Positions 1 to 64,000 of a stretch of 64,000 nt of DNA are shown here, piece after piece. Source of the stretch: Candidatus Obscuribacterales bacterium (GTDB lineage Bacteria > Cyanobacteriota > Vampirovibrionia > Obscuribacterales > Obscuribacteraceae); the NCBI GenBank assembly GCA_965228855.1, contig CBDDIJ010000002.1:1568001-1632000 (forward strand), read 5' to 3'. A program made the position numbers and the translations under genes. Each line of letters opens with the position of its first letter. Position 1 is the stretch's first letter. The notes below the pieces were generated by a model. The model was given only the letters and a program-made list of their open reading frames with translations, made no database searches and was not told the origin of the DNA.

Positions 1-604
1 CCTCCAGTGTCATGCCCTCGTTGTAGTCCAGCACCATATATGGTGTACCAGATGAAGTTGCACCGAAATCTAAAATGCTTACGATGTTGGGATGAGCAAG
101 AATACTCAAGACTTTTGCTTCATTATGAAAAGCAATAAGAAAGTTGGGGCGCGCGACGTGCAGTGTCTTAACAACTACTCGCTTCTGAAGTAAGCGATCC
201 CTGCATTGATAGACGGTTCCGGCTGCACCTTTGCCGAGCAAAGTTATTGGTTTGTATCTTTCGAGTGGAAATTTGTCGGCATCAACATCGAGTTCAACTT
301 CATTCTCTTCTTCATGAGTGAGTACTGCCGGCGCGGATGCATTTCCATCGGAGCTGGACTGAATGAATTTTGGAACATCACAGGCGCAGAGGTCGGAGCG
401 AAAGATGTATTGAGTGAACGTACCCTTCCGTCCTTCTCGAACACGCTTGCCGCAAAGCGTGCACATGTCGACTGTTTGAGTTTGATCGATGGTTGGCTTT
501 TCCAAACCGCACATGCAAATCGAGAGCCACTGCGTCATTCTGCCCGAACTGTCCGACTTCGTCGGCAGGTGACATCTGGGACAGAGCGGTGTATCGGCGG
601 TCAT
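1..604 (-). CDS. Hanks-type Ser/Thr protein kinase with N-terminal duplicated Cys-rich motif (partial, runs off window start)
   Basis: Not in ORF track. Manual translation from ATG at 604 gives MTADTPLCPRC...ERYKPITLLGKGAAGTVYQCRDRLLQKRVVVKTL...FHNEAKVLSILAHPNIVSILDFG...PYMVLDY. This shows the Gly loop, VAIK-like Lys, alphaC Glu and HPNIV motif, and the frame is open to the window edge. Confidence 0.9.
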   Translation of the reverse strand, partial: MTADTPLCPRCHLPTKSDSSGRMTQWLSICMCGLEKPTIDQTQTVDMCTLCGKRVREGRKGTFTQYIFRSDLCACDVPKFIQSSSDGNASAPAVLTHEEENEVELDVDADKFPLERYKPITLLGKGAAGTVYQCRDRLLQKRVVVKTLHVARPNFLIAFHNEAKVLSILAHPNIVSILDFGATSSGTPYMVLDYNEGMTLE

Positions 605-771
605 GTTAACGGTTCGCTCAGCAGGGAGGCGTTGCAATAATATGCCTCAATTTTGCTTTATGTACTACAAGTGTATGTGTTGCAGTTATATGAAATCGAG
701 GATACTTAATTTCAGGATCTGGCATTTGAAGGCATCTTCTTCTAATCTAATAGCAGATGCGTTAGTGGGAA

Positions 772-3756
772 TTGGCTGTGGCTCCGATAGTTGGTCAGGG
801 CAAACCAAGCAAAGAAGCTTTACTTGTGGGCATGCGCAAAGCCCTCAATGTCGAGCGGCGCTCGCGCTACTCGGATTTCCACGGAAAACGTAGCACGTTT
901 TCCCAATACATGAGACAAACCGCGGCGACTCTAGCCCGGATATATCCAATGGATTCAACCTGGGTGACAATTCGCGGGTTGTTTCGGCAATATCCGAATT
1001 CGGATCTTCCGACTCGTATCTCGATCATTCAGCGAGCCGACGAATTGCTGGAGCCGCATCTCGATATTTTTGCGGAACAATTACGCCAGCGCAAGAAAGA
1101 GTTGACCGAGTCTGAAATTAAGTCTCAGGGCGGCAGGGGAGAAACCGACATCGTTGAAGGCGCGGCAATTGTTGACGGCGATGATGCCGAATACAGTCCG
1201 GCGGGTGCCATCACAGGTGGTGACGGCGATGGCGGTTTAGAAGTCGCCAATGAGAGCGATTACGACGATCCAGTCAAGAAAGCCGTTGACCGGGCAGCTG
1301 TGAGAGCCGCGCAGAGTCGGATTGAAGAGTATGAAAGAAAGATCCGTGAGGCACGCGAGCGCGAACTGAAAGCGCAGGAGGCCCGCGAGCGAGAGGCTCA
1401 GCAGAAAGAACTTAGGGAGAAACAGGAACGCCTGGCGCGGCAAAAGGAAATTTACGAGAAAGAAGAACGCCTGGCACTGCAGAAGGAACTGCAAAACGAG
1501 GCGCGAGCGGCTCAGCAGAAGGGGCCCTACAAAGACGGAGAAGCGCAACAGGCGGAACCGCGCAGAGATGAACGAGCGGCGCAGCAGAAGGATTCTTCCG
1601 ATAAGCAGTACCGCGTGGCGGGCAACGTTTCTAAAAATCCTGAGGACGTAAGCGTGCAGTGGGTTAAGGGCGTTGGTCCGAAATTGGCTGCTGTTCTCGG
1701 CAAGTTGAACATTAAGACTGTCTCGGAATTGCTGCGCCACTATCCGCGGAGGCACCTCGATTTCCAGAATCGACTGTTGATTCGCGATCTGGAAGAAGGT
1801 CAGGAAGTTAGTATCTTCGGCATGATCCGGTCTGTTAGCGCTTATCAGGCTAAGAATCGCAATATGTCGATTTTGACTGTTGTGATTTCCGACAATACCG
1901 GCATTATAACTATCACGAGGTTTGTTGGCGGCAAGTCTAACAAATATCTGCTGGACAGATACAAGGCGCAATTTCCGAAAGGCGCTCAGGTCCTCGCTTC
2001 TGGCGTTGTTGAACGTGATCAGTACAAGGGCAATTTAACGCTTAAGAATTCCGAAGTCGAGATTCTTGGTTTGGTGTCCGATGGTGAGGAGGACCAGCAA
2101 GCCAGTCTCCATGCTGGTCGCCTCGTGCCTGTCTATCCGTTGACCGATGGTCTTTCGCTTCGCTATTTGCGAACGGTTATGAATAATGCTCTGGAGCAGT
2201 ATTCGCGCTACATCGTCGATCCCCTGCCGGAGGCATTCCGCGAAGAATACAATCTCTTGGAGCTTACCGAAGCTCTTCGCGGAATTCACTTTCCTGATAC
2301 TCCCGAGATTAAGGATGCTGCGCGCCGCAGGCTGGTGTTCGATGAGCTGTTTACCATTCAATTGCAGCTTGCGCATCGGCGATATCAGTTTGATCAAGAG
2401 AATCAAAACGCGCTCGCGCTGACTTTTGCCGAAGACGGTCTCGTGACGAAGATGATTGAAACGTTGCCGTTTAAACTCACCGGGGCGCAAAATAGAGTGT
2501 TCGCTGAGATTGCGCGCGACCTCACGTCTTCTAAGCCGATGCACCGGCTCGTTCAAGGCGATGTCGGATCTGGTAAAACGGTTGTCGCCCTTCTGTCCTG
2601 TCTCATGGCGATCGACAATGGCTTCCAGGCAGCAATGATGGCGCCAACCGAAATTCTTGCGGAGCAGCATTTCCGTCAGTTCCAGCGTTTGCTGACGCCA
2701 CTCGGATTGAAGTGTGCTCTGGTGCTCGGTAAGCAGGGAGTGAAGGAACGTCGGGCTGTGCGCCAGGAGATTCTTGCCGGTCAAGCGCACATCGCCGTCG
2801 GCACTCATGCGCTTCTCGAAGATGACGTCGAGTTTCGAAACCTTGGCTTAATTGTGATTGACGAACAACATCGCTTTGGTGTGAAACAGCGCGCGCGTTT
2901 GAAAGCGAAAAGTTTGAACCCTGAACTGCTCACCATGACTGCGACTCCGATTCCACGAACGCTCGCCATGACCATGCACGGCGACCTCGATGTTTCCGAA
3001 ATCGATGAACTTCCGCCAGGGCGAAAACCAATCGAGACCAAAGCCTGCACACCTGCTCAGCGCGGTAAGGTCTGGGATTTCATTGTGAAGGAAATCGAGA
3101 AAGGCCGGCAAGCGTATGTGGTTTTCCCGCTGATTGATGAGTCGGAGAGCCTCTCTGCGAAGGCGGCGACAAAAGAATTCGAGAAGCTCAAGAGCGAATT
3201 TCCGAATCTCCGCTTTGGTTTGATGCATGGAAAACTGAAGGCGGACCAGAAAGACGAAGAGATGGACAAATTCCGCAAGCATGAGTATGACGTGCTGGTT
3301 TCGACCACCGTTATTGAAGTCGGTGTGGATGTTCCGAACTCCTCTGTGATGATGATTGAAAATGCCGACCGTTTTGGTTTAGCTCAGCTGCACCAGCTGC
3401 GGGGGCGCGTCGGTCGTGGTGCCGAGCAATCATATTGCTTCCTGGTCTCGGAGATGAAGAGTCAGACCACGCGAGAACGGCTGGAAATCATGACTTTGAC
3501 AAACGATGGATTCGTTGTGGCAGAAAAGGATTTGGAACTGCGAGGACCGGGAGAATTTCTCGGTTACAGGCAGAGTGGTCTTCCCGACCTGATCCTTGCT
3601 GACCTCGTGAAGGATGCGAGCATTTTAGAGGAGGCGCGCAACGTCGCTATTGCGGTTGTGCGGAACGACCCGGAACTCTCCAAGAATCCGGAGCTTCGCA
3701 AGCTTCTAGAACGCAAGGCGTCCTCGCATGAGGCTGAGATTATGCGCTCTGGCTAA
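772..3756 (+). CDS. recG: ATP-dependent DNA helicase RecG with long N-terminal extension
   Basis: QGDVGSGKT (Walker A), MAPTEILAEQH, DEQHRFG, MTATPIPRTL, QLHQLRGRVGRG and DLELRGPGE. Wedge/OB domain follows VKGVGPK. Exact start codon uncertain. Confidence 0.97.
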   Translation: MAVAPIVGQGKPSKEALLVGMRKALNVERRSRYSDFHGKRSTFSQYMRQTAATLARIYPMDSTWVTIRGLFRQYPNSDLPTRISIIQRADELLEPHLDIFAEQLRQRKKELTESEIKSQGGRGETDIVEGAAIVDGDDAEYSPAGAITGGDGDGGLEVANESDYDDPVKKAVDRAAVRAAQSRIEEYERKIREARERELKAQEAREREAQQKELREKQERLARQKEIYEKEERLALQKELQNEARAAQQKGPYKDGEAQQAEPRRDERAAQQKDSSDKQYRVAGNVSKNPEDVSVQWVKGVGPKLAAVLGKLNIKTVSELLRHYPRRHLDFQNRLLIRDLEEGQEVSIFGMIRSVSAYQAKNRNMSILTVVISDNTGIITITRFVGGKSNKYLLDRYKAQFPKGAQVLASGVVERDQYKGNLTLKNSEVEILGLVSDGEEDQQASLHAGRLVPVYPLTDGLSLRYLRTVMNNALEQYSRYIVDPLPEAFREEYNLLELTEALRGIHFPDTPEIKDAARRRLVFDELFTIQLQLAHRRYQFDQENQNALALTFAEDGLVTKMIETLPFKLTGAQNRVFAEIARDLTSSKPMHRLVQGDVGSGKTVVALLSCLMAIDNGFQAAMMAPTEILAEQHFRQFQRLLTPLGLKCALVLGKQGVKERRAVRQEILAGQAHIAVGTHALLEDDVEFRNLGLIVIDEQHRFGVKQRARLKAKSLNPELLTMTATPIPRTLAMTMHGDLDVSEIDELPPGRKPIETKACTPAQRGKVWDFIVKEIEKGRQAYVVFPLIDESESLSAKAATKEFEKLKSEFPNLRFGLMHGKLKADQKDEEMDKFRKHEYDVLVSTTVIEVGVDVPNSSVMMIENADRFGLAQLHQLRGRVGRGAEQSYCFLVSEMKSQTTRERLEIMTLTNDGFVVAEKDLELRGPGEFLGYRQSGLPDLILADLVKDASILEEARNVAIAVVRNDPELSKNPELRKLLERKASSHEAEIMRSG

Positions 3757-3828
3757 TGGGCGTGGATAAGTAGGTCGGGTTGGATTGGTCTGGCTAGTGG
3801 GCTTGATTAGTAGGTCTGGTTTACTGGG
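3748..3828. repeat. Degenerate ~40-41 bp tandem duplication overlapping the recG stop codon
   Basis: tctggctaatgggcgtggataagtaggtcgggttggattgg is followed by tctggctagtgggcttgattagtaggtctggtttactggg. Confidence 0.6.
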
Positions 3829-4077
3829 TCCGTTTGCAGTCGTGGCTGAAAGTGAGCAGTCTTGCTATGTTCTTTCGCTGAGAGTGGTCAGTCTGTCGTT
3901 CTCGCCTTAGGTACCTGAAAGTTCTGAGGGGCATATTTTGTTACGGATTATTCCAGCTGGTGCTACTCCGGAGGGAGATCTAGCTGAGCAGCGGGATAGT
4001 TCGAATGGTAAATCTCAGCGTTCATTTAGTAGGGAGTGGGTACATGATCGTAGTCACTTGTGCGAGTATTTTATTCG

Positions 4078-5532
4078 ATGAAAAACAAAGTGCTTCTTCT
4101 TGCCGCACTTCTGTCGTTATCCGTAAGTTTTGAAACCTGCGCCTTTGCCTTCGATGCGCCTCAGCTTTCCATTAAGAGCAGCGATGTTGTTTCGCAGCTG
4201 GAAGCGCATATGGCGCCGTTGTTGAAGCAATATTTTCCGAGAGCGGTTGTGAAGAAAACATCCGAGTCGTACAACGTCGAGTTTAAGGCTGCGAAATTTG
4301 CCACCATTGACGGTGGTATGCTTTTGACACCAAAAACTGATGGTATCGTATTTGATGTCGCTGTAAAACCAGGAAAGTACAAGGGCAAGCAGATGCTGCC
4401 CTTAACTACGAACGAAACTCTGTACTATTCAATCTTGTGGGTGGTTTCATCGCCGGCGGAAAACAATCATGTGGTTGTTAGACTTTTTTGTCCACCCGAC
4501 ATCAACATTTCAATTTCCGATGATCTGCGTGATGCTGTTCAGTCTTTCATAGGTCAGTTGGAAACGAGTGCTGTGCCGAAAGCGGCTTCTGAGGCTAAAG
4601 CGGCGACTGCGGAAAAATCAGAGATTGCGCTGGCATCGGATTCTGCGAAAACGGCGACTGCGGAGAAATCAGAGATTGCGCTGGCATCGGATTCCACGAA
4701 ATCGGCGACTGCGGAAAAATCGGAGATCGCACCGTCGGAGTTAATGAAGACTGCGAAATCACTAGGCACTGCTTCGGATCTCAAAACCTCTGAAAATAAG
4801 ATATCTGACACGAAGATTTCAAATGATACCTCTGCTGGTGGCGCAGCTTCGCCGAGTGTTACTGCGGTAAGCGGTGGAACTGCAAACTCGGGCAGTTCCG
4901 ATGCCTCGGATAACTCCGCTAGCTCTGCGGGTGCAGTAACAAGTGTTGCTACAACTGCGTCAGCAAGTTCCGGCAAAGATGAGCCAGCGACTGAACTCGA
5001 CCTGAGTGCCTTGAAGGACGTAATTTCCAGTGTTTCCATTCCAAAGTTTTCAGCTGGGACGACGCCGTCCGCTAACGACAACGCTTTCGCGCCAGCTCCG
5101 AAAACGGCGCCAGCAGCCCCGGTCAAGGCTGCAGTAACTCCTCCGAAGGCGCCGCCAAAACCTTCGGCTGCCTACTTCAAAACGTGGTTCACTAAGTTCT
5201 ACAAGACGACGGATTCCGCGAATTACGTACAGGATGTGCTTCCGTTTTTCTCCAATGATTTTCATCAGAGCAAGTTGCGAGGCGTGGAGCGGCTAAACGC
5301 TGCTGCCAACAACATGGTCTACAAGCAATTCAAGAAGCAGGTGCACATCTGGAACTGGTCTATCGAAAAAGCGCAGCCGGGTCCGCTCGGCTGCTGGGAT
5401 GTGATAGTTAATGGTCGAACTTTCTCCGGGCATCCGGCGTATTTGATCTATCGCATGGTCGCCGAGGGCGGCACCTGGCGCATCGATAATGCTCGCGGGC
5501 GTTTCTGGACGAGTGGGTCGCGCGAGTTGTAG
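4078..5532 (+). CDS. Secreted hypothetical protein with Ser/Ala-rich linker and small C-terminal domain
   Basis: Signal-peptide-like MKNKVLLLAALLSLSVSFETCAFA from ATG 4078 (track starts at 4060). Globular-looking N and C regions flank a low-complexity linker. Confidence 0.75.
   Translation: MKNKVLLLAALLSLSVSFETCAFAFDAPQLSIKSSDVVSQLEAHMAPLLKQYFPRAVVKKTSESYNVEFKAAKFATIDGGMLLTPKTDGIVFDVAVKPGKYKGKQMLPLTTNETLYYSILWVVSSPAENNHVVVRLFCPPDINISISDDLRDAVQSFIGQLETSAVPKAASEAKAATAEKSEIALASDSAKTATAEKSEIALASDSTKSATAEKSEIAPSELMKTAKSLGTASDLKTSENKISDTKISNDTSAGGAASPSVTAVSGGTANSGSSDASDNSASSAGAVTSVATTASASSGKDEPATELDLSALKDVISSVSIPKFSAGTTPSANDNAFAPAPKTAPAAPVKAAVTPPKAPPKPSAAYFKTWFTKFYKTTDSANYVQDVLPFFSNDFHQSKLRGVERLNAAANNMVYKQFKKQVHIWNWSIEKAQPGPLGCWDVIVNGRTFSGHPAYLIYRMVAEGGTWRIDNARGRFWTSGSREL
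4601..4740 (+). repeat. Intragenic 51-bp (17-aa) tandem repeat, ~2.7 copies
   Basis: Encodes ATAEKSEIALASDSAKT / ATAEKSEIALASDSTKS / ATAEKSEIAPSE. Confidence 0.9.
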
Positions 5533-5772
5533 TGGGATCTACGCGAGCAACTTTAGGTAGCTGAATGGATTTTTGCGAAACTTTTGAGCCGATAAGCCAC
5601 TGTTCAATACAACAGTGGAATTCGTCCGAAAAGAGATAGAATGATTTCAATTAGATCCAACAATCAGCCAAGCCGATTCGTGGAGGGAAGAAACTCCCAA
5701 AAGCAGGAGTGTGAACCGGCGAAGGCTCAGGAGCCGGTTGTTTCATATATCGTGAATCTGATGGAAATTCGA

Positions 5773-6429
5773 ATGAAGATCGTAACGGTATTACTCACAG
5801 CAGTGTGCGCATTTTATTTCGGATTTGCTGGTCCTTCCGAGGCGAAACAGGTAACAGCTTCGTCTCCTCCCTCCGATATCCGCAAAGTAATTGATTATGT
5901 AGATAGTTTCCCTTCTCCGAATGCAGAGCAGCTTGTAATGAAAGCCAAAGCTTTCTACTGGCTAAAGGATTATGCGGCAGCGATCACAGCAATTTCCAAG
6001 TCCATTGAGCTGAAACCCATTCCAAAGTCGTATCTGTTTCGTGCTTCGTATTCTAGGCACCTGGGAAGGTTCGAGGACGGGCTCCGTGACTGCAATAAAG
6101 CGGAACAGCTTGGCTATCGAGGTAGTGACCTATATGAGCTTCGAGGACTAATCCATTTGAGTTTAGGAAATTCTCTACCTGCATTGAAGGATGGAGAGAG
6201 GGCCGTGCAAGTAAGTGAATCAAGCGCCAGTGGTTTTTTCGTCAAAGGAGCCGCAGAATGTCAACTGGGCAAGTTGGAAGAAAGCGTTTCTTCACTGTCT
6301 AAGTCGATTCAAATCTCTTCTCGCGACCCCTCTGTGTTTGAACTCAGGGGCGGGGTTTACCGAAAACTGGGTCGTGAAGAGGAGGCTAGAGCGGATATTC
6401 AGAAAGCTAAAGACATGAAACGTCAGTGA
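5773..6429 (+). CDS. Exported TPR-repeat protein
   Basis: Signal peptide MKIVTVLLTAVCAFYFGFAGPSEA from ATG 5773 (track starts at 5641). TPR consensus repeats, e.g. AAAITAISKSIELKP and ELRGGVYRKLGREEEARADIQKA. Confidence 0.8.
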   Translation: MKIVTVLLTAVCAFYFGFAGPSEAKQVTASSPPSDIRKVIDYVDSFPSPNAEQLVMKAKAFYWLKDYAAAITAISKSIELKPIPKSYLFRASYSRHLGRFEDGLRDCNKAEQLGYRGSDLYELRGLIHLSLGNSLPALKDGERAVQVSESSASGFFVKGAAECQLGKLEESVSSLSKSIQISSRDPSVFELRGGVYRKLGREEEARADIQKAKDMKRQ

Positions 6430-6460
6430 TTTCGTTAGAGGGCGTGGGAATGTCCATAGT

Positions 6461-9400
6461 ATGAGTAAGACCAATCCAGAAAGCGGTGATGGCAAACGCT
6501 CCGGGACCGGAGCGACTCCTGCGGCTAGTGATCTCATGGAATTGTCGAAAATGACTGTCAGAGATCACGTCCAAGAGGCAATAGGGGCGAAAGATGTAAT
6601 TTCTTTTCCGGATGTTCCGGATGCGAAATCCCGGAAGTTGCTTACGGGCGAGAAGGCGAATGAGGCGATTGATCGAAGTCTTGCGAATCCCTCTGAGACC
6701 AACGCTACGAAGATTGAGCGTGGAGTTGAACATAAAAGTGACCTACCCAGCGTCGTCGGTTCTAGAAACGAGCCATTAAGCCCTGCGCTCTCCGCGTTTC
6801 AGAAGGAACCCTTGGGAGATCAGGGAGGCTCAAGAGTTTCTGATAAGCCAGAAGGTGTCAATGCCACTCCAACAGCAGCTCAAGAAGGCTTACGACAAGG
6901 CATACAAACTTCGAATTCGGCAGGCTCAGCGGTGCTTCCGTCCGGTAATTTGAAGAACCAAGAACAAACAATTGAATCTTCAGATGTTGCAAAGGCACCG
7001 GCGAATCGATTAACTGGCAACACTAGCGGCGAGCCGCTGCAACCTGTGGCTAACGGTGGTTCATTATTTTCTGGCTCGTCGGGGCCGTCGTTAGAGGGAG
7101 TCTTAGAGGATGGCGGGACTACTCCCGGAGCTATGAGATCCCGCACCAGTTCCGAAACTGGTGAAAGACCACAAGCTGAGGTCGGTCGAAACGGTGCTGC
7201 TCACGACATTCGCGAACCCTCTAAAATTGGTGCTCAGTCGGGCGAGCGGCGCGACCAGGTTTCTGATCGGATTTCCGAAACCGCGACCAAGCCTAAGTCC
7301 GCAGCAGATGCGAGCGCTCAGCTAGAAGGTTCAGGTGGACCTAGTGTGGTCCCTAAGATCGACTCGCCTTCGCTAAAGCCAGACGTTCATGCCCCGCTCA
7401 CCCCAGAAAACAATAAAGCTCCCCAACCGAGCAACCCGCAAGGAAAGGCGGATACGCCGCAGGTTCCGGCTGGCAAGATTCCGCAGACAATTACGCCTGG
7501 AAGAGATGAAGGAACGCAGAGCGACGGTGTGAAACAACCGGGGCGCGTTCATCTGTCGACGGCTGCCGATGCCGTGCCACCGGCGATAGTAATTGATGGA
7601 AAGCGAAACGAGGTTCAAAGTCCGGCGGTTAAGCCTGGTGTTACCGGTGGTGCCAAAGCCGAGATCCCTACATCAAAGGTCCAAACAGGTGCGACCAAGC
7701 CGAACGCTCCAGGAAACAAGGGGGATGCGGGCAATCCGCCTGGTAAGCCAACAGGTGACGCCCGAACTATTAGAGGTCAGACACCAAGCAGCACGGGCAA
7801 CTCTGAATTTGATCCACGACAAGGTAAACCGCGTGCTGTAAAGCAGACCGATGGGCGAGAACCAGGAACTGAGAAGCCACCGAAATCTCCTTCTTCGATC
7901 GAACCGCCAGCGAAGGTTCCCGGTGCCCGAACCAACGCGACCGACATCGGACAAACTCTTATCGCTAGCGGCAAGACCGATAGCAAGCAGCCCGCAGCGG
8001 AGTCTTCTGTTAAGACAGTTTCTGGTATCAAAAGTGGTGGCGGGCAGTCCGACGCTTCAACACCAGTAGGTCAGAAATCACGCGGTGACGAAGGCAAGCG
8101 CGGTTTGATCGACGGTCAGAAGGCACAGGTTAATGATGGTGGCAGTCGTGGTGTCATCAATGGACAGAAGCCGCATGGCATTGAAGGCGGCGGGCGTGTT
8201 TCGAGTGATGGTCCGAAATCACAGGCAACTGATGGCGGCAAACGCGGCTTAGTAAATGCAGAGCATCAACCCGCTGGCAAGTTTGGACCGCTGGATGCCG
8301 CTCCGGCTGGCATACGGCGCGGTCTTGCAGGCACCAAGCCTGCGAATTCTCCGACGGAAGTCAATGCTGAAAAAGGTTTCGTCAGTAACGGGTTGCGAGG
8401 GACCTCTGAGGCTGGTGTCGGCGGAAAGCGCGGCTCAACTGGTTTTGGACTTGGTGGCGCTAAGCGAGCCGACGGTGGTATCAATCAGGAAGTAAAACAG
8501 GGCTCGCCTCGAATCGGCGATGCATCGTCCGGTCGGCGTCCTCAAATGGAAGGTGCGCGTATTGATGTGGGTAGTGTGCGTGCGGAGGGGCAGACCGGAA
8601 GAGCGGCGAGAGCAGAAGCTGTTTCCGGGCACTCTAATTCCGGTCGCGCGCATGGCGTAGACTCGCCCAGGACTGAGGCAAAGATTGACCCGGGCAAAGT
8701 GGGTAGCGCACTAGGCGAAATCATCAAAACAAATGTGACTGGTGTCAAATATGGTGCAAATGAGGGTGCCAAAGCTGGCACCGGTGAAGGACTGAAAGGC
8801 GGCGCAGCCAGCAGTAAAGGAAGTGGCGCGCGGGAGACCGTTAACAGCGGCAAGAGCGAGTCCGCTGAGGGTGGCAAAGCTCCATCACCGAAAGGCGACA
8901 AAGCCCAGTCGCCGAGGGGCGACAAAGCCCAATCGCCGAAGGGCGACAAAGCCCAATCGCCGACGGGCGATAAAGCCCAATCACCGAAGAGCGATCCAGC
9001 GGATTTCGTGAAGAATCCCGCGGCTGAGTCCGTCAGGCCCGGTTTGATAAATGCTGGGAAACAGGGGCAGCGAGTTCCTCCTGAGAGAACCGTCGTCGGT
9101 GGTGTTGTCGATGCGTCAACACCGAAGACTCCTGGTGAGGGCCCGACTAGAAGAGTTTCCGCTGATGGCACCACCAAGAAGGGACCTGCTGAGGTTCCGA
9201 GCAAGAAGGGACCATTTGAACTGGCTCCCGGAAGTTTGGAGCCTAAACCGAATTTGACTGTGCGGCCCAAACCGCCAGCAGCGCTTCCGCAGGCGGAGAA
9301 TCCGCATGGTATCGTCCGTGGTGACAAGTTTACTGCCAAGCCGTTGTCTCCAACAAAGCAACCGCTTGAGCCAGGTAAACCTCTTGCAACGAAAGGCGAA

Positions 9401-10885
9401 GGCGGCGGATTTGAAGTGCCGCTTCGTGGCGTTCGAAATGCGCTTGGTGATCTCGGGCAAAAGTTTATAGAGAAGATCTCACGCACTCTTGGCGAGGTGA
9501 AGGGTGGTGCTGCGAAGAGTCAACCGGTCAAGCTCGTTTATGGATTAGAACTCGCCAGGGTACTGACCTCGGCGTTGAAAGCCGGCGCGCAAAGAGCGGA
9601 CGTTTTAGGTGGTAATCCTCAACCGCCGAAAGGTGATGCGCCGCAACGTCGACCTGTCGTTGATGCGCCACAGCGAGACCCAGCCGTTGATGCGCCACAA
9701 CGTCGACCTATCGATGATACACCACAGCGAGGACCTGCCGGTGATGCACCACAGCGTCGAGCTGTCGGTGACGGTGCGCGTGAACGTCGACCGCTCATTG
9801 ACGCATCTAGCCGCGCGGAGATGCAGTTGAACGCTGCGAATACTCTCACCGTCACTCGGCTGGTTCCGAAGGGTGTGCGTGAAATTCCAGTTTCAGACAG
9901 GGCTATAGATAAGATCAAGTTGACGTCACGTTTGGAAACTCCGACAGTTAGAGCGACTGCCTTACACCGTCTGGAAGCAGCGGCAATTAACGCAAAGACT
10001 GTTCCGGTCATCGATCGTGCGCACCGAGCAGTCGAGATTCGAACCCAAGCGCCGCCCACTGAGGCTCGCCTTCAAAATCCGCTTGAAACCAGGGCGGCGC
10101 CGGCTATTGAAGCCCACACTGTGCGAGTCGAGCAGTCGGAGTTTCGCCCTGTGACTGGACGTCCTGATACCGCAGATGGTGCCGCGAAAGGTTTCAACCG
10201 GCTTCAACCGCAAGTAAACGAGCAAGCCTCTGAAAAGCCGAAGGTTAAAGATGCGAGACCCCGACGGCGTGAGGGTGAGCCTGAGGACGGACGACACAAG
10301 GGCGAGGCGCCGAGGCACATTAGGGATGTGTTCCTCAAATTCAATATCTCGATTCCAAAGCGTTCTTTCCATCCGGCTATTACTGATTCAGGGAGTTATG
10401 TCGCGTTAGATGATGTTAGTTCACAGCGTTTGAATACATTTATCAGTTCTGGTACACACAAGGCTCTGAAGTCTGAGACCGAATTCGAGCGAAGAAGTAA
10501 TCGTTCTGGCTGGTTGGCAGATGCGACCGCTGACCAGGAGACCGGCAAAAGTGACGGGACCGAAAATAATGCGGACGCGACAGGCCAAGCTGCCAACGTC
10601 AAGTCTCAGGACGAAAAGCAGCTGGCTAAAAACGTTCAAGCTGGCACCGCAGGCGATACCGCACGAAAAGTTTATATTGTGCAGGCTGGCGACACGGCTG
10701 AATCTATCGCGCTTGTTCAGCTGCACGATCAGCGGCTCGCCTCTTTGATTGAATCGGTGAATGAGCCTTTGCTGCAAACAGTTTTTGACACTCAAAAGAA
10801 CCTCCATGTTAAGGTTTTGCCGCTTGGAGCAATGATCCTCTTACCAAATAGTCGCGATATCAACGCTTTCCGGGAGCGTACCTGA
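6461..10885 (+). CDS. Giant low-complexity (G/P/S/K-rich) protein with C-terminal LysM-like domain
   Basis: 1474-aa ORF with disordered composition. C-terminal VYIVQAGDTAESIA...LIESVN...LPLGAMILLP matches the LysM pattern. Confidence 0.75.
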   Translation: MSKTNPESGDGKRSGTGATPAASDLMELSKMTVRDHVQEAIGAKDVISFPDVPDAKSRKLLTGEKANEAIDRSLANPSETNATKIERGVEHKSDLPSVVGSRNEPLSPALSAFQKEPLGDQGGSRVSDKPEGVNATPTAAQEGLRQGIQTSNSAGSAVLPSGNLKNQEQTIESSDVAKAPANRLTGNTSGEPLQPVANGGSLFSGSSGPSLEGVLEDGGTTPGAMRSRTSSETGERPQAEVGRNGAAHDIREPSKIGAQSGERRDQVSDRISETATKPKSAADASAQLEGSGGPSVVPKIDSPSLKPDVHAPLTPENNKAPQPSNPQGKADTPQVPAGKIPQTITPGRDEGTQSDGVKQPGRVHLSTAADAVPPAIVIDGKRNEVQSPAVKPGVTGGAKAEIPTSKVQTGATKPNAPGNKGDAGNPPGKPTGDARTIRGQTPSSTGNSEFDPRQGKPRAVKQTDGREPGTEKPPKSPSSIEPPAKVPGARTNATDIGQTLIASGKTDSKQPAAESSVKTVSGIKSGGGQSDASTPVGQKSRGDEGKRGLIDGQKAQVNDGGSRGVINGQKPHGIEGGGRVSSDGPKSQATDGGKRGLVNAEHQPAGKFGPLDAAPAGIRRGLAGTKPANSPTEVNAEKGFVSNGLRGTSEAGVGGKRGSTGFGLGGAKRADGGINQEVKQGSPRIGDASSGRRPQMEGARIDVGSVRAEGQTGRAARAEAVSGHSNSGRAHGVDSPRTEAKIDPGKVGSALGEIIKTNVTGVKYGANEGAKAGTGEGLKGGAASSKGSGARETVNSGKSESAEGGKAPSPKGDKAQSPRGDKAQSPKGDKAQSPTGDKAQSPKSDPADFVKNPAAESVRPGLINAGKQGQRVPPERTVVGGVVDASTPKTPGEGPTRRVSADGTTKKGPAEVPSKKGPFELAPGSLEPKPNLTVRPKPPAALPQAENPHGIVRGDKFTAKPLSPTKQPLEPGKPLATKGEGGGFEVPLRGVRNALGDLGQKFIEKISRTLGEVKGGAAKSQPVKLVYGLELARVLTSALKAGAQRADVLGGNPQPPKGDAPQRRPVVDAPQRDPAVDAPQRRPIDDTPQRGPAGDAPQRRAVGDGARERRPLIDASSRAEMQLNAANTLTVTRLVPKGVREIPVSDRAIDKIKLTSRLETPTVRATALHRLEAAAINAKTVPVIDRAHRAVEIRTQAPPTEARLQNPLETRAAPAIEAHTVRVEQSEFRPVTGRPDTADGAAKGFNRLQPQVNEQASEKPKVKDARPRRREGEPEDGRHKGEAPRHIRDVFLKFNISIPKRSFHPAITDSGSYVALDDVSSQRLNTFISSGTHKALKSETEFERRSNRSGWLADATADQETGKSDGTENNADATGQAANVKSQDEKQLAKNVQAGTAGDTARKVYIVQAGDTAESIALVQLHDQRLASLIESVNEPLLQTVFDTQKNLHVKVLPLGAMILLPNSRDINAFRERT
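8885..8995 (+). repeat. Intragenic 24-bp tandem repeat, ~4.5 copies (SPxGDKAQ)
   Basis: tcaccgaaaggcgacaaagcccag-type units in tandem. Confidence 0.9.
9635..9769 (+). repeat. Intragenic 27-bp tandem repeat, 5 copies (DAPQRRPxx)
   Basis: gatgcgccacaacgtcgacct...-type units encoding DAPQRRPVV/DAPQRDPAV/DAPQRRPID/DTPQRGPAG/DAPQRRAVG. Confidence 0.9.
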
Positions 10886-11047
10886 GTTTTGTCCGATGTT
10901 GTCGCACTGGCTCTTCTAGCACTTGTAAGTGCCTGATCCTAGAAGTGTTAGAGTTCGTGTCCTCTCAAATCATGCTCAATCGGAATAGTTCGCCAGAAAT
11001 CATTCCGTTCGGGACTATTCACTCCCTAACGTCTCAAAAGAGCATCC

Positions 11048-11167
11048 AAAGGATCACCCTAAACAACTACCGACGTAAAAAGGACTTTCTCAAAGGTCAT
11101 CTAAACAACTACCAACGTAAAAGGACCTTCTGAAAGGTCATCTAAGCAACTACCAACGTATCAAAGG
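11048..11167. repeat. Intergenic ~41-44 bp tandem repeat, ~3 copies
   Basis: Unit aaaggtcatctaaacaactaccaacgtaaaaggaccttctg repeats with few changes between convergent genes. Confidence 0.85.
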
Positions 11168-11237
11168 GCATCGTGGGATCGCCAAATGACTCTTTCGGGC
11201 TATGGCCAACCAGGTGCTTCGTGGAGAACCTTCATTC

Positions 11238-11864
11238 TTAGCGGAAAGTTCCATTTCTGTTCTGGTAAATATCCCGTGGCGGCGGTCCCGAGGTTTCCGA
11301 GCTAACATCAATGTTCTGTTGCAGACCTTCAGGATGTTCGATATTGCGAGCGGCTCTGTACGACAATCTTGCGGGGCGTCCTACTCCTGGGACTTGCCCA
11401 ATGAAGGGCACCGAATTCAGATTCATGAAGGGACCGACTTCGTATGTCGCGACTGCTTCGTATGCGTACAGGTGCTCATCAGGGTTTACTGCCCCGGATA
11501 TAAATGGAGTGTTCGGTCCGAACCTCTGCGATACGTTAGTGCTGATGTTGGTGTCGACAACGAACAAATCAACGCCGGAATTATTGAAACCCCCGACGGG
11601 CACCAGGTTTGCGAAGGCGCCAAAACCGCCACCCCAAAGGTCATACGCAGCGGCTTCCGAACTGATGAGCGCGTCTCCGAACGTCGCTGAGTCTCCAGCT
11701 TTCGACGCACACTGCTTTGCAATTAGATAAACAGTCGCCGCTCCCGTGCCGATTGCGATGAGGTTGATTAGCGGGAAGAGTATGATGAAAAAGAAGACGA
11801 AGAGGGCTGGACCGAATTCAGCGATTGAGGCGCCAATGCTTGGACGTTGTCTGCGCTTTGCCAT
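11238..11864 (-). CDS. TadE-like Flp/Tad pseudopilin
   Basis: Basic leader, then G|ASIAEF (Gly -1, Glu +5) and hydrophobic helix GPALFVFFFIILFPLINLIAIG. Confidence 0.7.
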   Translation of the reverse strand: MAKRRQRPSIGASIAEFGPALFVFFFIILFPLINLIAIGTGAATVYLIAKQCASKAGDSATFGDALISSEAAAYDLWGGGFGAFANLVPVGGFNNSGVDLFVVDTNISTNVSQRFGPNTPFISGAVNPDEHLYAYEAVATYEVGPFMNLNSVPFIGQVPGVGRPARLSYRAARNIEHPEGLQQNIDVSSETSGPPPRDIYQNRNGTFR

Positions 11865-11999
11865 CGTTCCGCCTCAAACTATTCCTACTCCTAACTCACA
11901 TACCCGTGCAACCTACTTTCTCCCGCTTGCAAAGTTAAAAATGCGCGCAGCTGTGCGCTTTTGTAGTCTACATAACAGGATCTGGGATGCAGCCGGCGC

Positions 12000-14786
12000 T
12001 TACTCCAGGCGTCTCACCCGCGCAATCAAGTCCTTGTCGTCTTTCATTCGCAGGCCGACTTGAAACGCCAATTCTTTAGTCAATCGCTTCTGCTCTGCAG
12101 TAGTTGGTTTCGATTTCTCAATCGCCTCGACAGCATCTTCAAAGGTCGCCTCACCTGCATCGGTTTTGCCACTATCGAATTCAAACTGCCCGCGCCTGAT
12201 TGCCACCTCGATCCAGTCCCAGCTACCTTCTCCACTGGTTTTTGTCGCCACTGATTCCGCTTTTGCAAGAAACTGTTCCGCGCGCTCTTTCTCATGATGG
12301 TTACGTGCCAGGTCGAATAAATGCAGGTAGTCGTGTAACACGCGCGGGCTGTTTGCTCCATGCTTCGACTCGTCGATCTTCAACTTCATCTCGCCAAGCC
12401 GCATGGACTCGTCGATTGGAACTCCGCGCTTGTCCGCGCATTCTGCCAATCGCGACATGCACAAATCCATCGTAGGCGTGTGCTGAAATCCGAAGTGCAT
12501 TCCGGTTGCAAGAGCTCTTCTGTAAAGTGGTTCTGCGCCTGCGTAATCGCCGCGGGCGAATTTGCATTCTGCTAAACCTTTCAATGTTTCTAGCCAGAAT
12601 AAACTCTTCCGCTGGTGCATCGGCTGGTATAAATCGTGCGCCCGTTGAAAGTTTTCCTGCGCCCCGTCAAGGTCTCCATCGTTCATCTGAATGGTGGCAA
12701 GCAGGGCATAGCAGTTGGCCTGTTCTTCAGGCTCTTGTGTTTCCAAATTTTCGTATATGCGAATTGCCTCGCCAACAGCGGTTTTTGCCGCCTTGGAATC
12801 TTTTTTTGCATATTGATAAAACTCAGCGAGACGAAATCGCGCGTATGCAATCTTTGGATTATTGACCGAATAGTTTGAATGACCTTTGATCGAGGCGTTG
12901 CGTGATGCAGAAATACACTCCTTGAACGTCTTCTCCGCTTCGTTCAATTGACCGAGCTTCTCTTGGGATTGACCCACCCAGCTCAGAGTGGAGACGTAAG
13001 AATCGATATGAGTTGGATCTTTTGAGGCCAATTCCTTTTTGAACGCCGCCGATTTCTTGAAACCATCAAGAGCGCTCTGGTACTCCCCGCGAAAGAACTT
13101 CGTCGATGCCGCCGCATGCAGCGCACGAGCATAACCTAAACCGCGATCTCCAGGGCGAGACGTCTCGTAAGTGGAGATTACTTTCTGCCAGACGTTATCG
13201 GCGATTGCGCGAGTTTCTGCACTGGGATTCACGAGCAAATTAGCTTTGTCGATCATCTCGTTAGTGATTTCATCGAGCTTTGGGACGGACTTCGGTGAGG
13301 ATTCCTTCGCGACCGAAATGAATTGTTCTAGCAGTTCGTTTAAACCAGCTGAAATTGTTTCGTCCCGTTCCTTTTCGATCTTTGCGAAACGCTCGGCGTA
13401 GGGACCCGAATCCAGGTTTCCTTGCGCGATTTGAACGTCGACCAGTTCTCGGAGCACTGGCAGAACCTTCGCGTTATCCAATCCCGCTTTCTGTAATGCT
13501 TGCTCGAAGTGCTGCGTTGCGCCGCGGTAGTCGCCCTTGTCAAAACTATCTTGTCCTTTGACGAACAGTTGGTCCCAGGATAGCGATTGAACTGCATACA
13601 CATTGTTGTAATAGTAAACGCCACCGCCAACGGTGCCTACCAAGAGAGCTATCGCAGCGATTCTTAGAGTCAGTGTTTTTGCGGTAAGCTTTCCCTGCGC
13701 TCCAAAGCGACGTTTTGCAAACTCGACATCGTCCGAAACTTTTCCGAGCCAACTGCGTTCTGTTTTGGAACTCAATCGCGCCAAATCGTTTCGCAATTGC
13801 GTCATTGTTTGATATCGATCTTTTGGATCCTTCGCCATCGCCTTGAGAATGATTGCGTCAAATTCTCGCGCGTGTTCGAAATCTCCGCGCAAAACCTTCA
13901 CGCTCTGCGGCATCTCTGTGGTGTGTTTGAAAAATGTGTCGAATGCGTTGGCGCCTTCAAGCGGTGGTTTGCCGGTGAGCGCCTCGTAAATCAAACATCC
14001 CATGGAGTAGACGTCGGATCGTTGATCGACCGGTTTGCCCATGCACTGCTCGGGGCTCATGTAGAGCGGGCTTCCGAAGACCTCTCCCGTCTGAGTCAGC
14101 TTCATTTTAGCGTCGCCCTCTTGAGGCAAGATCTTGGCGATGCCGAAGTCGAGCACCTTTACGGTCTCGTGACCATCCGCAGTTTTGACAAGCATGATAT
14201 TGCTCGGCTTCAAGTCTCGGTGAATCACACCCTTTGCATGCGCGTGCTGGAGCCCATCGCACGCTTGTGTGAATATGTCGATGGCGCGTTCCGGCGCGAG
14301 TGGACCGTCTTGCATAATTGCGTCGGACAGGGAAATTCCGTCGACCAGGTCCATTATCAGGAACGACGTTCCATCCTTGCCCGCTTTGAAGTCGTGAACC
14401 TTGACGATGTTTATGTGGTCGAGTCTGCCCACTGCTTGCGCTTCTTGTCTAAACCGCAACATTGCGTTGTCGTCCGCAAGCAAGTGCGAGTGCATCACTT
14501 TAACCGCGACTTCTCGATTTATACTTTCTTGCACACCTCTATAAACCGAGCTCATCCCCCCTGAACCAATCATAGAGCGAATCTTGACCGTGTCTGCAAC
14601 GGTTGTTCCGACCAGAGACTGCCCGTTCTCTATTGGCATGATTCCATGCACCGTGGGTGATACCAGCGAGCTGTCTTCCTGGTCCTCGTGTGTGACGAAG
14701 CGCACCACAGTTTCATCCAGTTCGCAAAACTCTTGCGCGACTGGATTGAGCGGCGTTGCTTTTTTGAGTTCGATGTCGTCTGCCAT
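12000..14786 (-). CDS. Transmembrane Ser/Thr protein kinase with C-terminal TPR region
   Basis: GSGGMSSVY, VAVK, HRDLKPSN, DFG and GSPLYMSPEQ. TM segment IAAIALLVGTVGGGVYYY. TPR-like helices, e.g. GDYAGAEPLYRRALA. Confidence 0.95.
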   Translation of the reverse strand: MADDIELKKATPLNPVAQEFCELDETVVRFVTHEDQEDSSLVSPTVHGIMPIENGQSLVGTTVADTVKIRSMIGSGGMSSVYRGVQESINREVAVKVMHSHLLADDNAMLRFRQEAQAVGRLDHINIVKVHDFKAGKDGTSFLIMDLVDGISLSDAIMQDGPLAPERAIDIFTQACDGLQHAHAKGVIHRDLKPSNIMLVKTADGHETVKVLDFGIAKILPQEGDAKMKLTQTGEVFGSPLYMSPEQCMGKPVDQRSDVYSMGCLIYEALTGKPPLEGANAFDTFFKHTTEMPQSVKVLRGDFEHAREFDAIILKAMAKDPKDRYQTMTQLRNDLARLSSKTERSWLGKVSDDVEFAKRRFGAQGKLTAKTLTLRIAAIALLVGTVGGGVYYYNNVYAVQSLSWDQLFVKGQDSFDKGDYRGATQHFEQALQKAGLDNAKVLPVLRELVDVQIAQGNLDSGPYAERFAKIEKERDETISAGLNELLEQFISVAKESSPKSVPKLDEITNEMIDKANLLVNPSAETRAIADNVWQKVISTYETSRPGDRGLGYARALHAAASTKFFRGEYQSALDGFKKSAAFKKELASKDPTHIDSYVSTLSWVGQSQEKLGQLNEAEKTFKECISASRNASIKGHSNYSVNNPKIAYARFRLAEFYQYAKKDSKAAKTAVGEAIRIYENLETQEPEEQANCYALLATIQMNDGDLDGAQENFQRAHDLYQPMHQRKSLFWLETLKGLAECKFARGDYAGAEPLYRRALATGMHFGFQHTPTMDLCMSRLAECADKRGVPIDESMRLGEMKLKIDESKHGANSPRVLHDYLHLFDLARNHHEKERAEQFLAKAESVATKTSGEGSWDWIEVAIRRGQFEFDSGKTDAGEATFEDAVEAIEKSKPTTAEQKRLTKELAFQVGLRMKDDKDLIARVRRLE

Positions 14787-14858
14787 TATGCTCGAACTTA
14801 AGGGCGGTCCTTAACAATATGCCCGGAGCACCTCGCTCGAATCAATTTCAGGCGGCGA

Positions 14859-17348
14859 TTACATTGTGCCGGGAGTGTCCGGAGCGGTTATAGCCGGGCG
14901 CAGGATGTCGTCTAGCGGTTGGGGTTGCTCGACTGACGGTGCTACGGGCACATCAACTGATGCGTCGCTGCTTTGTTCTGCTGGCGGAGTGTCCATTCCG
15001 TTGTCGTTTCGGCTGATAGGCGGTGCGACTGGCGGTGCGGAATTGTCCGCGGGGGCGTTCCATCCGTCGGCTGCAGCGTTGCGGAAGTCGGGTGCAGTGG
15101 TGATGCCGCCGTCGTTTGTGACGGGGGCGCCAGCGCTGTTTCCGCTCGCGCCTACAGTGTTGTTATCACTGTATCCATTAGCACCGGCACTGTTACCGCC
15201 GCCGTACTCGGTCACGCCGTTATTTGTGGTCGGAGATCCACTATCCGAGCCGTAATTCGAGGTGGTTGTGGACTCGTAGTCATGATTGGTCTGAGTAGAG
15301 CCTGCTCCACCAGTCGCGCTGCCAGCGCTTTGTGTTGCACTTCCAACTTCACCGCCGCCAAGCGGGTTGCGCAGTCCGGCAATAATTGAGCGCGCTTGCT
15401 CGTTGTAGGTTCCGCGCGGATCGAGTTGGATGTATTTGTCGAAATCCTGAAGCGCCTCTGTGGGCTGGTTCTCAGCTTGATGCAGCAAACCCATTGCATA
15501 GTAGGCGTTGGCGTAGCTGGGGTTGGCGCGCAAAGCCGCTCTGTAAGCCTCGATTGCGGCAGTATTGTCGTTGAGTTTGGTCAAGACCAGTCCGAGATTG
15601 TAGTGCGCAAGCGCATCTGCAGGGTTAATCTCAATTGCCTTTCGATATTCGGTTGCCGCGCCTTCCATGTTATTCAAGGACAGGTAGATGTTTCCGAGGT
15701 TGATATGCGCCTGGGCGAAATCCGGTTTGATTTCCAGGGCTTTCTTAAACTGTGACATCGCGCTCGACAGCTCGTTTTTGCGCTGTAACGCCAAGCCAAG
15801 GTCGTTGTACGCCTCGTGAGACTGAGGATTGATGCGGATTATAGTCTGATACACATGGAGTGCATCTTCCATTTTGTTCTGCGATTCCTGGTTTGCTGCA
15901 AGCATTGCCAGCAGTTTCGTATCTTCGGGCGTTCTCTCAAGCATGCGCTTGAGCAGAATCTCTGATTGGTCGGGTTTTCCGGTCGCCTCAAACAAATTCG
16001 CAAGCGCCATCAAGGTGTTACGGTCGAACGGCGAAAGATTAAGTGCCGATTCAAGCGCAGACTGCGCTCCGACGTAATCCTTCAGCTTTAACAGCGCAGT
16101 ACCTAGCTCTTGGAACGCAGACGCGTCGGTCGGTTCCGCGCTCAAACCTTGACGATAATAGCTGACAGCCTCGCGCAGTTGCCCGCGCAGAACCAGGTTG
16201 CGACCGAGGTTTATCAAAGATTGCCCATCATTAGGATTGATTTTCAGAACTTCTTTGAACTCGCGGTCCGAGGCCACGAGGTCTTTCTGGCGCTGTTTGA
16301 TAATACCGAGGTTGTAGTGAGCGTCGACGTTGTTCGGCGCGATACGCAGAACGTGCTCGAATTGCGTGGAGGCTTTGTCGATATCACCGGTCAATTGAAG
16401 CAGATAGCCGAGACTGTAACCGGCGTCCACGTCCTGAGGGTCGATTTTCTGGGACTGTTCGTATTCGGTGATAGCGCCCTGGTAGTCTTTGGTTTTCGTG
16501 AGAACATCGCCTAATTGCGCGTGCCACGCTGCATTTCCGGATTTTAAACCGATTGCTGTTCGCAGTTCGTTGGCAGACTGATCGAATTTGTTCTGCATCC
16601 CGTAAGCGGTTGCGAGCAGTGCGTGTGTTTCAGGAACACTCTTGTCAAGTTCGACTGCGCGCTGAAACGCCACTGTCGCACCATTTACATCCTTCAAATG
16701 CAATAAACAGTTGGCAAGGTTGAACTGTATGGAGTAATTATTGGGCTCGTACACCAATATCTTCTTATATTCTTCAACGGCTTCGCGATATGCGCCTTTG
16801 TCTTGAAACGCGGCACCCAGGTGGGAGCGAGCTTTGAGATGGTCCGGATAGGCTGCCAGTACCTGTCGAAGCTGTTTAATCGCCTCATCCTGGTGACCTG
16901 CTACACGCAAAGCGATGCCAAGGTTCAGTCTTAAAAGTGGAACATCCGGCTTCAGCGTAATTGCTGTGCTGTATTCGTGAATTGCGCCATCGATGTCGCC
17001 GATGCTTTGCAGAAGCGTGCCAAGTGTTTCATGAGCGAAAGCGTCCGATGGTCGAAGTGCAAGCGCTCTGCGGTATTCGGCGATTGCATCCTCTATATCC
17101 CCGTGCTGATGCAATGCTGCTGCAAGGCTGAGGTGAACTAGCGGATCGCGAGGAGCGCTAAGGGCTACCTGTTTGAACGCCCGAAGGGCTCGGTCCAGGT
17201 CACCGGCCTTGAAATAAGTGACGCCTTCGTTGTATCGACCGATCAAATCCGGTGACAGCAACGGATTATCAGCATTTGCGGGTGTCGCCGACAACACTGC
17301 AACTGCTAGAGCCGCGAGATACGTACGTCTCAACACTTTTCCTCTCAA
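14859..17348 (-). CDS. Exported multi-TPR protein with acidic/Gly-rich tail
   Basis: Signal-like N-terminus. Long run of canonical 34-aa TPRs, e.g. AHYNLGLVLTKLNDNTAAIEAYRAALRANP. Confidence 0.92.
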   Translation of the reverse strand: MRGKVLRRTYLAALAVAVLSATPANADNPLLSPDLIGRYNEGVTYFKAGDLDRALRAFKQVALSAPRDPLVHLSLAAALHQHGDIEDAIAEYRRALALRPSDAFAHETLGTLLQSIGDIDGAIHEYSTAITLKPDVPLLRLNLGIALRVAGHQDEAIKQLRQVLAAYPDHLKARSHLGAAFQDKGAYREAVEEYKKILVYEPNNYSIQFNLANCLLHLKDVNGATVAFQRAVELDKSVPETHALLATAYGMQNKFDQSANELRTAIGLKSGNAAWHAQLGDVLTKTKDYQGAITEYEQSQKIDPQDVDAGYSLGYLLQLTGDIDKASTQFEHVLRIAPNNVDAHYNLGIIKQRQKDLVASDREFKEVLKINPNDGQSLINLGRNLVLRGQLREAVSYYRQGLSAEPTDASAFQELGTALLKLKDYVGAQSALESALNLSPFDRNTLMALANLFEATGKPDQSEILLKRMLERTPEDTKLLAMLAANQESQNKMEDALHVYQTIIRINPQSHEAYNDLGLALQRKNELSSAMSQFKKALEIKPDFAQAHINLGNIYLSLNNMEGAATEYRKAIEINPADALAHYNLGLVLTKLNDNTAAIEAYRAALRANPSYANAYYAMGLLHQAENQPTEALQDFDKYIQLDPRGTYNEQARSIIAGLRNPLGGGEVGSATQSAGSATGGAGSTQTNHDYESTTTSNYGSDSGSPTTNNGVTEYGGGNSAGANGYSDNNTVGASGNSAGAPVTNDGGITTAPDFRNAAADGWNAPADNSAPPVAPPISRNDNGMDTPPAEQSSDASVDVPVAPSVEQPQPLDDILRPAITAPDTPGTM

Positions 17349-17957
17349 TCTTCCCGGGGTTTTTGCCGGCTAAGCCGGGCGCTACTCATGAAAACTCGCC
17401 TAATTATGCCTGATGACAGGCGAAGAATGAAGGATGTTCCGAGGTGAATCCATTAATATGATTGGCGGCCGTTTCGCCGAAGATTATGTAAAAAGTCTCG
17501 CAAGGCACATGCAATGAGCATAATGGCTGTATACGTAAGCCCCTGATGGTCTTACCGCCCAGACAATAACTTTCTCTTAGACACTATGGCTAAAATCCAG
17601 GGGTGTTTTTTAGACAATGTGGACATTGTGTCGAACAGCCCACTGCGTGTACATTAGAAGTATAGAAGGTAACTAGTAACACCTCAGTGACATTATCACT
17701 GGTGTCACTGCGACATCAGAGTTAACTTCTCCTTTCCCTCCAAAAGAGGCATTCTGTCTGGTTATGGATATCGACATCTCCAATTTTAAAGGCACTCCCT
17801 TTATATAGCGTCGCCAGATTTCACCTCGCGGGCGTCAGCCCAGGTAGCAACCAGGAATCTATATAAGTCTTATACGAAGCTGTTTCGCACGGTTCCGCTG
17901 AACTGTTCGCGCGTTCACAGCTGACGTTCGACACATCTGTCGAACATATCAAAGGAA

Positions 17958-19295
17958 GTGAAATCCGTTATGGTTATCGAACAAAAACACTTAGAAACAG
18001 TAGGTTTCAAGCGTAGTCAAACATCTTCAGAGCACTACGAACAGATCGCAGCTCAAGCTCTGCCGAACTCAATAAATCACTTGAACCCGGCGTACAAGCA
18101 CAAGCTTTGCGGCGCGGAAGGTGCAGTAGAGTTCCGTGATGAGGGTGTTTATACCTACGACAATCACGGCAAGCGATACCTCGACTGTCTCGGTGGTTAT
18201 GGAATTTTCAACGTCGGTCATAGACATCCGAAAGTCATCAACGCCGTCAAAGCACAGCTGGACCAGGTATGCTTGCACAGTCAGGACTTGCTCAACCCAT
18301 GGGCCGGTCACCTGGCAAAGCAACTTTCCGATATCACCCCCGGTGATCTCCAGTATTCGTTCTTCTGTAATAGCGGAACCGAAGCTGTGGAAGGCGCTAT
18401 AAAACTGGCTCGCCTGGCGACCGGTAAGTCTGAAATTATCTCAACGAAGAACGCTTATCACGGTGTGAGTTTGGGCGCGCTATCCGCAACGGGTCGCGAC
18501 TGCTTCAGACAACCATTCGAGCCTCTTCTGAATGGCTTCTCTCATGTGGCTTTCGGCGACATTGAAGCTCTGGCTGCTGCTATCACCGACAACACGGCTG
18601 CAGTAATTTTGGAGCCCATTCAAGGTGAGGGTGGTATCAATGTGCCACCAGCAGGTTACTTGAAGAAGGTTCGGAAGCTGACCAAAGAACGCGGCGTACT
18701 GCTGATTCTTGACGAGGTTCAAACTGGTATGGGACGCACGGGTCGCATGTTTGCATGTGAACATGAAGGTGTTGTTCCGGACATCATGTGTCTTGCGAAA
18801 GCTCTCGGTGGCGGTGTTATGCCTATCGGTGCATTTATCTCGACGCCTGAAATCTGGCAAGTTCTCGAGCCAAACCCGAGCATCCACAACTCGACATTCG
18901 GTGGTAACCCGCTCGCTTGTAGCGCAGCGTCCGCGACAATCGAAGTTTTGATGGAAGAAAATCTTCCTGCTAGATCCGCAGTTATGGGTAACTACTTCAT
19001 CACTTCTCTAAAAGAATTGATGGCGAAATATCCGCAATACATCTCGGATGTTCGCGGACGTGGTTTGCTCATCGGTCTCGAATTCAAAACAATTGAAGCC
19101 AGAACCGGCGTCCAACACGAACTTTTCCATCGCGGTGTCCTCGTCGCAGGAACCATGAACGCCAACCGCACGGTTCGCATCGAGCCGCCGTTGACCATCA
19201 CCCGTCCACAAATTGATCTCATGATCAGAACTCTGGAAGGAATTTTGAGTGATCTGGCTGAGGGCACGCTCGAAATGGAAGGCGTTGAAGCCTAA
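17958..19295 (+). CDS. patA: Putrescine aminotransferase (class III PLP aminotransferase, YgjG-like)
   Basis: YLDCLGGYGIFNVGHRHP, LHSQDLLNP, NSGTEAVEGA, EPIQGEGG, DEVQTGMGRTG and AKALGGG (PLP Lys). Start may be ATG 17970. Confidence 0.85.
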   Translation: MKSVMVIEQKHLETVGFKRSQTSSEHYEQIAAQALPNSINHLNPAYKHKLCGAEGAVEFRDEGVYTYDNHGKRYLDCLGGYGIFNVGHRHPKVINAVKAQLDQVCLHSQDLLNPWAGHLAKQLSDITPGDLQYSFFCNSGTEAVEGAIKLARLATGKSEIISTKNAYHGVSLGALSATGRDCFRQPFEPLLNGFSHVAFGDIEALAAAITDNTAAVILEPIQGEGGINVPPAGYLKKVRKLTKERGVLLILDEVQTGMGRTGRMFACEHEGVVPDIMCLAKALGGGVMPIGAFISTPEIWQVLEPNPSIHNSTFGGNPLACSAASATIEVLMEENLPARSAVMGNYFITSLKELMAKYPQYISDVRGRGLLIGLEFKTIEARTGVQHELFHRGVLVAGTMNANRTVRIEPPLTITRPQIDLMIRTLEGILSDLAEGTLEMEGVEA

Positions 19296-19334
19296 TAAAC
19301 TCAAAACCTAGTCTTTTCACGATAACCAGACAGT

Positions 19335-19359
19335 GGGCGGTTCAGCGGAGCCGCCCTTT
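19335..19359 (+). terminator. Intrinsic terminator after patA
   Basis: gggcggttc-agcg-gagccgccc hairpin followed by tttgtcctttt. Confidence 0.7.
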
Positions 19360-19436
19360 GTCCTTTTAGATTTGTTTTGCGCTGTAGCGTTGAACAAACC
19401 TTATTCGGTCACCAGTGATAAACTCTTCTTTGGTCC

Positions 19437-19509
19437 GGGCGATTGGCGCAGTTGGTAGCGCAGCAGTATCACACATTGAAGGTCGGGGGTTCGAATCCCT
19501 CATCGCCCA
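19437..19509 (+). tRNA. tRNA-Val (anticodon CAC)
   Basis: Cloverleaf GGGCGAT TG GCGC AGTTGGTA GCGC A GCAGT ATCACAC ATTGA AGGTC GGGGG TTCGAAT CCCTC ATCGCCC A. Discriminator A; CCA not encoded. Confidence 0.87.
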
Positions 19510-19730
19510 AATTCTTCAAAAAAATGCAAAAGTGTTACCTATGTCTCCGGAACGATCTGTTTCCTGTGTTTCGGGGCACTCAAAACAATTCACCCTGGAT
19601 TCGTAAAATCCCCATTTAACACGCAACCGTTAATTGCTATGTTGCTGGAACATTCGCTCGCACTGCTGCCAATTTAATTGCTCAGACACCCCAAATTGGT
19701 GCGTGCTCAACGCTGCTTATTTCACTACGG

Positions 19731-20915
19731 GTGCAGATTATGGTTGATAAATTTGAGGCGCCGTCGAAGGCGCTTGAGTCTCACGCGGCTGAATTTCAAT
19801 TACAGGCACAGCGTGAGAGTTTTGCAAACGCTGACAAGGGTTTTGTAAGTGGTATCGTAGATAGTGCTATCGATGCCTGGCAGAATCCTGTCAAGACGGG
19901 AGCCAAGGTCGGGACTGGTCTGGCTCTTGGAGCCGCAATCCAAGCGGGTTTGAACAATACCGAGATGATGGGCGGCAAGATCGGCACCGCCGCCAAGGTC
20001 GCTAAGATCGCTCTGGTAGCTGGAACGGGTTTGGTCGCTGCCGCTGATGTTGTTACGTCGGACAAGCCGGGTGAAGCGCTTGGTCACATGGCGTTCGACT
20101 CTGGATTATTTTTGGGAGCTGCGAAGTTAGGCACATTGGCTGATCGAGTTCCTGGAGGAAGCCAGTTACTTGGTCCGCGAGCAACTTCTGAAGTTCCGAA
20201 AGGCTTGAAGTTCGATGTTCGCGGTGAGCAGGCCCGAGTTGATGCAAACATGCTCGAATATGGGGCATATCAGGTCCGGCTCGCGAATGGCAAGGGATTT
20301 GCGTTTCATTCATCCGGTGACAAGGTTGTTCCTCTGCGCGAGATGCCGCTAAGCCTCGCGGGCAAGGGAAACATTGAATATGCGCCAAGAACGACGACTC
20401 TTACAACTGAGTCCGGGCAGAAATTCGTTAGAGACAATGAATTTGGTTCTATTTCCACGAAGATAGGCGAAGACACACTATCTACGACGGGTGGTAAAGC
20501 CTTTCACATGGAGCGACGAGTTGACGGACGATATGAGTCTGTTAGTTGGAACGCCGACGGCTCCGCACACGTGAGACGCGGAAATTATTCATCTGGTCAA
20601 GATTGGTCATTCGCTGCTGACGGGTCTGTTTCGATGAGGAGCTTGCCTCATGGAAAATATCGCATGAACTTTGGTCCGAATGGAGAAGGTATTTCCAGTA
20701 CCGCCCATGGTACCAGTCGCGGAATAGCCGGATTGGTTGGGCCTCGCTCAAGATATGCTCCGCTCACACGCACCGATAGAGAAGTGCAATTGAAGGATGT
20801 AAACGCACCGTCAGTGGTGCTGCCGAGCGCTGAGTCAAGGAACGCGCTAGTGGATGTTAAGCGCATCCTGGACGATCTGTCAGGCGGTGCGGAGCGCCGC
20901 GGATATCGCTCGTAG
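19731..20915 (+). CDS. Hypothetical protein with Gly/Ala-rich hydrophobic N-terminal helices and beta-rich C-terminus
   Basis: 394-aa ORF. Glycine-zipper-like GTGLALGAA and AGTGLVAAA segments. No recognisable family. Confidence 0.7.
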   Translation: MQIMVDKFEAPSKALESHAAEFQLQAQRESFANADKGFVSGIVDSAIDAWQNPVKTGAKVGTGLALGAAIQAGLNNTEMMGGKIGTAAKVAKIALVAGTGLVAAADVVTSDKPGEALGHMAFDSGLFLGAAKLGTLADRVPGGSQLLGPRATSEVPKGLKFDVRGEQARVDANMLEYGAYQVRLANGKGFAFHSSGDKVVPLREMPLSLAGKGNIEYAPRTTTLTTESGQKFVRDNEFGSISTKIGEDTLSTTGGKAFHMERRVDGRYESVSWNADGSAHVRRGNYSSGQDWSFAADGSVSMRSLPHGKYRMNFGPNGEGISSTAHGTSRGIAGLVGPRSRYAPLTRTDREVQLKDVNAPSVVLPSAESRNALVDVKRILDDLSGGAERRGYRS

Positions 20916-21014
20916 AAATGCGATAACGGTTTCCTTTCAGGACCGGTTTATCGTTATTGCGTCGAGCACCGTTGCACAACGCGGCCGCACAAACGCCGGT
21001 GCGTCGAAACGCTT

Positions 21015-22607
21015 TTACATCAAAACGCCGACTACATCTTCGACCGCTGCCAGAAACTCGCCGGAATCGATCAGATGAAAGGCAGTCTCTATGTCGGTTT
21101 TGATCAATCTGTCTTTAGCTAGGTGGGAGATGTGTTCGCGGACAAAAGTATGCGCTGCTTCGACACCTTTGCCTGGTGGTTGGCTCTTGGTTTCAATTCC
21201 CTCTGGAGCAAAGGCTTGACTGTCCCTGCGCATATTGTAGCCAGTGCGCAAATCCAGTCCCTGAGCGGCACAAAGGAGTTCTATAGCCAAAACATATTTC
21301 AGGTTTTTCAAAATGGAACGGGCTTTGCGTGCGCCAATCGTTCCCATGGAAACGTGGTCTTCCTGGTTTGCCGATGTTGGAATCGAGTCGACGCTTGCCG
21401 GGTGAGCCAGGCTCTTGTTCTCGGAAACGAGCGCGGCAGCCGTATATTGAGCAATCATAAATCCTGAGTTCAGTCCGCCGTTCAAGATCAAAAATGGTGG
21501 CAAACCATTCGACAACGATGGGTTTACCATGCGTTCTGTTCTTCGCTCTGAAATATTCGCAAGTTCGGCGAGTGAGGCGGCTACGTAGTCCATGACGAGT
21601 GCGACCGGCTGACCATGGAAGTTGCCGGCTGAAATTACACCGCTGTCAAAGATCAGCGGATTGTCAGTCGCGGAGTTTATTTCTGTTTCGAGCACGACTC
21701 GCGCATGATCGAGCGCTTGCCGACTGGCTCCGTGAACCTGAGGCATGCAACGCAAGGAGTAGGCGTCCTGCACCATGCCGCAGTTCTTGTGGCTTTCCAT
21801 CAGGTCGCTATCCTGTACTAACAAACGCAAGTTGCGTGCAGACGCCATTTGTCCTTTGTGAGGGCGGATTTTGTGAACTTGCGGGTCGAAGGCTTTCTTC
21901 GTTCCCAGCAGGGCTTCCAGGCTCATGGCTCCGATGATGTCTGCAATTTTTGCAATGTTGAGCGCCTCTTTTAAGACGAGTGAACCGATAGCGGTCATCA
22001 CTTGGGTCCCGTTAGTGAGCGCCAGTCCTTCTTTGGCCTGGAGAATCACGGGACGCAGCCCCGCACGGGTCAGGGCTTCGCGACCCTCGTAAAACTTTCC
22101 TTTGTATTCGGCTTCGCCTTCGCCGATGAGGACAAGGGCGAGATGCGCCAGTGGGGCAAGGTCGCCGGAGGCGCCAACTGAGCCTTGCTCGGGAATAAGC
22201 GGATGGACGCCGCTGTTTAACATCTCAATGAGCAGTTGAACGACTCGATGGCGTATGCCGGAGAATCCCTTGGCTAGTGCGTTGGCGCGGAGCAGCATGG
22301 TCGCGCGGGTTTCCGGGACTGACAAATTAGGACCGACGCCAACAGCATGGCTCAGCAGGAAGTTTCTTTGCAGTTTCAAGCTGTCTTCCGGCGGGATATA
22401 AACGTCCTTGAACTTCCCAAAGCCAGTCGTGATGCCGTATACAACCTGTCGCTCATTGAGCATCTGCTCGACCCGGTTGCGGCTATCCTTTATTTGAATG
22501 ACGGTTTGTTGCGAGAGGTCGACTTCGACCTCTCCGGCTGCAACCGCTGCCACGTCCTCGAGGGACAAACTGTTTCCGTCAATGAATAGTGTTTCGGGCT
22601 TACTCAC
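21015..22607 (-). CDS. hutH: Histidine ammonia-lyase
   Basis: VYGITTGFG, SHAVGVG, GSVGASGDLAPLAH (MIO-forming ASG), KEGLALTNGT, QDAYSLRCMPQVHGA and NQEDHVSMG. Confidence 0.96.
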   Translation of the reverse strand: MSKPETLFIDGNSLSLEDVAAVAAGEVEVDLSQQTVIQIKDSRNRVEQMLNERQVVYGITTGFGKFKDVYIPPEDSLKLQRNFLLSHAVGVGPNLSVPETRATMLLRANALAKGFSGIRHRVVQLLIEMLNSGVHPLIPEQGSVGASGDLAPLAHLALVLIGEGEAEYKGKFYEGREALTRAGLRPVILQAKEGLALTNGTQVMTAIGSLVLKEALNIAKIADIIGAMSLEALLGTKKAFDPQVHKIRPHKGQMASARNLRLLVQDSDLMESHKNCGMVQDAYSLRCMPQVHGASRQALDHARVVLETEINSATDNPLIFDSGVISAGNFHGQPVALVMDYVAASLAELANISERRTERMVNPSLSNGLPPFLILNGGLNSGFMIAQYTAAALVSENKSLAHPASVDSIPTSANQEDHVSMGTIGARKARSILKNLKYVLAIELLCAAQGLDLRTGYNMRRDSQAFAPEGIETKSQPPGKGVEAAHTFVREHISHLAKDRLIKTDIETAFHLIDSGEFLAAVEDVVGVLM

Positions 22608-22947
22608 GGCGATTGTTACCTGAATGTGATCGGTTCGGGTTCGTGTGCTCTCCCGCGCGCAATAAACATTTGCGGCGGTTGCAACGCTTCTGACTTCATG
22701 TGAAAGCGTAACATCTATAAGAGTAAGGATTCTAAAAAAAATCCATGCGGCACCGCCTAAAATGTTTTTCTGAATCGTGGAAACAAAGGTAGGCTGGGGC
22801 CGTCTTAGCAGTTACCGGCGATGCCAAGAGAATTTCGAAAGCCGTGTGAGAAATCCAGGGTTTTTCCGGCTCCGTGCCAGGAAAAATCAGGGACTTGATG
22901 AAAGGACCTACATGGTAAGATGGCTGTGAAGGCTTTGGCTGGCAAGC

Positions 22948-24747
22948 GTGACCAAGAAATGTCGGTGTGATGCGGAAATGAATACGAAGCTCTCCTTCAA
23001 ATTGAATCAGCGTATTGTGAGGCTAACGGAAAGAAAATTTCCGCGCGCTGTTTCATTGTCCATGGTGGCACTGGCGGTGGCAGTTTCCGTGACGATGCCC
23101 GCCGCATGGGCCGCTGACGATGGCAACGATTTTGACAAATTAGAACGCAAGCTGTTGCACGTGACTTACCCGAAAGAGACATCTGACCAGCGGCTCGACC
23201 GTCTGGAGAAAACCGTTTTCGGCGAAACGCGCGACGGATCCGACCGGGAGCGTATCGACCGTCTGATGAGTTTGATGCCTCAGGACGATCCTGCTCCGAG
23301 CACTGCCCGCAGTGGCGGCACAAGAACCGGTGGCGGATCTGAAAACGCGGGGGCGAATTCGAAACCCAGCACGGCGAGCAGCAAACCGGCACCTGAGTCG
23401 CGTGACGATGATGGTACTGAGTACCCGGCAGTCAGCGCGATCGAGAAGAAACTATTCGGTCAAGAATTTACGCACGAACCCGTTGAGACGCGTTTGACAC
23501 GTCTTGAGAAGAAGGCATTTGGCAAACAGTCTTCATCAAACGATCTGGTGGATCGGATGGACGCACTCAAGGCGAAGACTGGAATTGACATAGCCCGTCA
23601 GCCATCTGCCGGTACGGACTGGAACGATGAAGATGAGGATGATACAGACTATCCGGAGCCTTCGTCCCCGATTAGTCGCCGATATCCTGGCGTCTCGCCA
23701 CAAGATTCAGGGCGTTCGTTTTCCGGTCGTGACGTGGGCGGTGACCTCAATCGCGCTTTCGGTCGGTCCGGAAGCAGTGGAAGCTACGGCGGCGGAAGTG
23801 GTGCCTACGGCATGGGTGGCGGCGGAATGAGTTCGTCCAGCGGGTCTGGCTCGTATGGTTTTGGCGGCGGCAGTTCCGGTCTATACGGTGGTGGTTCCCG
23901 GGCTGGGATGAAGTCCAGCGGTTACGGCAGTCCGTCGAATAACCGTTTTGGAAGCCCGAAAATTCCAACGACATCTCCCGATGACGATGACGACGATAGA
24001 ATAGCGTATACTCCACGGACGGCTCCGGCGCCCAGAAGTAGTCAGATGCCGCCTACCGCGCCATCCAGAGGTGTCGCGGGTTCGCAGGCGTCCTCGAGTG
24101 CCGGTGGTCTCACTGTTCAGCTAGACGCACTCGAGTCCCAGGTCCTTGGCAAAACCTATCAAGAGCCGATGATGCAACGTCTCGACCGTCTCGAGAATAT
24201 CGTATTTCCTAATGATAAAACGGCGAAGTCTCGCCCTCCTGCTGAGCGCATAGCTCGAATCTCGAGTGTTCTGGGTGGTTCAACCCCGATAGCTCAAAGC
24301 CAACAAAGCAATAACCCGGACGTAACTGGCTATGCCGATCAAAGTCAGATGGGTGACCCGCAGATTGCGCAACAGTCGCAACGTCGCAAAGGTGGTGGTT
24401 TGGGCGGAATAATCAATTCGCTCGGCAACTTCCTGGGCGGTGGCATGGCAGGAATGTCGGTGGGAAGCTACCCTATGCAATCGGGCGGGTTAGTCACAGA
24501 CCCATCTACGGGCTATCTGCTCGATCAATATTCCGGCAACTTGATCAATCCGACGACCGGAGCGATCATGGGGCGCAGAGCGGTGGGAGGCTATGGCTAT
24601 GGCTCCGTGCCAAACTACGGGATGAATTTCAACAACGGTTTCTCGAATCCATACATAAATCCGATGTACTCCAATCCAATGTATGGTATCGGGGGTAGTG
24701 GCATGCGGTTCGGCACTGGTGGAATTCGCTTTGGCGGCGGCTTTTAA
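22948..24747 (+). CDS. Exported protein with three LE-x-RLxRLE helical repeats and G/S/Y-rich regions
   Basis: Signal-like segment ...VTMPAAWA. Repeats LERKLLHVTYPKETSDQRLDRLEKTVFG / IEKKLFGQEFTHEPVETRLTRLEKKAFG / LESQVLGKTYQEPMMQRLDRLENIVFP. Start uncertain. Confidence 0.75.
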   Translation: MTKKCRCDAEMNTKLSFKLNQRIVRLTERKFPRAVSLSMVALAVAVSVTMPAAWAADDGNDFDKLERKLLHVTYPKETSDQRLDRLEKTVFGETRDGSDRERIDRLMSLMPQDDPAPSTARSGGTRTGGGSENAGANSKPSTASSKPAPESRDDDGTEYPAVSAIEKKLFGQEFTHEPVETRLTRLEKKAFGKQSSSNDLVDRMDALKAKTGIDIARQPSAGTDWNDEDEDDTDYPEPSSPISRRYPGVSPQDSGRSFSGRDVGGDLNRAFGRSGSSGSYGGGSGAYGMGGGGMSSSSGSGSYGFGGGSSGLYGGGSRAGMKSSGYGSPSNNRFGSPKIPTTSPDDDDDDRIAYTPRTAPAPRSSQMPPTAPSRGVAGSQASSSAGGLTVQLDALESQVLGKTYQEPMMQRLDRLENIVFPNDKTAKSRPPAERIARISSVLGGSTPIAQSQQSNNPDVTGYADQSQMGDPQIAQQSQRRKGGGLGGIINSLGNFLGGGMAGMSVGSYPMQSGGLVTDPSTGYLLDQYSGNLINPTTGAIMGRRAVGGYGYGSVPNYGMNFNNGFSNPYINPMYSNPMYGIGGSGMRFGTGGIRFGGGF

Positions 24748-24751
24748 TTAG

Positions 24752-25678
24752 GTGTCAGCACAGAAGCTGATGTTGGTTTTAGGTGCCACTGGATTCCTTG
24801 GCCGACTTGTTGTTGAGCGAATGTTGAAACTCAATTATCCTCTTCGCGTAGTGACGCGAGGTGGTGGAGATTGGCAGAATTCCGTCGTTTCGACTCTACG
24901 ACATAAAGGTGTGGACGTCATCATTGGCAACGTTACCGACGAGGCGACAATCGAGAAAGCTGTTGACGGAACATCAGCGATAGTCAACATGGCCGGCTCC
25001 TTTGCAGAGACCGGCGGTGTTTCATATGAGTCCCTGAATACCGACGTTGTTAAGTGGCTCATCAAATACGGCTCGGCTGCAAAAGTGCAGCGACTTATTC
25101 ATCTGAGTTGTCTGGGGGCGCATAAGGACTCAGATTCGCGATACTACCGTGCTAAGTGGAAAGGTGAGAAAGCGGTTCGAAATTGCGATTTGTACTGGAC
25201 TGTCTTTCGACCATCATTTATGTTCGGCGACAGTTTTCCGCTGTTGGATTACCTCAAGCCTGTTTTCACCTTCAAACTATTCCTGCCTGTTATCGGTAGT
25301 GGAACCAACACAATTCAACCTGTGTTTGTTCAGGATGTCGCGGATTGCCTTGTGCAGAGCATTTACTCGCGCGAAACCGTTGGTAAAACCTTTGATCTCG
25401 TCGGTCCCGAAGAGTACACTATGCTCGAATTGCTGGAGATGTCGCGAGATGCGCTTGGTTTGAGCGGTTCAACGATGAATTTTTCGGCCGACATCAGCGG
25501 CAAAACGCTTGGAATGATGGCGAAAGCGTTGCCGAATTCGATTCTGAATAACGAGCTCGTCGGTCTAATGGGAGATGACAGCTTTGGCTCGCAAGAGGAG
25601 ATGCTTGCCAACTTTCAGGTGCAAAATGTTTCTCTCCAGCAATATTTTCCGAGTATCGTCGATTCGCTTGATAAATGA
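24752..25678 (+). CDS. NAD(P)-binding atypical SDR (NDUFA9-like)
   Basis: VLGATGFLG Rossmann motif, YYRAK, RPSFMFG and IQPVFVQDVA. Confidence 0.88.
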   Translation: MSAQKLMLVLGATGFLGRLVVERMLKLNYPLRVVTRGGGDWQNSVVSTLRHKGVDVIIGNVTDEATIEKAVDGTSAIVNMAGSFAETGGVSYESLNTDVVKWLIKYGSAAKVQRLIHLSCLGAHKDSDSRYYRAKWKGEKAVRNCDLYWTVFRPSFMFGDSFPLLDYLKPVFTFKLFLPVIGSGTNTIQPVFVQDVADCLVQSIYSRETVGKTFDLVGPEEYTMLELLEMSRDALGLSGSTMNFSADISGKTLGMMAKALPNSILNNELVGLMGDDSFGSQEEMLANFQVQNVSLQQYFPSIVDSLDK

Positions 25679-25824
25679 CCGCTCACAGTCGGCACTGATG
25701 GGAGTTTCGTCCGTCGGACGCAGAGGTTTTTAACCAGGTTGATTGACTCTTAATGTTTTTTCGCCTGAGGTCCTAGTATGCTAGGTCGTGATTTTGTCTA
25801 GTTGGAACTGCCGGGGGATTCTCG

Positions 25825-26154
25825 ATGATCAGGCTCAGTAAACCTGTCAAGCTGCTTGAGTGGGGCGAAGGCACGAACACGACCAATCAACGCTGGATTG
25901 AAATGGGCACTGGCACAATCGTCGGTAAGCCTAAAACCGTTTCAGGCATCACCACTGTGGTTGTCGAACTCAATAGCAGCGATGTGAAAAAGACGAACGC
26001 CAGTGACGACACAATCAAGATTGCACAAGTCGGCGAGGCGATGACGCCCCTGTCAGAAGTTCTCTGGGGCGAAGTTGGTTATGGACGTTTGAAAAGCATT
26101 AGCGGAAAGAACGTCGAGGTCGAACTGAAGGTTGCCGTGAAGGTTGGCAGATAG
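25825..26154 (+). CDS. Small beta-rich hypothetical protein
   Basis: 109-aa ORF with G-rich SD (gggggatt). Contains an internal pseudo-repeat. Confidence 0.75.
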   Translation: MIRLSKPVKLLEWGEGTNTTNQRWIEMGTGTIVGKPKTVSGITTVVVELNSSDVKKTNASDDTIKIAQVGEAMTPLSEVLWGEVGYGRLKSISGKNVEVELKVAVKVGR

Positions 26155-26225
26155 CCGTTTAAGCGTGCATTGAAGAAAAACTGAAGTCCGCCAGTTTCGC
26201 GTCTTGGTGCTGATAGACTCACTAA

Positions 26226-28742
26226 TTACTTGCTCGGAATTGTAATCACTTCGCTGTCAGTGGCGCGGGGCGCCTTCGGGTCTCTATGCGCTTCTTCATC
26301 GGTGAACAGATACGGATAGACTGCGCCTTGATATCGTTTTTCACCTGGTGCAGGCGGTGTCATCGCGCTCTTAGGCATGATGTTTCTGCTGTCGATGACT
26401 TTGTGGACGGGCATCAGGTGAGTCTGGTGACGCTCCGCTCTGGATATGGCAAAGCTGGAGGCCTGCGGACCGCTCGCCGGTTGAGTGCCGGTTGCGCTGC
26501 TGCCGTTGCCGTCAACAGTCGGTGCGTTCGCGCCGTCTTTCGTCTCGGCAACCTTGTCGACCTTTTCGAGTTGTTCTTCGCCTGGAATTGTCGTCACTAT
26601 TTCATCTGACGCCGTATTTTTCTTGCCCAGGACGGAACTCACTTGCCGGGAAGCAACTACCCATACGCTTTCCAGAACGCTTAAGTTGGCTAGAACCATT
26701 ATGACGCAGATTGCACCAATTACACTGCTTGCCACCACGCGCAGTAGCACTTTCTTCGGCGCTTCTTTGCCCCGCCCTTCTGCGAATGTTTCAGCTATTT
26801 TGGTTGAAACCGTCAGAGACTGCTCGACTTGCGTGCTTCTCAGTGCCATCAGCTTCGTCATCGTCGAGTTGAGTTTAGACTTATTGCGTTTGGTCTTCTT
26901 GTGCTTTTTAAATTTCTTGATTTGCTCTCGTTCTCTCTCCCTTTCCAGATCGAGTTCTAGCTGGGGAGTCTCTTTCTTTGGCGGCTGGGCGACGGATGCC
27001 TCCATGCCTGGAAGTGCTTGCAGTGCAGGTAGACGTGCAACACGGGAAAAACGACCGGAGAGTTCCTGATCACCTGTCGAAGGCTCTTTCGGAAATGATT
27101 GAGCGGGCGTCGTGCCGGGAGGAGTTGAAAAGGCGGGCGTGGAACCAGCTATGCCGAAACCGGGGGGCGGTTCAATCCCGAAGTTCGGTGCTGGCGCGAT
27201 GTCGGGAACCGCGAAGTTTGATTCCTGCTCTGATTGATTTCCCTCGATGTCGAATTCTGCGTCCGAAATATCTGCACCAAATCCGGTGGCTTTCGGTAGT
27301 TCCGCAACTGCATCAAGGTTGCTCGATGATATGCTCGCTTGAGCCAGCGTGGATGGTTCCGGTTGTGCGAGCGCTGGTTCGGTCTCCGCGACACTGTCAT
27401 CATGTTCTTCGTCAAGCTCGTCGATGTAATCCAGCTCGTCTTCACCTGGTTGATAAGTCTGGTCAAGTTGTCTTACAACGATGCCTATTTCCGAGATCGG
27501 CTGATCGGAAGGCTGAAAATTGCCGTCATCTGCTTGTGCTTCGAGCTCCGCCAGCGCAGTCTGAGCCTGTTCGAAAGATTCGTCACCGGAGTCAATTTCT
27601 CCGGCTTCAGCTTCTATGATTCCTTCAGTTCCAGCTTCTACCGACTCCAATTCGCTTGATTCGTTTGCGCTGTAATCAGTTTCGCCTGATTCAGTTTCGC
27701 CGGTTTCGAATTCGCTTGAATCAATCTCGCTGTAATCGTGTTCAGCTGATTCAGTTTCGTTGAGTTCGTAAGATTCTGCTTCCGAGTCGCCGGATTCGTA
27801 TGCTCCCGATCCTTCTCCTGCCTCCGATTCCTCGGATTCGTATTCTCCCGATTCCTCTACGGTTTCGTCTTCATCGTCGTCATCAACAATTGACTGATAC
27901 CATTCGCGGACACCGCGTTTAAAATCACGGATCGATGGGGTGCGTTCGTCCGGATCCAAACGCAATGCCCGTTCTAGCACTAAGCTCAGTTTTTCAGCCT
28001 CCGGAATGTCTGGGCGGTACTCTCCAACCGGGGATAGTTGTGTGCCATCACCTTCGGTGCCATAGGGAAGAAAACCGGTTATGAGCTGATAGGCGACTGC
28101 GGCGACGGAGAAGACGTCAGACTTTTCCGTGGTCTCGCCTTTGAGCTGCTCCGGCGCCATATACGTGGTGCGCAGGCGGTCAGGAGTTTCCGGAAGTTCG
28201 CGGCTACTGTTGGTGGCGCCAAAGTCGGCGATTTTAACTAGAATTGACTCGTCCGGTTGAGTGATGACTATATTTGCCGGTGTCAGTCCACCGTGGATCA
28301 TTCCTTCGCTGTGTGCGTACTCCAGGGCATCACAGACTTGTATCAAGAAGGTTGTGATCTCTTCGTCATCTTCGAGGGTTCCAACCTCATCAACTAACTG
28401 ATCGAGATTCACGCCCTCAAGGAACTCGGTTATGAAGACCGGTTCGCCAGACTCCGAAATCCGCCAGTCGACGGTTTGAACTATATTCTTATGTTGTAAG
28501 CGTCCATGTTCGAGAATTGCCTGGTGAAATCGCTCCTGAACCTCTGGAGACGATTCTTTCAGTACTTTTGCCAGGAGGTGGTGGCCGGTATCAATTTCTC
28601 GAATTATTTCGACGACGCTGTGGGCGGTTTCGGCCAGAGGTCCAATAATCACATAGTTATCCGACAGCGCGCGCGACTCGTGGGTGTCGGAGCCGCCAGC
28701 CATTGCCATAGAATTTGCCTTCAGATTGTTGCCTTCGTCCAA
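26226..28742 (-). CDS. Transmembrane Ser/Thr kinase-like protein (probable pseudokinase) with long acidic linker
   Basis: Kinase fold shown by LAKVLK, HKNIV, ADFG, YMAPEQ and SDVFS. Catalytic loop reads HGGLTPAN. TM segment near VIGAICVIMVLANL. Confidence 0.85.
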   Translation of the reverse strand: MDEGNNLKANSMAMAGGSDTHESRALSDNYVIIGPLAETAHSVVEIIREIDTGHHLLAKVLKESSPEVQERFHQAILEHGRLQHKNIVQTVDWRISESGEPVFITEFLEGVNLDQLVDEVGTLEDDEEITTFLIQVCDALEYAHSEGMIHGGLTPANIVITQPDESILVKIADFGATNSSRELPETPDRLRTTYMAPEQLKGETTEKSDVFSVAAVAYQLITGFLPYGTEGDGTQLSPVGEYRPDIPEAEKLSLVLERALRLDPDERTPSIRDFKRGVREWYQSIVDDDDEDETVEESGEYESEESEAGEGSGAYESGDSEAESYELNETESAEHDYSEIDSSEFETGETESGETDYSANESSELESVEAGTEGIIEAEAGEIDSGDESFEQAQTALAELEAQADDGNFQPSDQPISEIGIVVRQLDQTYQPGEDELDYIDELDEEHDDSVAETEPALAQPEPSTLAQASISSSNLDAVAELPKATGFGADISDAEFDIEGNQSEQESNFAVPDIAPAPNFGIEPPPGFGIAGSTPAFSTPPGTTPAQSFPKEPSTGDQELSGRFSRVARLPALQALPGMEASVAQPPKKETPQLELDLEREREREQIKKFKKHKKTKRNKSKLNSTMTKLMALRSTQVEQSLTVSTKIAETFAEGRGKEAPKKVLLRVVASSVIGAICVIMVLANLSVLESVWVVASRQVSSVLGKKNTASDEIVTTIPGEEQLEKVDKVAETKDGANAPTVDGNGSSATGTQPASGPQASSFAISRAERHQTHLMPVHKVIDSRNIMPKSAMTPPAPGEKRYQGAVYPYLFTDEEAHRDPKAPRATDSEVITIPSK
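27651..27770 (-). repeat. Intragenic 60-bp degenerate duplication in the acidic linker
   Basis: ttcgcttgattcgtttgcgctgtaatc... vs ttcgcttgaatcaatctcgctgtaatc... (ETESxExDYSxxxSSE twice). Confidence 0.7.
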
Positions 28743-28874
28743 GACTTCTGGAACCCCAACGCCTTTAAAGGGTAGTTGACGGAGACTGCATATAATGGAT
28801 AAGATTGAATATTAGACGCGCTTAATTAATGCCACTTAATAATCCTATCAAAACGCTGCTCCTGTCGCAAACAT

Positions 28875-30917
28875 ATGAATAGAAAAACTTCGAGAAAACC
28901 GCATGGCAACATGCTTGTTCTGATGATCGCTTTCACCGCCACAATTGTGTTGGCGCTTTTGTTCTTCGCATTGGGCTTCGTTCGGTTGACTGGAACTCAA
29001 TTCGAGCAGAAGACTGCGATTGAAGCTGCTGCTTTGGCTGCCGCTCGAGAGATGAGCAATATAGTTATAACGAATAATGATTTCGGTTATGTCGGTCTAT
29101 CTGATTCTGCTCCTGTCGGCGCTGGTACCCAGGCCGGCGACAGCTATTATACTCAGGTGCATGGTCTGAACACACTGGTCGGGACGACACTCCTCGATTA
29201 CATCATTGCCGATGAGCTTGGAGTGGATGAGATGAAACGGCTCGCCCTCGTCGACTGGGGTCATGTTAAGACTGCCGGCGATCAGTTGCAGGCTGAGCTC
29301 ACTCGTTGTACCGCGGCGGGCCAGACTGCCTTTGATAAGGATGGCGTGGTTCTCAATCCTTATAAGGCTGCTGAGGATGCTTACCGCGCCAACCAGGTTC
29401 GCATGACTGGTAAGTCGAACTACAAAGCCGGTTCGATGGTACTCAATCTTGGCACCATCGATGGTATGGTCACGAACATCAAGACGCCGACGGGTTGGAC
29501 AAATGCGTTCAACGCAGGCTCAACCAAGGGTGGTTACTACGTAGCGTACAAACCAGTCAATTTCGACGGACGGACCTGGGTCTTCGCTGGAGTCGGCGAT
29601 GCAATGAGGCTAGTCGATCCCAGCAAATTTCGGAATTCGGCAACCGGAGTGCCGTGGCAAGTTAAGACGATCGTCCGCGCGGAAGCTATTCAGCAGCTTA
29701 ACGACGATGGCATCGTAGCGAATACAAAATCCGTTGCTTGTGCTCAGCCCGCCAGTGTTTTCGACCCTAAGCCAGCGCCAGGAGCGCTTGTCGTATCGTT
29801 CCCGGATGGTCCGCCTAACGGTCCGTGCACAATGGCAAAAGTGTTCGACTTGTATGGCAGCTGCCTGGCTGACGGCGACGACGACTCGGACGTATACATG
29901 GCGAAGAACGGAGATTATCCGGTCGACGCCACATCATCGATTGTTCCTGATCCGAACTGGCCAATTCCCAGCGACCCTGGTAGGCAGGCTGCCAACGCTG
30001 ACAAGATCGCAGTTTACGACTGGCTCAAACGAGCCGGTACCAAAGCAGACGTAGCATCTGTTGTGGGCATGCATAGCTGGCCTTTCAATCCGCCCAGCCC
30101 CGCCACAGTTAACTGGCCGCCCGGCGGTGCCGCTGGTGCGAAGCCGATTCCGAATGGTGTCGCTCACATTTACAGGTTCAACCCGAACGGAACTGTTAAC
30201 TATCAGTCGAAAAACTGTCTACCAGCGCCGTTTTACATTGTGTCTGACCAGCAAATGCTGGTTGAGTCGTTCGAGGCAATCTCTCAAGGAGCTAACTCGA
30301 CCCTGCAAGTCAAGCCTATCGACCTGGGTCCGCCCATTATGGATAGCGACGGCGAAGTTAACTTGACCACCAAATTCGACCTGTACATCAGAGACTATGC
30401 TCGACGCCCGGGCACCCTTCACGGGGGGCAACATTCGGGCGAACCCATGGATGATCCGCTCGTTTCATACAAGAAGGAAGCGCCGAAAGTTGCAGTTCAA
30501 TTGACCAAAGATGGCACCGGGATTGGTACTAACAGTCAGGTGAGCTTCGGCGGGCTTGGTGCTATGCCGCGGGGTCCGAATTCAGGTAATGGTCAGGGTT
30601 CACTGCCGCTAATTCTTCCACAGGAGGATTTTGCGTTTTACTGGACTGGCTCAACCATGCAGCTTCTGCGCGATCCATCCGTGTATAAGTCATACACACC
30701 TGGAAGCGGACTGCGCCCGACATATAGAACCAATGGTGTCGTATGCGATATCAGAATGCGCCGGCAAGTTCAGGTCAGGGATGAGACCACGGTAGAGATT
30801 CCAGTCACGGATCCGACCACGGGCTCTGCAGTTGTCGATCCTGTAACCGGCCTTCCTACAACCACTTCTTCGACGACTTCAACGAAGTCTGATGTTGGAT
30901 ACATCGGAATTAAGTAG
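28875..30917 (+). CDS. TadG-like pilus-associated protein
   Basis: Basic leader RKPHG, hydrophobic helix NMLVLMIAFTATIVLALLFFALGF, then the Tad motif QKTAIEAAALAAA. Confidence 0.65.
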   Translation: MNRKTSRKPHGNMLVLMIAFTATIVLALLFFALGFVRLTGTQFEQKTAIEAAALAAAREMSNIVITNNDFGYVGLSDSAPVGAGTQAGDSYYTQVHGLNTLVGTTLLDYIIADELGVDEMKRLALVDWGHVKTAGDQLQAELTRCTAAGQTAFDKDGVVLNPYKAAEDAYRANQVRMTGKSNYKAGSMVLNLGTIDGMVTNIKTPTGWTNAFNAGSTKGGYYVAYKPVNFDGRTWVFAGVGDAMRLVDPSKFRNSATGVPWQVKTIVRAEAIQQLNDDGIVANTKSVACAQPASVFDPKPAPGALVVSFPDGPPNGPCTMAKVFDLYGSCLADGDDDSDVYMAKNGDYPVDATSSIVPDPNWPIPSDPGRQAANADKIAVYDWLKRAGTKADVASVVGMHSWPFNPPSPATVNWPPGGAAGAKPIPNGVAHIYRFNPNGTVNYQSKNCLPAPFYIVSDQQMLVESFEAISQGANSTLQVKPIDLGPPIMDSDGEVNLTTKFDLYIRDYARRPGTLHGGQHSGEPMDDPLVSYKKEAPKVAVQLTKDGTGIGTNSQVSFGGLGAMPRGPNSGNGQGSLPLILPQEDFAFYWTGSTMQLLRDPSVYKSYTPGSGLRPTYRTNGVVCDIRMRRQVQVRDETTVEIPVTDPTTGSAVVDPVTGLPTTTSSTTSTKSDVGYIGIK

Positions 30918-30958
30918 GGCTAAAACAGCAACAATTTTGGAGAACGATTAACCAAAGG

Positions 30959-30988
30959 ACCGGCGGGGAGAAATCTTCGCCGGTTTTT
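30959..30988 (+). terminator. Intrinsic terminator
   Basis: accggcgggga-gaaa-tcttcgccggt hairpin followed by tttt, between convergent genes. Confidence 0.75.
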
Positions 30989-31050
30989 GCATACAGCCCG
31001 TTTTTCCTGCAAGCATTCTCGTTTCCAAATCCTTTTTCTGAGCGGAGTTT

Positions 31051-31785
31051 TCACTCCGAGTCTTTCGACGTGTCCGCACCGGTCAGTTCTATGTATTTCG
31101 AGAAAGCCTGCTCAACTAGCTGTTCATGAGAAGGTTTGTCGGTAAGATGTTCTTCTAAATCATCCAGAACTTCAGAGACCCGATTGATCTTTTCGACAGT
31201 CACCAGGTGATAGCCCTGACAGATTTCATCACTGATCGCCTCGACGGCTTTGGCGCAGGCGTCCTTAACTGTTCTGCCGGACGCCTGAAACGATCTGTGG
31301 AAAACATTTTTCGCAGAATTGTTAGCCACCTTTTCGGCGTCAGCATAAACGCGCTTGCAGATCAGTACATGAGAGTTCTCATGGGCGACAACTTCCTCCG
31401 GTGCATCCTTTGAGATGTAGATGGTGATGGGCGCGTCGAGGCTGATCTTGACGGAAGTTGGTTTAATGGTGACTAAGTAGTCCGGGTCAATCAAGTCTTG
31501 TTGCGTGATATCGAATGCGATATCAGTTGTGCATCCGAAACTCCAGGAGGTTAACGCTTCCTCTCCGTGCTTCAAGATTTTTGTTTTGTCCGGAAGGTCT
31601 TCAATGTATTTTGTCGAAACCTGCATCGGTGCTTTGTTTATCATTATACGAGAACCGAGACTGCAAGCGCTCAAAACAGCAAGTGCCGATAGAACTGTAG
31701 CTGAAGCTAGCACTGTATGTAGTGGCAGTCGGTTAGTCTTGCGAAATCTGTTTTCTATTTGAAGGCGCAAAGTCGCACTCTCCAA
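31051..31785 (-). CDS. Putative lipoprotein with HExxH motif (DUF922-like zinc peptidase candidate)
   Basis: Lipobox LSAC and motif VVAHENSHVLIC. Confidence 0.6.
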   Translation of the reverse strand: MESATLRLQIENRFRKTNRLPLHTVLASATVLSALAVLSACSLGSRIMINKAPMQVSTKYIEDLPDKTKILKHGEEALTSWSFGCTTDIAFDITQQDLIDPDYLVTIKPTSVKISLDAPITIYISKDAPEEVVAHENSHVLICKRVYADAEKVANNSAKNVFHRSFQASGRTVKDACAKAVEAISDEICQGYHLVTVEKINRVSEVLDDLEEHLTDKPSHEQLVEQAFSKYIELTGADTSKDSE

Positions 31786-31791
31786 TTAAAC

Positions 31792-32586
31792 TCACTTGCT
31801 CTCTGCGATGTGTCCTGCGTTGCTTGTGCGTGTCTGGTACTGCGTTTCGACGACGCGCTTAAAAGTTTTGACAATATCTTTTTGAATGAATTTCAAACTG
31901 ACTAACGCAATTGATTTTGGAATCGCATCTGATGTTGACTCAAGAGTATATTTTACCTTGCAGAAGTTACCGGTGCTGTCTGGTGCCAACTCCCAGCATC
32001 CCTGGCTGGAGTTGAAGTTGCCCTGAAGCATTGCCCATCGAAATACGTGCGGCTTTCCGGTCAAATCGTTGACGATTTTCTGACGAGTTTCGCGCAAAAA
32101 CATCTGCGGCTTCAAATTGCTTTCCGTGTAAACGTAGTTGCCATTCTGTTTAAGAACCTTACAGCTTGCGATACGCGGAAAAACAGTCGGGTAGCCGGTA
32201 AAATCTGTGAGGCGCTGCCAGACGAAAGGAAGCGGTGCGTTGATGGTCGTTTCCATAATGGCGCTCAACATTTTGCCGTTTGGTTTCGGCATTGGATCGT
32301 CAGTGCTGAGCGGAGCCGTCAGCGGAACTTCTGCGACTTTTATGGTTTTTGAGGGGTCTGAACTCTTTAGACCATCTAAACGTCCTGAACCTTTAGGCTC
32401 GTCCACGTGAAACTTGCGGACGGTCTCTTTTGCAAGTTTGGCGTCGGCGACTTTGGTGTCATTATTATCAGTCGCTGATGTTTTAGCCCTTGCTTGTGAC
32501 TGGGCTGGTCCAGTCGAAACTGAAAGGCACGCCAAAAGGCAGCCTGTCAGGAAAAATCCAGCCTTTGTGTTTGAGATTCCTGCCAT
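31792..32586 (-). CDS. Exported SRPBCC/START-fold (polyketide cyclase-like) protein
   Basis: Signal peptide. Pattern INAPLPFVWQRLTDFTGYPTVFPRIASCKVL...GNFNSSQGCWEL. Confidence 0.85.
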   Translation of the reverse strand: MAGISNTKAGFFLTGCLLACLSVSTGPAQSQARAKTSATDNNDTKVADAKLAKETVRKFHVDEPKGSGRLDGLKSSDPSKTIKVAEVPLTAPLSTDDPMPKPNGKMLSAIMETTINAPLPFVWQRLTDFTGYPTVFPRIASCKVLKQNGNYVYTESNLKPQMFLRETRQKIVNDLTGKPHVFRWAMLQGNFNSSQGCWELAPDSTGNFCKVKYTLESTSDAIPKSIALVSLKFIQKDIVKTFKRVVETQYQTRTSNAGHIAESK

Positions 32587-32660
32587 TGACTCCGAGATAT
32601 CCGTTCGAGAGGTTGAGAGAAGCGTCTCACGTGGAGACTGTTTCTAAAGAATAGAGACGC

Positions 32661-34265
32661 TTAACGGAACCAGGCGGTAAAGGGTGTAATTTCGTTCGAG
32701 AAGCCTACTCTGCCTGCTAGGACGGTGGTTTCGTCGATAATCGACCGCTTGGTTATCATACCCTGTGGATCAATTATCGCCGATGGACCTGTATTTGCAG
32801 CAAAAACAAAAAATCTTCGGTTCTCTATTGCTCGAAAAACGGAGAAGGCAATCATTTGTTCGCCGATGCTTGAACGGTGAAACCAAGCCAGGTCGGAGAT
32901 ATTCACGAGAAGCTGCCCACCTTGTCTGGTGCTGTCGGCGGCTAATTCAGGCGAAATACATTCGAAACATATCAAGGGAGCAATCTCCCCATTCGTCAAC
33001 TTCAGAATTTGGGCTTGCTTGCCTGATGAGAGACCGCCTCCGGCTGGAGTGTTGGTCAGGCGCTTAATCCATTCGGGAAAGTATTGAACCAGTGTCGGGC
33101 AATATTCGCCGAACGGCACTAAATAGCGCTTGTGGTAAACATTTGTAGCCATCGCTCCGTCGGTCGATATGCCGTATGCGGAGTTGTACGGATTAGATAG
33201 GTCGTCGGTGCCTATTGCTCCGACGACCATATCAAGCTTTTTTGATTCGCATACCTGCCCCAGAAGATTTTGAACTTCTCGATTTTGACTCAGTGTCGTG
33301 GGCACTGCACTTTCTGTGAAAACACATATACCTGGCGGAATCTTCGGCAGGAGCTTGAGATAGCGCTGAAGCAGTTCATCAAGCGAATATCGATGCTTTG
33401 TTTTCTGCATGTCGATGTTGATGTTGCCTTGCAATACAGCTATGGGAGTTATCGCTCTTACTGCTGTCTTGGCGGACTGCCATCCGCCAAGTCCGATGGA
33501 TAGTGGAATTGCTAGGAGCACTATGGCTGTTTGAATAACTGCCATACCTTTTCCGGATGCGCTGATCGCTTTGTATAGCGGCTTTCCACTGATAGTTGAA
33601 ACCAACGATGCGATCGATGTGTTTACCATCACTATGATGAACGCGACACCAATGCCGCCGATCAGGGATGCGACCTGAATGAGCGGCAACTGTTTATATT
33701 GCGTGTACTCGAGCATGCTCCACGGTACGCCAAGGAAAGCCGGCGCGTTGCCGACTTTATTGACTATCAAAACCCAGAGCAGCGGCAGGGCTAGTACGGC
33801 TGGAAGCTTCCAGCCTCCCGGAATTTTTTGCGGAATGAAACCGCCAGTTGTCGGTATCAGTTTTGCGACTAGCGAAAAGAGCGAGATGATTAGCGCCTGA
33901 TGGAACGATGTGATTGTCCAGGCAGCTATCGCCAGAGCCCAGCCTTGCCACCAGTTGAAGCCAAGCCACTCCATTGGCTGGAGACCGAGATACCAGTTCA
34001 AATACACCAGATTATAGGCAAATCCGAAAACCAGTCCCCGGGCGGCTGCTTGCCAAACTCCCTTGCTTGCGGAAATCGCCAAAATTAAAGGCGCCAACCC
34101 TATCCAGGCTAAATACCACTGGTTTATGCCAGGGCAAGAAAGACCAAGCAAACATCCGAAACCGGTAAGCCAGAGAAAATCTCTGACGGACATTAGCTTT
34201 ATACCGCTGCCCTTCTTTTCAGAAGTCGGCTTGGTCTTCTCTTTCTTCTTAGATATTGTTGGCAC
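32661..34265 (-). CDS. lnt: Apolipoprotein N-acyltransferase
   Basis: Multi-TM N-terminus (GVPWSML). Nitrilase domain with QGNI, TESA (Glu), KRYLVPFGEY (Lys), ICFE (Cys), RAIENRR and ANTGPSA. Confidence 0.95.
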   Translation of the reverse strand: MPTISKKKEKTKPTSEKKGSGIKLMSVRDFLWLTGFGCLLGLSCPGINQWYLAWIGLAPLILAISASKGVWQAAARGLVFGFAYNLVYLNWYLGLQPMEWLGFNWWQGWALAIAAWTITSFHQALIISLFSLVAKLIPTTGGFIPQKIPGGWKLPAVLALPLLWVLIVNKVGNAPAFLGVPWSMLEYTQYKQLPLIQVASLIGGIGVAFIIVMVNTSIASLVSTISGKPLYKAISASGKGMAVIQTAIVLLAIPLSIGLGGWQSAKTAVRAITPIAVLQGNINIDMQKTKHRYSLDELLQRYLKLLPKIPPGICVFTESAVPTTLSQNREVQNLLGQVCESKKLDMVVGAIGTDDLSNPYNSAYGISTDGAMATNVYHKRYLVPFGEYCPTLVQYFPEWIKRLTNTPAGGGLSSGKQAQILKLTNGEIAPLICFECISPELAADSTRQGGQLLVNISDLAWFHRSSIGEQMIAFSVFRAIENRRFFVFAANTGPSAIIDPQGMITKRSIIDETTVLAGRVGFSNEITPFTAWFR

Positions 34266-34298
34266 TCTCGAATTTTTTTAGAAGTGGAGAACGTTTTC

Positions 34299-35444
34299 TT
34301 ACTTGCCGCCGCCGAGTTTGACAGCCATTTCGGCTTTGACGAGTTCCTCTACTTCTTTGAGGAGCTTCGTATTTTGCTCGAAGAACCCAATCGAAGCGTC
34401 TCTGCCCTGACCGATACGATCTTCTTTGAAGCTGTACCAGGCGCCGGCTTTCTTGACGATTCCGAGTTCAACCGCAACGTCGAGCAAGCAACCGATCGAG
34501 TTGATTCCTTGACCGTATATGATGTCGAATTCCGCGATTCTGAAAGGCGGTGCAACTTTGTTCTTCACGACTTTGACCTTGACGCGGTTGCCCACTTCGC
34601 GGCTGTCTTTTTTCAATGTCTCGATTTTTCTGATATCGAGTCTTACTGAAGCGTAGAACTTGAGTGCGTTACCACCAGTTGTTGTTTCCGGGTTTCCGTA
34701 CATGACGCCGATCTTCATACGAAGCTGGTTGATGAAGATGACTGTTGTGCGTGTTTTGGCGACGACTGCCGTCAGTTTTCTCAAAGCTTGAGACATCAAG
34801 CGTGCTTGCAAGCCGGGAAGGCTATCACCCATCTCGCCTTCAATTTCAGCTTTGGGAACCAGAGCCGCTACCGAGTCGATGATGACGAGATCTACTGCAC
34901 CTGAACGAACCAGTTGCTCGGTAATTTCGAGAGCTTGTTCTCCAGTGTCTGGTTGCGAGATCAAGAGTTCATCAACATTGACGCCGAGAGCCTTTGCGTA
35001 TTCGGGATCGAGCGCGTGCTCAGCATCGACGATAGCGGCGATGCCGCCTTTTCTTTGAACTTCTGCTGCGCAGTGTTGAGCGAGAGTTGTTTTACCGGAA
35101 GACTCAGGACCATAAATCTCGATAATTCTTCCTCTGGGCAAACCGCCGACTCCGAGCGCGAGGTCGAGAGTGATTGCGCCTGTCGGAATGACTTCGATTG
35201 CCTGGTTTTTCGAATCGCCGAGCTTCATGATCGAGCCGTCGCCATACTGCTTCTTGATGGCGTCCATCGCAAGACCGAGTGCTTTGAGGCGCTCTGCTGC
35301 CGGTGGTTGCGCCGCGGCATCAGCTCCTTTAGAAGAACCTTTGTCTTTTGACTCTTTTGCAGTTACTTCTTTTTCTTGTTCGTCCATTGCTGTCTTTGCT
35401 TTATCTGGTGCTTTTCCAGATTTGTCTTTGGTTGCGAAAGCCAT
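34299..35444 (-). CDS. recA: Recombinase RecA
   Basis: [56 protein letters not shown] and KNKVAPPF. Confidence 0.99.
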
Positions 35445-35884
35445 TTTTCGTTCTCCTTTTAGAGTCTAACTGGTGCCAACACCTGAAGGATGCTTGTTTG
35501 CAAGGACAGGCAACTTTTCTATAGTTTTTGTATATCGCTTGTATGGTGCGCGGTTTCGGCGATTCAGCGTATGCGCGAATTATAGCCGACAAGATCGCAG
35601 AACCCCATTAAAATGTAGTCCTGGTGCCGGTTGTAGCGCTTTTGTATATGCTTCGATCTACAGCAGTAAAGAGCCGCTCCTTTCGGTCTCTTTATTGCGT
35701 CCTGCTTTTGTTGACAAGCGGACTTCGGGTTTTAAAGATGCGGCGAAGGGTATAAAAAGGTTGTTAGACAACAAATCGCCTAACGCTGGTTCCTAGTTCT
35801 TAGACGTTACCAATCGCGGCCGAGTTCAATGGTCGAGATAAATTTTCTCGATTATTTTTTGCCGCTAGTGTTCCGGGTGGATAA

Positions 35885-36610
35885 ATGAATCGTTTCCATC
35901 GGCGGGAGGGTGAAATGAAGACAGCGCAGCGGTTGTTCAGTCTGCGTCAGAGTGATTTGTTCGAGTCTTTCAATCCGGTAGAACTGGGACGCCTGCTTGG
36001 AATCCTGGAGGAGCAGGAAGTTCCGAAGCACCATATGTTGTTTTCACCTGGCACTCCGTGTCAGGCAATCTACTTTATAGAAAAGGGTCGCGTGCGCGTA
36101 ACTCGACTCTCGCCTGAAGGAAAAACCGTTATCCTTGCCCTCCTCGGTCCCGGTGAGCTGATCGGTGAAGCCGCATGGGAACTCGGCGAACACGATAGTT
36201 ACGCTGAGACTCTCGAAGAGTCTCGCATCTATCAAATTTCTCGTGAGGCATTTCAAAACTATATCCGTGAAAACCCAGAGTTCGGGCTGCGCTTGATAGA
36301 GATCCTCGGAGTGCGATTAAAGCAAGCACAAGCGAGAATCGAGGATCTGGTTTTCCGCCAGGTGCCAAGCCGCGTCGCCAGGCTGCTTTTGACTCTCGCT
36401 GAAAGTCACGGTCGAGTAACTCCAAGCGGCATACGTGTAGAATTTCCACTCACGCATCAAGAAATCGCTGACATGGTGGGCTCCTCGCGAGTCACCGTGA
36501 CGCAGATTCTCAACAAGTTTCGCTCAAGCCAATGGATCGAGATCGAATCCAAGCGCGTCACCATCCATAATATGGATGCGCTCGAAGAATTGGTTCGGCA
36601 GCCCGGCTAG
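35885..36610 (+). CDS. Crp/Fnr family transcriptional regulator
   Basis: cNMP-binding domain (GPGELIGEAA) and HTH LTHQEIADMVGSSRVTVTQILNKF. Confidence 0.93.
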   Translation: MNRFHRREGEMKTAQRLFSLRQSDLFESFNPVELGRLLGILEEQEVPKHHMLFSPGTPCQAIYFIEKGRVRVTRLSPEGKTVILALLGPGELIGEAAWELGEHDSYAETLEESRIYQISREAFQNYIRENPEFGLRLIEILGVRLKQAQARIEDLVFRQVPSRVARLLLTLAESHGRVTPSGIRVEFPLTHQEIADMVGSSRVTVTQILNKFRSSQWIEIESKRVTIHNMDALEELVRQPG

Positions 36611-36627
36611 TAGATCTTGCCACGAGG

Positions 36628-37335
36628 TTGTGCACCATGACGTTCTTTTCTTCGTTTGCGAAACGTTTTTCAAAGCGACGAAGAGGCGCTGAGCAAGCTT
36701 ATCTCAACGACATCAAGCTGAGTTTCGAATGTCCAGTTCTCTGGAGTTCGATGACTGGTGACGAGCGCATCCGACATTGCGGACAGTGCGACAAGAACGT
36801 TTATAACGTTAGCGAGATGAACCGCGCGGAAGCCGTCGAATTTCTGCGAAATGCGACCAACGAAACCTGCATTCAGTTTTATCGAAGGTCTGATGGAGCT
36901 GTGATGACTGAGCCGTGTCCAAGCGCCATTAGGAAGCTTCGTCGAGCTACGCTCAGCAAGGTTGCTTGTGTCGCGACTGCGATAGGATGGTTTGGCTTGG
37001 CGCAAACCGCTCTGGCTGTTGATGAACCGGCAGTTTCAGATTCTTCGGGTCGACGAGCTTTGCGCTTAGAGGGTATTCCACATGCCCGCTCAAGTCATTC
37101 GCCGAGAAAATCACATGGAGGACTTTATTTTCCGGTCCTATATCCTTCCGAAGACGTAAAGCGAATGCCCGGCTACCAGTCTTGCCAAGATAAAATTCGG
37201 CAACAGTTTGGCAGTGTCGCGGCGATCGGGTTACTGGTTGCTGCGATTGGTCTGGCGTGCAGGCGAAGAGCCATCTGGATAGCTTTTGTTGGTCTGGTTG
37301 CAGTGTCCACGGTTCTCGGTTTTATCTGGTTGTGA
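36628..37335 (+). CDS. Membrane protein with N-terminal Cys-cluster motif
   Basis: CPVLWSSMTGDERIRHCGQCDKNVYN...C..FYRRSDG. One internal and two C-terminal hydrophobic helices. Confidence 0.7.
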   Translation: MCTMTFFSSFAKRFSKRRRGAEQAYLNDIKLSFECPVLWSSMTGDERIRHCGQCDKNVYNVSEMNRAEAVEFLRNATNETCIQFYRRSDGAVMTEPCPSAIRKLRRATLSKVACVATAIGWFGLAQTALAVDEPAVSDSSGRRALRLEGIPHARSSHSPRKSHGGLYFPVLYPSEDVKRMPGYQSCQDKIRQQFGSVAAIGLLVAAIGLACRRRAIWIAFVGLVAVSTVLGFIWL

Positions 37336-37371
37336 AAGCGCGGTTTGTCATGAGTATATAATGTAGCTGTC

Positions 37372-37448
<77 letters not shown>

Positions 37449-37623
37449 TATTTTTTATCTAAAATTGAAGACATGCATCATATGCTGTGCGGCATGGTGT
37501 ATATGCAGCGTATGGCGAGCTTTAAAACACGAAAATGATCGCGAGTCATTGTCGTGGCACTATTGAATTACTTGTTGAATATCCTGTGTCTGTCTGACGA
37601 ACCGGCACCAATCCATAACATTC

Positions 37624-40600
37624 ATGAAAGATCGTTGGACACGAGTCTTGCTCGGACCGTACAGGTCCGGCAAATCTGTTGCGCTTTTGGCGGAGCTAAC
37701 CAAGCACTGTCGAGAGGATGTGCTTGCGCTTGGAGACGCGCTACTAATCGTGCCGTCCAAGCGTTACCAACGGTTGGTTGAACGCCGAATTTTAAAGTTG
37801 CTCCGGAAAGAATTTTCTGCGGGGGAAACCCATAACAGTGTCGCAGGCAATTTTGAAGTCGTTGAAGGCGAAGAGGAGGAGGGCGCGCCGGAGTTGGTGG
37901 TGCCCGCTGCTCCGAGGAACGGCTATGTCGGTCTTAACGTCGCCTCGTTCTATCAGGCTTGCAGCATCATACTGCGTCGATGCGGTGTCGTTCCTCGCGT
38001 GATACCGGAGGCGGTGCGACCTGCTCTGGTAGCTCGTGTAATTGCGGAGCTGAAGAGTGAAGGCAAGATAGAGCATCTGCTGCCCATTTGTGATTTCGTC
38101 GGAACGCACGCCGCGCTGCTTGATTTAATCGACGAACTTGAGCGCTCCGGACTCAGTCCCAACGATGTGATTCATCGCATCCAGTCCAGTGCCGCTCAGT
38201 CATCTCGTCATTACGAATTAGCGCTTGTGTACAAAGGATACTGGGATGAGCTCGATCGGATCGGCTATCTCGATAATCGGCGCGTTGCATTTAAGTGCCG
38301 GGAAGTGCTCTCCGCGCGCCCGTCCAGAGAACCGTTATTTGGTTTCGTTGGTATCGACGGTTTTGACCGTTTCAATCACCTGCAGCTGCAAGTTTTGAGA
38401 GAACTGAGCGAGCATAGCCGTAAATCTGTCGTGTGCTTTGATTATAGTCTCGAAGTTTCGGATGAAGCGCGTCGCGAATACATGTGGAAAGACAGTAGCT
38501 TCGAGGATTTGCAGCGCATCTTCAATGAAGCGGATTTCTTATGGAACGATAGTGTCGACCTACCGCATCAGGCGCCGCTAGAGGCATTTAAGGCTGTCGA
38601 TCGATTTCTGGAGATGGAAGAGGTTGCTCGAAGGGTCAAACATAGCTTGGTTGTAAACCGAACTCCGCCGGATGAACTCCTTGTGGTCGTTCCCTCTCTC
38701 CGGGACTACAAAGGCGCAATTGAAGCGGCTTTCGATGACGCGGGGGTTCCATACTTCGTAGATGAGCCTGTTCGGATGATGACACTGCCTATAGTGCAGT
38801 TTGCCGTGTCGCTGTTGAGCGCGTTTCATAATGACTTCGGCCGCAGTGTGATTATAAGAACGATGACCAGCCGGTTTTTCAACAGGACTGCATTTAATCT
38901 CACGAGCGAAAACATAATCGCGCTTGATAGAGTTAGTCAGAGTGAGAAGCTCATCGGTGGTCGAGCGGAGTGGCTTCGGATCGCCGAAAAATTGCAACTT
39001 CAAGACCCACTCAAAGCTCTTCTGGACTGCCTTACTCCACCCGACTCCACTGCACCGCTCACGACATTCGTGTCCTGGTGTGAGGACGTGTTGTCACTTT
39101 GTTTGTCAGTCGATCTGGATGCGGAGTTTCAAGATCCTGTTCAAGGTTGGACGGAAGAGCGTGCGCTCATGGAGGTGCAAAACCTCTGGGCATCACTTGT
39201 TCAAGAAGATGCGATTCTCTATGGTGATCGTGGTGGATTCAAGTCGGACTATCATGGTTTCCTGAAAAAGATGATGCATGCATTCGAGAAATCGAATTTC
39301 AGAGCGGCTCCGGCGGCTAGCAACAGCATTGTAATCTCATCAGTCGACCTGGCCGACAGCCGGCGCTTTGACGAAGTGTTTTTAGCTGGATTGGTCGAAG
39401 GAGAGTTTCCTCGACGGCTTGGCGGTCGAGGATTTGTAAGTCCTGATGAGGTGAAACGCTGGGAACTGTTTGGCGTCGATATTCGCAGTCCACGTATGCA
39501 TCCGGCCTTCGAATATGCACTTTTCCGCTCACTTTTAGACCGAGCCCGCAAGCAAGTGCATCTTTCGTACCCAATGTGGGATATGAGTGGCGAAGAGTTG
39601 CTGCCGTCATTCTTCCTGACAGGAGAATCGCTTCCGGTGACAGTCGCAAATGCGGCACCGTTTAAACAATCCATGTCGCTTCCAGTCTCTGAGCGCAATC
39701 GCATGGCTGGTTTGATGTGGAACAACGAATTCGATGCGAGCACCGTCGATGGTGCTCCGTTTATCGGTGATCTCTATCGACAGTTGGAAGAGTCTATAGC
39801 CATGGTTCGTGCTCGCAGCGAGGGGGCTACCGAGAGTCCTTTCAACGGCTATCTGGCCGACTCTGTCAGATCTGGTGCCCTTTCGGTTTCTCTTCCAAGC
39901 AGGTTTAGCGCTTCTCGTTTGAACGAGTACGGTAAATGCCCCTTCCGCTATTGGATGTCGCATGTTATGAAACTGTCGCCGCACGAGGAGGCAACGGTCA
40001 AGCTGGAGGTGCGGGAGTTAGGTGAAACCTACCACCTTGCTCTGGAGAAATTCTACGAGGTCTTGATCAAGAATCAGATTAGTTTGCCCGACAGCGAGAG
40101 AGAAACTGTTGACAAGCACTTCGATGCCGCCATCGAAGAAGCACTTGCCTGGCTGGAAAAGAAACGTGGCGCAAATTACAGCGAGTTCTGGGAGTACGAG
40201 AAAAAGGAGATTGTTTTCCGGCTGAAGCGGTTTTTGGAGAAGGAAATCGACAGAGCTATGCGCAGCAAAATAGAGTATGTGCCGCATCTCGTCGAGGCTG
40301 CCTTCGGCATGGATGATAAGAATCCGAGCGTAAGCGCGCCGGCCTTGAAAGTCAGTGATGGAAAACGTACCGTCGAATTTCGCGGAAAAATCGATCGTAT
40401 TGATATCGCGGGCGGTTTAAGCGCCTTGAATCGGATGGCGGAAACCGGCAACAGCATAGGTGTTTCAACTCGTGTCATCGATTATAAGGCGGGCTCGAGT
40501 TCGATTCCTCCTCGAGAGGCAAATGAGGGCAGAAATCTTCAGCTGCCGATTTATGCATTGGCGGTCGAGAGATGTATCCTGCCCGGTTCTACTGCCGCAG

Positions 40601-40857
40601 CGGGCAACTATCTGAGTTTTACTTCCGGCGCGCCGATTGGAAGTCTGGTTTTTGACCGTGATAAAGAGGACGATCGCGGATTCGTCGATACAAAGCGGAT
40701 CGAGCAATACATTCTTGATTACGTCGAAAAAATGGCTCAAGGGGTATTCACCGTTAAACCAAGCATCGCCAGCGTCTGCGACAACTGTGACCATAAGCGA
40801 GTTTGTCGAGTAACCGAGTTGAAAAAGGGAGGTGAAAAGCGTGACATCTCTAACTGA
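37624..40857 (+). CDS. addB: AddB/RexB-like helicase-nuclease subunit
   Basis: Degenerate Walker A GPYRSGKS. C-terminal PD-(D/E)xK nuclease (GKIDRID, IDYK, LQLPIYA). Fe-S staple cysteines (YGKCPFRY ... CDNCDHKRVC). Confidence 0.88.
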   Translation: MKDRWTRVLLGPYRSGKSVALLAELTKHCREDVLALGDALLIVPSKRYQRLVERRILKLLRKEFSAGETHNSVAGNFEVVEGEEEEGAPELVVPAAPRNGYVGLNVASFYQACSIILRRCGVVPRVIPEAVRPALVARVIAELKSEGKIEHLLPICDFVGTHAALLDLIDELERSGLSPNDVIHRIQSSAAQSSRHYELALVYKGYWDELDRIGYLDNRRVAFKCREVLSARPSREPLFGFVGIDGFDRFNHLQLQVLRELSEHSRKSVVCFDYSLEVSDEARREYMWKDSSFEDLQRIFNEADFLWNDSVDLPHQAPLEAFKAVDRFLEMEEVARRVKHSLVVNRTPPDELLVVVPSLRDYKGAIEAAFDDAGVPYFVDEPVRMMTLPIVQFAVSLLSAFHNDFGRSVIIRTMTSRFFNRTAFNLTSENIIALDRVSQSEKLIGGRAEWLRIAEKLQLQDPLKALLDCLTPPDSTAPLTTFVSWCEDVLSLCLSVDLDAEFQDPVQGWTEERALMEVQNLWASLVQEDAILYGDRGGFKSDYHGFLKKMMHAFEKSNFRAAPAASNSIVISSVDLADSRRFDEVFLAGLVEGEFPRRLGGRGFVSPDEVKRWELFGVDIRSPRMHPAFEYALFRSLLDRARKQVHLSYPMWDMSGEELLPSFFLTGESLPVTVANAAPFKQSMSLPVSERNRMAGLMWNNEFDASTVDGAPFIGDLYRQLEESIAMVRARSEGATESPFNGYLADSVRSGALSVSLPSRFSASRLNEYGKCPFRYWMSHVMKLSPHEEATVKLEVRELGETYHLALEKFYEVLIKNQISLPDSERETVDKHFDAAIEEALAWLEKKRGANYSEFWEYEKKEIVFRLKRFLEKEIDRAMRSKIEYVPHLVEAAFGMDDKNPSVSAPALKVSDGKRTVEFRGKIDRIDIAGGLSALNRMAETGNSIGVSTRVIDYKAGSSSIPPREANEGRNLQLPIYALAVERCILPGSTAAAGNYLSFTSGAPIGSLVFDRDKEDDRGFVDTKRIEQYILDYVEKMAQGVFTVKPSIASVCDNCDHKRVCRVTELKKGGEKRDISN

Positions 40858-43800
40858 GCAACAACAAGCTGCAGTTTTCAGTGTTGATAAGAACGTTCTT
40901 GTATCGGCTGGAGCTGGTTCCGGTAAGACTCACGTCCTGGTCGAACGGTATGTCGAGATTCTGCGAAACGATCCGGTGCTCACCGTAGACGGTATCATCG
41001 CCGTGACCTTTACTAGAAAAGCGGCAGGCGAAATGCGTACGCGTTTGAAATCTCGCTTTCGCCAACTCACCGAGGAGGAGCCGGATTCGGATAAATGGAG
41101 ACAATGTTTAGCCGACATCGATTCAGCGAGAATTGGAACGATTCACTCGCTTTGCGAAACGATTCTAAAAGCCTTTCCCGCCGAGTGCGGCATCGATCCG
41201 CAAGTGGAAGTTATAGATGAAGTGACTCAAGCGCAGCTTCTCGAAGAGAGTATCGATCAGACTTTCCGCGAGATAATCGGCGACACTTTGCCGGAAATCA
41301 AACTGTTGACCGAGCATAACATCGAAGAGATTCGCAACTGGGTTAAGCAGATGTTGGCTGCCAGCCTGCAATTCGAAGAAGCTTCCGGCATTTTGCTGGA
41401 CCTGAGTGATGAAGATTTGCTTGCGAGGTTAAACGAGACCCGTCATCGTATTCAGCGCCGGCTGCTTCAGGACGTAATTTCGAAGCAGGATTGGAAGCAG
41501 GCTTACTCATACTTGGCGGAGACTTTTGCTCGCGACAAGCTGGAGCAGTTGCGTTTGAGTATCGTGCAGGCCGCTGACGAGATCATTCGCCAGTCGGCTC
41601 AGTCGGCCACGACTCAAGAGGATTCTGCGGAACTCTGGCGTGGTTTGGAGATTATCGCTGCCGCGGAGTTGCGGGTTGGCGGTCATAGTGACGAGGCCAA
41701 AGCGATTAAAGAGCGCATTGGAGTGCTCAGGTCGATCGCCCGCAAGGTGCTCGGTAAGCCGGCGCTGCCGCCAAGTATCACCAGTGATGATCTGGTGCGT
41801 TTCGAAGACGAGCGGCATTGTGCCAGCCTGTTTTATCGAGCGCAGAGAAACTATGCTGAGCGAAAAAAACTGGAATTGAAGCTCGACTACAACGATCTTA
41901 TCGGGCTGGCATACAAGGCGCTCGCAGGAGAAGATTCACCCGCTCGCCAGCATTATCAAGATCGAGTCCGTGCGATATTGGTCGATGAGTTTCAAGATAC
42001 AAACACCATACAAGCTCAATTCATCAGCTTTCTGGCTGGGCCAAAGACGCGACTGTTTCTAATTGGCGACGATAAGCAGTCAATTTACAAATTTCAGGGT
42101 GCTGATGTCTCGAACTTCAATGAATGGAAGTCGCTGATGGCCCTTCCGTCTGATGCACCGGGACGTCGTGTCAGCGGCGAATCACTGGTCACGAAGCTGA
42201 CTGTCTCCTTCCGGAGTCATCCGAATGTGGTTGCCTTCGTTAACGGCATTTTTTCGAACTTGCTTGCAAAAACCACAGACGTTCCGTATCGCGCAGATTT
42301 TGAACCGCTGTCAACATTCCGGAAAGTTAGTTTGGACAATCGCACCATCGGTAGTGCCGCTGCAAGAGAAAATGTTGGTGTCGCATTCGCTGGGAATGTT
42401 GCGGCAGCAGGTTTCAGCGGCGCATCGGCAGGAGGAGGGGTTGCTTCTCTGACTGCTACAACGGGGGCGGCACTTAATGTCAGTGACTCCACGATGGTCG
42501 AGCCCAAACAGCTCAGCCTGTTTGAGATGCTGAGCGGAAGCGGTTCTTCTGAAACATTTGCTTCCACTCCGACCCAGCCACCATCAACCGGAACCTCATC
42601 GTCGACATCAGCGGAAGGTCCAGTGGAGCCAGGTTCGCCTGTGCTCGTTTCCTCGAAATCGGAGTTGCTATCTGATCAGTTGAAACCGGAGGACGATACA
42701 GCCGAAGATTTCTCTCCACCTGATTCCATTGCAAACGTTCAAATGGTTGTTTTCGATGCTGCCGATGATGAGGGAGAGCGGGACAGTGAGCTGTCTTCGC
42801 TTACAGAGTCGCGAGCCGTGGCTAAGTGGATACAAGATCTGGTCAAGAATCAGGCGCCATTAATCGACAACGACGGTCGGTTTCAGCGCGCTCTGAAGTA
42901 TGGAGATTTTGCAGTCCTCGTTCCGAAGAACAGCAACTTCCCAGTCATCGAAAGAGCGCTGGCTGAGCGCGAGATCCCATATGTCACATTTGCTGGACGT
43001 GGTTTTCTCAACCGCCAGGAAGTCATAGACATCGAGAACCTGCTCTACTTCCTGGGAAATCCTCAAGATTCACATGCACTGTTTGGTACGCTTCGCTCGC
43101 CGATGTTCGCCTTGAGCGACGACACATTACACGAACTATACTTGAGCGCCCGAGCCGAAACTCCTGATATCACGCTTTGGGATGCTTTGCGCAAGGCTGT
43201 CTCGGCTAGAAGAGCCGGTTACGAGATGGTATTGCGGGCGGTGAGCGAACTGCGACGCTTCATGGACGACGCTGCGCGTTTGAATCTTACTTCGTTGATT
43301 CGAAAGATCATTCAGAGGACCAGTTATGACCTGGCTCTGATGAGTGCTGACAACGGGAAGCAGCGTGCGCGCAATTTGTGGAAACTTGTCGCAATCGCGA
43401 AAGATCATGAAGAACTTTCCTTCTTTGAATTCGCGAACCGACTTACGCTGATGCGCGATTTCGAGTTGAAACAGACGGATGCACCTTTTGAAAGTCATGA
43501 TGCGGTAAAACTCATGACCATTCACGCCTCGAAAGGCCTGGAGTTTCCCGCGGTGGCTTTGCCCTGCCTCTCCGGACGGCTTCTGGGTCAAGAGCGCAAG
43601 CTGATTTTCCACCGCAATTATGGTTTCGCACTTGATACCTCCCGCGGTGAATCCGAGCAACGTCCAGTCTGGTATCGCTATGCAAGACAGTTGGATCAAG
43701 ACATGGAAGTGGCTGAGCGGAAGCGCTTGCTCTATGTAGGTATGACTCGCGCCCGTGATTACCTCGCGATGTTTCTCGAAAAGGACATTGGGCAGCAAGC

Positions 43801-44590
43801 TGAATCATTCAGATTGTGGCTTGCCGACATTCTTGATATCGATTTTCACGGACCTGAAGATGAGCTTGGAATGCGCAAGTTGAACTTTTCTGGTGGACAG
43901 GCAGAATATAGTTTGTCAGTAGTCGATCGTAATGACGTCGAGCCGGAGCAACTTGAGTCGCTTAGTGATGAAGGCGCTGAGGAAAGCCAGGTTCAATACT
44001 CACTGATTGAACCGATTCTGCCTAACCCCATCGAGCCGAACTCGCGCTGGAAAGGTTGGACCAGGGTGACACCTTCTAAAGATACTGTTGATAAGCCACT
44101 CGATGCTACTGTGGTTGGAGTTTTCCTGCACACTGTGCTGGAACATATGCCACCGTCTCTGGTTCGCCCAGATGAGAGTACCCTGACAAGTTTAGCTCTG
44201 ATGCAAGGCAGTGCAGTCGCACATCCAGAACGTCTAAAGTTGCTGATTGCCGAAGGCAACAAGCTTCTCGACATCTTTTACGAGAGCGAGCTGTTCAGTT
44301 TGATGAAAGCTGCTCGACGCCGTTTAACGGAATTCCCATACGTCCTTCTGGGTGATATCGGCCTGGAATCGCGTCGCCCTGACTTGATCATCGAGGACGA
44401 GAACGGCGATTGGTTTATCATCGATTACAAAACCGATGCCGTCACAGAAGATGAGATACTATCTCAAGCGCGTCGCCACGCAGGTCAGCTCGAAACTTAT
44501 CGCCGAGATATCAAACAGTTGACCGGGCTGAATCCATCTACCAGGCTGTATTTTGCTAGACCGGGGAGACTCGTCGATCCGATGCGATAG
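40832..44590 (+). CDS. addA: AddA/RexA-like UvrD-family helicase-nuclease
   Basis: SAGAGSGKT, VTFTRKAA, DEFQD, GDDKQSIYKFQGA, MTIHASKGLEF and LYVGMTRA. C-terminal PDL...IIDYKT nuclease. Overlaps the addB end; start may be GTG 40841 after GGAGG. Confidence 0.92.
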   Translation: MKSVTSLTEQQQAAVFSVDKNVLVSAGAGSGKTHVLVERYVEILRNDPVLTVDGIIAVTFTRKAAGEMRTRLKSRFRQLTEEEPDSDKWRQCLADIDSARIGTIHSLCETILKAFPAECGIDPQVEVIDEVTQAQLLEESIDQTFREIIGDTLPEIKLLTEHNIEEIRNWVKQMLAASLQFEEASGILLDLSDEDLLARLNETRHRIQRRLLQDVISKQDWKQAYSYLAETFARDKLEQLRLSIVQAADEIIRQSAQSATTQEDSAELWRGLEIIAAAELRVGGHSDEAKAIKERIGVLRSIARKVLGKPALPPSITSDDLVRFEDERHCASLFYRAQRNYAERKKLELKLDYNDLIGLAYKALAGEDSPARQHYQDRVRAILVDEFQDTNTIQAQFISFLAGPKTRLFLIGDDKQSIYKFQGADVSNFNEWKSLMALPSDAPGRRVSGESLVTKLTVSFRSHPNVVAFVNGIFSNLLAKTTDVPYRADFEPLSTFRKVSLDNRTIGSAAARENVGVAFAGNVAAAGFSGASAGGGVASLTATTGAALNVSDSTMVEPKQLSLFEMLSGSGSSETFASTPTQPPSTGTSSSTSAEGPVEPGSPVLVSSKSELLSDQLKPEDDTAEDFSPPDSIANVQMVVFDAADDEGERDSELSSLTESRAVAKWIQDLVKNQAPLIDNDGRFQRALKYGDFAVLVPKNSNFPVIERALAEREIPYVTFAGRGFLNRQEVIDIENLLYFLGNPQDSHALFGTLRSPMFALSDDTLHELYLSARAETPDITLWDALRKAVSARRAGYEMVLRAVSELRRFMDDAARLNLTSLIRKIIQRTSYDLALMSADNGKQRARNLWKLVAIAKDHEELSFFEFANRLTLMRDFELKQTDAPFESHDAVKLMTIHASKGLEFPAVALPCLSGRLLGQERKLIFHRNYGFALDTSRGESEQRPVWYRYARQLDQDMEVAERKRLLYVGMTRARDYLAMFLEKDIGQQAESFRLWLADILDIDFHGPEDELGMRKLNFSGGQAEYSLSVVDRNDVEPEQLESLSDEGAEESQVQYSLIEPILPNPIEPNSRWKGWTRVTPSKDTVDKPLDATVVGVFLHTVLEHMPPSLVRPDESTLTSLALMQGSAVAHPERLKLLIAEGNKLLDIFYESELFSLMKAARRRLTEFPYVLLGDIGLESRRPDLIIEDENGDWFIIDYKTDAVTEDEILSQARRHAGQLETYRRDIKQLTGLNPSTRLYFARPGRLVDPMR

Positions 44591-44734
44591 AAAAAGAGAA
44601 AACTGCACGCCGATGGCTTGCAGTTTCCCCCGACTCGATCTTGTGTAGCCCGAGTTACATCCATTATGGCACAGGGTACTTTTATGAGTCGCACTGCGCG
44701 TCTTAGCGTTAAGCGTTTTATCTGTTTAAACTCG

Positions 44735-45820
44735 CTAGGCCTTTTTACCTGTGCGACTCGGCAATTTTGCGCCGACGCCGAGTAGTGTCACGGCGATTCC
44801 TATGTAAGTCATAAGTGACAACACTACTTCCTTTTCGAAGAAACCATCAACGACCAGCGCGATTATAGGCGGGAAAAACACAAGTTTACTTACTGCCATA
44901 AGGCTAATCCGTTTGAGCAGATAAAAGTAGCAGACGAAAGATATGATTGAACTGACAATTCCGAGGTAGGCTGCCGCCATTGTTGGCACCAGTGGCGGTG
45001 GCGCGCAGATGCCGCCGTTTTCCAGCAAGAAGCTGAGTGAGACGAAGCAGACCGCGCATACCGAAATGAAGATGCCGACGGAGACGAACGGATTCACGTT
45101 AGTTGTATGACGTTTTAAAATGACGCCGGAGATGGAGGTGAGAATAACTGAAGTGACCAGAAAGATTACGCCTTCTCCTTGATTCGCCGACACTTGCAGG
45201 CGATCACCGAAAATCATCAGAATGCCGACCATCGAAATGACCAGCCCGATTATTTGTCCACGCGACACCTTCTCTGTTTTACTGAGAAACAGAGCCAGAG
45301 CTGTTACAGCCGGTGTAGTCGTAGAAATGATTGCCGCGAGTGCACCAGAAACGTAACGCTCCGCTGTGTAGACGAAGCCGAAACTGATTACGGACAGTAT
45401 GCTGCAAACAACTGTGTAAGCGATTGCTTTTCTTGGCGGAAGCTCCGCCTTGACGATTCGTGTGAGAAACAAAAAGGCGATGCCGGCGGCGGCAATAACG
45501 AATCTCCATGCACAAGCCGTAAATGGCTGGAAGGCGCCTGGCAGGACGCATTGCCGCACGGCGAACCAGGTTGTTCCCCAGATGAGAATGCATGCCAGGT
45601 AAGCGACGATTACGCCAATCTCGACGCCGGATTTACTTTTCGTCTCTGTAGTCTCTGCACTAGCTTGGTCTGTGGAACGCTCCGTCTCAATCATGGTTAT
45701 TGAGTGTTCAAGGGAATCCCGACTGTCGCCCATTTGTTCGGTCGGAATCAGCTCTGCAGAGCTGAGCTCTGCCGATGGGCTTGCCGCGTTTTCTTCTAAC
45801 CCGAGTGACGTGATTTTCAT
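44735..45820 (-). CDS. EamA/DMT family transporter
   Basis: LIWGTTWFAV and WRFVIAA motifs. About 10 TM helices in two EamA repeats. Confidence 0.92.
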   Translation of the reverse strand: MKITSLGLEENAASPSAELSSAELIPTEQMGDSRDSLEHSITMIETERSTDQASAETTETKSKSGVEIGVIVAYLACILIWGTTWFAVRQCVLPGAFQPFTACAWRFVIAAAGIAFLFLTRIVKAELPPRKAIAYTVVCSILSVISFGFVYTAERYVSGALAAIISTTTPAVTALALFLSKTEKVSRGQIIGLVISMVGILMIFGDRLQVSANQGEGVIFLVTSVILTSISGVILKRHTTNVNPFVSVGIFISVCAVCFVSLSFLLENGGICAPPPLVPTMAAAYLGIVSSIISFVCYFYLLKRISLMAVSKLVFFPPIIALVVDGFFEKEVVLSLMTYIGIAVTLLGVGAKLPSRTGKKA

Positions 45821-45971
45821 AAGGTATTCGACCGGACTCCACCGATTCTCAAAAGATATTGCGCCAGATCAAGAATAGACCGGTCGTCTCGATGTCGTCA
45901 AGTGCCCCGAAATACTTCGTAGTGAAGTCTTTCCTAATCAACGTAAGTGCGCCGAAAGTAACTTCAAGGGG

Positions 45972-46709
45972 TCAAAGCGGGGGGCCGCTGTGGTCACCCT
46001 CGAATGGATTATTCGCGTCCTCTTTGTCCGCGCCGATTGGATCTTCAAACAAATCGTATTTTGCTGGAATCATGAACATATCCGGGCCGAGCGGGTCTTT
46101 GCTGTAGCTCGTCAACTTTACCTGCCAGGTCACAGAGCCTTTCGTTTTGCCCTGGGCGAGGACGAGAACTTCTGTTTTAGTGTCAAACCAATAATCGATT
46201 GTATCGTTGCGTTTTGTGCGTAAATCGAAGTTATATCCGCGGCAGGTGTGTCCGTCGATAGTTTTCTCACCTAGTGAATTGAGCTTTCCGACCCACGAAT
46301 GAGCTTTTAACCAGCCTTCATCGAAAGTGAAGTTATTTCCGTTTTTCAACAGAGTCCAGGTCGCGAGTTTCTCTTTCGCGTCGAGCCAGTATTCTCTGCC
46401 GACAGTGTGGTCGTCAATTCGCCTGTAGTTGGTGATCGGCTGGAAGCGCGAATCATCGATAAAAACCTTATGACCTTTGCCATCCGACGACATTTTGAAA
46501 GTCGTTTTCTTCTCCAATTTGCTCGGCGTGCGGTCGTATGTCGCAGTGTAAGCCTGCGTCGTATACGGTACTGCGTGCGAGTTGTCTGCTCCGCAACTGG
46601 ACAACGTTGCAATCGACAAAGACAGAAGAAGGATATTTGTGATTTTTTGTCTCACGTCCAAACCCTTTGAATGGTTATTGCCACAGAGAGATCTTACCCC
46701 TTTTTGCAA
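45972..46709 (-). CDS. Putative lipoprotein (DUF4412/LolA-like beta fold)
   Basis: Lipobox LSSC. Pattern LGEKTIDGHTCRGY...YWFD...PDMFMIP. True start is probably downstream of the annotated one. Confidence 0.65.
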   Translation of the reverse strand: MQKGVRSLCGNNHSKGLDVRQKITNILLLSLSIATLSSCGADNSHAVPYTTQAYTATYDRTPSKLEKKTTFKMSSDGKGHKVFIDDSRFQPITNYRRIDDHTVGREYWLDAKEKLATWTLLKNGNNFTFDEGWLKAHSWVGKLNSLGEKTIDGHTCRGYNFDLRTKRNDTIDYWFDTKTEVLVLAQGKTKGSVTWQVKLTSYSKDPLGPDMFMIPAKYDLFEDPIGADKEDANNPFEGDHSGPPL

Positions 46710-46764
46710 GGGCGTGGTACGGCGTACTTTTCAGTGTCTCAAAACATTTGCGTTCGATTCCCCT

Positions 46765-49700
46765 CTAGGGGCGACGCGGATCCGGACCTGGCGGTTGCTG
46801 TTGCTGACGTGCCTTCCGAGCCTCATCGTAGGCCTTGAAGAACTGCGGTGTGATTAGCGGTCTGAACGATGCCGGGAAGTTCTTTTGAGCATCTGCAAAT
46901 GCTTCCGGAGTCTTAAGCCGCTCTGCGATCTGTTGAGGATTCGCCAGCAAGAGGTGAACGAATTCTGGTCCGCCTTGCTTCTGGAGCATGTCCTGTAGAT
47001 CTTTGGCAGTCTGGTTGAATTGATCGCCTTTGAATGAATTGAGTGCCTCTGGTGTCTTCGACGCCGCATCGAAAAATGCGTCGAGGTTTTGTGGCGTTAT
47101 GACACCGGCAGGCAGTCTCAGATCAAGGGCTAGTTGCTGCATCTTCGCTATCACTGCTGGATTCAAACCGTACTTGTCGGTCAGCTCCTTGGCTTGCGCC
47201 TCGCTGATGCCGGTCTCGGGGCTGGCTGGTTTGTCTGCATGGTTAGCGATATTCGGATCTAAGCCGCGATTGTCACCCATCGGTTTCAACTCGCCTGATT
47301 TCAAGTCCAGCCTCATAAGCTTCCCGCCGACGTCATAAACTGCTTCGACGGCTGCCGGGTTGCGGCGCGCTTCTTCGCTGGTCGCTGGAGCACTAAGGCG
47401 CGCTCCTACCTTCTGGCCTTGTGCGTCCAGGATTTCGGTAGGCGCTACGTCGTTGTTGTCGGCGTAGTTGAATTTGAACTTGCCACTACCGGCAGTGTCT
47501 GGGGATTCGACGATTCGTCCCTGGGCGTCAACCGTCATTGTGCGTTGCTTGCCGGTGATGTCGGTCGAAACTCGGGTGGTGCCGTTGGTTTCGGTTCTCA
47601 CACCCATCCGATCGTAAGTGACTTCGCCACTCTTGAACTCGGGCGGATTTTTCTCTTTGCCGTCCGGACCCAGCACTGCTTCTCGCAGTTTGCCGTCTTT
47701 CGGTTTTTCTAAACGCGTTCCGTTCGGTCCTTTTGTTTCAACCTGCGTCAGAGCAAGTTGACCTTCCGGAAGCGGTTCGTATTTAAATGTCGTAGTCTCG
47801 GTTTTTCCATCCGGCAGTGCCCGGGTCATTTCGGTCAGCGCCCCGTTTCCGTCGCGCTTCAAGCTTGAACCGTCCGGGAACTTGCGCCCGATTTCAATTC
47901 CGGATTTATCGATGGTCGATACCGATTTGTCCGGATTGACCATCGCGACATTGCCGTCAGTGCCGGTGACACCAACGTTTCCGTTGTCGTACATCTTCAT
48001 GTCGCCGTTGAAGGACTTACCATCTACGGTCCAGGTCGGCTTGGTCGTGCCGTCGCCGGGCTTGGTCATTTGCCACTTCTGACCACGGGCATCGTAAACC
48101 GTCGGCACGTTTCCTTCTTTTGTGGTCAAACGCCCGTTCGATTCATACTTATCGCCATTCTTTCCGACGATATCGAAGGCACCGCCAGGTTTTTCGACAT
48201 GAGTGCCGGTGAATGAAGCTTCAACTTTATCACCGCGTTTGATCGTCCATTCTGACGTGCCTGGTGGAGTTGACTGGTCGGCAGGTATGCTTTTGCCCTT
48301 CAGAATTTGTCTGTCGCCTTGCTGGTAGCCTCGGAATTCTCCGTTGATTCCATATATGGGAGTGATTGCCTCGGCGCCTTTGTGCGTGACAATGCGTTTT
48401 GGTTGTCCGGCACCATCTGTGGTGACTCTTCGTTCGTCTTTGTACAGCGCATCTATCTCTCCGGTCTTCGGATCGATCATGGCTGTTTTGGGTATCTCGC
48501 TGGTCGCTACCCTCGGGTCATCGAATGTTACCACTCCGCTCGCATCCTGTGTGCCTTTTGCCCACTGGACGCGTCCGTCTCTACCTACGGAACCGGTGTT
48601 GTATAAGGTGTCAGTTTGGCCGTTGTTGGTGTAAGTCATCTTTCCGGCTTTCCAGTCACCGACCGTGAACTTGGAGCCATTGCTGAATTCGACTTCATAG
48701 CCGTTGCTTGCCGTGCCGTCTGATTTCGCGCTCGTATCGCGCGTCATCTTCGTCGGCCTGTTAAAGGCCTGATCCTTGAAGACTACTGTGGTCTTGCCGT
48801 TGACGGTCGTCGCTGTACCTTCTCTCCAACCGTCTTCCGGATTGCCTTTCGAACCGTATCCGTCCCAGAATTTCTTTGGACCTATTGTTCCATCCGGATT
48901 CTCACGAATTCGTGAGTATTCACGCATGTCATATGTGTCTCGTCCGCCATTGCCGCGAACGATCTCTTTTATGTTCTTGTCAGCGGACTCGAAGACCAGG
49001 TCGCCCTTTTCGTTGGTCGAAAAATCACCGGGGATTTTTCCGCTGGCGTCGGCGACAGCTTTATCAAAACCAGGAACCTTCTGACCCTTTGGATTAGTCT
49101 GCCACGAACCATCCTGGTTGCGTTCGACACTGACGTGCTGAGCCGGTTGACCATTGCGAGGCGGAATGTCGATTTCCATTCCGGTCATTTTGCCGTTCGC
49201 ATCGCGCGTAAATTTGTAGCTTTCTCCAGCGCGACGTCCTTGTGTGAACTCCATGCCGGTTAGCTTGCCATCAGCATCTTTAAACAGAAACTGACCGCTC
49301 TCACCGCGCTCAATGGTTCCCTTCGTTACGACATCGCCTTGTTTCGCTTCCCAGGTTCCCGCTTTGTAGTCTCTAGTTTCAGTGCGGTTTTTCTGTGCAT
49401 CGACCGTGGTGATTTTGTCACCATCTGTGGTGCGCGAGAAGATTACTTTGCCGTCGGGTGAGGTGACGGAGACATCACCTTGACCAGGCTTTTGTCCTTT
49501 TGATGGGTCTGCATCGAAGGACCGTGTTCTGTTGCCCGTTGCTGCATCTGTGGACTCGACATAATGGCGATCTTTGCCATCGGGGCCTTTCTCGAGACCA
49601 TCTTGCGCTCGAACCTGCGGCTTGCCGCTGCCGTCGAGACCAATCCGCATTGCGGAGCGCCCGTGGTCAGTTTTAGCTTTATCCAGTTGCAGAGTGACCG

Positions 49701-51366
49701 TGCCGTCATTGTTTCTAGTGAAGCCGGTGACGTTGCCGAAATCTTTGATGTCTTTGAATTGCTGGTCGCTCAGGTTGAGATCCAAGCCCGTTGCTTGCTT
49801 GAACTCGGCTGCGTTTTTGGGACCTTTGCCTGCTTCCCAGTTGGTCGTGGCGCCTGCTGCCGTCTCAGTGACGGTGCGACCCGTTGACTTGTCTGTCGTG
49901 ACCGTAGTACCGTCAGCGCGGACTTCACGAGTTCTGTTTGCATCGAGCTGTTCGCTCTGCACCACAGGTGGTGTCTTGACTTTCGCCGCTTCCTCAGGCG
50001 TAAACGCGGTGCCGTCAGCTTTCTTGAACGTGTACTGCGCCGGTGGACCCGGTTTGTAATCGCTGCTGGCAATGCCGTCTGCGTTGTTTGCCGGATAGGT
50101 TGTAGAGACTGTGCCATCGGCGGCGGTGGCACGAGTCCAGGCCGCCTTGCCTGCCTTGGCGTCTTCTGTAGACTGGAAGCCCGTAACCTGTTGTCTACCG
50201 TCAGGAGCGATCGCGGAGATTTCGTAGCCCGGTTTAGTCGGATCGCCGGTTGTAACTTGTCTTTCGGTCTTGGTCGATCCGTCACGATTTACAGACTTCA
50301 GCATCAGCCCATCGTTTTGTGGGCTTGGCGCGTATTCGGTTTCTGAGACGATACCGCTTGGATGGTCCGCTGGAGCCTTAAGTTCTCTCAGGCGTCCCTG
50401 AGGGTCTCCTGGCGGAAATACGGTATCGGAAACCATATTCCTGCCGATTCTAGTTTCGGAGCCGTCACCGGCCTGGTTCTCACTCTTCAGCACCAGTGGT
50501 GGGCGTTCTGCCGTAGGCGTTCTGCCAAGTACCAGACCTTCTATAGAGGTACCATCCGACGCCTTGGGATAATTCTTCGAGGCTGTCTTATCGTCAAAGT
50601 CCACGAAACGCAAGCCGGTCTCTTTGCTGCCGGTCGCTTCTGTTTTATAACCTGGTTCGTCGCCGTTCGGCTTGACGGTTGCGGTGTAGCGCAGATCATC
50701 TTGCGAGTTGGGCGGCGCCAATTTCATTTCCGCGCCTGGAACTCCCGGCACCTGGGCAACTTCAGTGCCACCTCGTGCATCGGTGTATTTGAAAGCACCT
50801 TTTGTCGTGCCGTCCGGCATCGTAAATTCGCCGCCGGCCCCTGCGAAAATCCGATTCGCTTCTTTGAGCTGTGCTTCGGTAGCCGGCTTCATTTCAACTT
50901 TGCCGTCAGCGCCTTTCACGCCAACGAGAGTCTCGCCGTTTTTAAAAGTCATTGAAGAAAAACGGTCTTTTTCTGGCAGTTGGCTCTGCAATGAAGTGTC
51001 GGCGAAATTTAAGTTGGTGGAACCATCGCCATTAAATGTATGCGAAACACCTTTGAGTGCAGCGGTCTCATAAGTGCGAGTTACCGCTCCAGCGGCATCC
51101 CGCGTCTCCTTGAAGCCTTGAGCTTTCAGTACTGCTTCTTGCGTACTCTCGAGCTGATTGAATTGTGGCTGTAGCTTCTCTGCGGTGGTCGTCCCGACAG
51201 AATCGGTTCCCCAGTTCGCATTCGGCAACCCCGCCTGTGCTGCGGTGTCTGTCGCCTTCGGCAAATCATTGAAGCGCGCACTGAAGATCTCAGGCTGAAA
51301 ATTGGGCTGAGTCTGCTCCGCTGGTCTGTCCGTTGTCTGTGGTTGGGGTTTGTCTGCTGCTACCAT
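46765..51366 (-). CDS. Giant beta-hairpin-rich protein with YD/RHS-like repeats
   Basis: 1533 aa with many T/D/G-rich hairpins (xxDGT), RDANGKMTGM, RDGNGALTEM and VDAQGRIVES. Helical C-terminus; no signal peptide. Confidence 0.7.
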   Translation of the reverse strand: MVAADKPQPQTTDRPAEQTQPNFQPEIFSARFNDLPKATDTAAQAGLPNANWGTDSVGTTTAEKLQPQFNQLESTQEAVLKAQGFKETRDAAGAVTRTYETAALKGVSHTFNGDGSTNLNFADTSLQSQLPEKDRFSSMTFKNGETLVGVKGADGKVEMKPATEAQLKEANRIFAGAGGEFTMPDGTTKGAFKYTDARGGTEVAQVPGVPGAEMKLAPPNSQDDLRYTATVKPNGDEPGYKTEATGSKETGLRFVDFDDKTASKNYPKASDGTSIEGLVLGRTPTAERPPLVLKSENQAGDGSETRIGRNMVSDTVFPPGDPQGRLRELKAPADHPSGIVSETEYAPSPQNDGLMLKSVNRDGSTKTERQVTTGDPTKPGYEISAIAPDGRQQVTGFQSTEDAKAGKAAWTRATAADGTVSTTYPANNADGIASSDYKPGPPAQYTFKKADGTAFTPEEAAKVKTPPVVQSEQLDANRTREVRADGTTVTTDKSTGRTVTETAAGATTNWEAGKGPKNAAEFKQATGLDLNLSDQQFKDIKDFGNVTGFTRNNDGTVTLQLDKAKTDHGRSAMRIGLDGSGKPQVRAQDGLEKGPDGKDRHYVESTDAATGNRTRSFDADPSKGQKPGQGDVSVTSPDGKVIFSRTTDGDKITTVDAQKNRTETRDYKAGTWEAKQGDVVTKGTIERGESGQFLFKDADGKLTGMEFTQGRRAGESYKFTRDANGKMTGMEIDIPPRNGQPAQHVSVERNQDGSWQTNPKGQKVPGFDKAVADASGKIPGDFSTNEKGDLVFESADKNIKEIVRGNGGRDTYDMREYSRIRENPDGTIGPKKFWDGYGSKGNPEDGWREGTATTVNGKTTVVFKDQAFNRPTKMTRDTSAKSDGTASNGYEVEFSNGSKFTVGDWKAGKMTYTNNGQTDTLYNTGSVGRDGRVQWAKGTQDASGVVTFDDPRVATSEIPKTAMIDPKTGEIDALYKDERRVTTDGAGQPKRIVTHKGAEAITPIYGINGEFRGYQQGDRQILKGKSIPADQSTPPGTSEWTIKRGDKVEASFTGTHVEKPGGAFDIVGKNGDKYESNGRLTTKEGNVPTVYDARGQKWQMTKPGDGTTKPTWTVDGKSFNGDMKMYDNGNVGVTGTDGNVAMVNPDKSVSTIDKSGIEIGRKFPDGSSLKRDGNGALTEMTRALPDGKTETTTFKYEPLPEGQLALTQVETKGPNGTRLEKPKDGKLREAVLGPDGKEKNPPEFKSGEVTYDRMGVRTETNGTTRVSTDITGKQRTMTVDAQGRIVESPDTAGSGKFKFNYADNNDVAPTEILDAQGQKVGARLSAPATSEEARRNPAAVEAVYDVGGKLMRLDLKSGELKPMGDNRGLDPNIANHADKPASPETGISEAQAKELTDKYGLNPAVIAKMQQLALDLRLPAGVITPQNLDAFFDAASKTPEALNSFKGDQFNQTAKDLQDMLQKQGGPEFVHLLLANPQQIAERLKTPEAFADAQKNFPASFRPLITPQFFKAYDEARKARQQQQPPGPDPRRP

Positions 51367-51536
51367 ATTCGCGATTCTACCTAGCCAAGGCTGTTCGAGG
51401 AAGTGACATACTGCGGGCGCATATCACTAGGGATATTGCATCATAAGGGACGTTTGTGACTTTATCGTTACCTCTATGTATGCCCGTCTAATCTTTCTTC
51501 CAAGCCCTTACCAGCGCTTTATTTTCGGTATCGGCT

Positions 51537-53738
51537 CTATCTATTTTTCGGTGCCGGCGTCGGGGTTACTTCCGGAATTGGTTGAGGTGTCGACGGTTGC
51601 GCGACTAGTGCGGTTTTCAACTCTTTGATGAACGGCTGTGTATTAGTCCGCAGGCTGGAAAATCGCTGATCCATTGTCTGTAAAGCTCGATCGATCGCGG
51701 GTTGTGGTGCGCCGCCGTCTTTAAGTGCCTTTTGCAGATTTGCTCTCATTTGCGTTTGGAGCTTGCCGACTGCCGTATCTGGTTCTGCCAGCAGTTCCGG
51801 AATCAACTTACCGACTACGGCTCCAGGACGGCTCATCGAACTTACGCCTCCATCAGTGAAGTCGCCAATAAGTTTGTGCTTGGTCGCAAGCTCTAAAAGT
51901 TTATCGACGTTTTGCTCGGTGAACGTTTTCGCTAAACCTTGCTTTTCGGCTCGTTCGCGAGCCTGAGCGAGCACTCTGGCATTGACCTTGTGTTTCGCAG
52001 CAAGTGCAAGAAGTTGTGCATCGGTGACGTTCGACTTATCGGGGCGTTTGTCGCCAGGCTGCGCATCCCCTGGTTTGACCGACTCATCCGGTTTGACCGG
52101 CTGTGGGGCGTCAGATTTGGGCGGCTGGACGTCGCTTGAACCGGGCGTTCTTGTCTCATTGGGTCTAGGCTCAGGCGGTACGGGTTGAACTGCGTCATTC
52201 ACGATCTTTCCGCCAACCCTGGTTGAGATCGCGCCTTCGCTGGTAACGGTGACTCCTTCGTTGCCCGCGTTCAAGATTTCGAAGGCACCTGAATTTCCAT
52301 TACGCAGAACGCCGTTGAATTGAACCGCTTGTTGACCTGGTCTTTGCACTGCCCATGCCGCTCCGCCCTGAGGTCCACTGGTCAGATTCGTATCGGCGCC
52401 TTTTAAGATTAACGTGCCATCTGATCGTTTGAAACCTCTAAACTCGTTGTTTGTGTCGCGTAAAATCTCGATGGTTTGCTGATTACGGTACGCTATCTGT
52501 TTGGTCTGACCGTAATTATCTGCGGTTAGCCGAGTCCCATTTGCATAAACCGACGTCACTTCGCCACTCTGCAAATTGATGATCGCTCCCTGGGGAATCT
52601 CTCCAGCTGCGACTTTCGTTGCGTCCTGTGCGTCGTTGAACTGCACTACTCTTTGACCGGACTCAACTTTTTCTTGACCTTTCCGCCACTGCAAGTGACC
52701 TTTAGAGTCCTGAGTACCAGTCGAGTAAATCGTATCGGTAGCGCCGTTGTGGACGCGTGTCATCTTTCCCTGATTCCAATTTTCTACTTTGTACGCTGTT
52801 TTTTCAGCGGTAAATTCGACTTGAAACCCATTGGAGTTAGCATCGCGGATGGTGTATGCCGGTTTCGGCAACTCCCTAGAACCGGGCTTTGCAGGCTGTG
52901 CCTGGAACGTTACTCTGGTGATACCAGTTGCGACCGTTTCCTTCTGCCCTGGGAGCCATTCGTAGCCGCTCCAGTAGGTCGTATTCTTCTGACCATTGAT
53001 GGACTCTCGTTCACGAGAATACTCTCTCATGTTGAAGAAGTCTTTGTCGCCATTCAAGCGCAGAATGTTTTTGGTCTGTTTGTCTGCGGATTCGTAGCTG
53101 AAATCGCCTTTCCCGTTGACTTTAAAGTCGCCCGAGATCGTTCCATCTTTGATTTGCAGATGCTTAAATCCTGGAACCGATTGTCCGACTGGCTTCGAAG
53201 TCCAGCCACTGTCGCCTTTCTCGAAGATCGAGTAATTTGACTCTGCCCTGTCCTGTCCGGGCGCGAGGAAGTGCATTTTTGAGAGGTTACCGCTGGCGTC
53301 TCTCTCGAAAACCTGTTTCTGTCCGGTTCTGGATCCAGCCGTGAATTCCATGCCGAGTATCAGACCCGATCGCTCGTCGACGTACATTTTTCCAACTTCG
53401 CCGTTTTGATTGAATGGCTGAGGTCGTCCTTTGAACGTCGGAAAGTCGGTAGGTTTGTTTAAGCTATTGAACTTAGAATCAAACGGTCCTTCTTGATGCT
53501 CTGTTTGTCTTCGCGGCGGGAGGAGGTTGTACGCGTCGTCGAAAACGTGATCTGGAGAGAGTCCCGACTGATTGAACGGCTTCGGTGCTTCCGGTCTTTC
53601 TCCGAAGTCTCTTCGCGGTTGGGTTGTCGATCCAGGCTTTGCAGGCTGATCTGACGAGGACGAGAAAGTGTTGTAGGTTTGATCAAAGACGTTACCTTTA
53701 TCTGTAGTTGTGGGTGCAAAATTTGATTCGTAGCTCAT
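51537..53738 (-). CDS. Shorter paralog of the adjacent giant YD/RHS-like protein
   Basis: Shares GMEFTxG, VPGF, IxGDF, ESADK, MREYSR and WxGY blocks with 46765..51366. Likely start ATG 53738 (track starts at 53816). Confidence 0.75.
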   Translation of the reverse strand: MSYESNFAPTTTDKGNVFDQTYNTFSSSSDQPAKPGSTTQPRRDFGERPEAPKPFNQSGLSPDHVFDDAYNLLPPRRQTEHQEGPFDSKFNSLNKPTDFPTFKGRPQPFNQNGEVGKMYVDERSGLILGMEFTAGSRTGQKQVFERDASGNLSKMHFLAPGQDRAESNYSIFEKGDSGWTSKPVGQSVPGFKHLQIKDGTISGDFKVNGKGDFSYESADKQTKNILRLNGDKDFFNMREYSRERESINGQKNTTYWSGYEWLPGQKETVATGITRVTFQAQPAKPGSRELPKPAYTIRDANSNGFQVEFTAEKTAYKVENWNQGKMTRVHNGATDTIYSTGTQDSKGHLQWRKGQEKVESGQRVVQFNDAQDATKVAAGEIPQGAIINLQSGEVTSVYANGTRLTADNYGQTKQIAYRNQQTIEILRDTNNEFRGFKRSDGTLILKGADTNLTSGPQGGAAWAVQRPGQQAVQFNGVLRNGNSGAFEILNAGNEGVTVTSEGAISTRVGGKIVNDAVQPVPPEPRPNETRTPGSSDVQPPKSDAPQPVKPDESVKPGDAQPGDKRPDKSNVTDAQLLALAAKHKVNARVLAQARERAEKQGLAKTFTEQNVDKLLELATKHKLIGDFTDGGVSSMSRPGAVVGKLIPELLAEPDTAVGKLQTQMRANLQKALKDGGAPQPAIDRALQTMDQRFSSLRTNTQPFIKELKTALVAQPSTPQPIPEVTPTPAPKNR

Positions 53739-53930
53739 CGTGTGCAATCTCTTCGGGGAGGCCTGTGCCGCAGGCAATATCAGAATTAGGAGAGATTTGT
53801 CTCGAACACCAAGCAAGGTCCGAGGTGCAACGTTCCTTCAAACGGTTCTATACGGCGAATCGTTTTTTTTGACACACGAAATTTTTCCGACCGAAATAAA
53901 TCGATCTGCAAGCTGCTGTACTGTGACCTA

Positions 53931-55139
53931 TTATTTGATTGCGTTGATAGTTGATGCCACTTGAGAGTCTTTAGCGATCTTCTCAGCGAGAACTTGGAAG
54001 AACCGAGCTCCGCCTTTGGAATTCAGGTGTACGGAATCCTCGAAGTATTCTTTTGGAAAGTCTCTCGGCTCGTTTAAGTCGAGCATCTGGGCACTATATT
54101 TAGTGCACATAGTGTTGAGCGTTTCCATGTAGCGGCTATACAACCCTGGTGGCATAAGTGCGACGTTGTCTTCGGTCAGCGGCATGTTTACCAGGATTAC
54201 CTTAATGCCACGTTCTCTTCCAAGTTCAAGCAGCCTTTCCAGGTAGGAGACCTGCTCTTTGAATTGTTTTTCCTTAAAAGAGGAATAACGGTATCTGTAT
54301 TCCGGCAAGTTGTCTGTGTAGACAGCCCCCGACGCTGCCGGCGGGTGAACGACGACTTCGTTGGGACCACTGTCTTCAGGAAGTTCGAGAAAAGCCTGGC
54401 GACGAATTTCATACGTCGTATGCACTTCGTCTTCAATGTCTCTGTATCCAAGTTGTGCTAGAACGGCTCGGGTAGCCTTATGCTGCATGTACAGAAAATC
54501 GTTGCGATGTCCATACAGGAAACTCAACTTTTCTAAACCGTATTCAGCGACGCTCCAGAAGGAGTTGCGCGCGGACACCGCAACATCGGTGGGATCTTTG
54601 ATGCGGCTCATCAGACGGAAGATTTCAGTGCTTGCCGGGCTCTTCAACGCATTATCCATAAGGTCCCGGGGAGCGACGCCGTAAATAATCACTTTGGGTT
54701 GCTTCTCACCGCTCAACATCGCATTGGCGAGTACATACGCGTCGGACGCCATCTCTCCGCTGAGGGCAAAAGAGAAGGTTGTGAAATTCTTTCCTTGCGA
54801 GCTCTCCAGCAAATGCTCAAGCAGTTTACTTTTGTGATGTAGAGCGACTTTCTGCGACTTGTTCTCGTAAGTAGCATCGCCTCCATGCACTGCCGCCATC
54901 ATTAGAGATGAGCCCATAAGAGCGATATCTGGCGCTGTTTCAGTCTTTTTATAATCCCTAGCTGCCCACCAGACCGTGCTGCGATGCGCAGCCTCGTAGG
55001 GCGAAAGCGGCCATAATCCGATTTGATCTAAAACTCTGCAACCACCGTCCAGCGCGAGCAATGCAAGTGCAGCCCAAACCACATAGCTCGTTTTGAGCTT
55101 TTGAAGAAGTGAGTTTGCTTGTGGTTTGCTCTGGGGCAT
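53931..55139 (-). CDS. SGNH-like O-acyl transfer protein (AlgJ/DltD/DUF1574-like)
   Basis: N-terminal TM anchor, MGSS (Ser) and EDSVHLN (DxxH). Lies directly downstream of the MBOAT gene. Likely start ATG 55139. Confidence 0.75.
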   Translation of the reverse strand: MPQSKPQANSLLQKLKTSYVVWAALALLALDGGCRVLDQIGLWPLSPYEAAHRSTVWWAARDYKKTETAPDIALMGSSLMMAAVHGGDATYENKSQKVALHHKSKLLEHLLESSQGKNFTTFSFALSGEMASDAYVLANAMLSGEKQPKVIIYGVAPRDLMDNALKSPASTEIFRLMSRIKDPTDVAVSARNSFWSVAEYGLEKLSFLYGHRNDFLYMQHKATRAVLAQLGYRDIEDEVHTTYEIRRQAFLELPEDSGPNEVVVHPPAASGAVYTDNLPEYRYRYSSFKEKQFKEQVSYLERLLELGRERGIKVILVNMPLTEDNVALMPPGLYSRYMETLNTMCTKYSAQMLDLNEPRDFPKEYFEDSVHLNSKGGARFFQVLAEKIAKDSQVASTINAIK

Positions 55140-55177
55140 TTTGTATTGTGCTTTTGGGGAAGTGGGTTTGAACTGAA

Positions 55178-56626
55178 CTAGAATTGGAAGTAGATAAATC
55201 GCGGTGATTTGTCTGGAGAAAACTCCATTATCATTAAAGCAAGGGCAAGACACCAGGCAGCTTTGGCGAGTCTCGGAGAGCGTTTGACCAGGTCGGTAGT
55301 GTCCAACCATCCCATCACCAAATGCGATACCGCGAGAATTGGCAAGAGTAAAAATACAGATGGGTAAATGAGCGGATAGTTAACTGTCGGGAGAAACATT
55401 GCTAAGGACTGTGCGCCGGCTTGAACGGTTTCCAGCGTGAACATCTTCTTGAGTATTATTGTGGCTGATGTCATTGTTTCTGCTCGGAACAAGACCCAAC
55501 CTATCAACACGACGTGGAAAGTGAGAAGCGTGGAAACCACTCGCCCGGGAATCGAATCAATTGCGCTGGCAAGCCAGCTGACCGATTTCTTGACGCGTTG
55601 GAATTCACGATGAATGACGAGTGCAAGTCCGTGATAGACACCCCACACCAGAAAATGCATCGCCGCGCCATGCCAGAGTCCGCCCAGGGTCATCGTCAGC
55701 AGCAAATTTCTCGATGTAAGCAGCCGGCTGCACTTGGAACCACCAAGCGGAATGAAGAGATAGTCGCGCAGCCATGTCGATAAAGAGATGTGCCAACGAT
55801 GCCAGAATTCAGAGATGTTGCTTGCGAGATACGGCAAGTTGAAGTTGATGGGAACTTTATATCCGAAGAGCGCTGCGCTACCACGGGCGATATCAGTGTA
55901 TCCGGAGAAGTCGAAGTAGATTTGGAACGCGAAGGCGTAAGCGAAGACCCAGAGATCTAGACCGGAAAAGTGCTGAGGGTTTGCGAACCCGCCCTGCACG
56001 AAGAAGGTCAGATTGTCTGCGATCAAAACCTTCTTGAACAGACCGAGCAAAATCAGGGGTACCCCTTTGTCGATGTGCTCCATTGAGAATTTTGGTGGGT
56101 TTTCAAATTGCGGTACAAAATCTTGAAACCGTTTGATTGGGCCGGCAATCTGGGTCGGGAAGAAACTCGCAAATAGGGCAAATGCTGGAAACGATTTGAC
56201 CGGCGCCGAGCCGCGATAGACATCGACCGTGTAATGGATGAATTCGAAGACGAAAAACGAAATCGCTAATGGCAGCACGATATCGAATGGGATGTGAGGA
56301 ACTTCGAACAGTGGCTTGAAGATTGTTCTGGCGACGTCATCGAGAAAATAGGCGTATTTGAAGTATGCAAGTGTTGCCAGGTTGAGAACTGTCGCTCCGA
56401 TCAACCAAGCTTTCTTGTTGTCTTTCGATCGGTCGATTGCCAGACCTAAGAAGTAATTCGCGACGGTGAGCCCGACAATCAAAAAAATGAACACCGGCCG
56501 CCAGCTCATGTAAAAGAGATAGCTTGCCGCCAGTAGAATTGGAACTCTGAATTTCTGTGGGCTGAGCCAGTACAGCAGTACGACTAGCGGCAGAAAGAGA
56601 GCGTATTGCAGTGAATTGAAGAGCAT
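55178..56626 (-). CDS. MBOAT family O-acyltransferase (AlgI/DltB-like)
   Basis: MLFNS start, LPLAISFFVF, AGPI, IYFDFSGYTDIA, FWHRWHISLSTWLRDY, GLWHGA (catalytic His) and C-terminal FIYFQF. Confidence 0.93.
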   Translation of the reverse strand: MLFNSLQYALFLPLVVLLYWLSPQKFRVPILLAASYLFYMSWRPVFIFLIVGLTVANYFLGLAIDRSKDNKKAWLIGATVLNLATLAYFKYAYFLDDVARTIFKPLFEVPHIPFDIVLPLAISFFVFEFIHYTVDVYRGSAPVKSFPAFALFASFFPTQIAGPIKRFQDFVPQFENPPKFSMEHIDKGVPLILLGLFKKVLIADNLTFFVQGGFANPQHFSGLDLWVFAYAFAFQIYFDFSGYTDIARGSAALFGYKVPINFNLPYLASNISEFWHRWHISLSTWLRDYLFIPLGGSKCSRLLTSRNLLLTMTLGGLWHGAAMHFLVWGVYHGLALVIHREFQRVKKSVSWLASAIDSIPGRVVSTLLTFHVVLIGWVLFRAETMTSATIILKKMFTLETVQAGAQSLAMFLPTVNYPLIYPSVFLLLPILAVSHLVMGWLDTTDLVKRSPRLAKAAWCLALALMIMEFSPDKSPRFIYFQF

Positions 56627-56740
56627 TAAGGACTGCCGTTCCTCAGGTTTACCGTTGTCAATGATAACCAAGAGGACCTATATAGACCTTAAGCTGAGCA
56701 CATGACAAATCAACCGATTGGCGAAACCAAGAAACAACTC

Positions 56741-56787
56741 AAAAAAACAGAAATAAGCTCGACCCCGTGAGGGACAAGCTTATTTCT
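56741..56787 (-). terminator. Intrinsic terminator on the minus strand
   Basis: Minus strand AGAAATAAGCT...AGCTTATTTCT 11-bp stem, then GTTTTTTT. Confidence 0.75.
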
Positions 56788-57028
56788 CGCTTCCAAGAGA
56801 GAGGGAGGAATGCGTAAATTCAGGTCAAAACAGCGGCTATCTCCGTTTAGCCGTCATTATGTTTGTAGTCACAGGTCTGTTGGAGGAGTCTTTCGACTGT
56901 TCGCTCTTTGAGTTTTCTCTAGAGCTGGCGCGTATCGGGTGGGATGAGGTCCTAACGCTTTGCGATGTTCTGAACAATTCAGTGGGTTGTTCTGAACGAT
57001 TTTCGTTCGAGTTTGTGGTTGTGTGTGG

Positions 57029-57292
57029 TTAATAACCTGCAAGAAGGGGATTAACAGCCATTTCGCGCCAGGCTTTGGAGATTGCGTCTCGCATAGCATC
57101 CGCGCATGTTAGAACTTTCGGCACGCCTACGGCTTCGCCGTCGATTCTGATCATAGGATCATCTTGGAGCCGGGTTCCCTCGACGAGCTCGATTGGGACT
57201 GGCAGTCGCTCTTCGGCGATTACCATTTCCAGTCGCTTCAAGACCTTTTGATAGTTGTTGCATCCTGGAGCGTAGATGAGTTCAACCCGCAT
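57029..57292 (-). CDS. Small thioredoxin-like-fold protein
   Basis: MRVELIYAPGCNNY...PMIRIDG pattern and strong SD GAGGAGG. Confidence 0.75.
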   Translation of the reverse strand: MRVELIYAPGCNNYQKVLKRLEMVIAEERLPVPIELVEGTRLQDDPMIRIDGEAVGVPKVLTCADAMRDAISKAWREMAVNPLLAGY

Positions 57293-57502
57293 GCGTAAAC
57301 CTCCTCGGTCGCGTGTTTCACGCGACTGCTAAATGACCTAAGGGAGAGAGACATGGGTTCCTGGTGAACGCCCGGGCTGGGGTTCACGAAAATAAAGGGA
57401 TTCTAAAGGCACCACTTAACACAACTATATACGCAAAATAGTTCCTTGCAATAGCAAAAGTCTCGCCCCAATCTTAACCTCTACTAATAGTTCCCGTAAG
57501 GC

Positions 57503-58402
57503 TTGCCCAGTGGAACTTCGGTCGACCATCGTCGTCAGATAAAATCGTCAGCCGCGGCATTTATCTTAAGCGGCTCACATCTTGAGGAGCTGGTTGTGAT
57601 CAAATCAGACTGTTCTCGATCTCTTCGACGTACCTGCGGTGCGTTTTGCGTTTTGCTTACAGTACAGACGGCCAGTCCGGAGCTAGCGCAGGCGTTTCCC
57701 GGCGACTCTCTCCTTCCAAAGGGCTTGCGATTCTCGCGCGACAAGGGCAAGGAGCAGCCGGATTCAGCCGCAACCAGTTCACTCTCCGGTTCCGGCGCAT
57801 CAAATGCTCAAGGTCGCTCGCCTTCCGCAATGCCGATTGAAACTGGCAGGGACGTAAGTCCTCAGGCTGTAAAGTCGCTGCAGCCCTACTTCAATGATAT
57901 CCCCAACTTACGATACGTCTCCGGGCGATTGCTTCGAGGCGGTCAGCCCTCCGACCAGGGGTTAGCGTTTCTCAAAGATATCGGCGTTAGAACCATCATC
58001 AATTTGCGAACGGAACCGGTTTTGATCGCGCGCGAGAAAATCGCTGCGGAGCGGCTTGGACTCAAGTATGTCGAGTTGCCGACCTATACGGTTCAGGAAC
58101 CGGACGCTAAGCAGTTTCAAACATTTCTGTCCGTTGCTACAAACCCTGCTGATGGACCTGTCTATGTGCATTGCTACCACGGTAGAGATCGCACTGGCAC
58201 CATGGTTGGTGCCTACCGAATTGCAGAAAACGGTTGGACTTTCGACGCCGCGTTTCAGGAAATGATGGCATGCGGCTTCCGTCCTGGTTTCGCACCGCTC
58301 ACGAACGGACTTCACAGGTTTGCTCAAGCTCGCGGCGACAAATCTCCACTTCCGACCAGCAGCTTCATCATGTCAGACCTGGCGAAACGTTTTCACAGAT
58401 AG
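57503..58402 (+). CDS. Cys-based (dual-specificity/tyrosine) protein phosphatase, probably exported
   Basis: RGGQP, IINLR and P-loop VHCYHGRDRTG (CX5R). Start uncertain. Confidence 0.88.
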   Translation: MPSGTSVDHRRQIKSSAAAFILSGSHLEELVVIKSDCSRSLRRTCGAFCVLLTVQTASPELAQAFPGDSLLPKGLRFSRDKGKEQPDSAATSSLSGSGASNAQGRSPSAMPIETGRDVSPQAVKSLQPYFNDIPNLRYVSGRLLRGGQPSDQGLAFLKDIGVRTIINLRTEPVLIAREKIAAERLGLKYVELPTYTVQEPDAKQFQTFLSVATNPADGPVYVHCYHGRDRTGTMVGAYRIAENGWTFDAAFQEMMACGFRPGFAPLTNGLHRFAQARGDKSPLPTSSFIMSDLAKRFHR

Positions 58403-58413
58403 ACCTACCGATA

Positions 58414-58755
58414 CTATTGCCCGGCTCCCTTATTCAGCTCGTCAATAAGGTATTCGACGCCCTCGCATGTAACCTGGTAGCCTGAATTTGTTTTCGTAAT
58501 CATGGCATTATCAACTAAATGCTCGATTGATTTTGTGCAGAGGCTGTCTTCCAGTTGGAGAATTTCAGCGAGGTACTCCGCGGGCAAGGACGCATCAATC
58601 TGCAGAACGGAGGAGTAATAGATAAGAAGCGTATCTCTGTGGGCCGGTGGCGTTTTTGATAGGTCAAGCTTTTCGAGTTTCCTTACTTTCCATTCCAATA
58701 GAACTTGAATTATTGCCAATCGTGATTCTATTTCTTCCCAGTTGACCATGACCAT
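58414..58755 (-). CDS. Hypothetical protein, possible winged-helix
   Basis: 113-aa ORF. C-terminal LAEILQL...IEHLVDNAMI...YQVTCEGVEYL resembles a wHTH wing. Confidence 0.55.
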   Translation of the reverse strand: MVMVNWEEIESRLAIIQVLLEWKVRKLEKLDLSKTPPAHRDTLLIYYSSVLQIDASLPAEYLAEILQLEDSLCTKSIEHLVDNAMITKTNSGYQVTCEGVEYLIDELNKGAGQ

Positions 58756-58847
58756 TTCCTCTGCCGCTTCTTTATTATCGGTGCGGTGTGAGGCAGGAGC
58801 AAGTCCGCGTCAAAGTCGGACTCGCTCCCACTCCCAAAAGACCGTGG

Positions 58848-60227
58848 TTAAGGTTTCAACCGGTTGATGTCGCGTGGAAACAGCGCTGTTTGCTTGATTG
58901 TGGGCAAGCCTAGAAGTTGTTTCGTTATGCGTTCCAATCCGATTGCCAGACCACCGTGCGGCGGCATGCCGTATTTGAAGCACTGCAAATACTCCGCGAA
59001 GTCCTCGGGATTCAGACCACGGCCGGCTATTGAGTTGCAGAGCTCTTCGTACTCGTGGATACGCTGCCCGCCTGTCGTCACCTCGAGTCCGCGGAACAAC
59101 AAGTCGAAGCCGCGGCTCATCTTCGGCGAATTGCCGTTCGAGAGCGGTTCCGTCAGTGGATGGGTGTAGAACGGTCGTGCTGCCAGTGGATAGTGTTTCA
59201 CGTACAGAAGTTCGCAACCGGTCTCTTTGCGGAAGTGTTCGCACAGTAATCGCTCGCCTTCTGGGTCCAGGTCGCTCTCTCCCTCCTGCTTCCAACCGAG
59301 TTTTGAAGACAAAAGTTTCAACGCTTCAGTCAGGCTGATTTGAGGAATCGTTTCAAACTCAGGAACTTCAGCTCCGTACATCGCCAACTCTTCTACACAA
59401 GTTTCTTGTACGTGTGCGAAAATATGGCGCAGCAAGCGGACCTGCATGTTGATGATGTCTTGCTCCGATTCGATAAATCCCATCTCGAAGTCGAGGCTTA
59501 TGTACTCGTTCAGGTGTCTCGAAGTGTCGTGTTCTTCAGCGCGATAAACTGCTGCTGTTTCGAACACGCGTTCATAAACGCCGACCATGATTTGCTTGTA
59601 GAACTGTGGACTCTGAGCGAGAAACGCGTTAGTTCCAAAATAGTCGAGTTTGAACAGCTGAGCACCGCCCTCGGTACCAGTCGCCACAATCTTTGGAGAA
59701 TGAATTTCAACAAAGTTTTCCTTCGTAAGAAACTCGCGGAACGCTTGTGTGATTGCCGCTTCGATTTTGAAGATTGCCTTCACCTTTGGGTTTCGAAGAG
59801 TGATCGGTCTATAGTCAAGCAGCGTTGAAAGACCGAGCGAATCCATTTTTTGTTCTTTCGATAGCTCGACCGGCGGAATTTCTTTGTTATGGGCAAGTCG
59901 TTTGAGAACCGTCGCTTGAATCTCGGAACCGCCTTCCTTGCGCCCCTGCGCAACGACTAATCCTTGAACACGCACAGGTGTTTCAAGAACTATTTCACGT
60001 GCAACTGCGACAAGCGATTCTTTTTCGACGACTACTTGGATAATTCCTGAGGCGTCGCGAACGTTCAAGAAATAGAGTTTTCCAAGGTCGCGCAGCGAGT
60101 GTACGTGCCCGGCGATATGCACGACATCACCGATTCGTCGCGTAGCTTCCTTGACGGAAATTCGCTCCTCCGTACACTCACATTCCTCACATTCACTTTC
60201 CGATTTGCTTTTCAATTCAGTACTCAT
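58848..60227 (-). CDS. aspS: Archaeal-type, probably non-discriminating aspartate--tRNA(Asp/Asn) ligase
   Basis: OB fold, EGGAQLF, LAQSPQFYKQ, YRAEEHDTSRHLNEY, TTGGQRIH and YGMPPHGGLAIGLER. About 460 aa, lacking the bacterial GAD insertion. ATG 60227 follows SD GGAGG. Confidence 0.92.
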   Translation of the reverse strand: MSTELKSKSESECEECECTEERISVKEATRRIGDVVHIAGHVHSLRDLGKLYFLNVRDASGIIQVVVEKESLVAVAREIVLETPVRVQGLVVAQGRKEGGSEIQATVLKRLAHNKEIPPVELSKEQKMDSLGLSTLLDYRPITLRNPKVKAIFKIEAAITQAFREFLTKENFVEIHSPKIVATGTEGGAQLFKLDYFGTNAFLAQSPQFYKQIMVGVYERVFETAAVYRAEEHDTSRHLNEYISLDFEMGFIESEQDIINMQVRLLRHIFAHVQETCVEELAMYGAEVPEFETIPQISLTEALKLLSSKLGWKQEGESDLDPEGERLLCEHFRKETGCELLYVKHYPLAARPFYTHPLTEPLSNGNSPKMSRGFDLLFRGLEVTTGGQRIHEYEELCNSIAGRGLNPEDFAEYLQCFKYGMPPHGGLAIGLERITKQLLGLPTIKQTALFPRDINRLKP

Positions 60228-60236
60228 AACGCCTCC

Positions 60237-60268
60237 AAACAAAAAACCGCAACTCTCAGAGTCGCGGT
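60237..60268 (-). terminator. Attenuator terminator in the aspS leader
   Basis: Minus strand ACCGCGACTC-TGA-GAGTTGCGGT followed by TTTTTGTTT, immediately before the aspS SD. Confidence 0.88.
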
Positions 60269-60323
60269 CGTCGTATTTTTTGAGGTTGTTTACTTCGCTA
60301 ACACCACAAAACAGACGACCGCG
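60263..60323 (-). promoter_or_regulatory. Antiterminator helix of the aspS attenuator
   Basis: CGCGGTCGTC (60323-60314) is perfectly complementary to GACGACCGCG (60272-60263), which overlaps the 5' arm of the terminator. Confidence 0.85.
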
Positions 60324-60375
60324 CTGGGCGATTATCTGCGTCGTTATTATTATTGTTAGCGATGTTGAACAACAC
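60298..60375 (-). CDS. Asn/Asp-rich leader peptide of aspS (25 aa)
   Basis: GTG TTG TTC AAC ATC GCT AAC AAT AAT AAT AAC GAC GCA GAT AAT CGC...TAG = MLFNIANNNNNDADNRPARSSVLWC. Weak SD (AGGT) upstream. Confidence 0.8.
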   Translation of the reverse strand: MLFNIANNNNNDADNRPARSSVLWC

Positions 60376-60422
60376 GATGTTGAAACCTAATTTTCCGCGA
60401 GCCGATTGCTTGCGATTTATTG

Positions 60423-60452
60423 ATCCTACGGCCGACTTTTCGGTCGCGTCAA
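60423..60452 (-). promoter_or_regulatory. Putative sigma70-type promoter for the aspS leader
   Basis: Minus strand TTGACG-N18-TAGGAT. Confidence 0.55.
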
Positions 60453-60549
60453 TGATCTGTTAACTAACCCGCCAAAGTTTTTTTAGTCTGCGCAATTCAT
60501 CTTAGACATTGAAGTAGTATAAATACAACCAAAGACGGAGCGCGCCGAG

Positions 60550-61179
60550 ATGACGCATTCAGAACCTGCTAGTCCTTGCGAGACTTTTCTCCGCAAAGTT
60601 CGAGATGTTCCGATTCCGGACGCAATCAATGCGGGGCTCGAGACCCTCGTGCAAGCCGTCGATGCTGAGCAGGGTTCGATATGTTTGATCGTTCATGATG
60701 TAATTAAGGTAGCCTACCGATTTGAGCGAGGTTCGCGTTCGACCGAGATTGATGCGGTCACCCTATCAGCGCAGAAAGCCATGCAACTGGTACTTGGGGT
60801 GATGGGAGCGCGATATGACATACCGATTTCGTTCGATAACTCGGACTCCGCGAAATTGCATTGGGCGCCGTTCTTTGAACTTTGTGGTGCGGACTATCGT
60901 TCTAACCTGATTGCACATCTTGGTTTTGGCGGAGCGTTCCTCGGAATTCTGACCGCTCAATCAAATCGTGGAGACTCGTTCTCCAGCGATCAATTAAGGC
61001 AATTCATGATGATGGCAAATGCAATTTCTTTCGCGATCCATCACGAAAGGCTTGTAGAGAAGCTCCAGGACGAAATTGCCTTTTTCGAAAGGGCGCATCC
61101 GAACTCCAGCCGGGCGGACCAAACCTGGGAAGGCTGGATCGCTGAGTCCAGGTCCATAGACGCGAACAGTGATTCGTAA
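60550..61179 (+). CDS. Stand-alone GAF-like domain protein
   Basis: SD acggag. GAF-like pattern: DAEQGSICLI, SNLIAHL...FLGILTAQ and FSSDQLRQFMMMANAISFAI. Confidence 0.65.
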   Translation: MTHSEPASPCETFLRKVRDVPIPDAINAGLETLVQAVDAEQGSICLIVHDVIKVAYRFERGSRSTEIDAVTLSAQKAMQLVLGVMGARYDIPISFDNSDSAKLHWAPFFELCGADYRSNLIAHLGFGGAFLGILTAQSNRGDSFSSDQLRQFMMMANAISFAIHHERLVEKLQDEIAFFERAHPNSSRADQTWEGWIAESRSIDANSDS

Positions 61180-61253
61180 TCTTGTCCGAAGTGAGCGCAA
61201 CAGAGAAGAAAATCGATGGGCTTCCCAGCTGCGTCTAAAGAAGACGACTAAGT

Positions 61254-62720
61254 CTAATTCGCTTCTGATTCGCCGGAAGGTTCGGCCGACTCTGGCGCGG
61301 GGACAGGCTCCTTGCAGGACTCATCGGCGAGCTTTGCGCCTACGCTGTCGATGTTCATGATGTCGCCGAGCATCCACGACCAAATGTCCTTCTCGCCATC
61401 TTCGGGCCTGAGTTCGTCTGAGATTTTACGTCCGGCGGTGACCAGAGGGCGAGCTCCATCAATATATGTAAGGTGGTCGACGTCCTTGAAGGCTCGGGCC
61501 AACTTAACATCAGTGCGGTCACGAAGTTTTTTGACAGAGTCGAACGAAATTAGTGGTACCGCATTCAGTGTCTCAGCAGAGAGGAATAGTGAGCTGGAAA
61601 GCGGCGTGATTCCATCGTTGAGTGCAAACAAGAACGGCGGATTGACTTTGTCTTTCCAGGTCTTATTGACTTGCACGCTCGCGATGTCACGGTTCAACAG
61701 CTTCAGAACCGGGTGTTCTCTAGCGATGTGCGCCGGCAGTTTAATGGTCCAGAATGTGAAAGGATACATTGCCGTGTTCTCAACCCAGCGCTCTGCTTTG
61801 GGTTCGAGATACGGATTTGAGATGTAGCCACCGTAAGTGATGAATTTCCGTTTTACGCTCGCGCCGTTTTCGTTCAACTGCTGCAGACGGGTGTTTGTCG
61901 TCTTTTCCACGCTGAGTTCACCCTTTGGACCAAACCAGAGTTTGGATTTGAACTTTCCACCCTCCGGAATCGTTTTGTCGATGTCGTCCCAGCCGAGGTC
62001 TGCCAGCAGGTTTTTGTTTCTATCGAAGTACAACTTCATAGCCAGGCTATGGTCGATTCGCGTCCATGGCATGGAAAGGCGCTTGTAGAGCGAATATTGC
62101 ATCCAGTCTTCGTTAAACAGCGGTGAGCCGTGGAAGGGTGAACCCATGGCCATGACTGCTTTGATCTTGCTCTCAGTATTCGGGTCGAGCATCGCCTCAT
62201 AGACGAGGTTGCCACCCATGCTGAGCGCCATAATCGTGATCGGACGTTCGTTACAGGCTGCGTACAATTTATCTATTGCTTTTGAAAACTTAGGTGTGGT
62301 GTTCTCCAGCCTTGTGAGGGTGGGATACCGGCAGAAGAAGATTTTGTAGCTCTTCTCAAAGTTAGGGTCTCTCTTAAAGTGTTCCGAAACCTTTTGCCAT
62401 CTGAAGTAAGGGTAAAACTCTCCACGCAAGCCATGAACCATCAAAAGCGGTTTGCGGTCGCCAAGTGGCGTGTTGTCGTACTGGTAAAGCGAAACCTCGT
62501 CGAATGGCTTCTTTAGCTCTTTCTTCTGGGTCGGAGGTGTCACGAAAGCGTCTGATACTAAAGAAAGATCGCTGCCGGAAATATCTTGGGCTGTTGCCAA
62601 GCGCGAAGGTTCGCTATTTGCGGGCATAAAGTAGAAGCCCGATAGCGTGGCGGCTGTGACAGCGCTCAAGGCGATTCGCGCAGACCGTTTTCCAACAGAG
62701 TGATACATTATCGTGGTCAC
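61254..62720 (-). CDS. Exported alpha/beta hydrolase (lipase/esterase-like)
   Basis: LLMVHG oxyanion region, ALSMGG nucleophile elbow, GSPFHGS, NDGITP and DH. Confidence 0.85.
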   Translation of the reverse strand: MTTIMYHSVGKRSARIALSAVTAATLSGFYFMPANSEPSRLATAQDISGSDLSLVSDAFVTPPTQKKELKKPFDEVSLYQYDNTPLGDRKPLLMVHGLRGEFYPYFRWQKVSEHFKRDPNFEKSYKIFFCRYPTLTRLENTTPKFSKAIDKLYAACNERPITIMALSMGGNLVYEAMLDPNTESKIKAVMAMGSPFHGSPLFNEDWMQYSLYKRLSMPWTRIDHSLAMKLYFDRNKNLLADLGWDDIDKTIPEGGKFKSKLWFGPKGELSVEKTTNTRLQQLNENGASVKRKFITYGGYISNPYLEPKAERWVENTAMYPFTFWTIKLPAHIAREHPVLKLLNRDIASVQVNKTWKDKVNPPFLFALNDGITPLSSSLFLSAETLNAVPLISFDSVKKLRDRTDVKLARAFKDVDHLTYIDGARPLVTAGRKISDELRPEDGEKDIWSWMLGDIMNIDSVGAKLADESCKEPVPAPESAEPSGESEAN

Positions 62721-62851
62721 CGGGTGAGGGGTTATAAGCTAGGGTTTAAACGTTTAGCGTTTTGTTAGCCAGCGTTTAGCCTACACCTAACCAAGATTAT
62801 CAGATTATCCTCTATGCTTAACTTAGACAATTCAGGAGTCCAGAAAGATTA

Positions 62852-64000
62852 ATGCGTAACCCAAGAATATGCGTCTTTTTCTCTGATACTGGCGGTGGTC
62901 ATAGAAGCGCTGCTGAAGCGGTTGAACAGGCACTTCTGGATTTGCTGAATCAGGTAGAACCGGACAGTCCGTCGGCCGAAATACTTGTGGACAATGGAGT
63001 TGAGAAGAGCCATCCGGTAAACCGTTACTTCGTTCAGCTTTACAATTATCTGCTTCGTCACAACCAATCAATGATGAAGTACTACTACTGGTTTATCGAG
63101 CAGACCAAGCCGAATAACTCCGAGTATGGCTATCAGGTCTCGAAACCGTATCTGCTCAAGTTGATCGAAGAGAGCGATGTGGACATGATTGTGTCCGTTC
63201 ATCCGATGAGCAATCACTATCTCGCTCGCGCAATCAAGGATTCAGGCCGGGACGTCAAGTTGATCACGGTAGTGACTGACCCGAACGGAGATTTCTGGAG
63301 CGGTTGGGCTTGTCCTGATGCTGACTTGACGATAGTTCCGAATGATCTCGGTCGCGATCGCCTGTTGTCGTGGGGAATCAAGCCCGAAAAAATTATGATG
63401 GCCGGTATGCCGGTTCACCCGGACTTCATCAAGCCGCCCACGACCAGCAGAGCTGAGTTCCTTGCTCATCTGGGTTTGTCTCCTGATAAACCGACTGTGT
63501 GCATCAACGCCGGTTGGGCTGGTGGTGGCAACACTCTCGCGATCTATAAGGCGTTGGCACAAAACAATCGCCATGCCCAGGTCGTCTTCCTTTGCGGTCA
63601 CAACACCGAGCTCTATGAGCGCGTCAAGCGCGAAGCGAAGGACTCAGGCATTCCAACTGCCATTTTGCCGTTCCACGATCGAATGTCGGATTTGATGAGT
63701 GCCGTTGACCTGATGGTCACGAAAGCCGGCGGTTTAACTTCGTTTGAAGCAATTGCTCGTCGTTTGCCGATGGCAATCGACATGATTACTCTTCCGATGC
63801 CGCAAGAACTGGGAACAGCAAGAATGCTCTGTGAGCAGGGCGTTGCCTCAGCAATTGAGAAGCCCGAAGACATCATTGATGTTGTAAACCGAATCAAAGT
63901 TCGCACCCCGGAAAATGAGATGGTTTTGCCTTCTGCACACGGTCTTAACAAGGTCGGAGCTGTTTACGACATAGCCTCGACAGTGTTGAATATGGCTGGT
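62852..64000 (+). CDS. GT28 glycosyltransferase, MGDG synthase/UgtP-like (partial, runs off window end)
   Basis: Not in ORF track. SD aggag, then ATG 62852: MRNPRICVFFSDTGGGHRSAAEA...IVSVHP...TVVTD...GMPVHPDF...CGHN...DLMVTKAGGLTSFEA. Confidence 0.9.
   Translation, partial: MRNPRICVFFSDTGGGHRSAAEAVEQALLDLLNQVEPDSPSAEILVDNGVEKSHPVNRYFVQLYNYLLRHNQSMMKYYYWFIEQTKPNNSEYGYQVSKPYLLKLIEESDVDMIVSVHPMSNHYLARAIKDSGRDVKLITVVTDPNGDFWSGWACPDADLTIVPNDLGRDRLLSWGIKPEKIMMAGMPVHPDFIKPPTTSRAEFLAHLGLSPDKPTVCINAGWAGGGNTLAIYKALAQNNRHAQVVFLCGHNTELYERVKREAKDSGIPTAILPFHDRMSDLMSAVDLMVTKAGGLTSFEAIARRLPMAIDMITLPMPQELGTARMLCEQGVASAIEKPEDIIDVVNRIKVRTPENEMVLPSAHGLNKVGAVYDIASTVLNMAG

Follow-up and report, generated by a model that had tools for sequence, protein, structure and literature searches.

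A conserved Asn/Asp-codon leader very likely attenuates transcription of an accessory aspartyl-tRNA synthetase gene in Obscuribacteraceae

Upstream of aspS2, an archaeal-type aspartyl-tRNA synthetase (AspRS) gene of Candidatus Obscuribacterales bacterium, we find a short reading frame rich in Asn and Asp codons that overlaps a pair of competing RNA helices sharing one arm. Taken together with the corresponding sequences of relatives, this arrangement very likely represents a ribosome-mediated transcription attenuator, which would probably induce an accessory AspRS, itself probably non-discriminating, in response to a shortage of Asn-tRNA(Asn) and, in second place, of Asp-tRNA(Asp). The element lies within the window, a stretch of 64,000 nucleotides of contig CBDDIJ010000002.1, and its parts are collected in Table 1. 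Five of these (the promoter, the uORF, the pairing of an arm within it to a downstream partner, the terminator, and the SD and ATG of the synthetase gene) had been named in an initial annotation, and all five lie on the minus strand where that annotation had placed them.

Table 1. Parts of the aspS2 leader and the gene that follows it, in window coordinates.
Feature	Position	Strand	Basis
Predicted sigma-70-like promoter: TTGACG (60452-60447), 18 nt, TAGGAT (60428-60423)	60423..60452	-	Hexamer match; recurrence in relatives
Weak SD-like TAGGT, 9 nt 5' of the uORF GTG	60385..60389	-	About -3.6 kcal/mol with the anti-SD
Leader uORF, 25 codons, from GTG (or the adjacent in-frame TTG) to TAG, MLFNIANNNNNDADNRPARSSVLWC	60298..60375	-	Short-ORF list
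Sensor tract NNNNNDADN, Asn/Asp in 8 of 9 codons	60331..60357	-	uORF translation
Segment 1: 5' arm of the predicted protector hairpin; last Asp/Asn codons and next Arg codon	60328..60342	-	Folding
Segment 2: antiterminator 5' arm, inside the uORF	60314..60323	-	Register shared by 31 of 33 leaders; covariation
Segment 3: shared arm, antiterminator 3' arm and terminator 5' arm	60263..60272	-	Pairing; covariation
Intrinsic terminator hairpin (segments 3:4), 11 pairs, -16.7 kcal/mol	60245..60269	-	Prediction and covariation
Terminator U tract	60237..60246	-	Sequence
SD (GGAGG) of the synthetase gene, outside the hairpin	60232..60236	-	Sequence
aspS2, archaeal-type AspRS, 459 aa, probably non-discriminating; ATG at 60227	58848..60227	-	PRK05159, TIGR00458, 1n9w

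The uORF contains five consecutive Asn codons, with 7 Asn and 2 Asp among codons 1-15, and the arm at 60323-60314 forms 10 base pairs with 60272-60263. As in trpL, hisL, thrL, leuL, ilvL, pheL and pheST, control codons in a uORF precede overlapping antiterminator and terminator helices, with the cognate gene directly downstream; the leader-peptide attenuator architecture proposed initially is thus borne out by control codons, a terminator and an exclusive antiterminator, both helices of which covary. Three features set the aspS2 leader apart from these classical attenuators: the control codons are Asn and Asp, the gene controlled encodes an accessory synthetase that would depend on a second enzyme for its Asn product, and the uORF contains the whole of the antiterminator arm, some 7 codons ahead of its stop. 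The distance of about 20 nt originally proposed between the Asn/Asp codons and this arm holds for the five-Asn run (19 nt) and fails for the last Asn codon, which is 7 nt away.

Inspection of the genome as a whole shows how rarely such a frame occurs. In its 8.2 Mb, three short ORFs pass an Asn/Asp filter, including the aspS2 uORF; the two others, both simple AAC repeats, include one that is poly-Gln in a long frame. The 201-nt leader has a folding z of -3.3, and none of 200 shuffles is equally stable. By itself the promoter match is weak locally (3 found versus 1.1 expected), and 29 of 33 relatives have a TTGAC/-10 match 5' of the tract, as compared to 2.9% of shuffles. A search of Rfam, which had been suggested along with the original reading, yields no curated family for the leader: nothing reaches the gathering threshold, three chance matches (E 1-3; best E 1.1) belong to unrelated families, and only two tRNAs score at that level anywhere in the window. 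The T-box riboswitch (RF00230) has no match in the window or in the genome, which is 95% complete.

Examination of related genomes shows that the leader is conserved with its gene. Orthologues of aspS2 (E below 1e-125) are found in 31 of 37 family genomes and in none of 24 genomes from other families, in which the best identity is 33%. The initial annotation had named beforehand, among the outcomes that would refute it, a lack of conservation of the Asn-rich uORF or the helices; this test was passed, in that all 28 orthologous loci with upstream DNA (30 loci in the set) have the tract, the GC-rich arm, a stop, the hairpin and a U tract. Across the 110 loci compared, 43 carry the tract and a standard terminator, three are without upstream DNA, and one (L041) keeps the tract, its three arms having all changed in concert. 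In other lineages, none of 63 orthologue loci (L053-L117 minus L055 and L096) has both tract and terminator in the roughly 300 nt upstream, and five of them reach 5 Asn/Asp codons in 10 with the terminator absent; many of these loci may sit inside operons, with leaders further upstream.

A sequence-only model was built from 33 leaders, those left of the 43 once identical or nearly identical ones (L002, L006, L038-L040, L042, L044, L047, L048, L055) had been dropped. Of 104 family genomes, training genomes included, 87 yield a single match to the model (E 2e-5 or better), and all 42 of the matching loci that were retrieved adjoin aspS2. The model misses the diverged NDDDD leader of L179; at L180 and L181, both from family genomes, the aspS2 copy is more distant (42% for L180) and no such leader was found. 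Weaker matches appear in 30 of 112 genomes from other families of the class; among 13 of these loci that were inspected, none has an Asn leader before aspS, and five are Met leaders.

We then considered which frame of the tract is read. With the frame picked by Asn/Asp content, and the start codon no part of the choice, the Asn/Asp frame is open and has an in-frame start within 40 codons in all 36 non-redundant leaders, as compared to a start in 10 of 36 for the +1 frame (none in this genome) and in 0 of 36 for the +2 frame, which is closed in all. Within the tract the codons vary among AAT, AAC, GAT and GAC, interruptions are whole codons, and the rest of the peptide is free. These properties argue against reading the AAU/GAU repeat as a TRAP-like protein-binding RNA or as a +1-frame Ile/Thr/Met leader, as does a downstream gene that fits Asn/Asp and not Ile/Thr/Met. 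Such a reading draws some support from +1-frame Met leaders built of the same repeat elsewhere in the class (L169-L171, L173, L177), and from the weak SD of the uORF, which reaches -4 kcal/mol or better in 13 of 36 leaders (best starts: 18 ATG, 9 GTG and 9 TTG, some uncertain); on balance we regard it as highly improbable.

The composition of the tract points in the main to asparagine. Among 309 tract codons from the 36 leaders, 276 specify Asn or Asp (AAT 137, AAC 55, GAT 43, GAC 41), and the 33 others include no His or Tyr. Because the 192 Asn codons outnumber the 84 Asp codons by 2.3 to 1, with Asn usually first, the leader would be mainly an Asn sensor; the earlier proposal that it senses both products of the enzyme holds insofar as both kinds of codon are present, with the emphasis shifted to Asn. 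AAT accounts for 71% of Asn codons in the tracts (137 of 192) versus 43% genome-wide, a bias that might suggest a leader sensing slow decoding of NAU codons, and hence a lack of queuosine in tRNAs with GUN anticodons. The lack of His and Tyr codons, the even use of GAT and GAC for Asp, and the existence of separate His and Tyr leaders ahead of their own genes make a queuosine sensor scarcely credible. Apparent His/Tyr/Asn/Asp leaders among weak model matches outside the family had seemed a further hint of queuosine sensing, and were rejected on inspection of the DNA, where they proved to be +1-frame Met leaders.

Both helices of the proposed switch show covariation. Scored on structures drawn from the window's sequence, against shuffles that ignore relatedness, the terminator has 93.8% of its cells paired, 36 two-sided changes and a two-sided change at 6 of 10 pairs, with 0 of 500 shuffles reaching its score; on the same terms the antiterminator is 78.8% paired, with 32 two-sided cells and a score of 0.216 versus 0.121 that again no shuffle of 500 attains. 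The number of antiterminator pairs with a two-sided change is unexceptional (80 of 500 shuffles), and the nearly invariant GCGG:CCGC core is itself without covariation. This core pairs in 31 of 33 leaders; in the remaining two (L015, L043) the pairing involves the same terminator arm in a shifted position. In 18 of the 31 the core begins 8 nt after the last Asn/Asp codon ends. These results establish the elements themselves, their conservation in relatives and covariation in the two helices.

If the nascent chain arrested the ribosome by its own sequence, in the manner of TnaC or SpeFL, the C-terminal Arg could be an arrest motif, and the GCGG core does fall in one frame, usually as an Arg codon, in 27 of 31 leaders, with the stop most often 22 nt after it. 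In L024, however, Trp-Trp takes that place while the RNA pair is kept as U-G; the core is read in other frames in L012, L016, L018 and L019; L014 stops before it; and the leaders, about 16 to 56 codons long, share no other conserved residue. These exceptions render an arrest peptide very improbable, and we favor instead an attenuator in which the core acts as an RNA arm.

A third helix may protect this arm. Before segment 3 exists, folding predicts a protector hairpin in which the core is paired upstream (P>0.5 in 30 of 33 folds), and the terminator arm is duplicated in the sequence of the last Asn codon plus the Arg codon after it. The protector has no covariation (279 of 500 shuffles reach its score) and is the weakest part of the model.

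Having described the parts, we sought to model their response to a translating ribosome. The ribosome was represented by an assumed footprint, a mask reaching from 18 nt 5' of the A-site codon to 8 nt 3' of it, and each transcript was cut off in the terminator loop. Over 33 leaders, the modelled mean probability of the antiterminator is 0.96 at 258 tract positions versus 0.07 at 337 later positions. In this folding constrained by ribosome position, a check that the original reading had proposed, the modelled switch changes state no more than about one codon from where the Asn/Asp tract ends. It persists with 3' masks of 5, 11 and 14 nt, which shift the boundary by one to two codons and leave the early tract open. 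When no ribosome is placed on the short transcript, the antiterminator forms in 79% of leaders (mean P 0.79). In the full transcript at equilibrium, the terminator is favored in all states (P 0.68 with the ribosome on the tract, 0.98 after it). Because the terminator on average wins at equilibrium even with the ribosome on the tract, the switch must be kinetic if the model is correct, and read-through would need segments 2:3 to form first, as in other attenuators.

Translation to the TAG had been proposed to mask the antiterminator arm, and the model upholds this only in part. Since 13 nt separate the end of the arm from the TAG downstream, a ribosome at the stop covers the arm incompletely, and with the stop in the A site the probability of the antiterminator is still 0.28 for this leader and averages 0.55 over the 33. 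Masking is likelier to occur in the transit of codons 16-25, together with refolding of 1:2, than at the stop.

From these elements we infer the following course of events. Transcription would start about 40 nt before the GTG, with a ribosome following the polymerase. When Asn-tRNA is scarce, the ribosome would wait on the tract, covering segment 1 and leaving segment 2 free, such that 2:3 could form before segment 4 is made and the polymerase would read through. When the tRNA is charged, the ribosome would cross segment 2 (codons 16-25) as segment 3 appears, and after its release 1:2 could refold, allowing 3:4 to form and transcription to end at the U tract near 60240. The AspRS2 induced by read-through would make Asp-tRNA(Asn), which GatCAB would amidate, restoring Asn-tRNA(Asn) and closing the loop.

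The last of these steps depends on what AspRS2 charges. The protein scores above the cut-off of PRK05159 (535.7 versus 353 bits) and of TIGR00458, aspartate--tRNA(Asn) ligase (384.3 versus 368.4 bits); it is without the bacterial insertion domain and is colinear with its closest solved structure, Thermus thermophilus AspRS2 (1n9w, E 1.4e-120). Two anticodon-domain positions, a His and a loop Pro in 1n9w and 1wyd, are ones that we take to be determinants of non-discrimination. At the first, AspRS2 has His like 1n9w and 1wyd, as compared to Trp in the discriminating 3nel; at the second it has Glu, where 1n9w and 1wyd have Pro and 3nel has Lys. Among 18 aligned proteins, the first position is His in 8 and Gln in 6, and the loop at the Pro position is variable. 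AspRS2 is thus probably non-discriminating, as had been claimed, a judgment that the HMM families favor and the absent loop Pro weakens.

A survey of the genome for asnS, gatCAB and a second aspS, proposed at the outset, found all of them. The genome encodes AsnRS (above cut-off in 53 of 61 family genomes), two GlnRS and a bacterial AspRS, along with gatA, gatB and gatC at separate loci, none behind the aspS2 leader; AsnA was not found in this 95%-complete assembly. Because AsnRS and a second, bacterial AspRS are present, aspS2 would constitute an accessory biosynthetic route rather than a housekeeping synthetase, and the combination of AsnRS, GlnRS, GatCAB and bacterial AspRS with no AsnA suggests that it likely provides an inducible way into tRNA-dependent asparagine synthesis.

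The same attenuator could nevertheless serve a different end, if AspRS2 were discriminating or auxiliary, the leader reported general Asp/Asn supply, and asparagine were made by an AsnB-like enzyme. Along with the missing loop Pro, whose role is presumed, this alternative can call on the Asp codons of the tract, which dominate in L022 and L179, and on an AsnB-family gene, single in this genome and above the TIGR01536 cut-off in 57 of 61 family genomes, which makes synthesis of free Asn possible. That gene, however, is flanked by glycosyltransferase-like ORFs and scores best, under the cut-off, against an exopolysaccharide amidotransferase model; the excess and leading position of Asn codons also speak against general supply, and, since GlnRS is present, GatCAB would have no other evident tRNA substrate. 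We consider general supply unlikely, and retain an attenuator serving tRNA-dependent Asn synthesis as the preferred reading.

Features of the tRNAs and of better-known bacteria are in keeping with this preference. Both tRNA-Asn genes begin U1-A72, a pair given as a determinant of GatCAB amidation in PMC9976931. Thermus thermophilus and Deinococcus radiodurans, in which a second AspRS and GatCAB make Asn on tRNA according to PMC4206432, likewise possess a second archaeal-type AspRS (1n9w, 3kfu) beside AsnRS, GlnRS and GatCAB; unlike them, the present genome also has an AsnB-family gene, and its AspRS2 is without the loop Pro of 1n9w.

The aspS2 leader is one of several in this genome. A blind scan of 2956 amino-acid-enriched short ORFs yielded 20 rows with a hairpin, a U tract and a downstream gene; it recovered the aspS2 leader, and nine other loci were annotated. 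In eight of these nine the leader is cognate to the downstream gene: His before hisG, Trp before a trpE-like gene, Leu before a leuA-like gene, Ile/Val/Leu before ilvD, Thr before thrS, Tyr before a DAHP synthase gene, Phe/Trp before a DAHP synthase gene, and Met before a cystathionine gamma-synthase gene. In the ninth, the downstream protein is without a match. The genome scan gave a second short ORF rich in Asn and Asp (L126), and the protein encoded downstream of it matches nothing in NCBIfam at 1e-40. No Asn/Asp leader stands before asnS, the bacterial aspS, gatB or the asnB-like gene here. Near these genes, two scores of 5 codons in 10 fall inside neighboring coding sequence. This organism plausibly uses leader-peptide attenuation as a matter of routine.

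Compared with other control devices, the proposed mechanism is a textbook one, like that of trp and pheST; the Asn/Asp specificity and the accessory-synthetase target appear to be new. The clostridial T-box binds uncharged tRNA directly, whereas the sensor of the aspS2 leader is proposed to be the translating ribosome. Judging by their titles, Saad's reports of 2012 and 2013 describe how the tRNA-dependent Asn route is controlled at the RNA level, with a two-tRNA input, where pathways are redundant, a kind of control that the aspS2 leader would share. Leader-peptide attenuators of synthetase genes have precedents in trpS2 and leuS of Streptomyces (PMC1262725) and in the cysS uORFC-8-2 of Rhodobacterales (PMC8632094); in the text and one supplement of the latter, Asn and Asp are absent. 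An aspS leader is predicted in Shewanella, with no peptide named in the available portion of PMC2659441, and PMC2965389, in the part available, mentions neither aspS nor asparagine. A 2016 paper (PMC4833913) states that reliable data on attenuation are lacking for cyanobacteria. Among the literature matches listed, none describes an Asn leader-peptide attenuator; novelty is provisional, as the broadest survey of attenuation lies outside that scope.

We can tentatively extend these findings to the physiology of the family, at a little less than an even chance of being right. Obscuribacteraceae may ration a mischarging AspRS2 through a ribosome-read Asn sensor, such that the enzyme would be made only when Asn-tRNA fails, limiting Asp-tRNA(Asn) and Asp-for-Asn errors. 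The leader would then be a translational counterpart of the clostridial T-box, and would belong to a full attenuator regulon of this cyanobacterial sister group, one spanning Asn, Met, Tyr, Phe/Trp, Trp, His, Thr, Leu and Ile/Val. If the attenuator is confirmed, asparagine would be added to those amino acids for which sensing by a leader peptide is known, and the indirect route to Asn-tRNA would be under feedback by the ribosome rather than by a T-box. The 150-nt device is a candidate reporter of Asn-tRNA, and the leader would provide genomic evidence for the role of a second AspRS in an uncultured lineage. With nine cognate leaders in one genome of this non-photosynthetic sister class, the alternatives of a loss of attenuation in the phototrophs and a gain here become testable.

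Because the stretch at 60518-61243 of the window is missing from L002, the locus of a relative with 98% identity, and a contig from sequencing run X1 skips 724 nt at the same position, this stretch is a recent insertion or loss, and one that left the promoter of the Asn/Asp leader intact. That promoter is separated from the upstream hydrolase gene by a GAF-like ORF.

AspRS2 of the window carries a short N-terminal Glu/Cys-rich extension that most relatives lack. One in-frame TGA falls within the aspS2 match of L025, a locus in relative G016; the leader there is nevertheless intact. More distant aspS2 genes are found at L180 (G069; 42%) and L181 (G084), where they lie ~250 nt behind a DDAH/amidinotransferase-like gene. 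An Asn/Asp leader was sought upstream of both and not found, and these two genes perhaps stem from a separate acquisition.

Within the genome of the organism itself (G000), the larger tRNA array holds one of the two tRNA-Asn genes, and some tRNA genes of the array and the second cluster have unusual anticodons. One of the GlnRS genes lies within a 762-codon frame on a 182 kb contig. Eight further probable leader attenuators (L118-L125) each precede a cognate gene, and both DAHP synthase genes are preceded by tandem leaders, two per gene (YYYY twice; FWF twice).

Coordinates of the genes and leaders discussed
Feature	Location	Strand
GAF-like ORF	window 60550-61179	+
AspRS2	window 58848-60227	-
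aspS2 match, L025	G016:C5:1452500-1453828	
tRNA array, ~21 genes	G000:C3:724518-727973	
Second tRNA cluster, 5 genes	G000:C3:1529761-1530653	
GlnRS genes (two, both above cut-off)	G000:C5:870389-871996; C4:35621-37153	
Probable leader, L118, Met	G000:C2:1923953	-
L119, His	G000:C3:1552775	+
L120, Trp	G000:C3:2451516	+
L121, Leu	G000:C3:3641020	+
L122, Thr (thrS)	G000:C3:2639924	+
L123, Ile/Val/Leu	G000:C3:3643086	+
L124, Tyr	G000:C3:413709	-
L125, Phe/Trp	G000:C5:327490	-
Met-rich leader, terminator, Cys-rich tail at end	L170:1400-1670	+
Same	L173:900-1130	+
Same	L177:2005-2250	-
Paired tandem Met/Thr-rich leaders, each with terminator	L169:277-975	-
Same	L171:1950-2650	+

Met leaders also occur in other families of the class. 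At L170, L173 and L177, from three small genomes, the downstream protein (440-457 aa) has no Pfam match and is possibly a methionine transporter or enzyme. The gene behind the tandem leaders of L169 and L171 encodes a small protein with a Gly-Gly end, for which the Urm1 match at L169 is weak; this arrangement suggests a sulfur-carrier route to methionine that is doubly attenuated.
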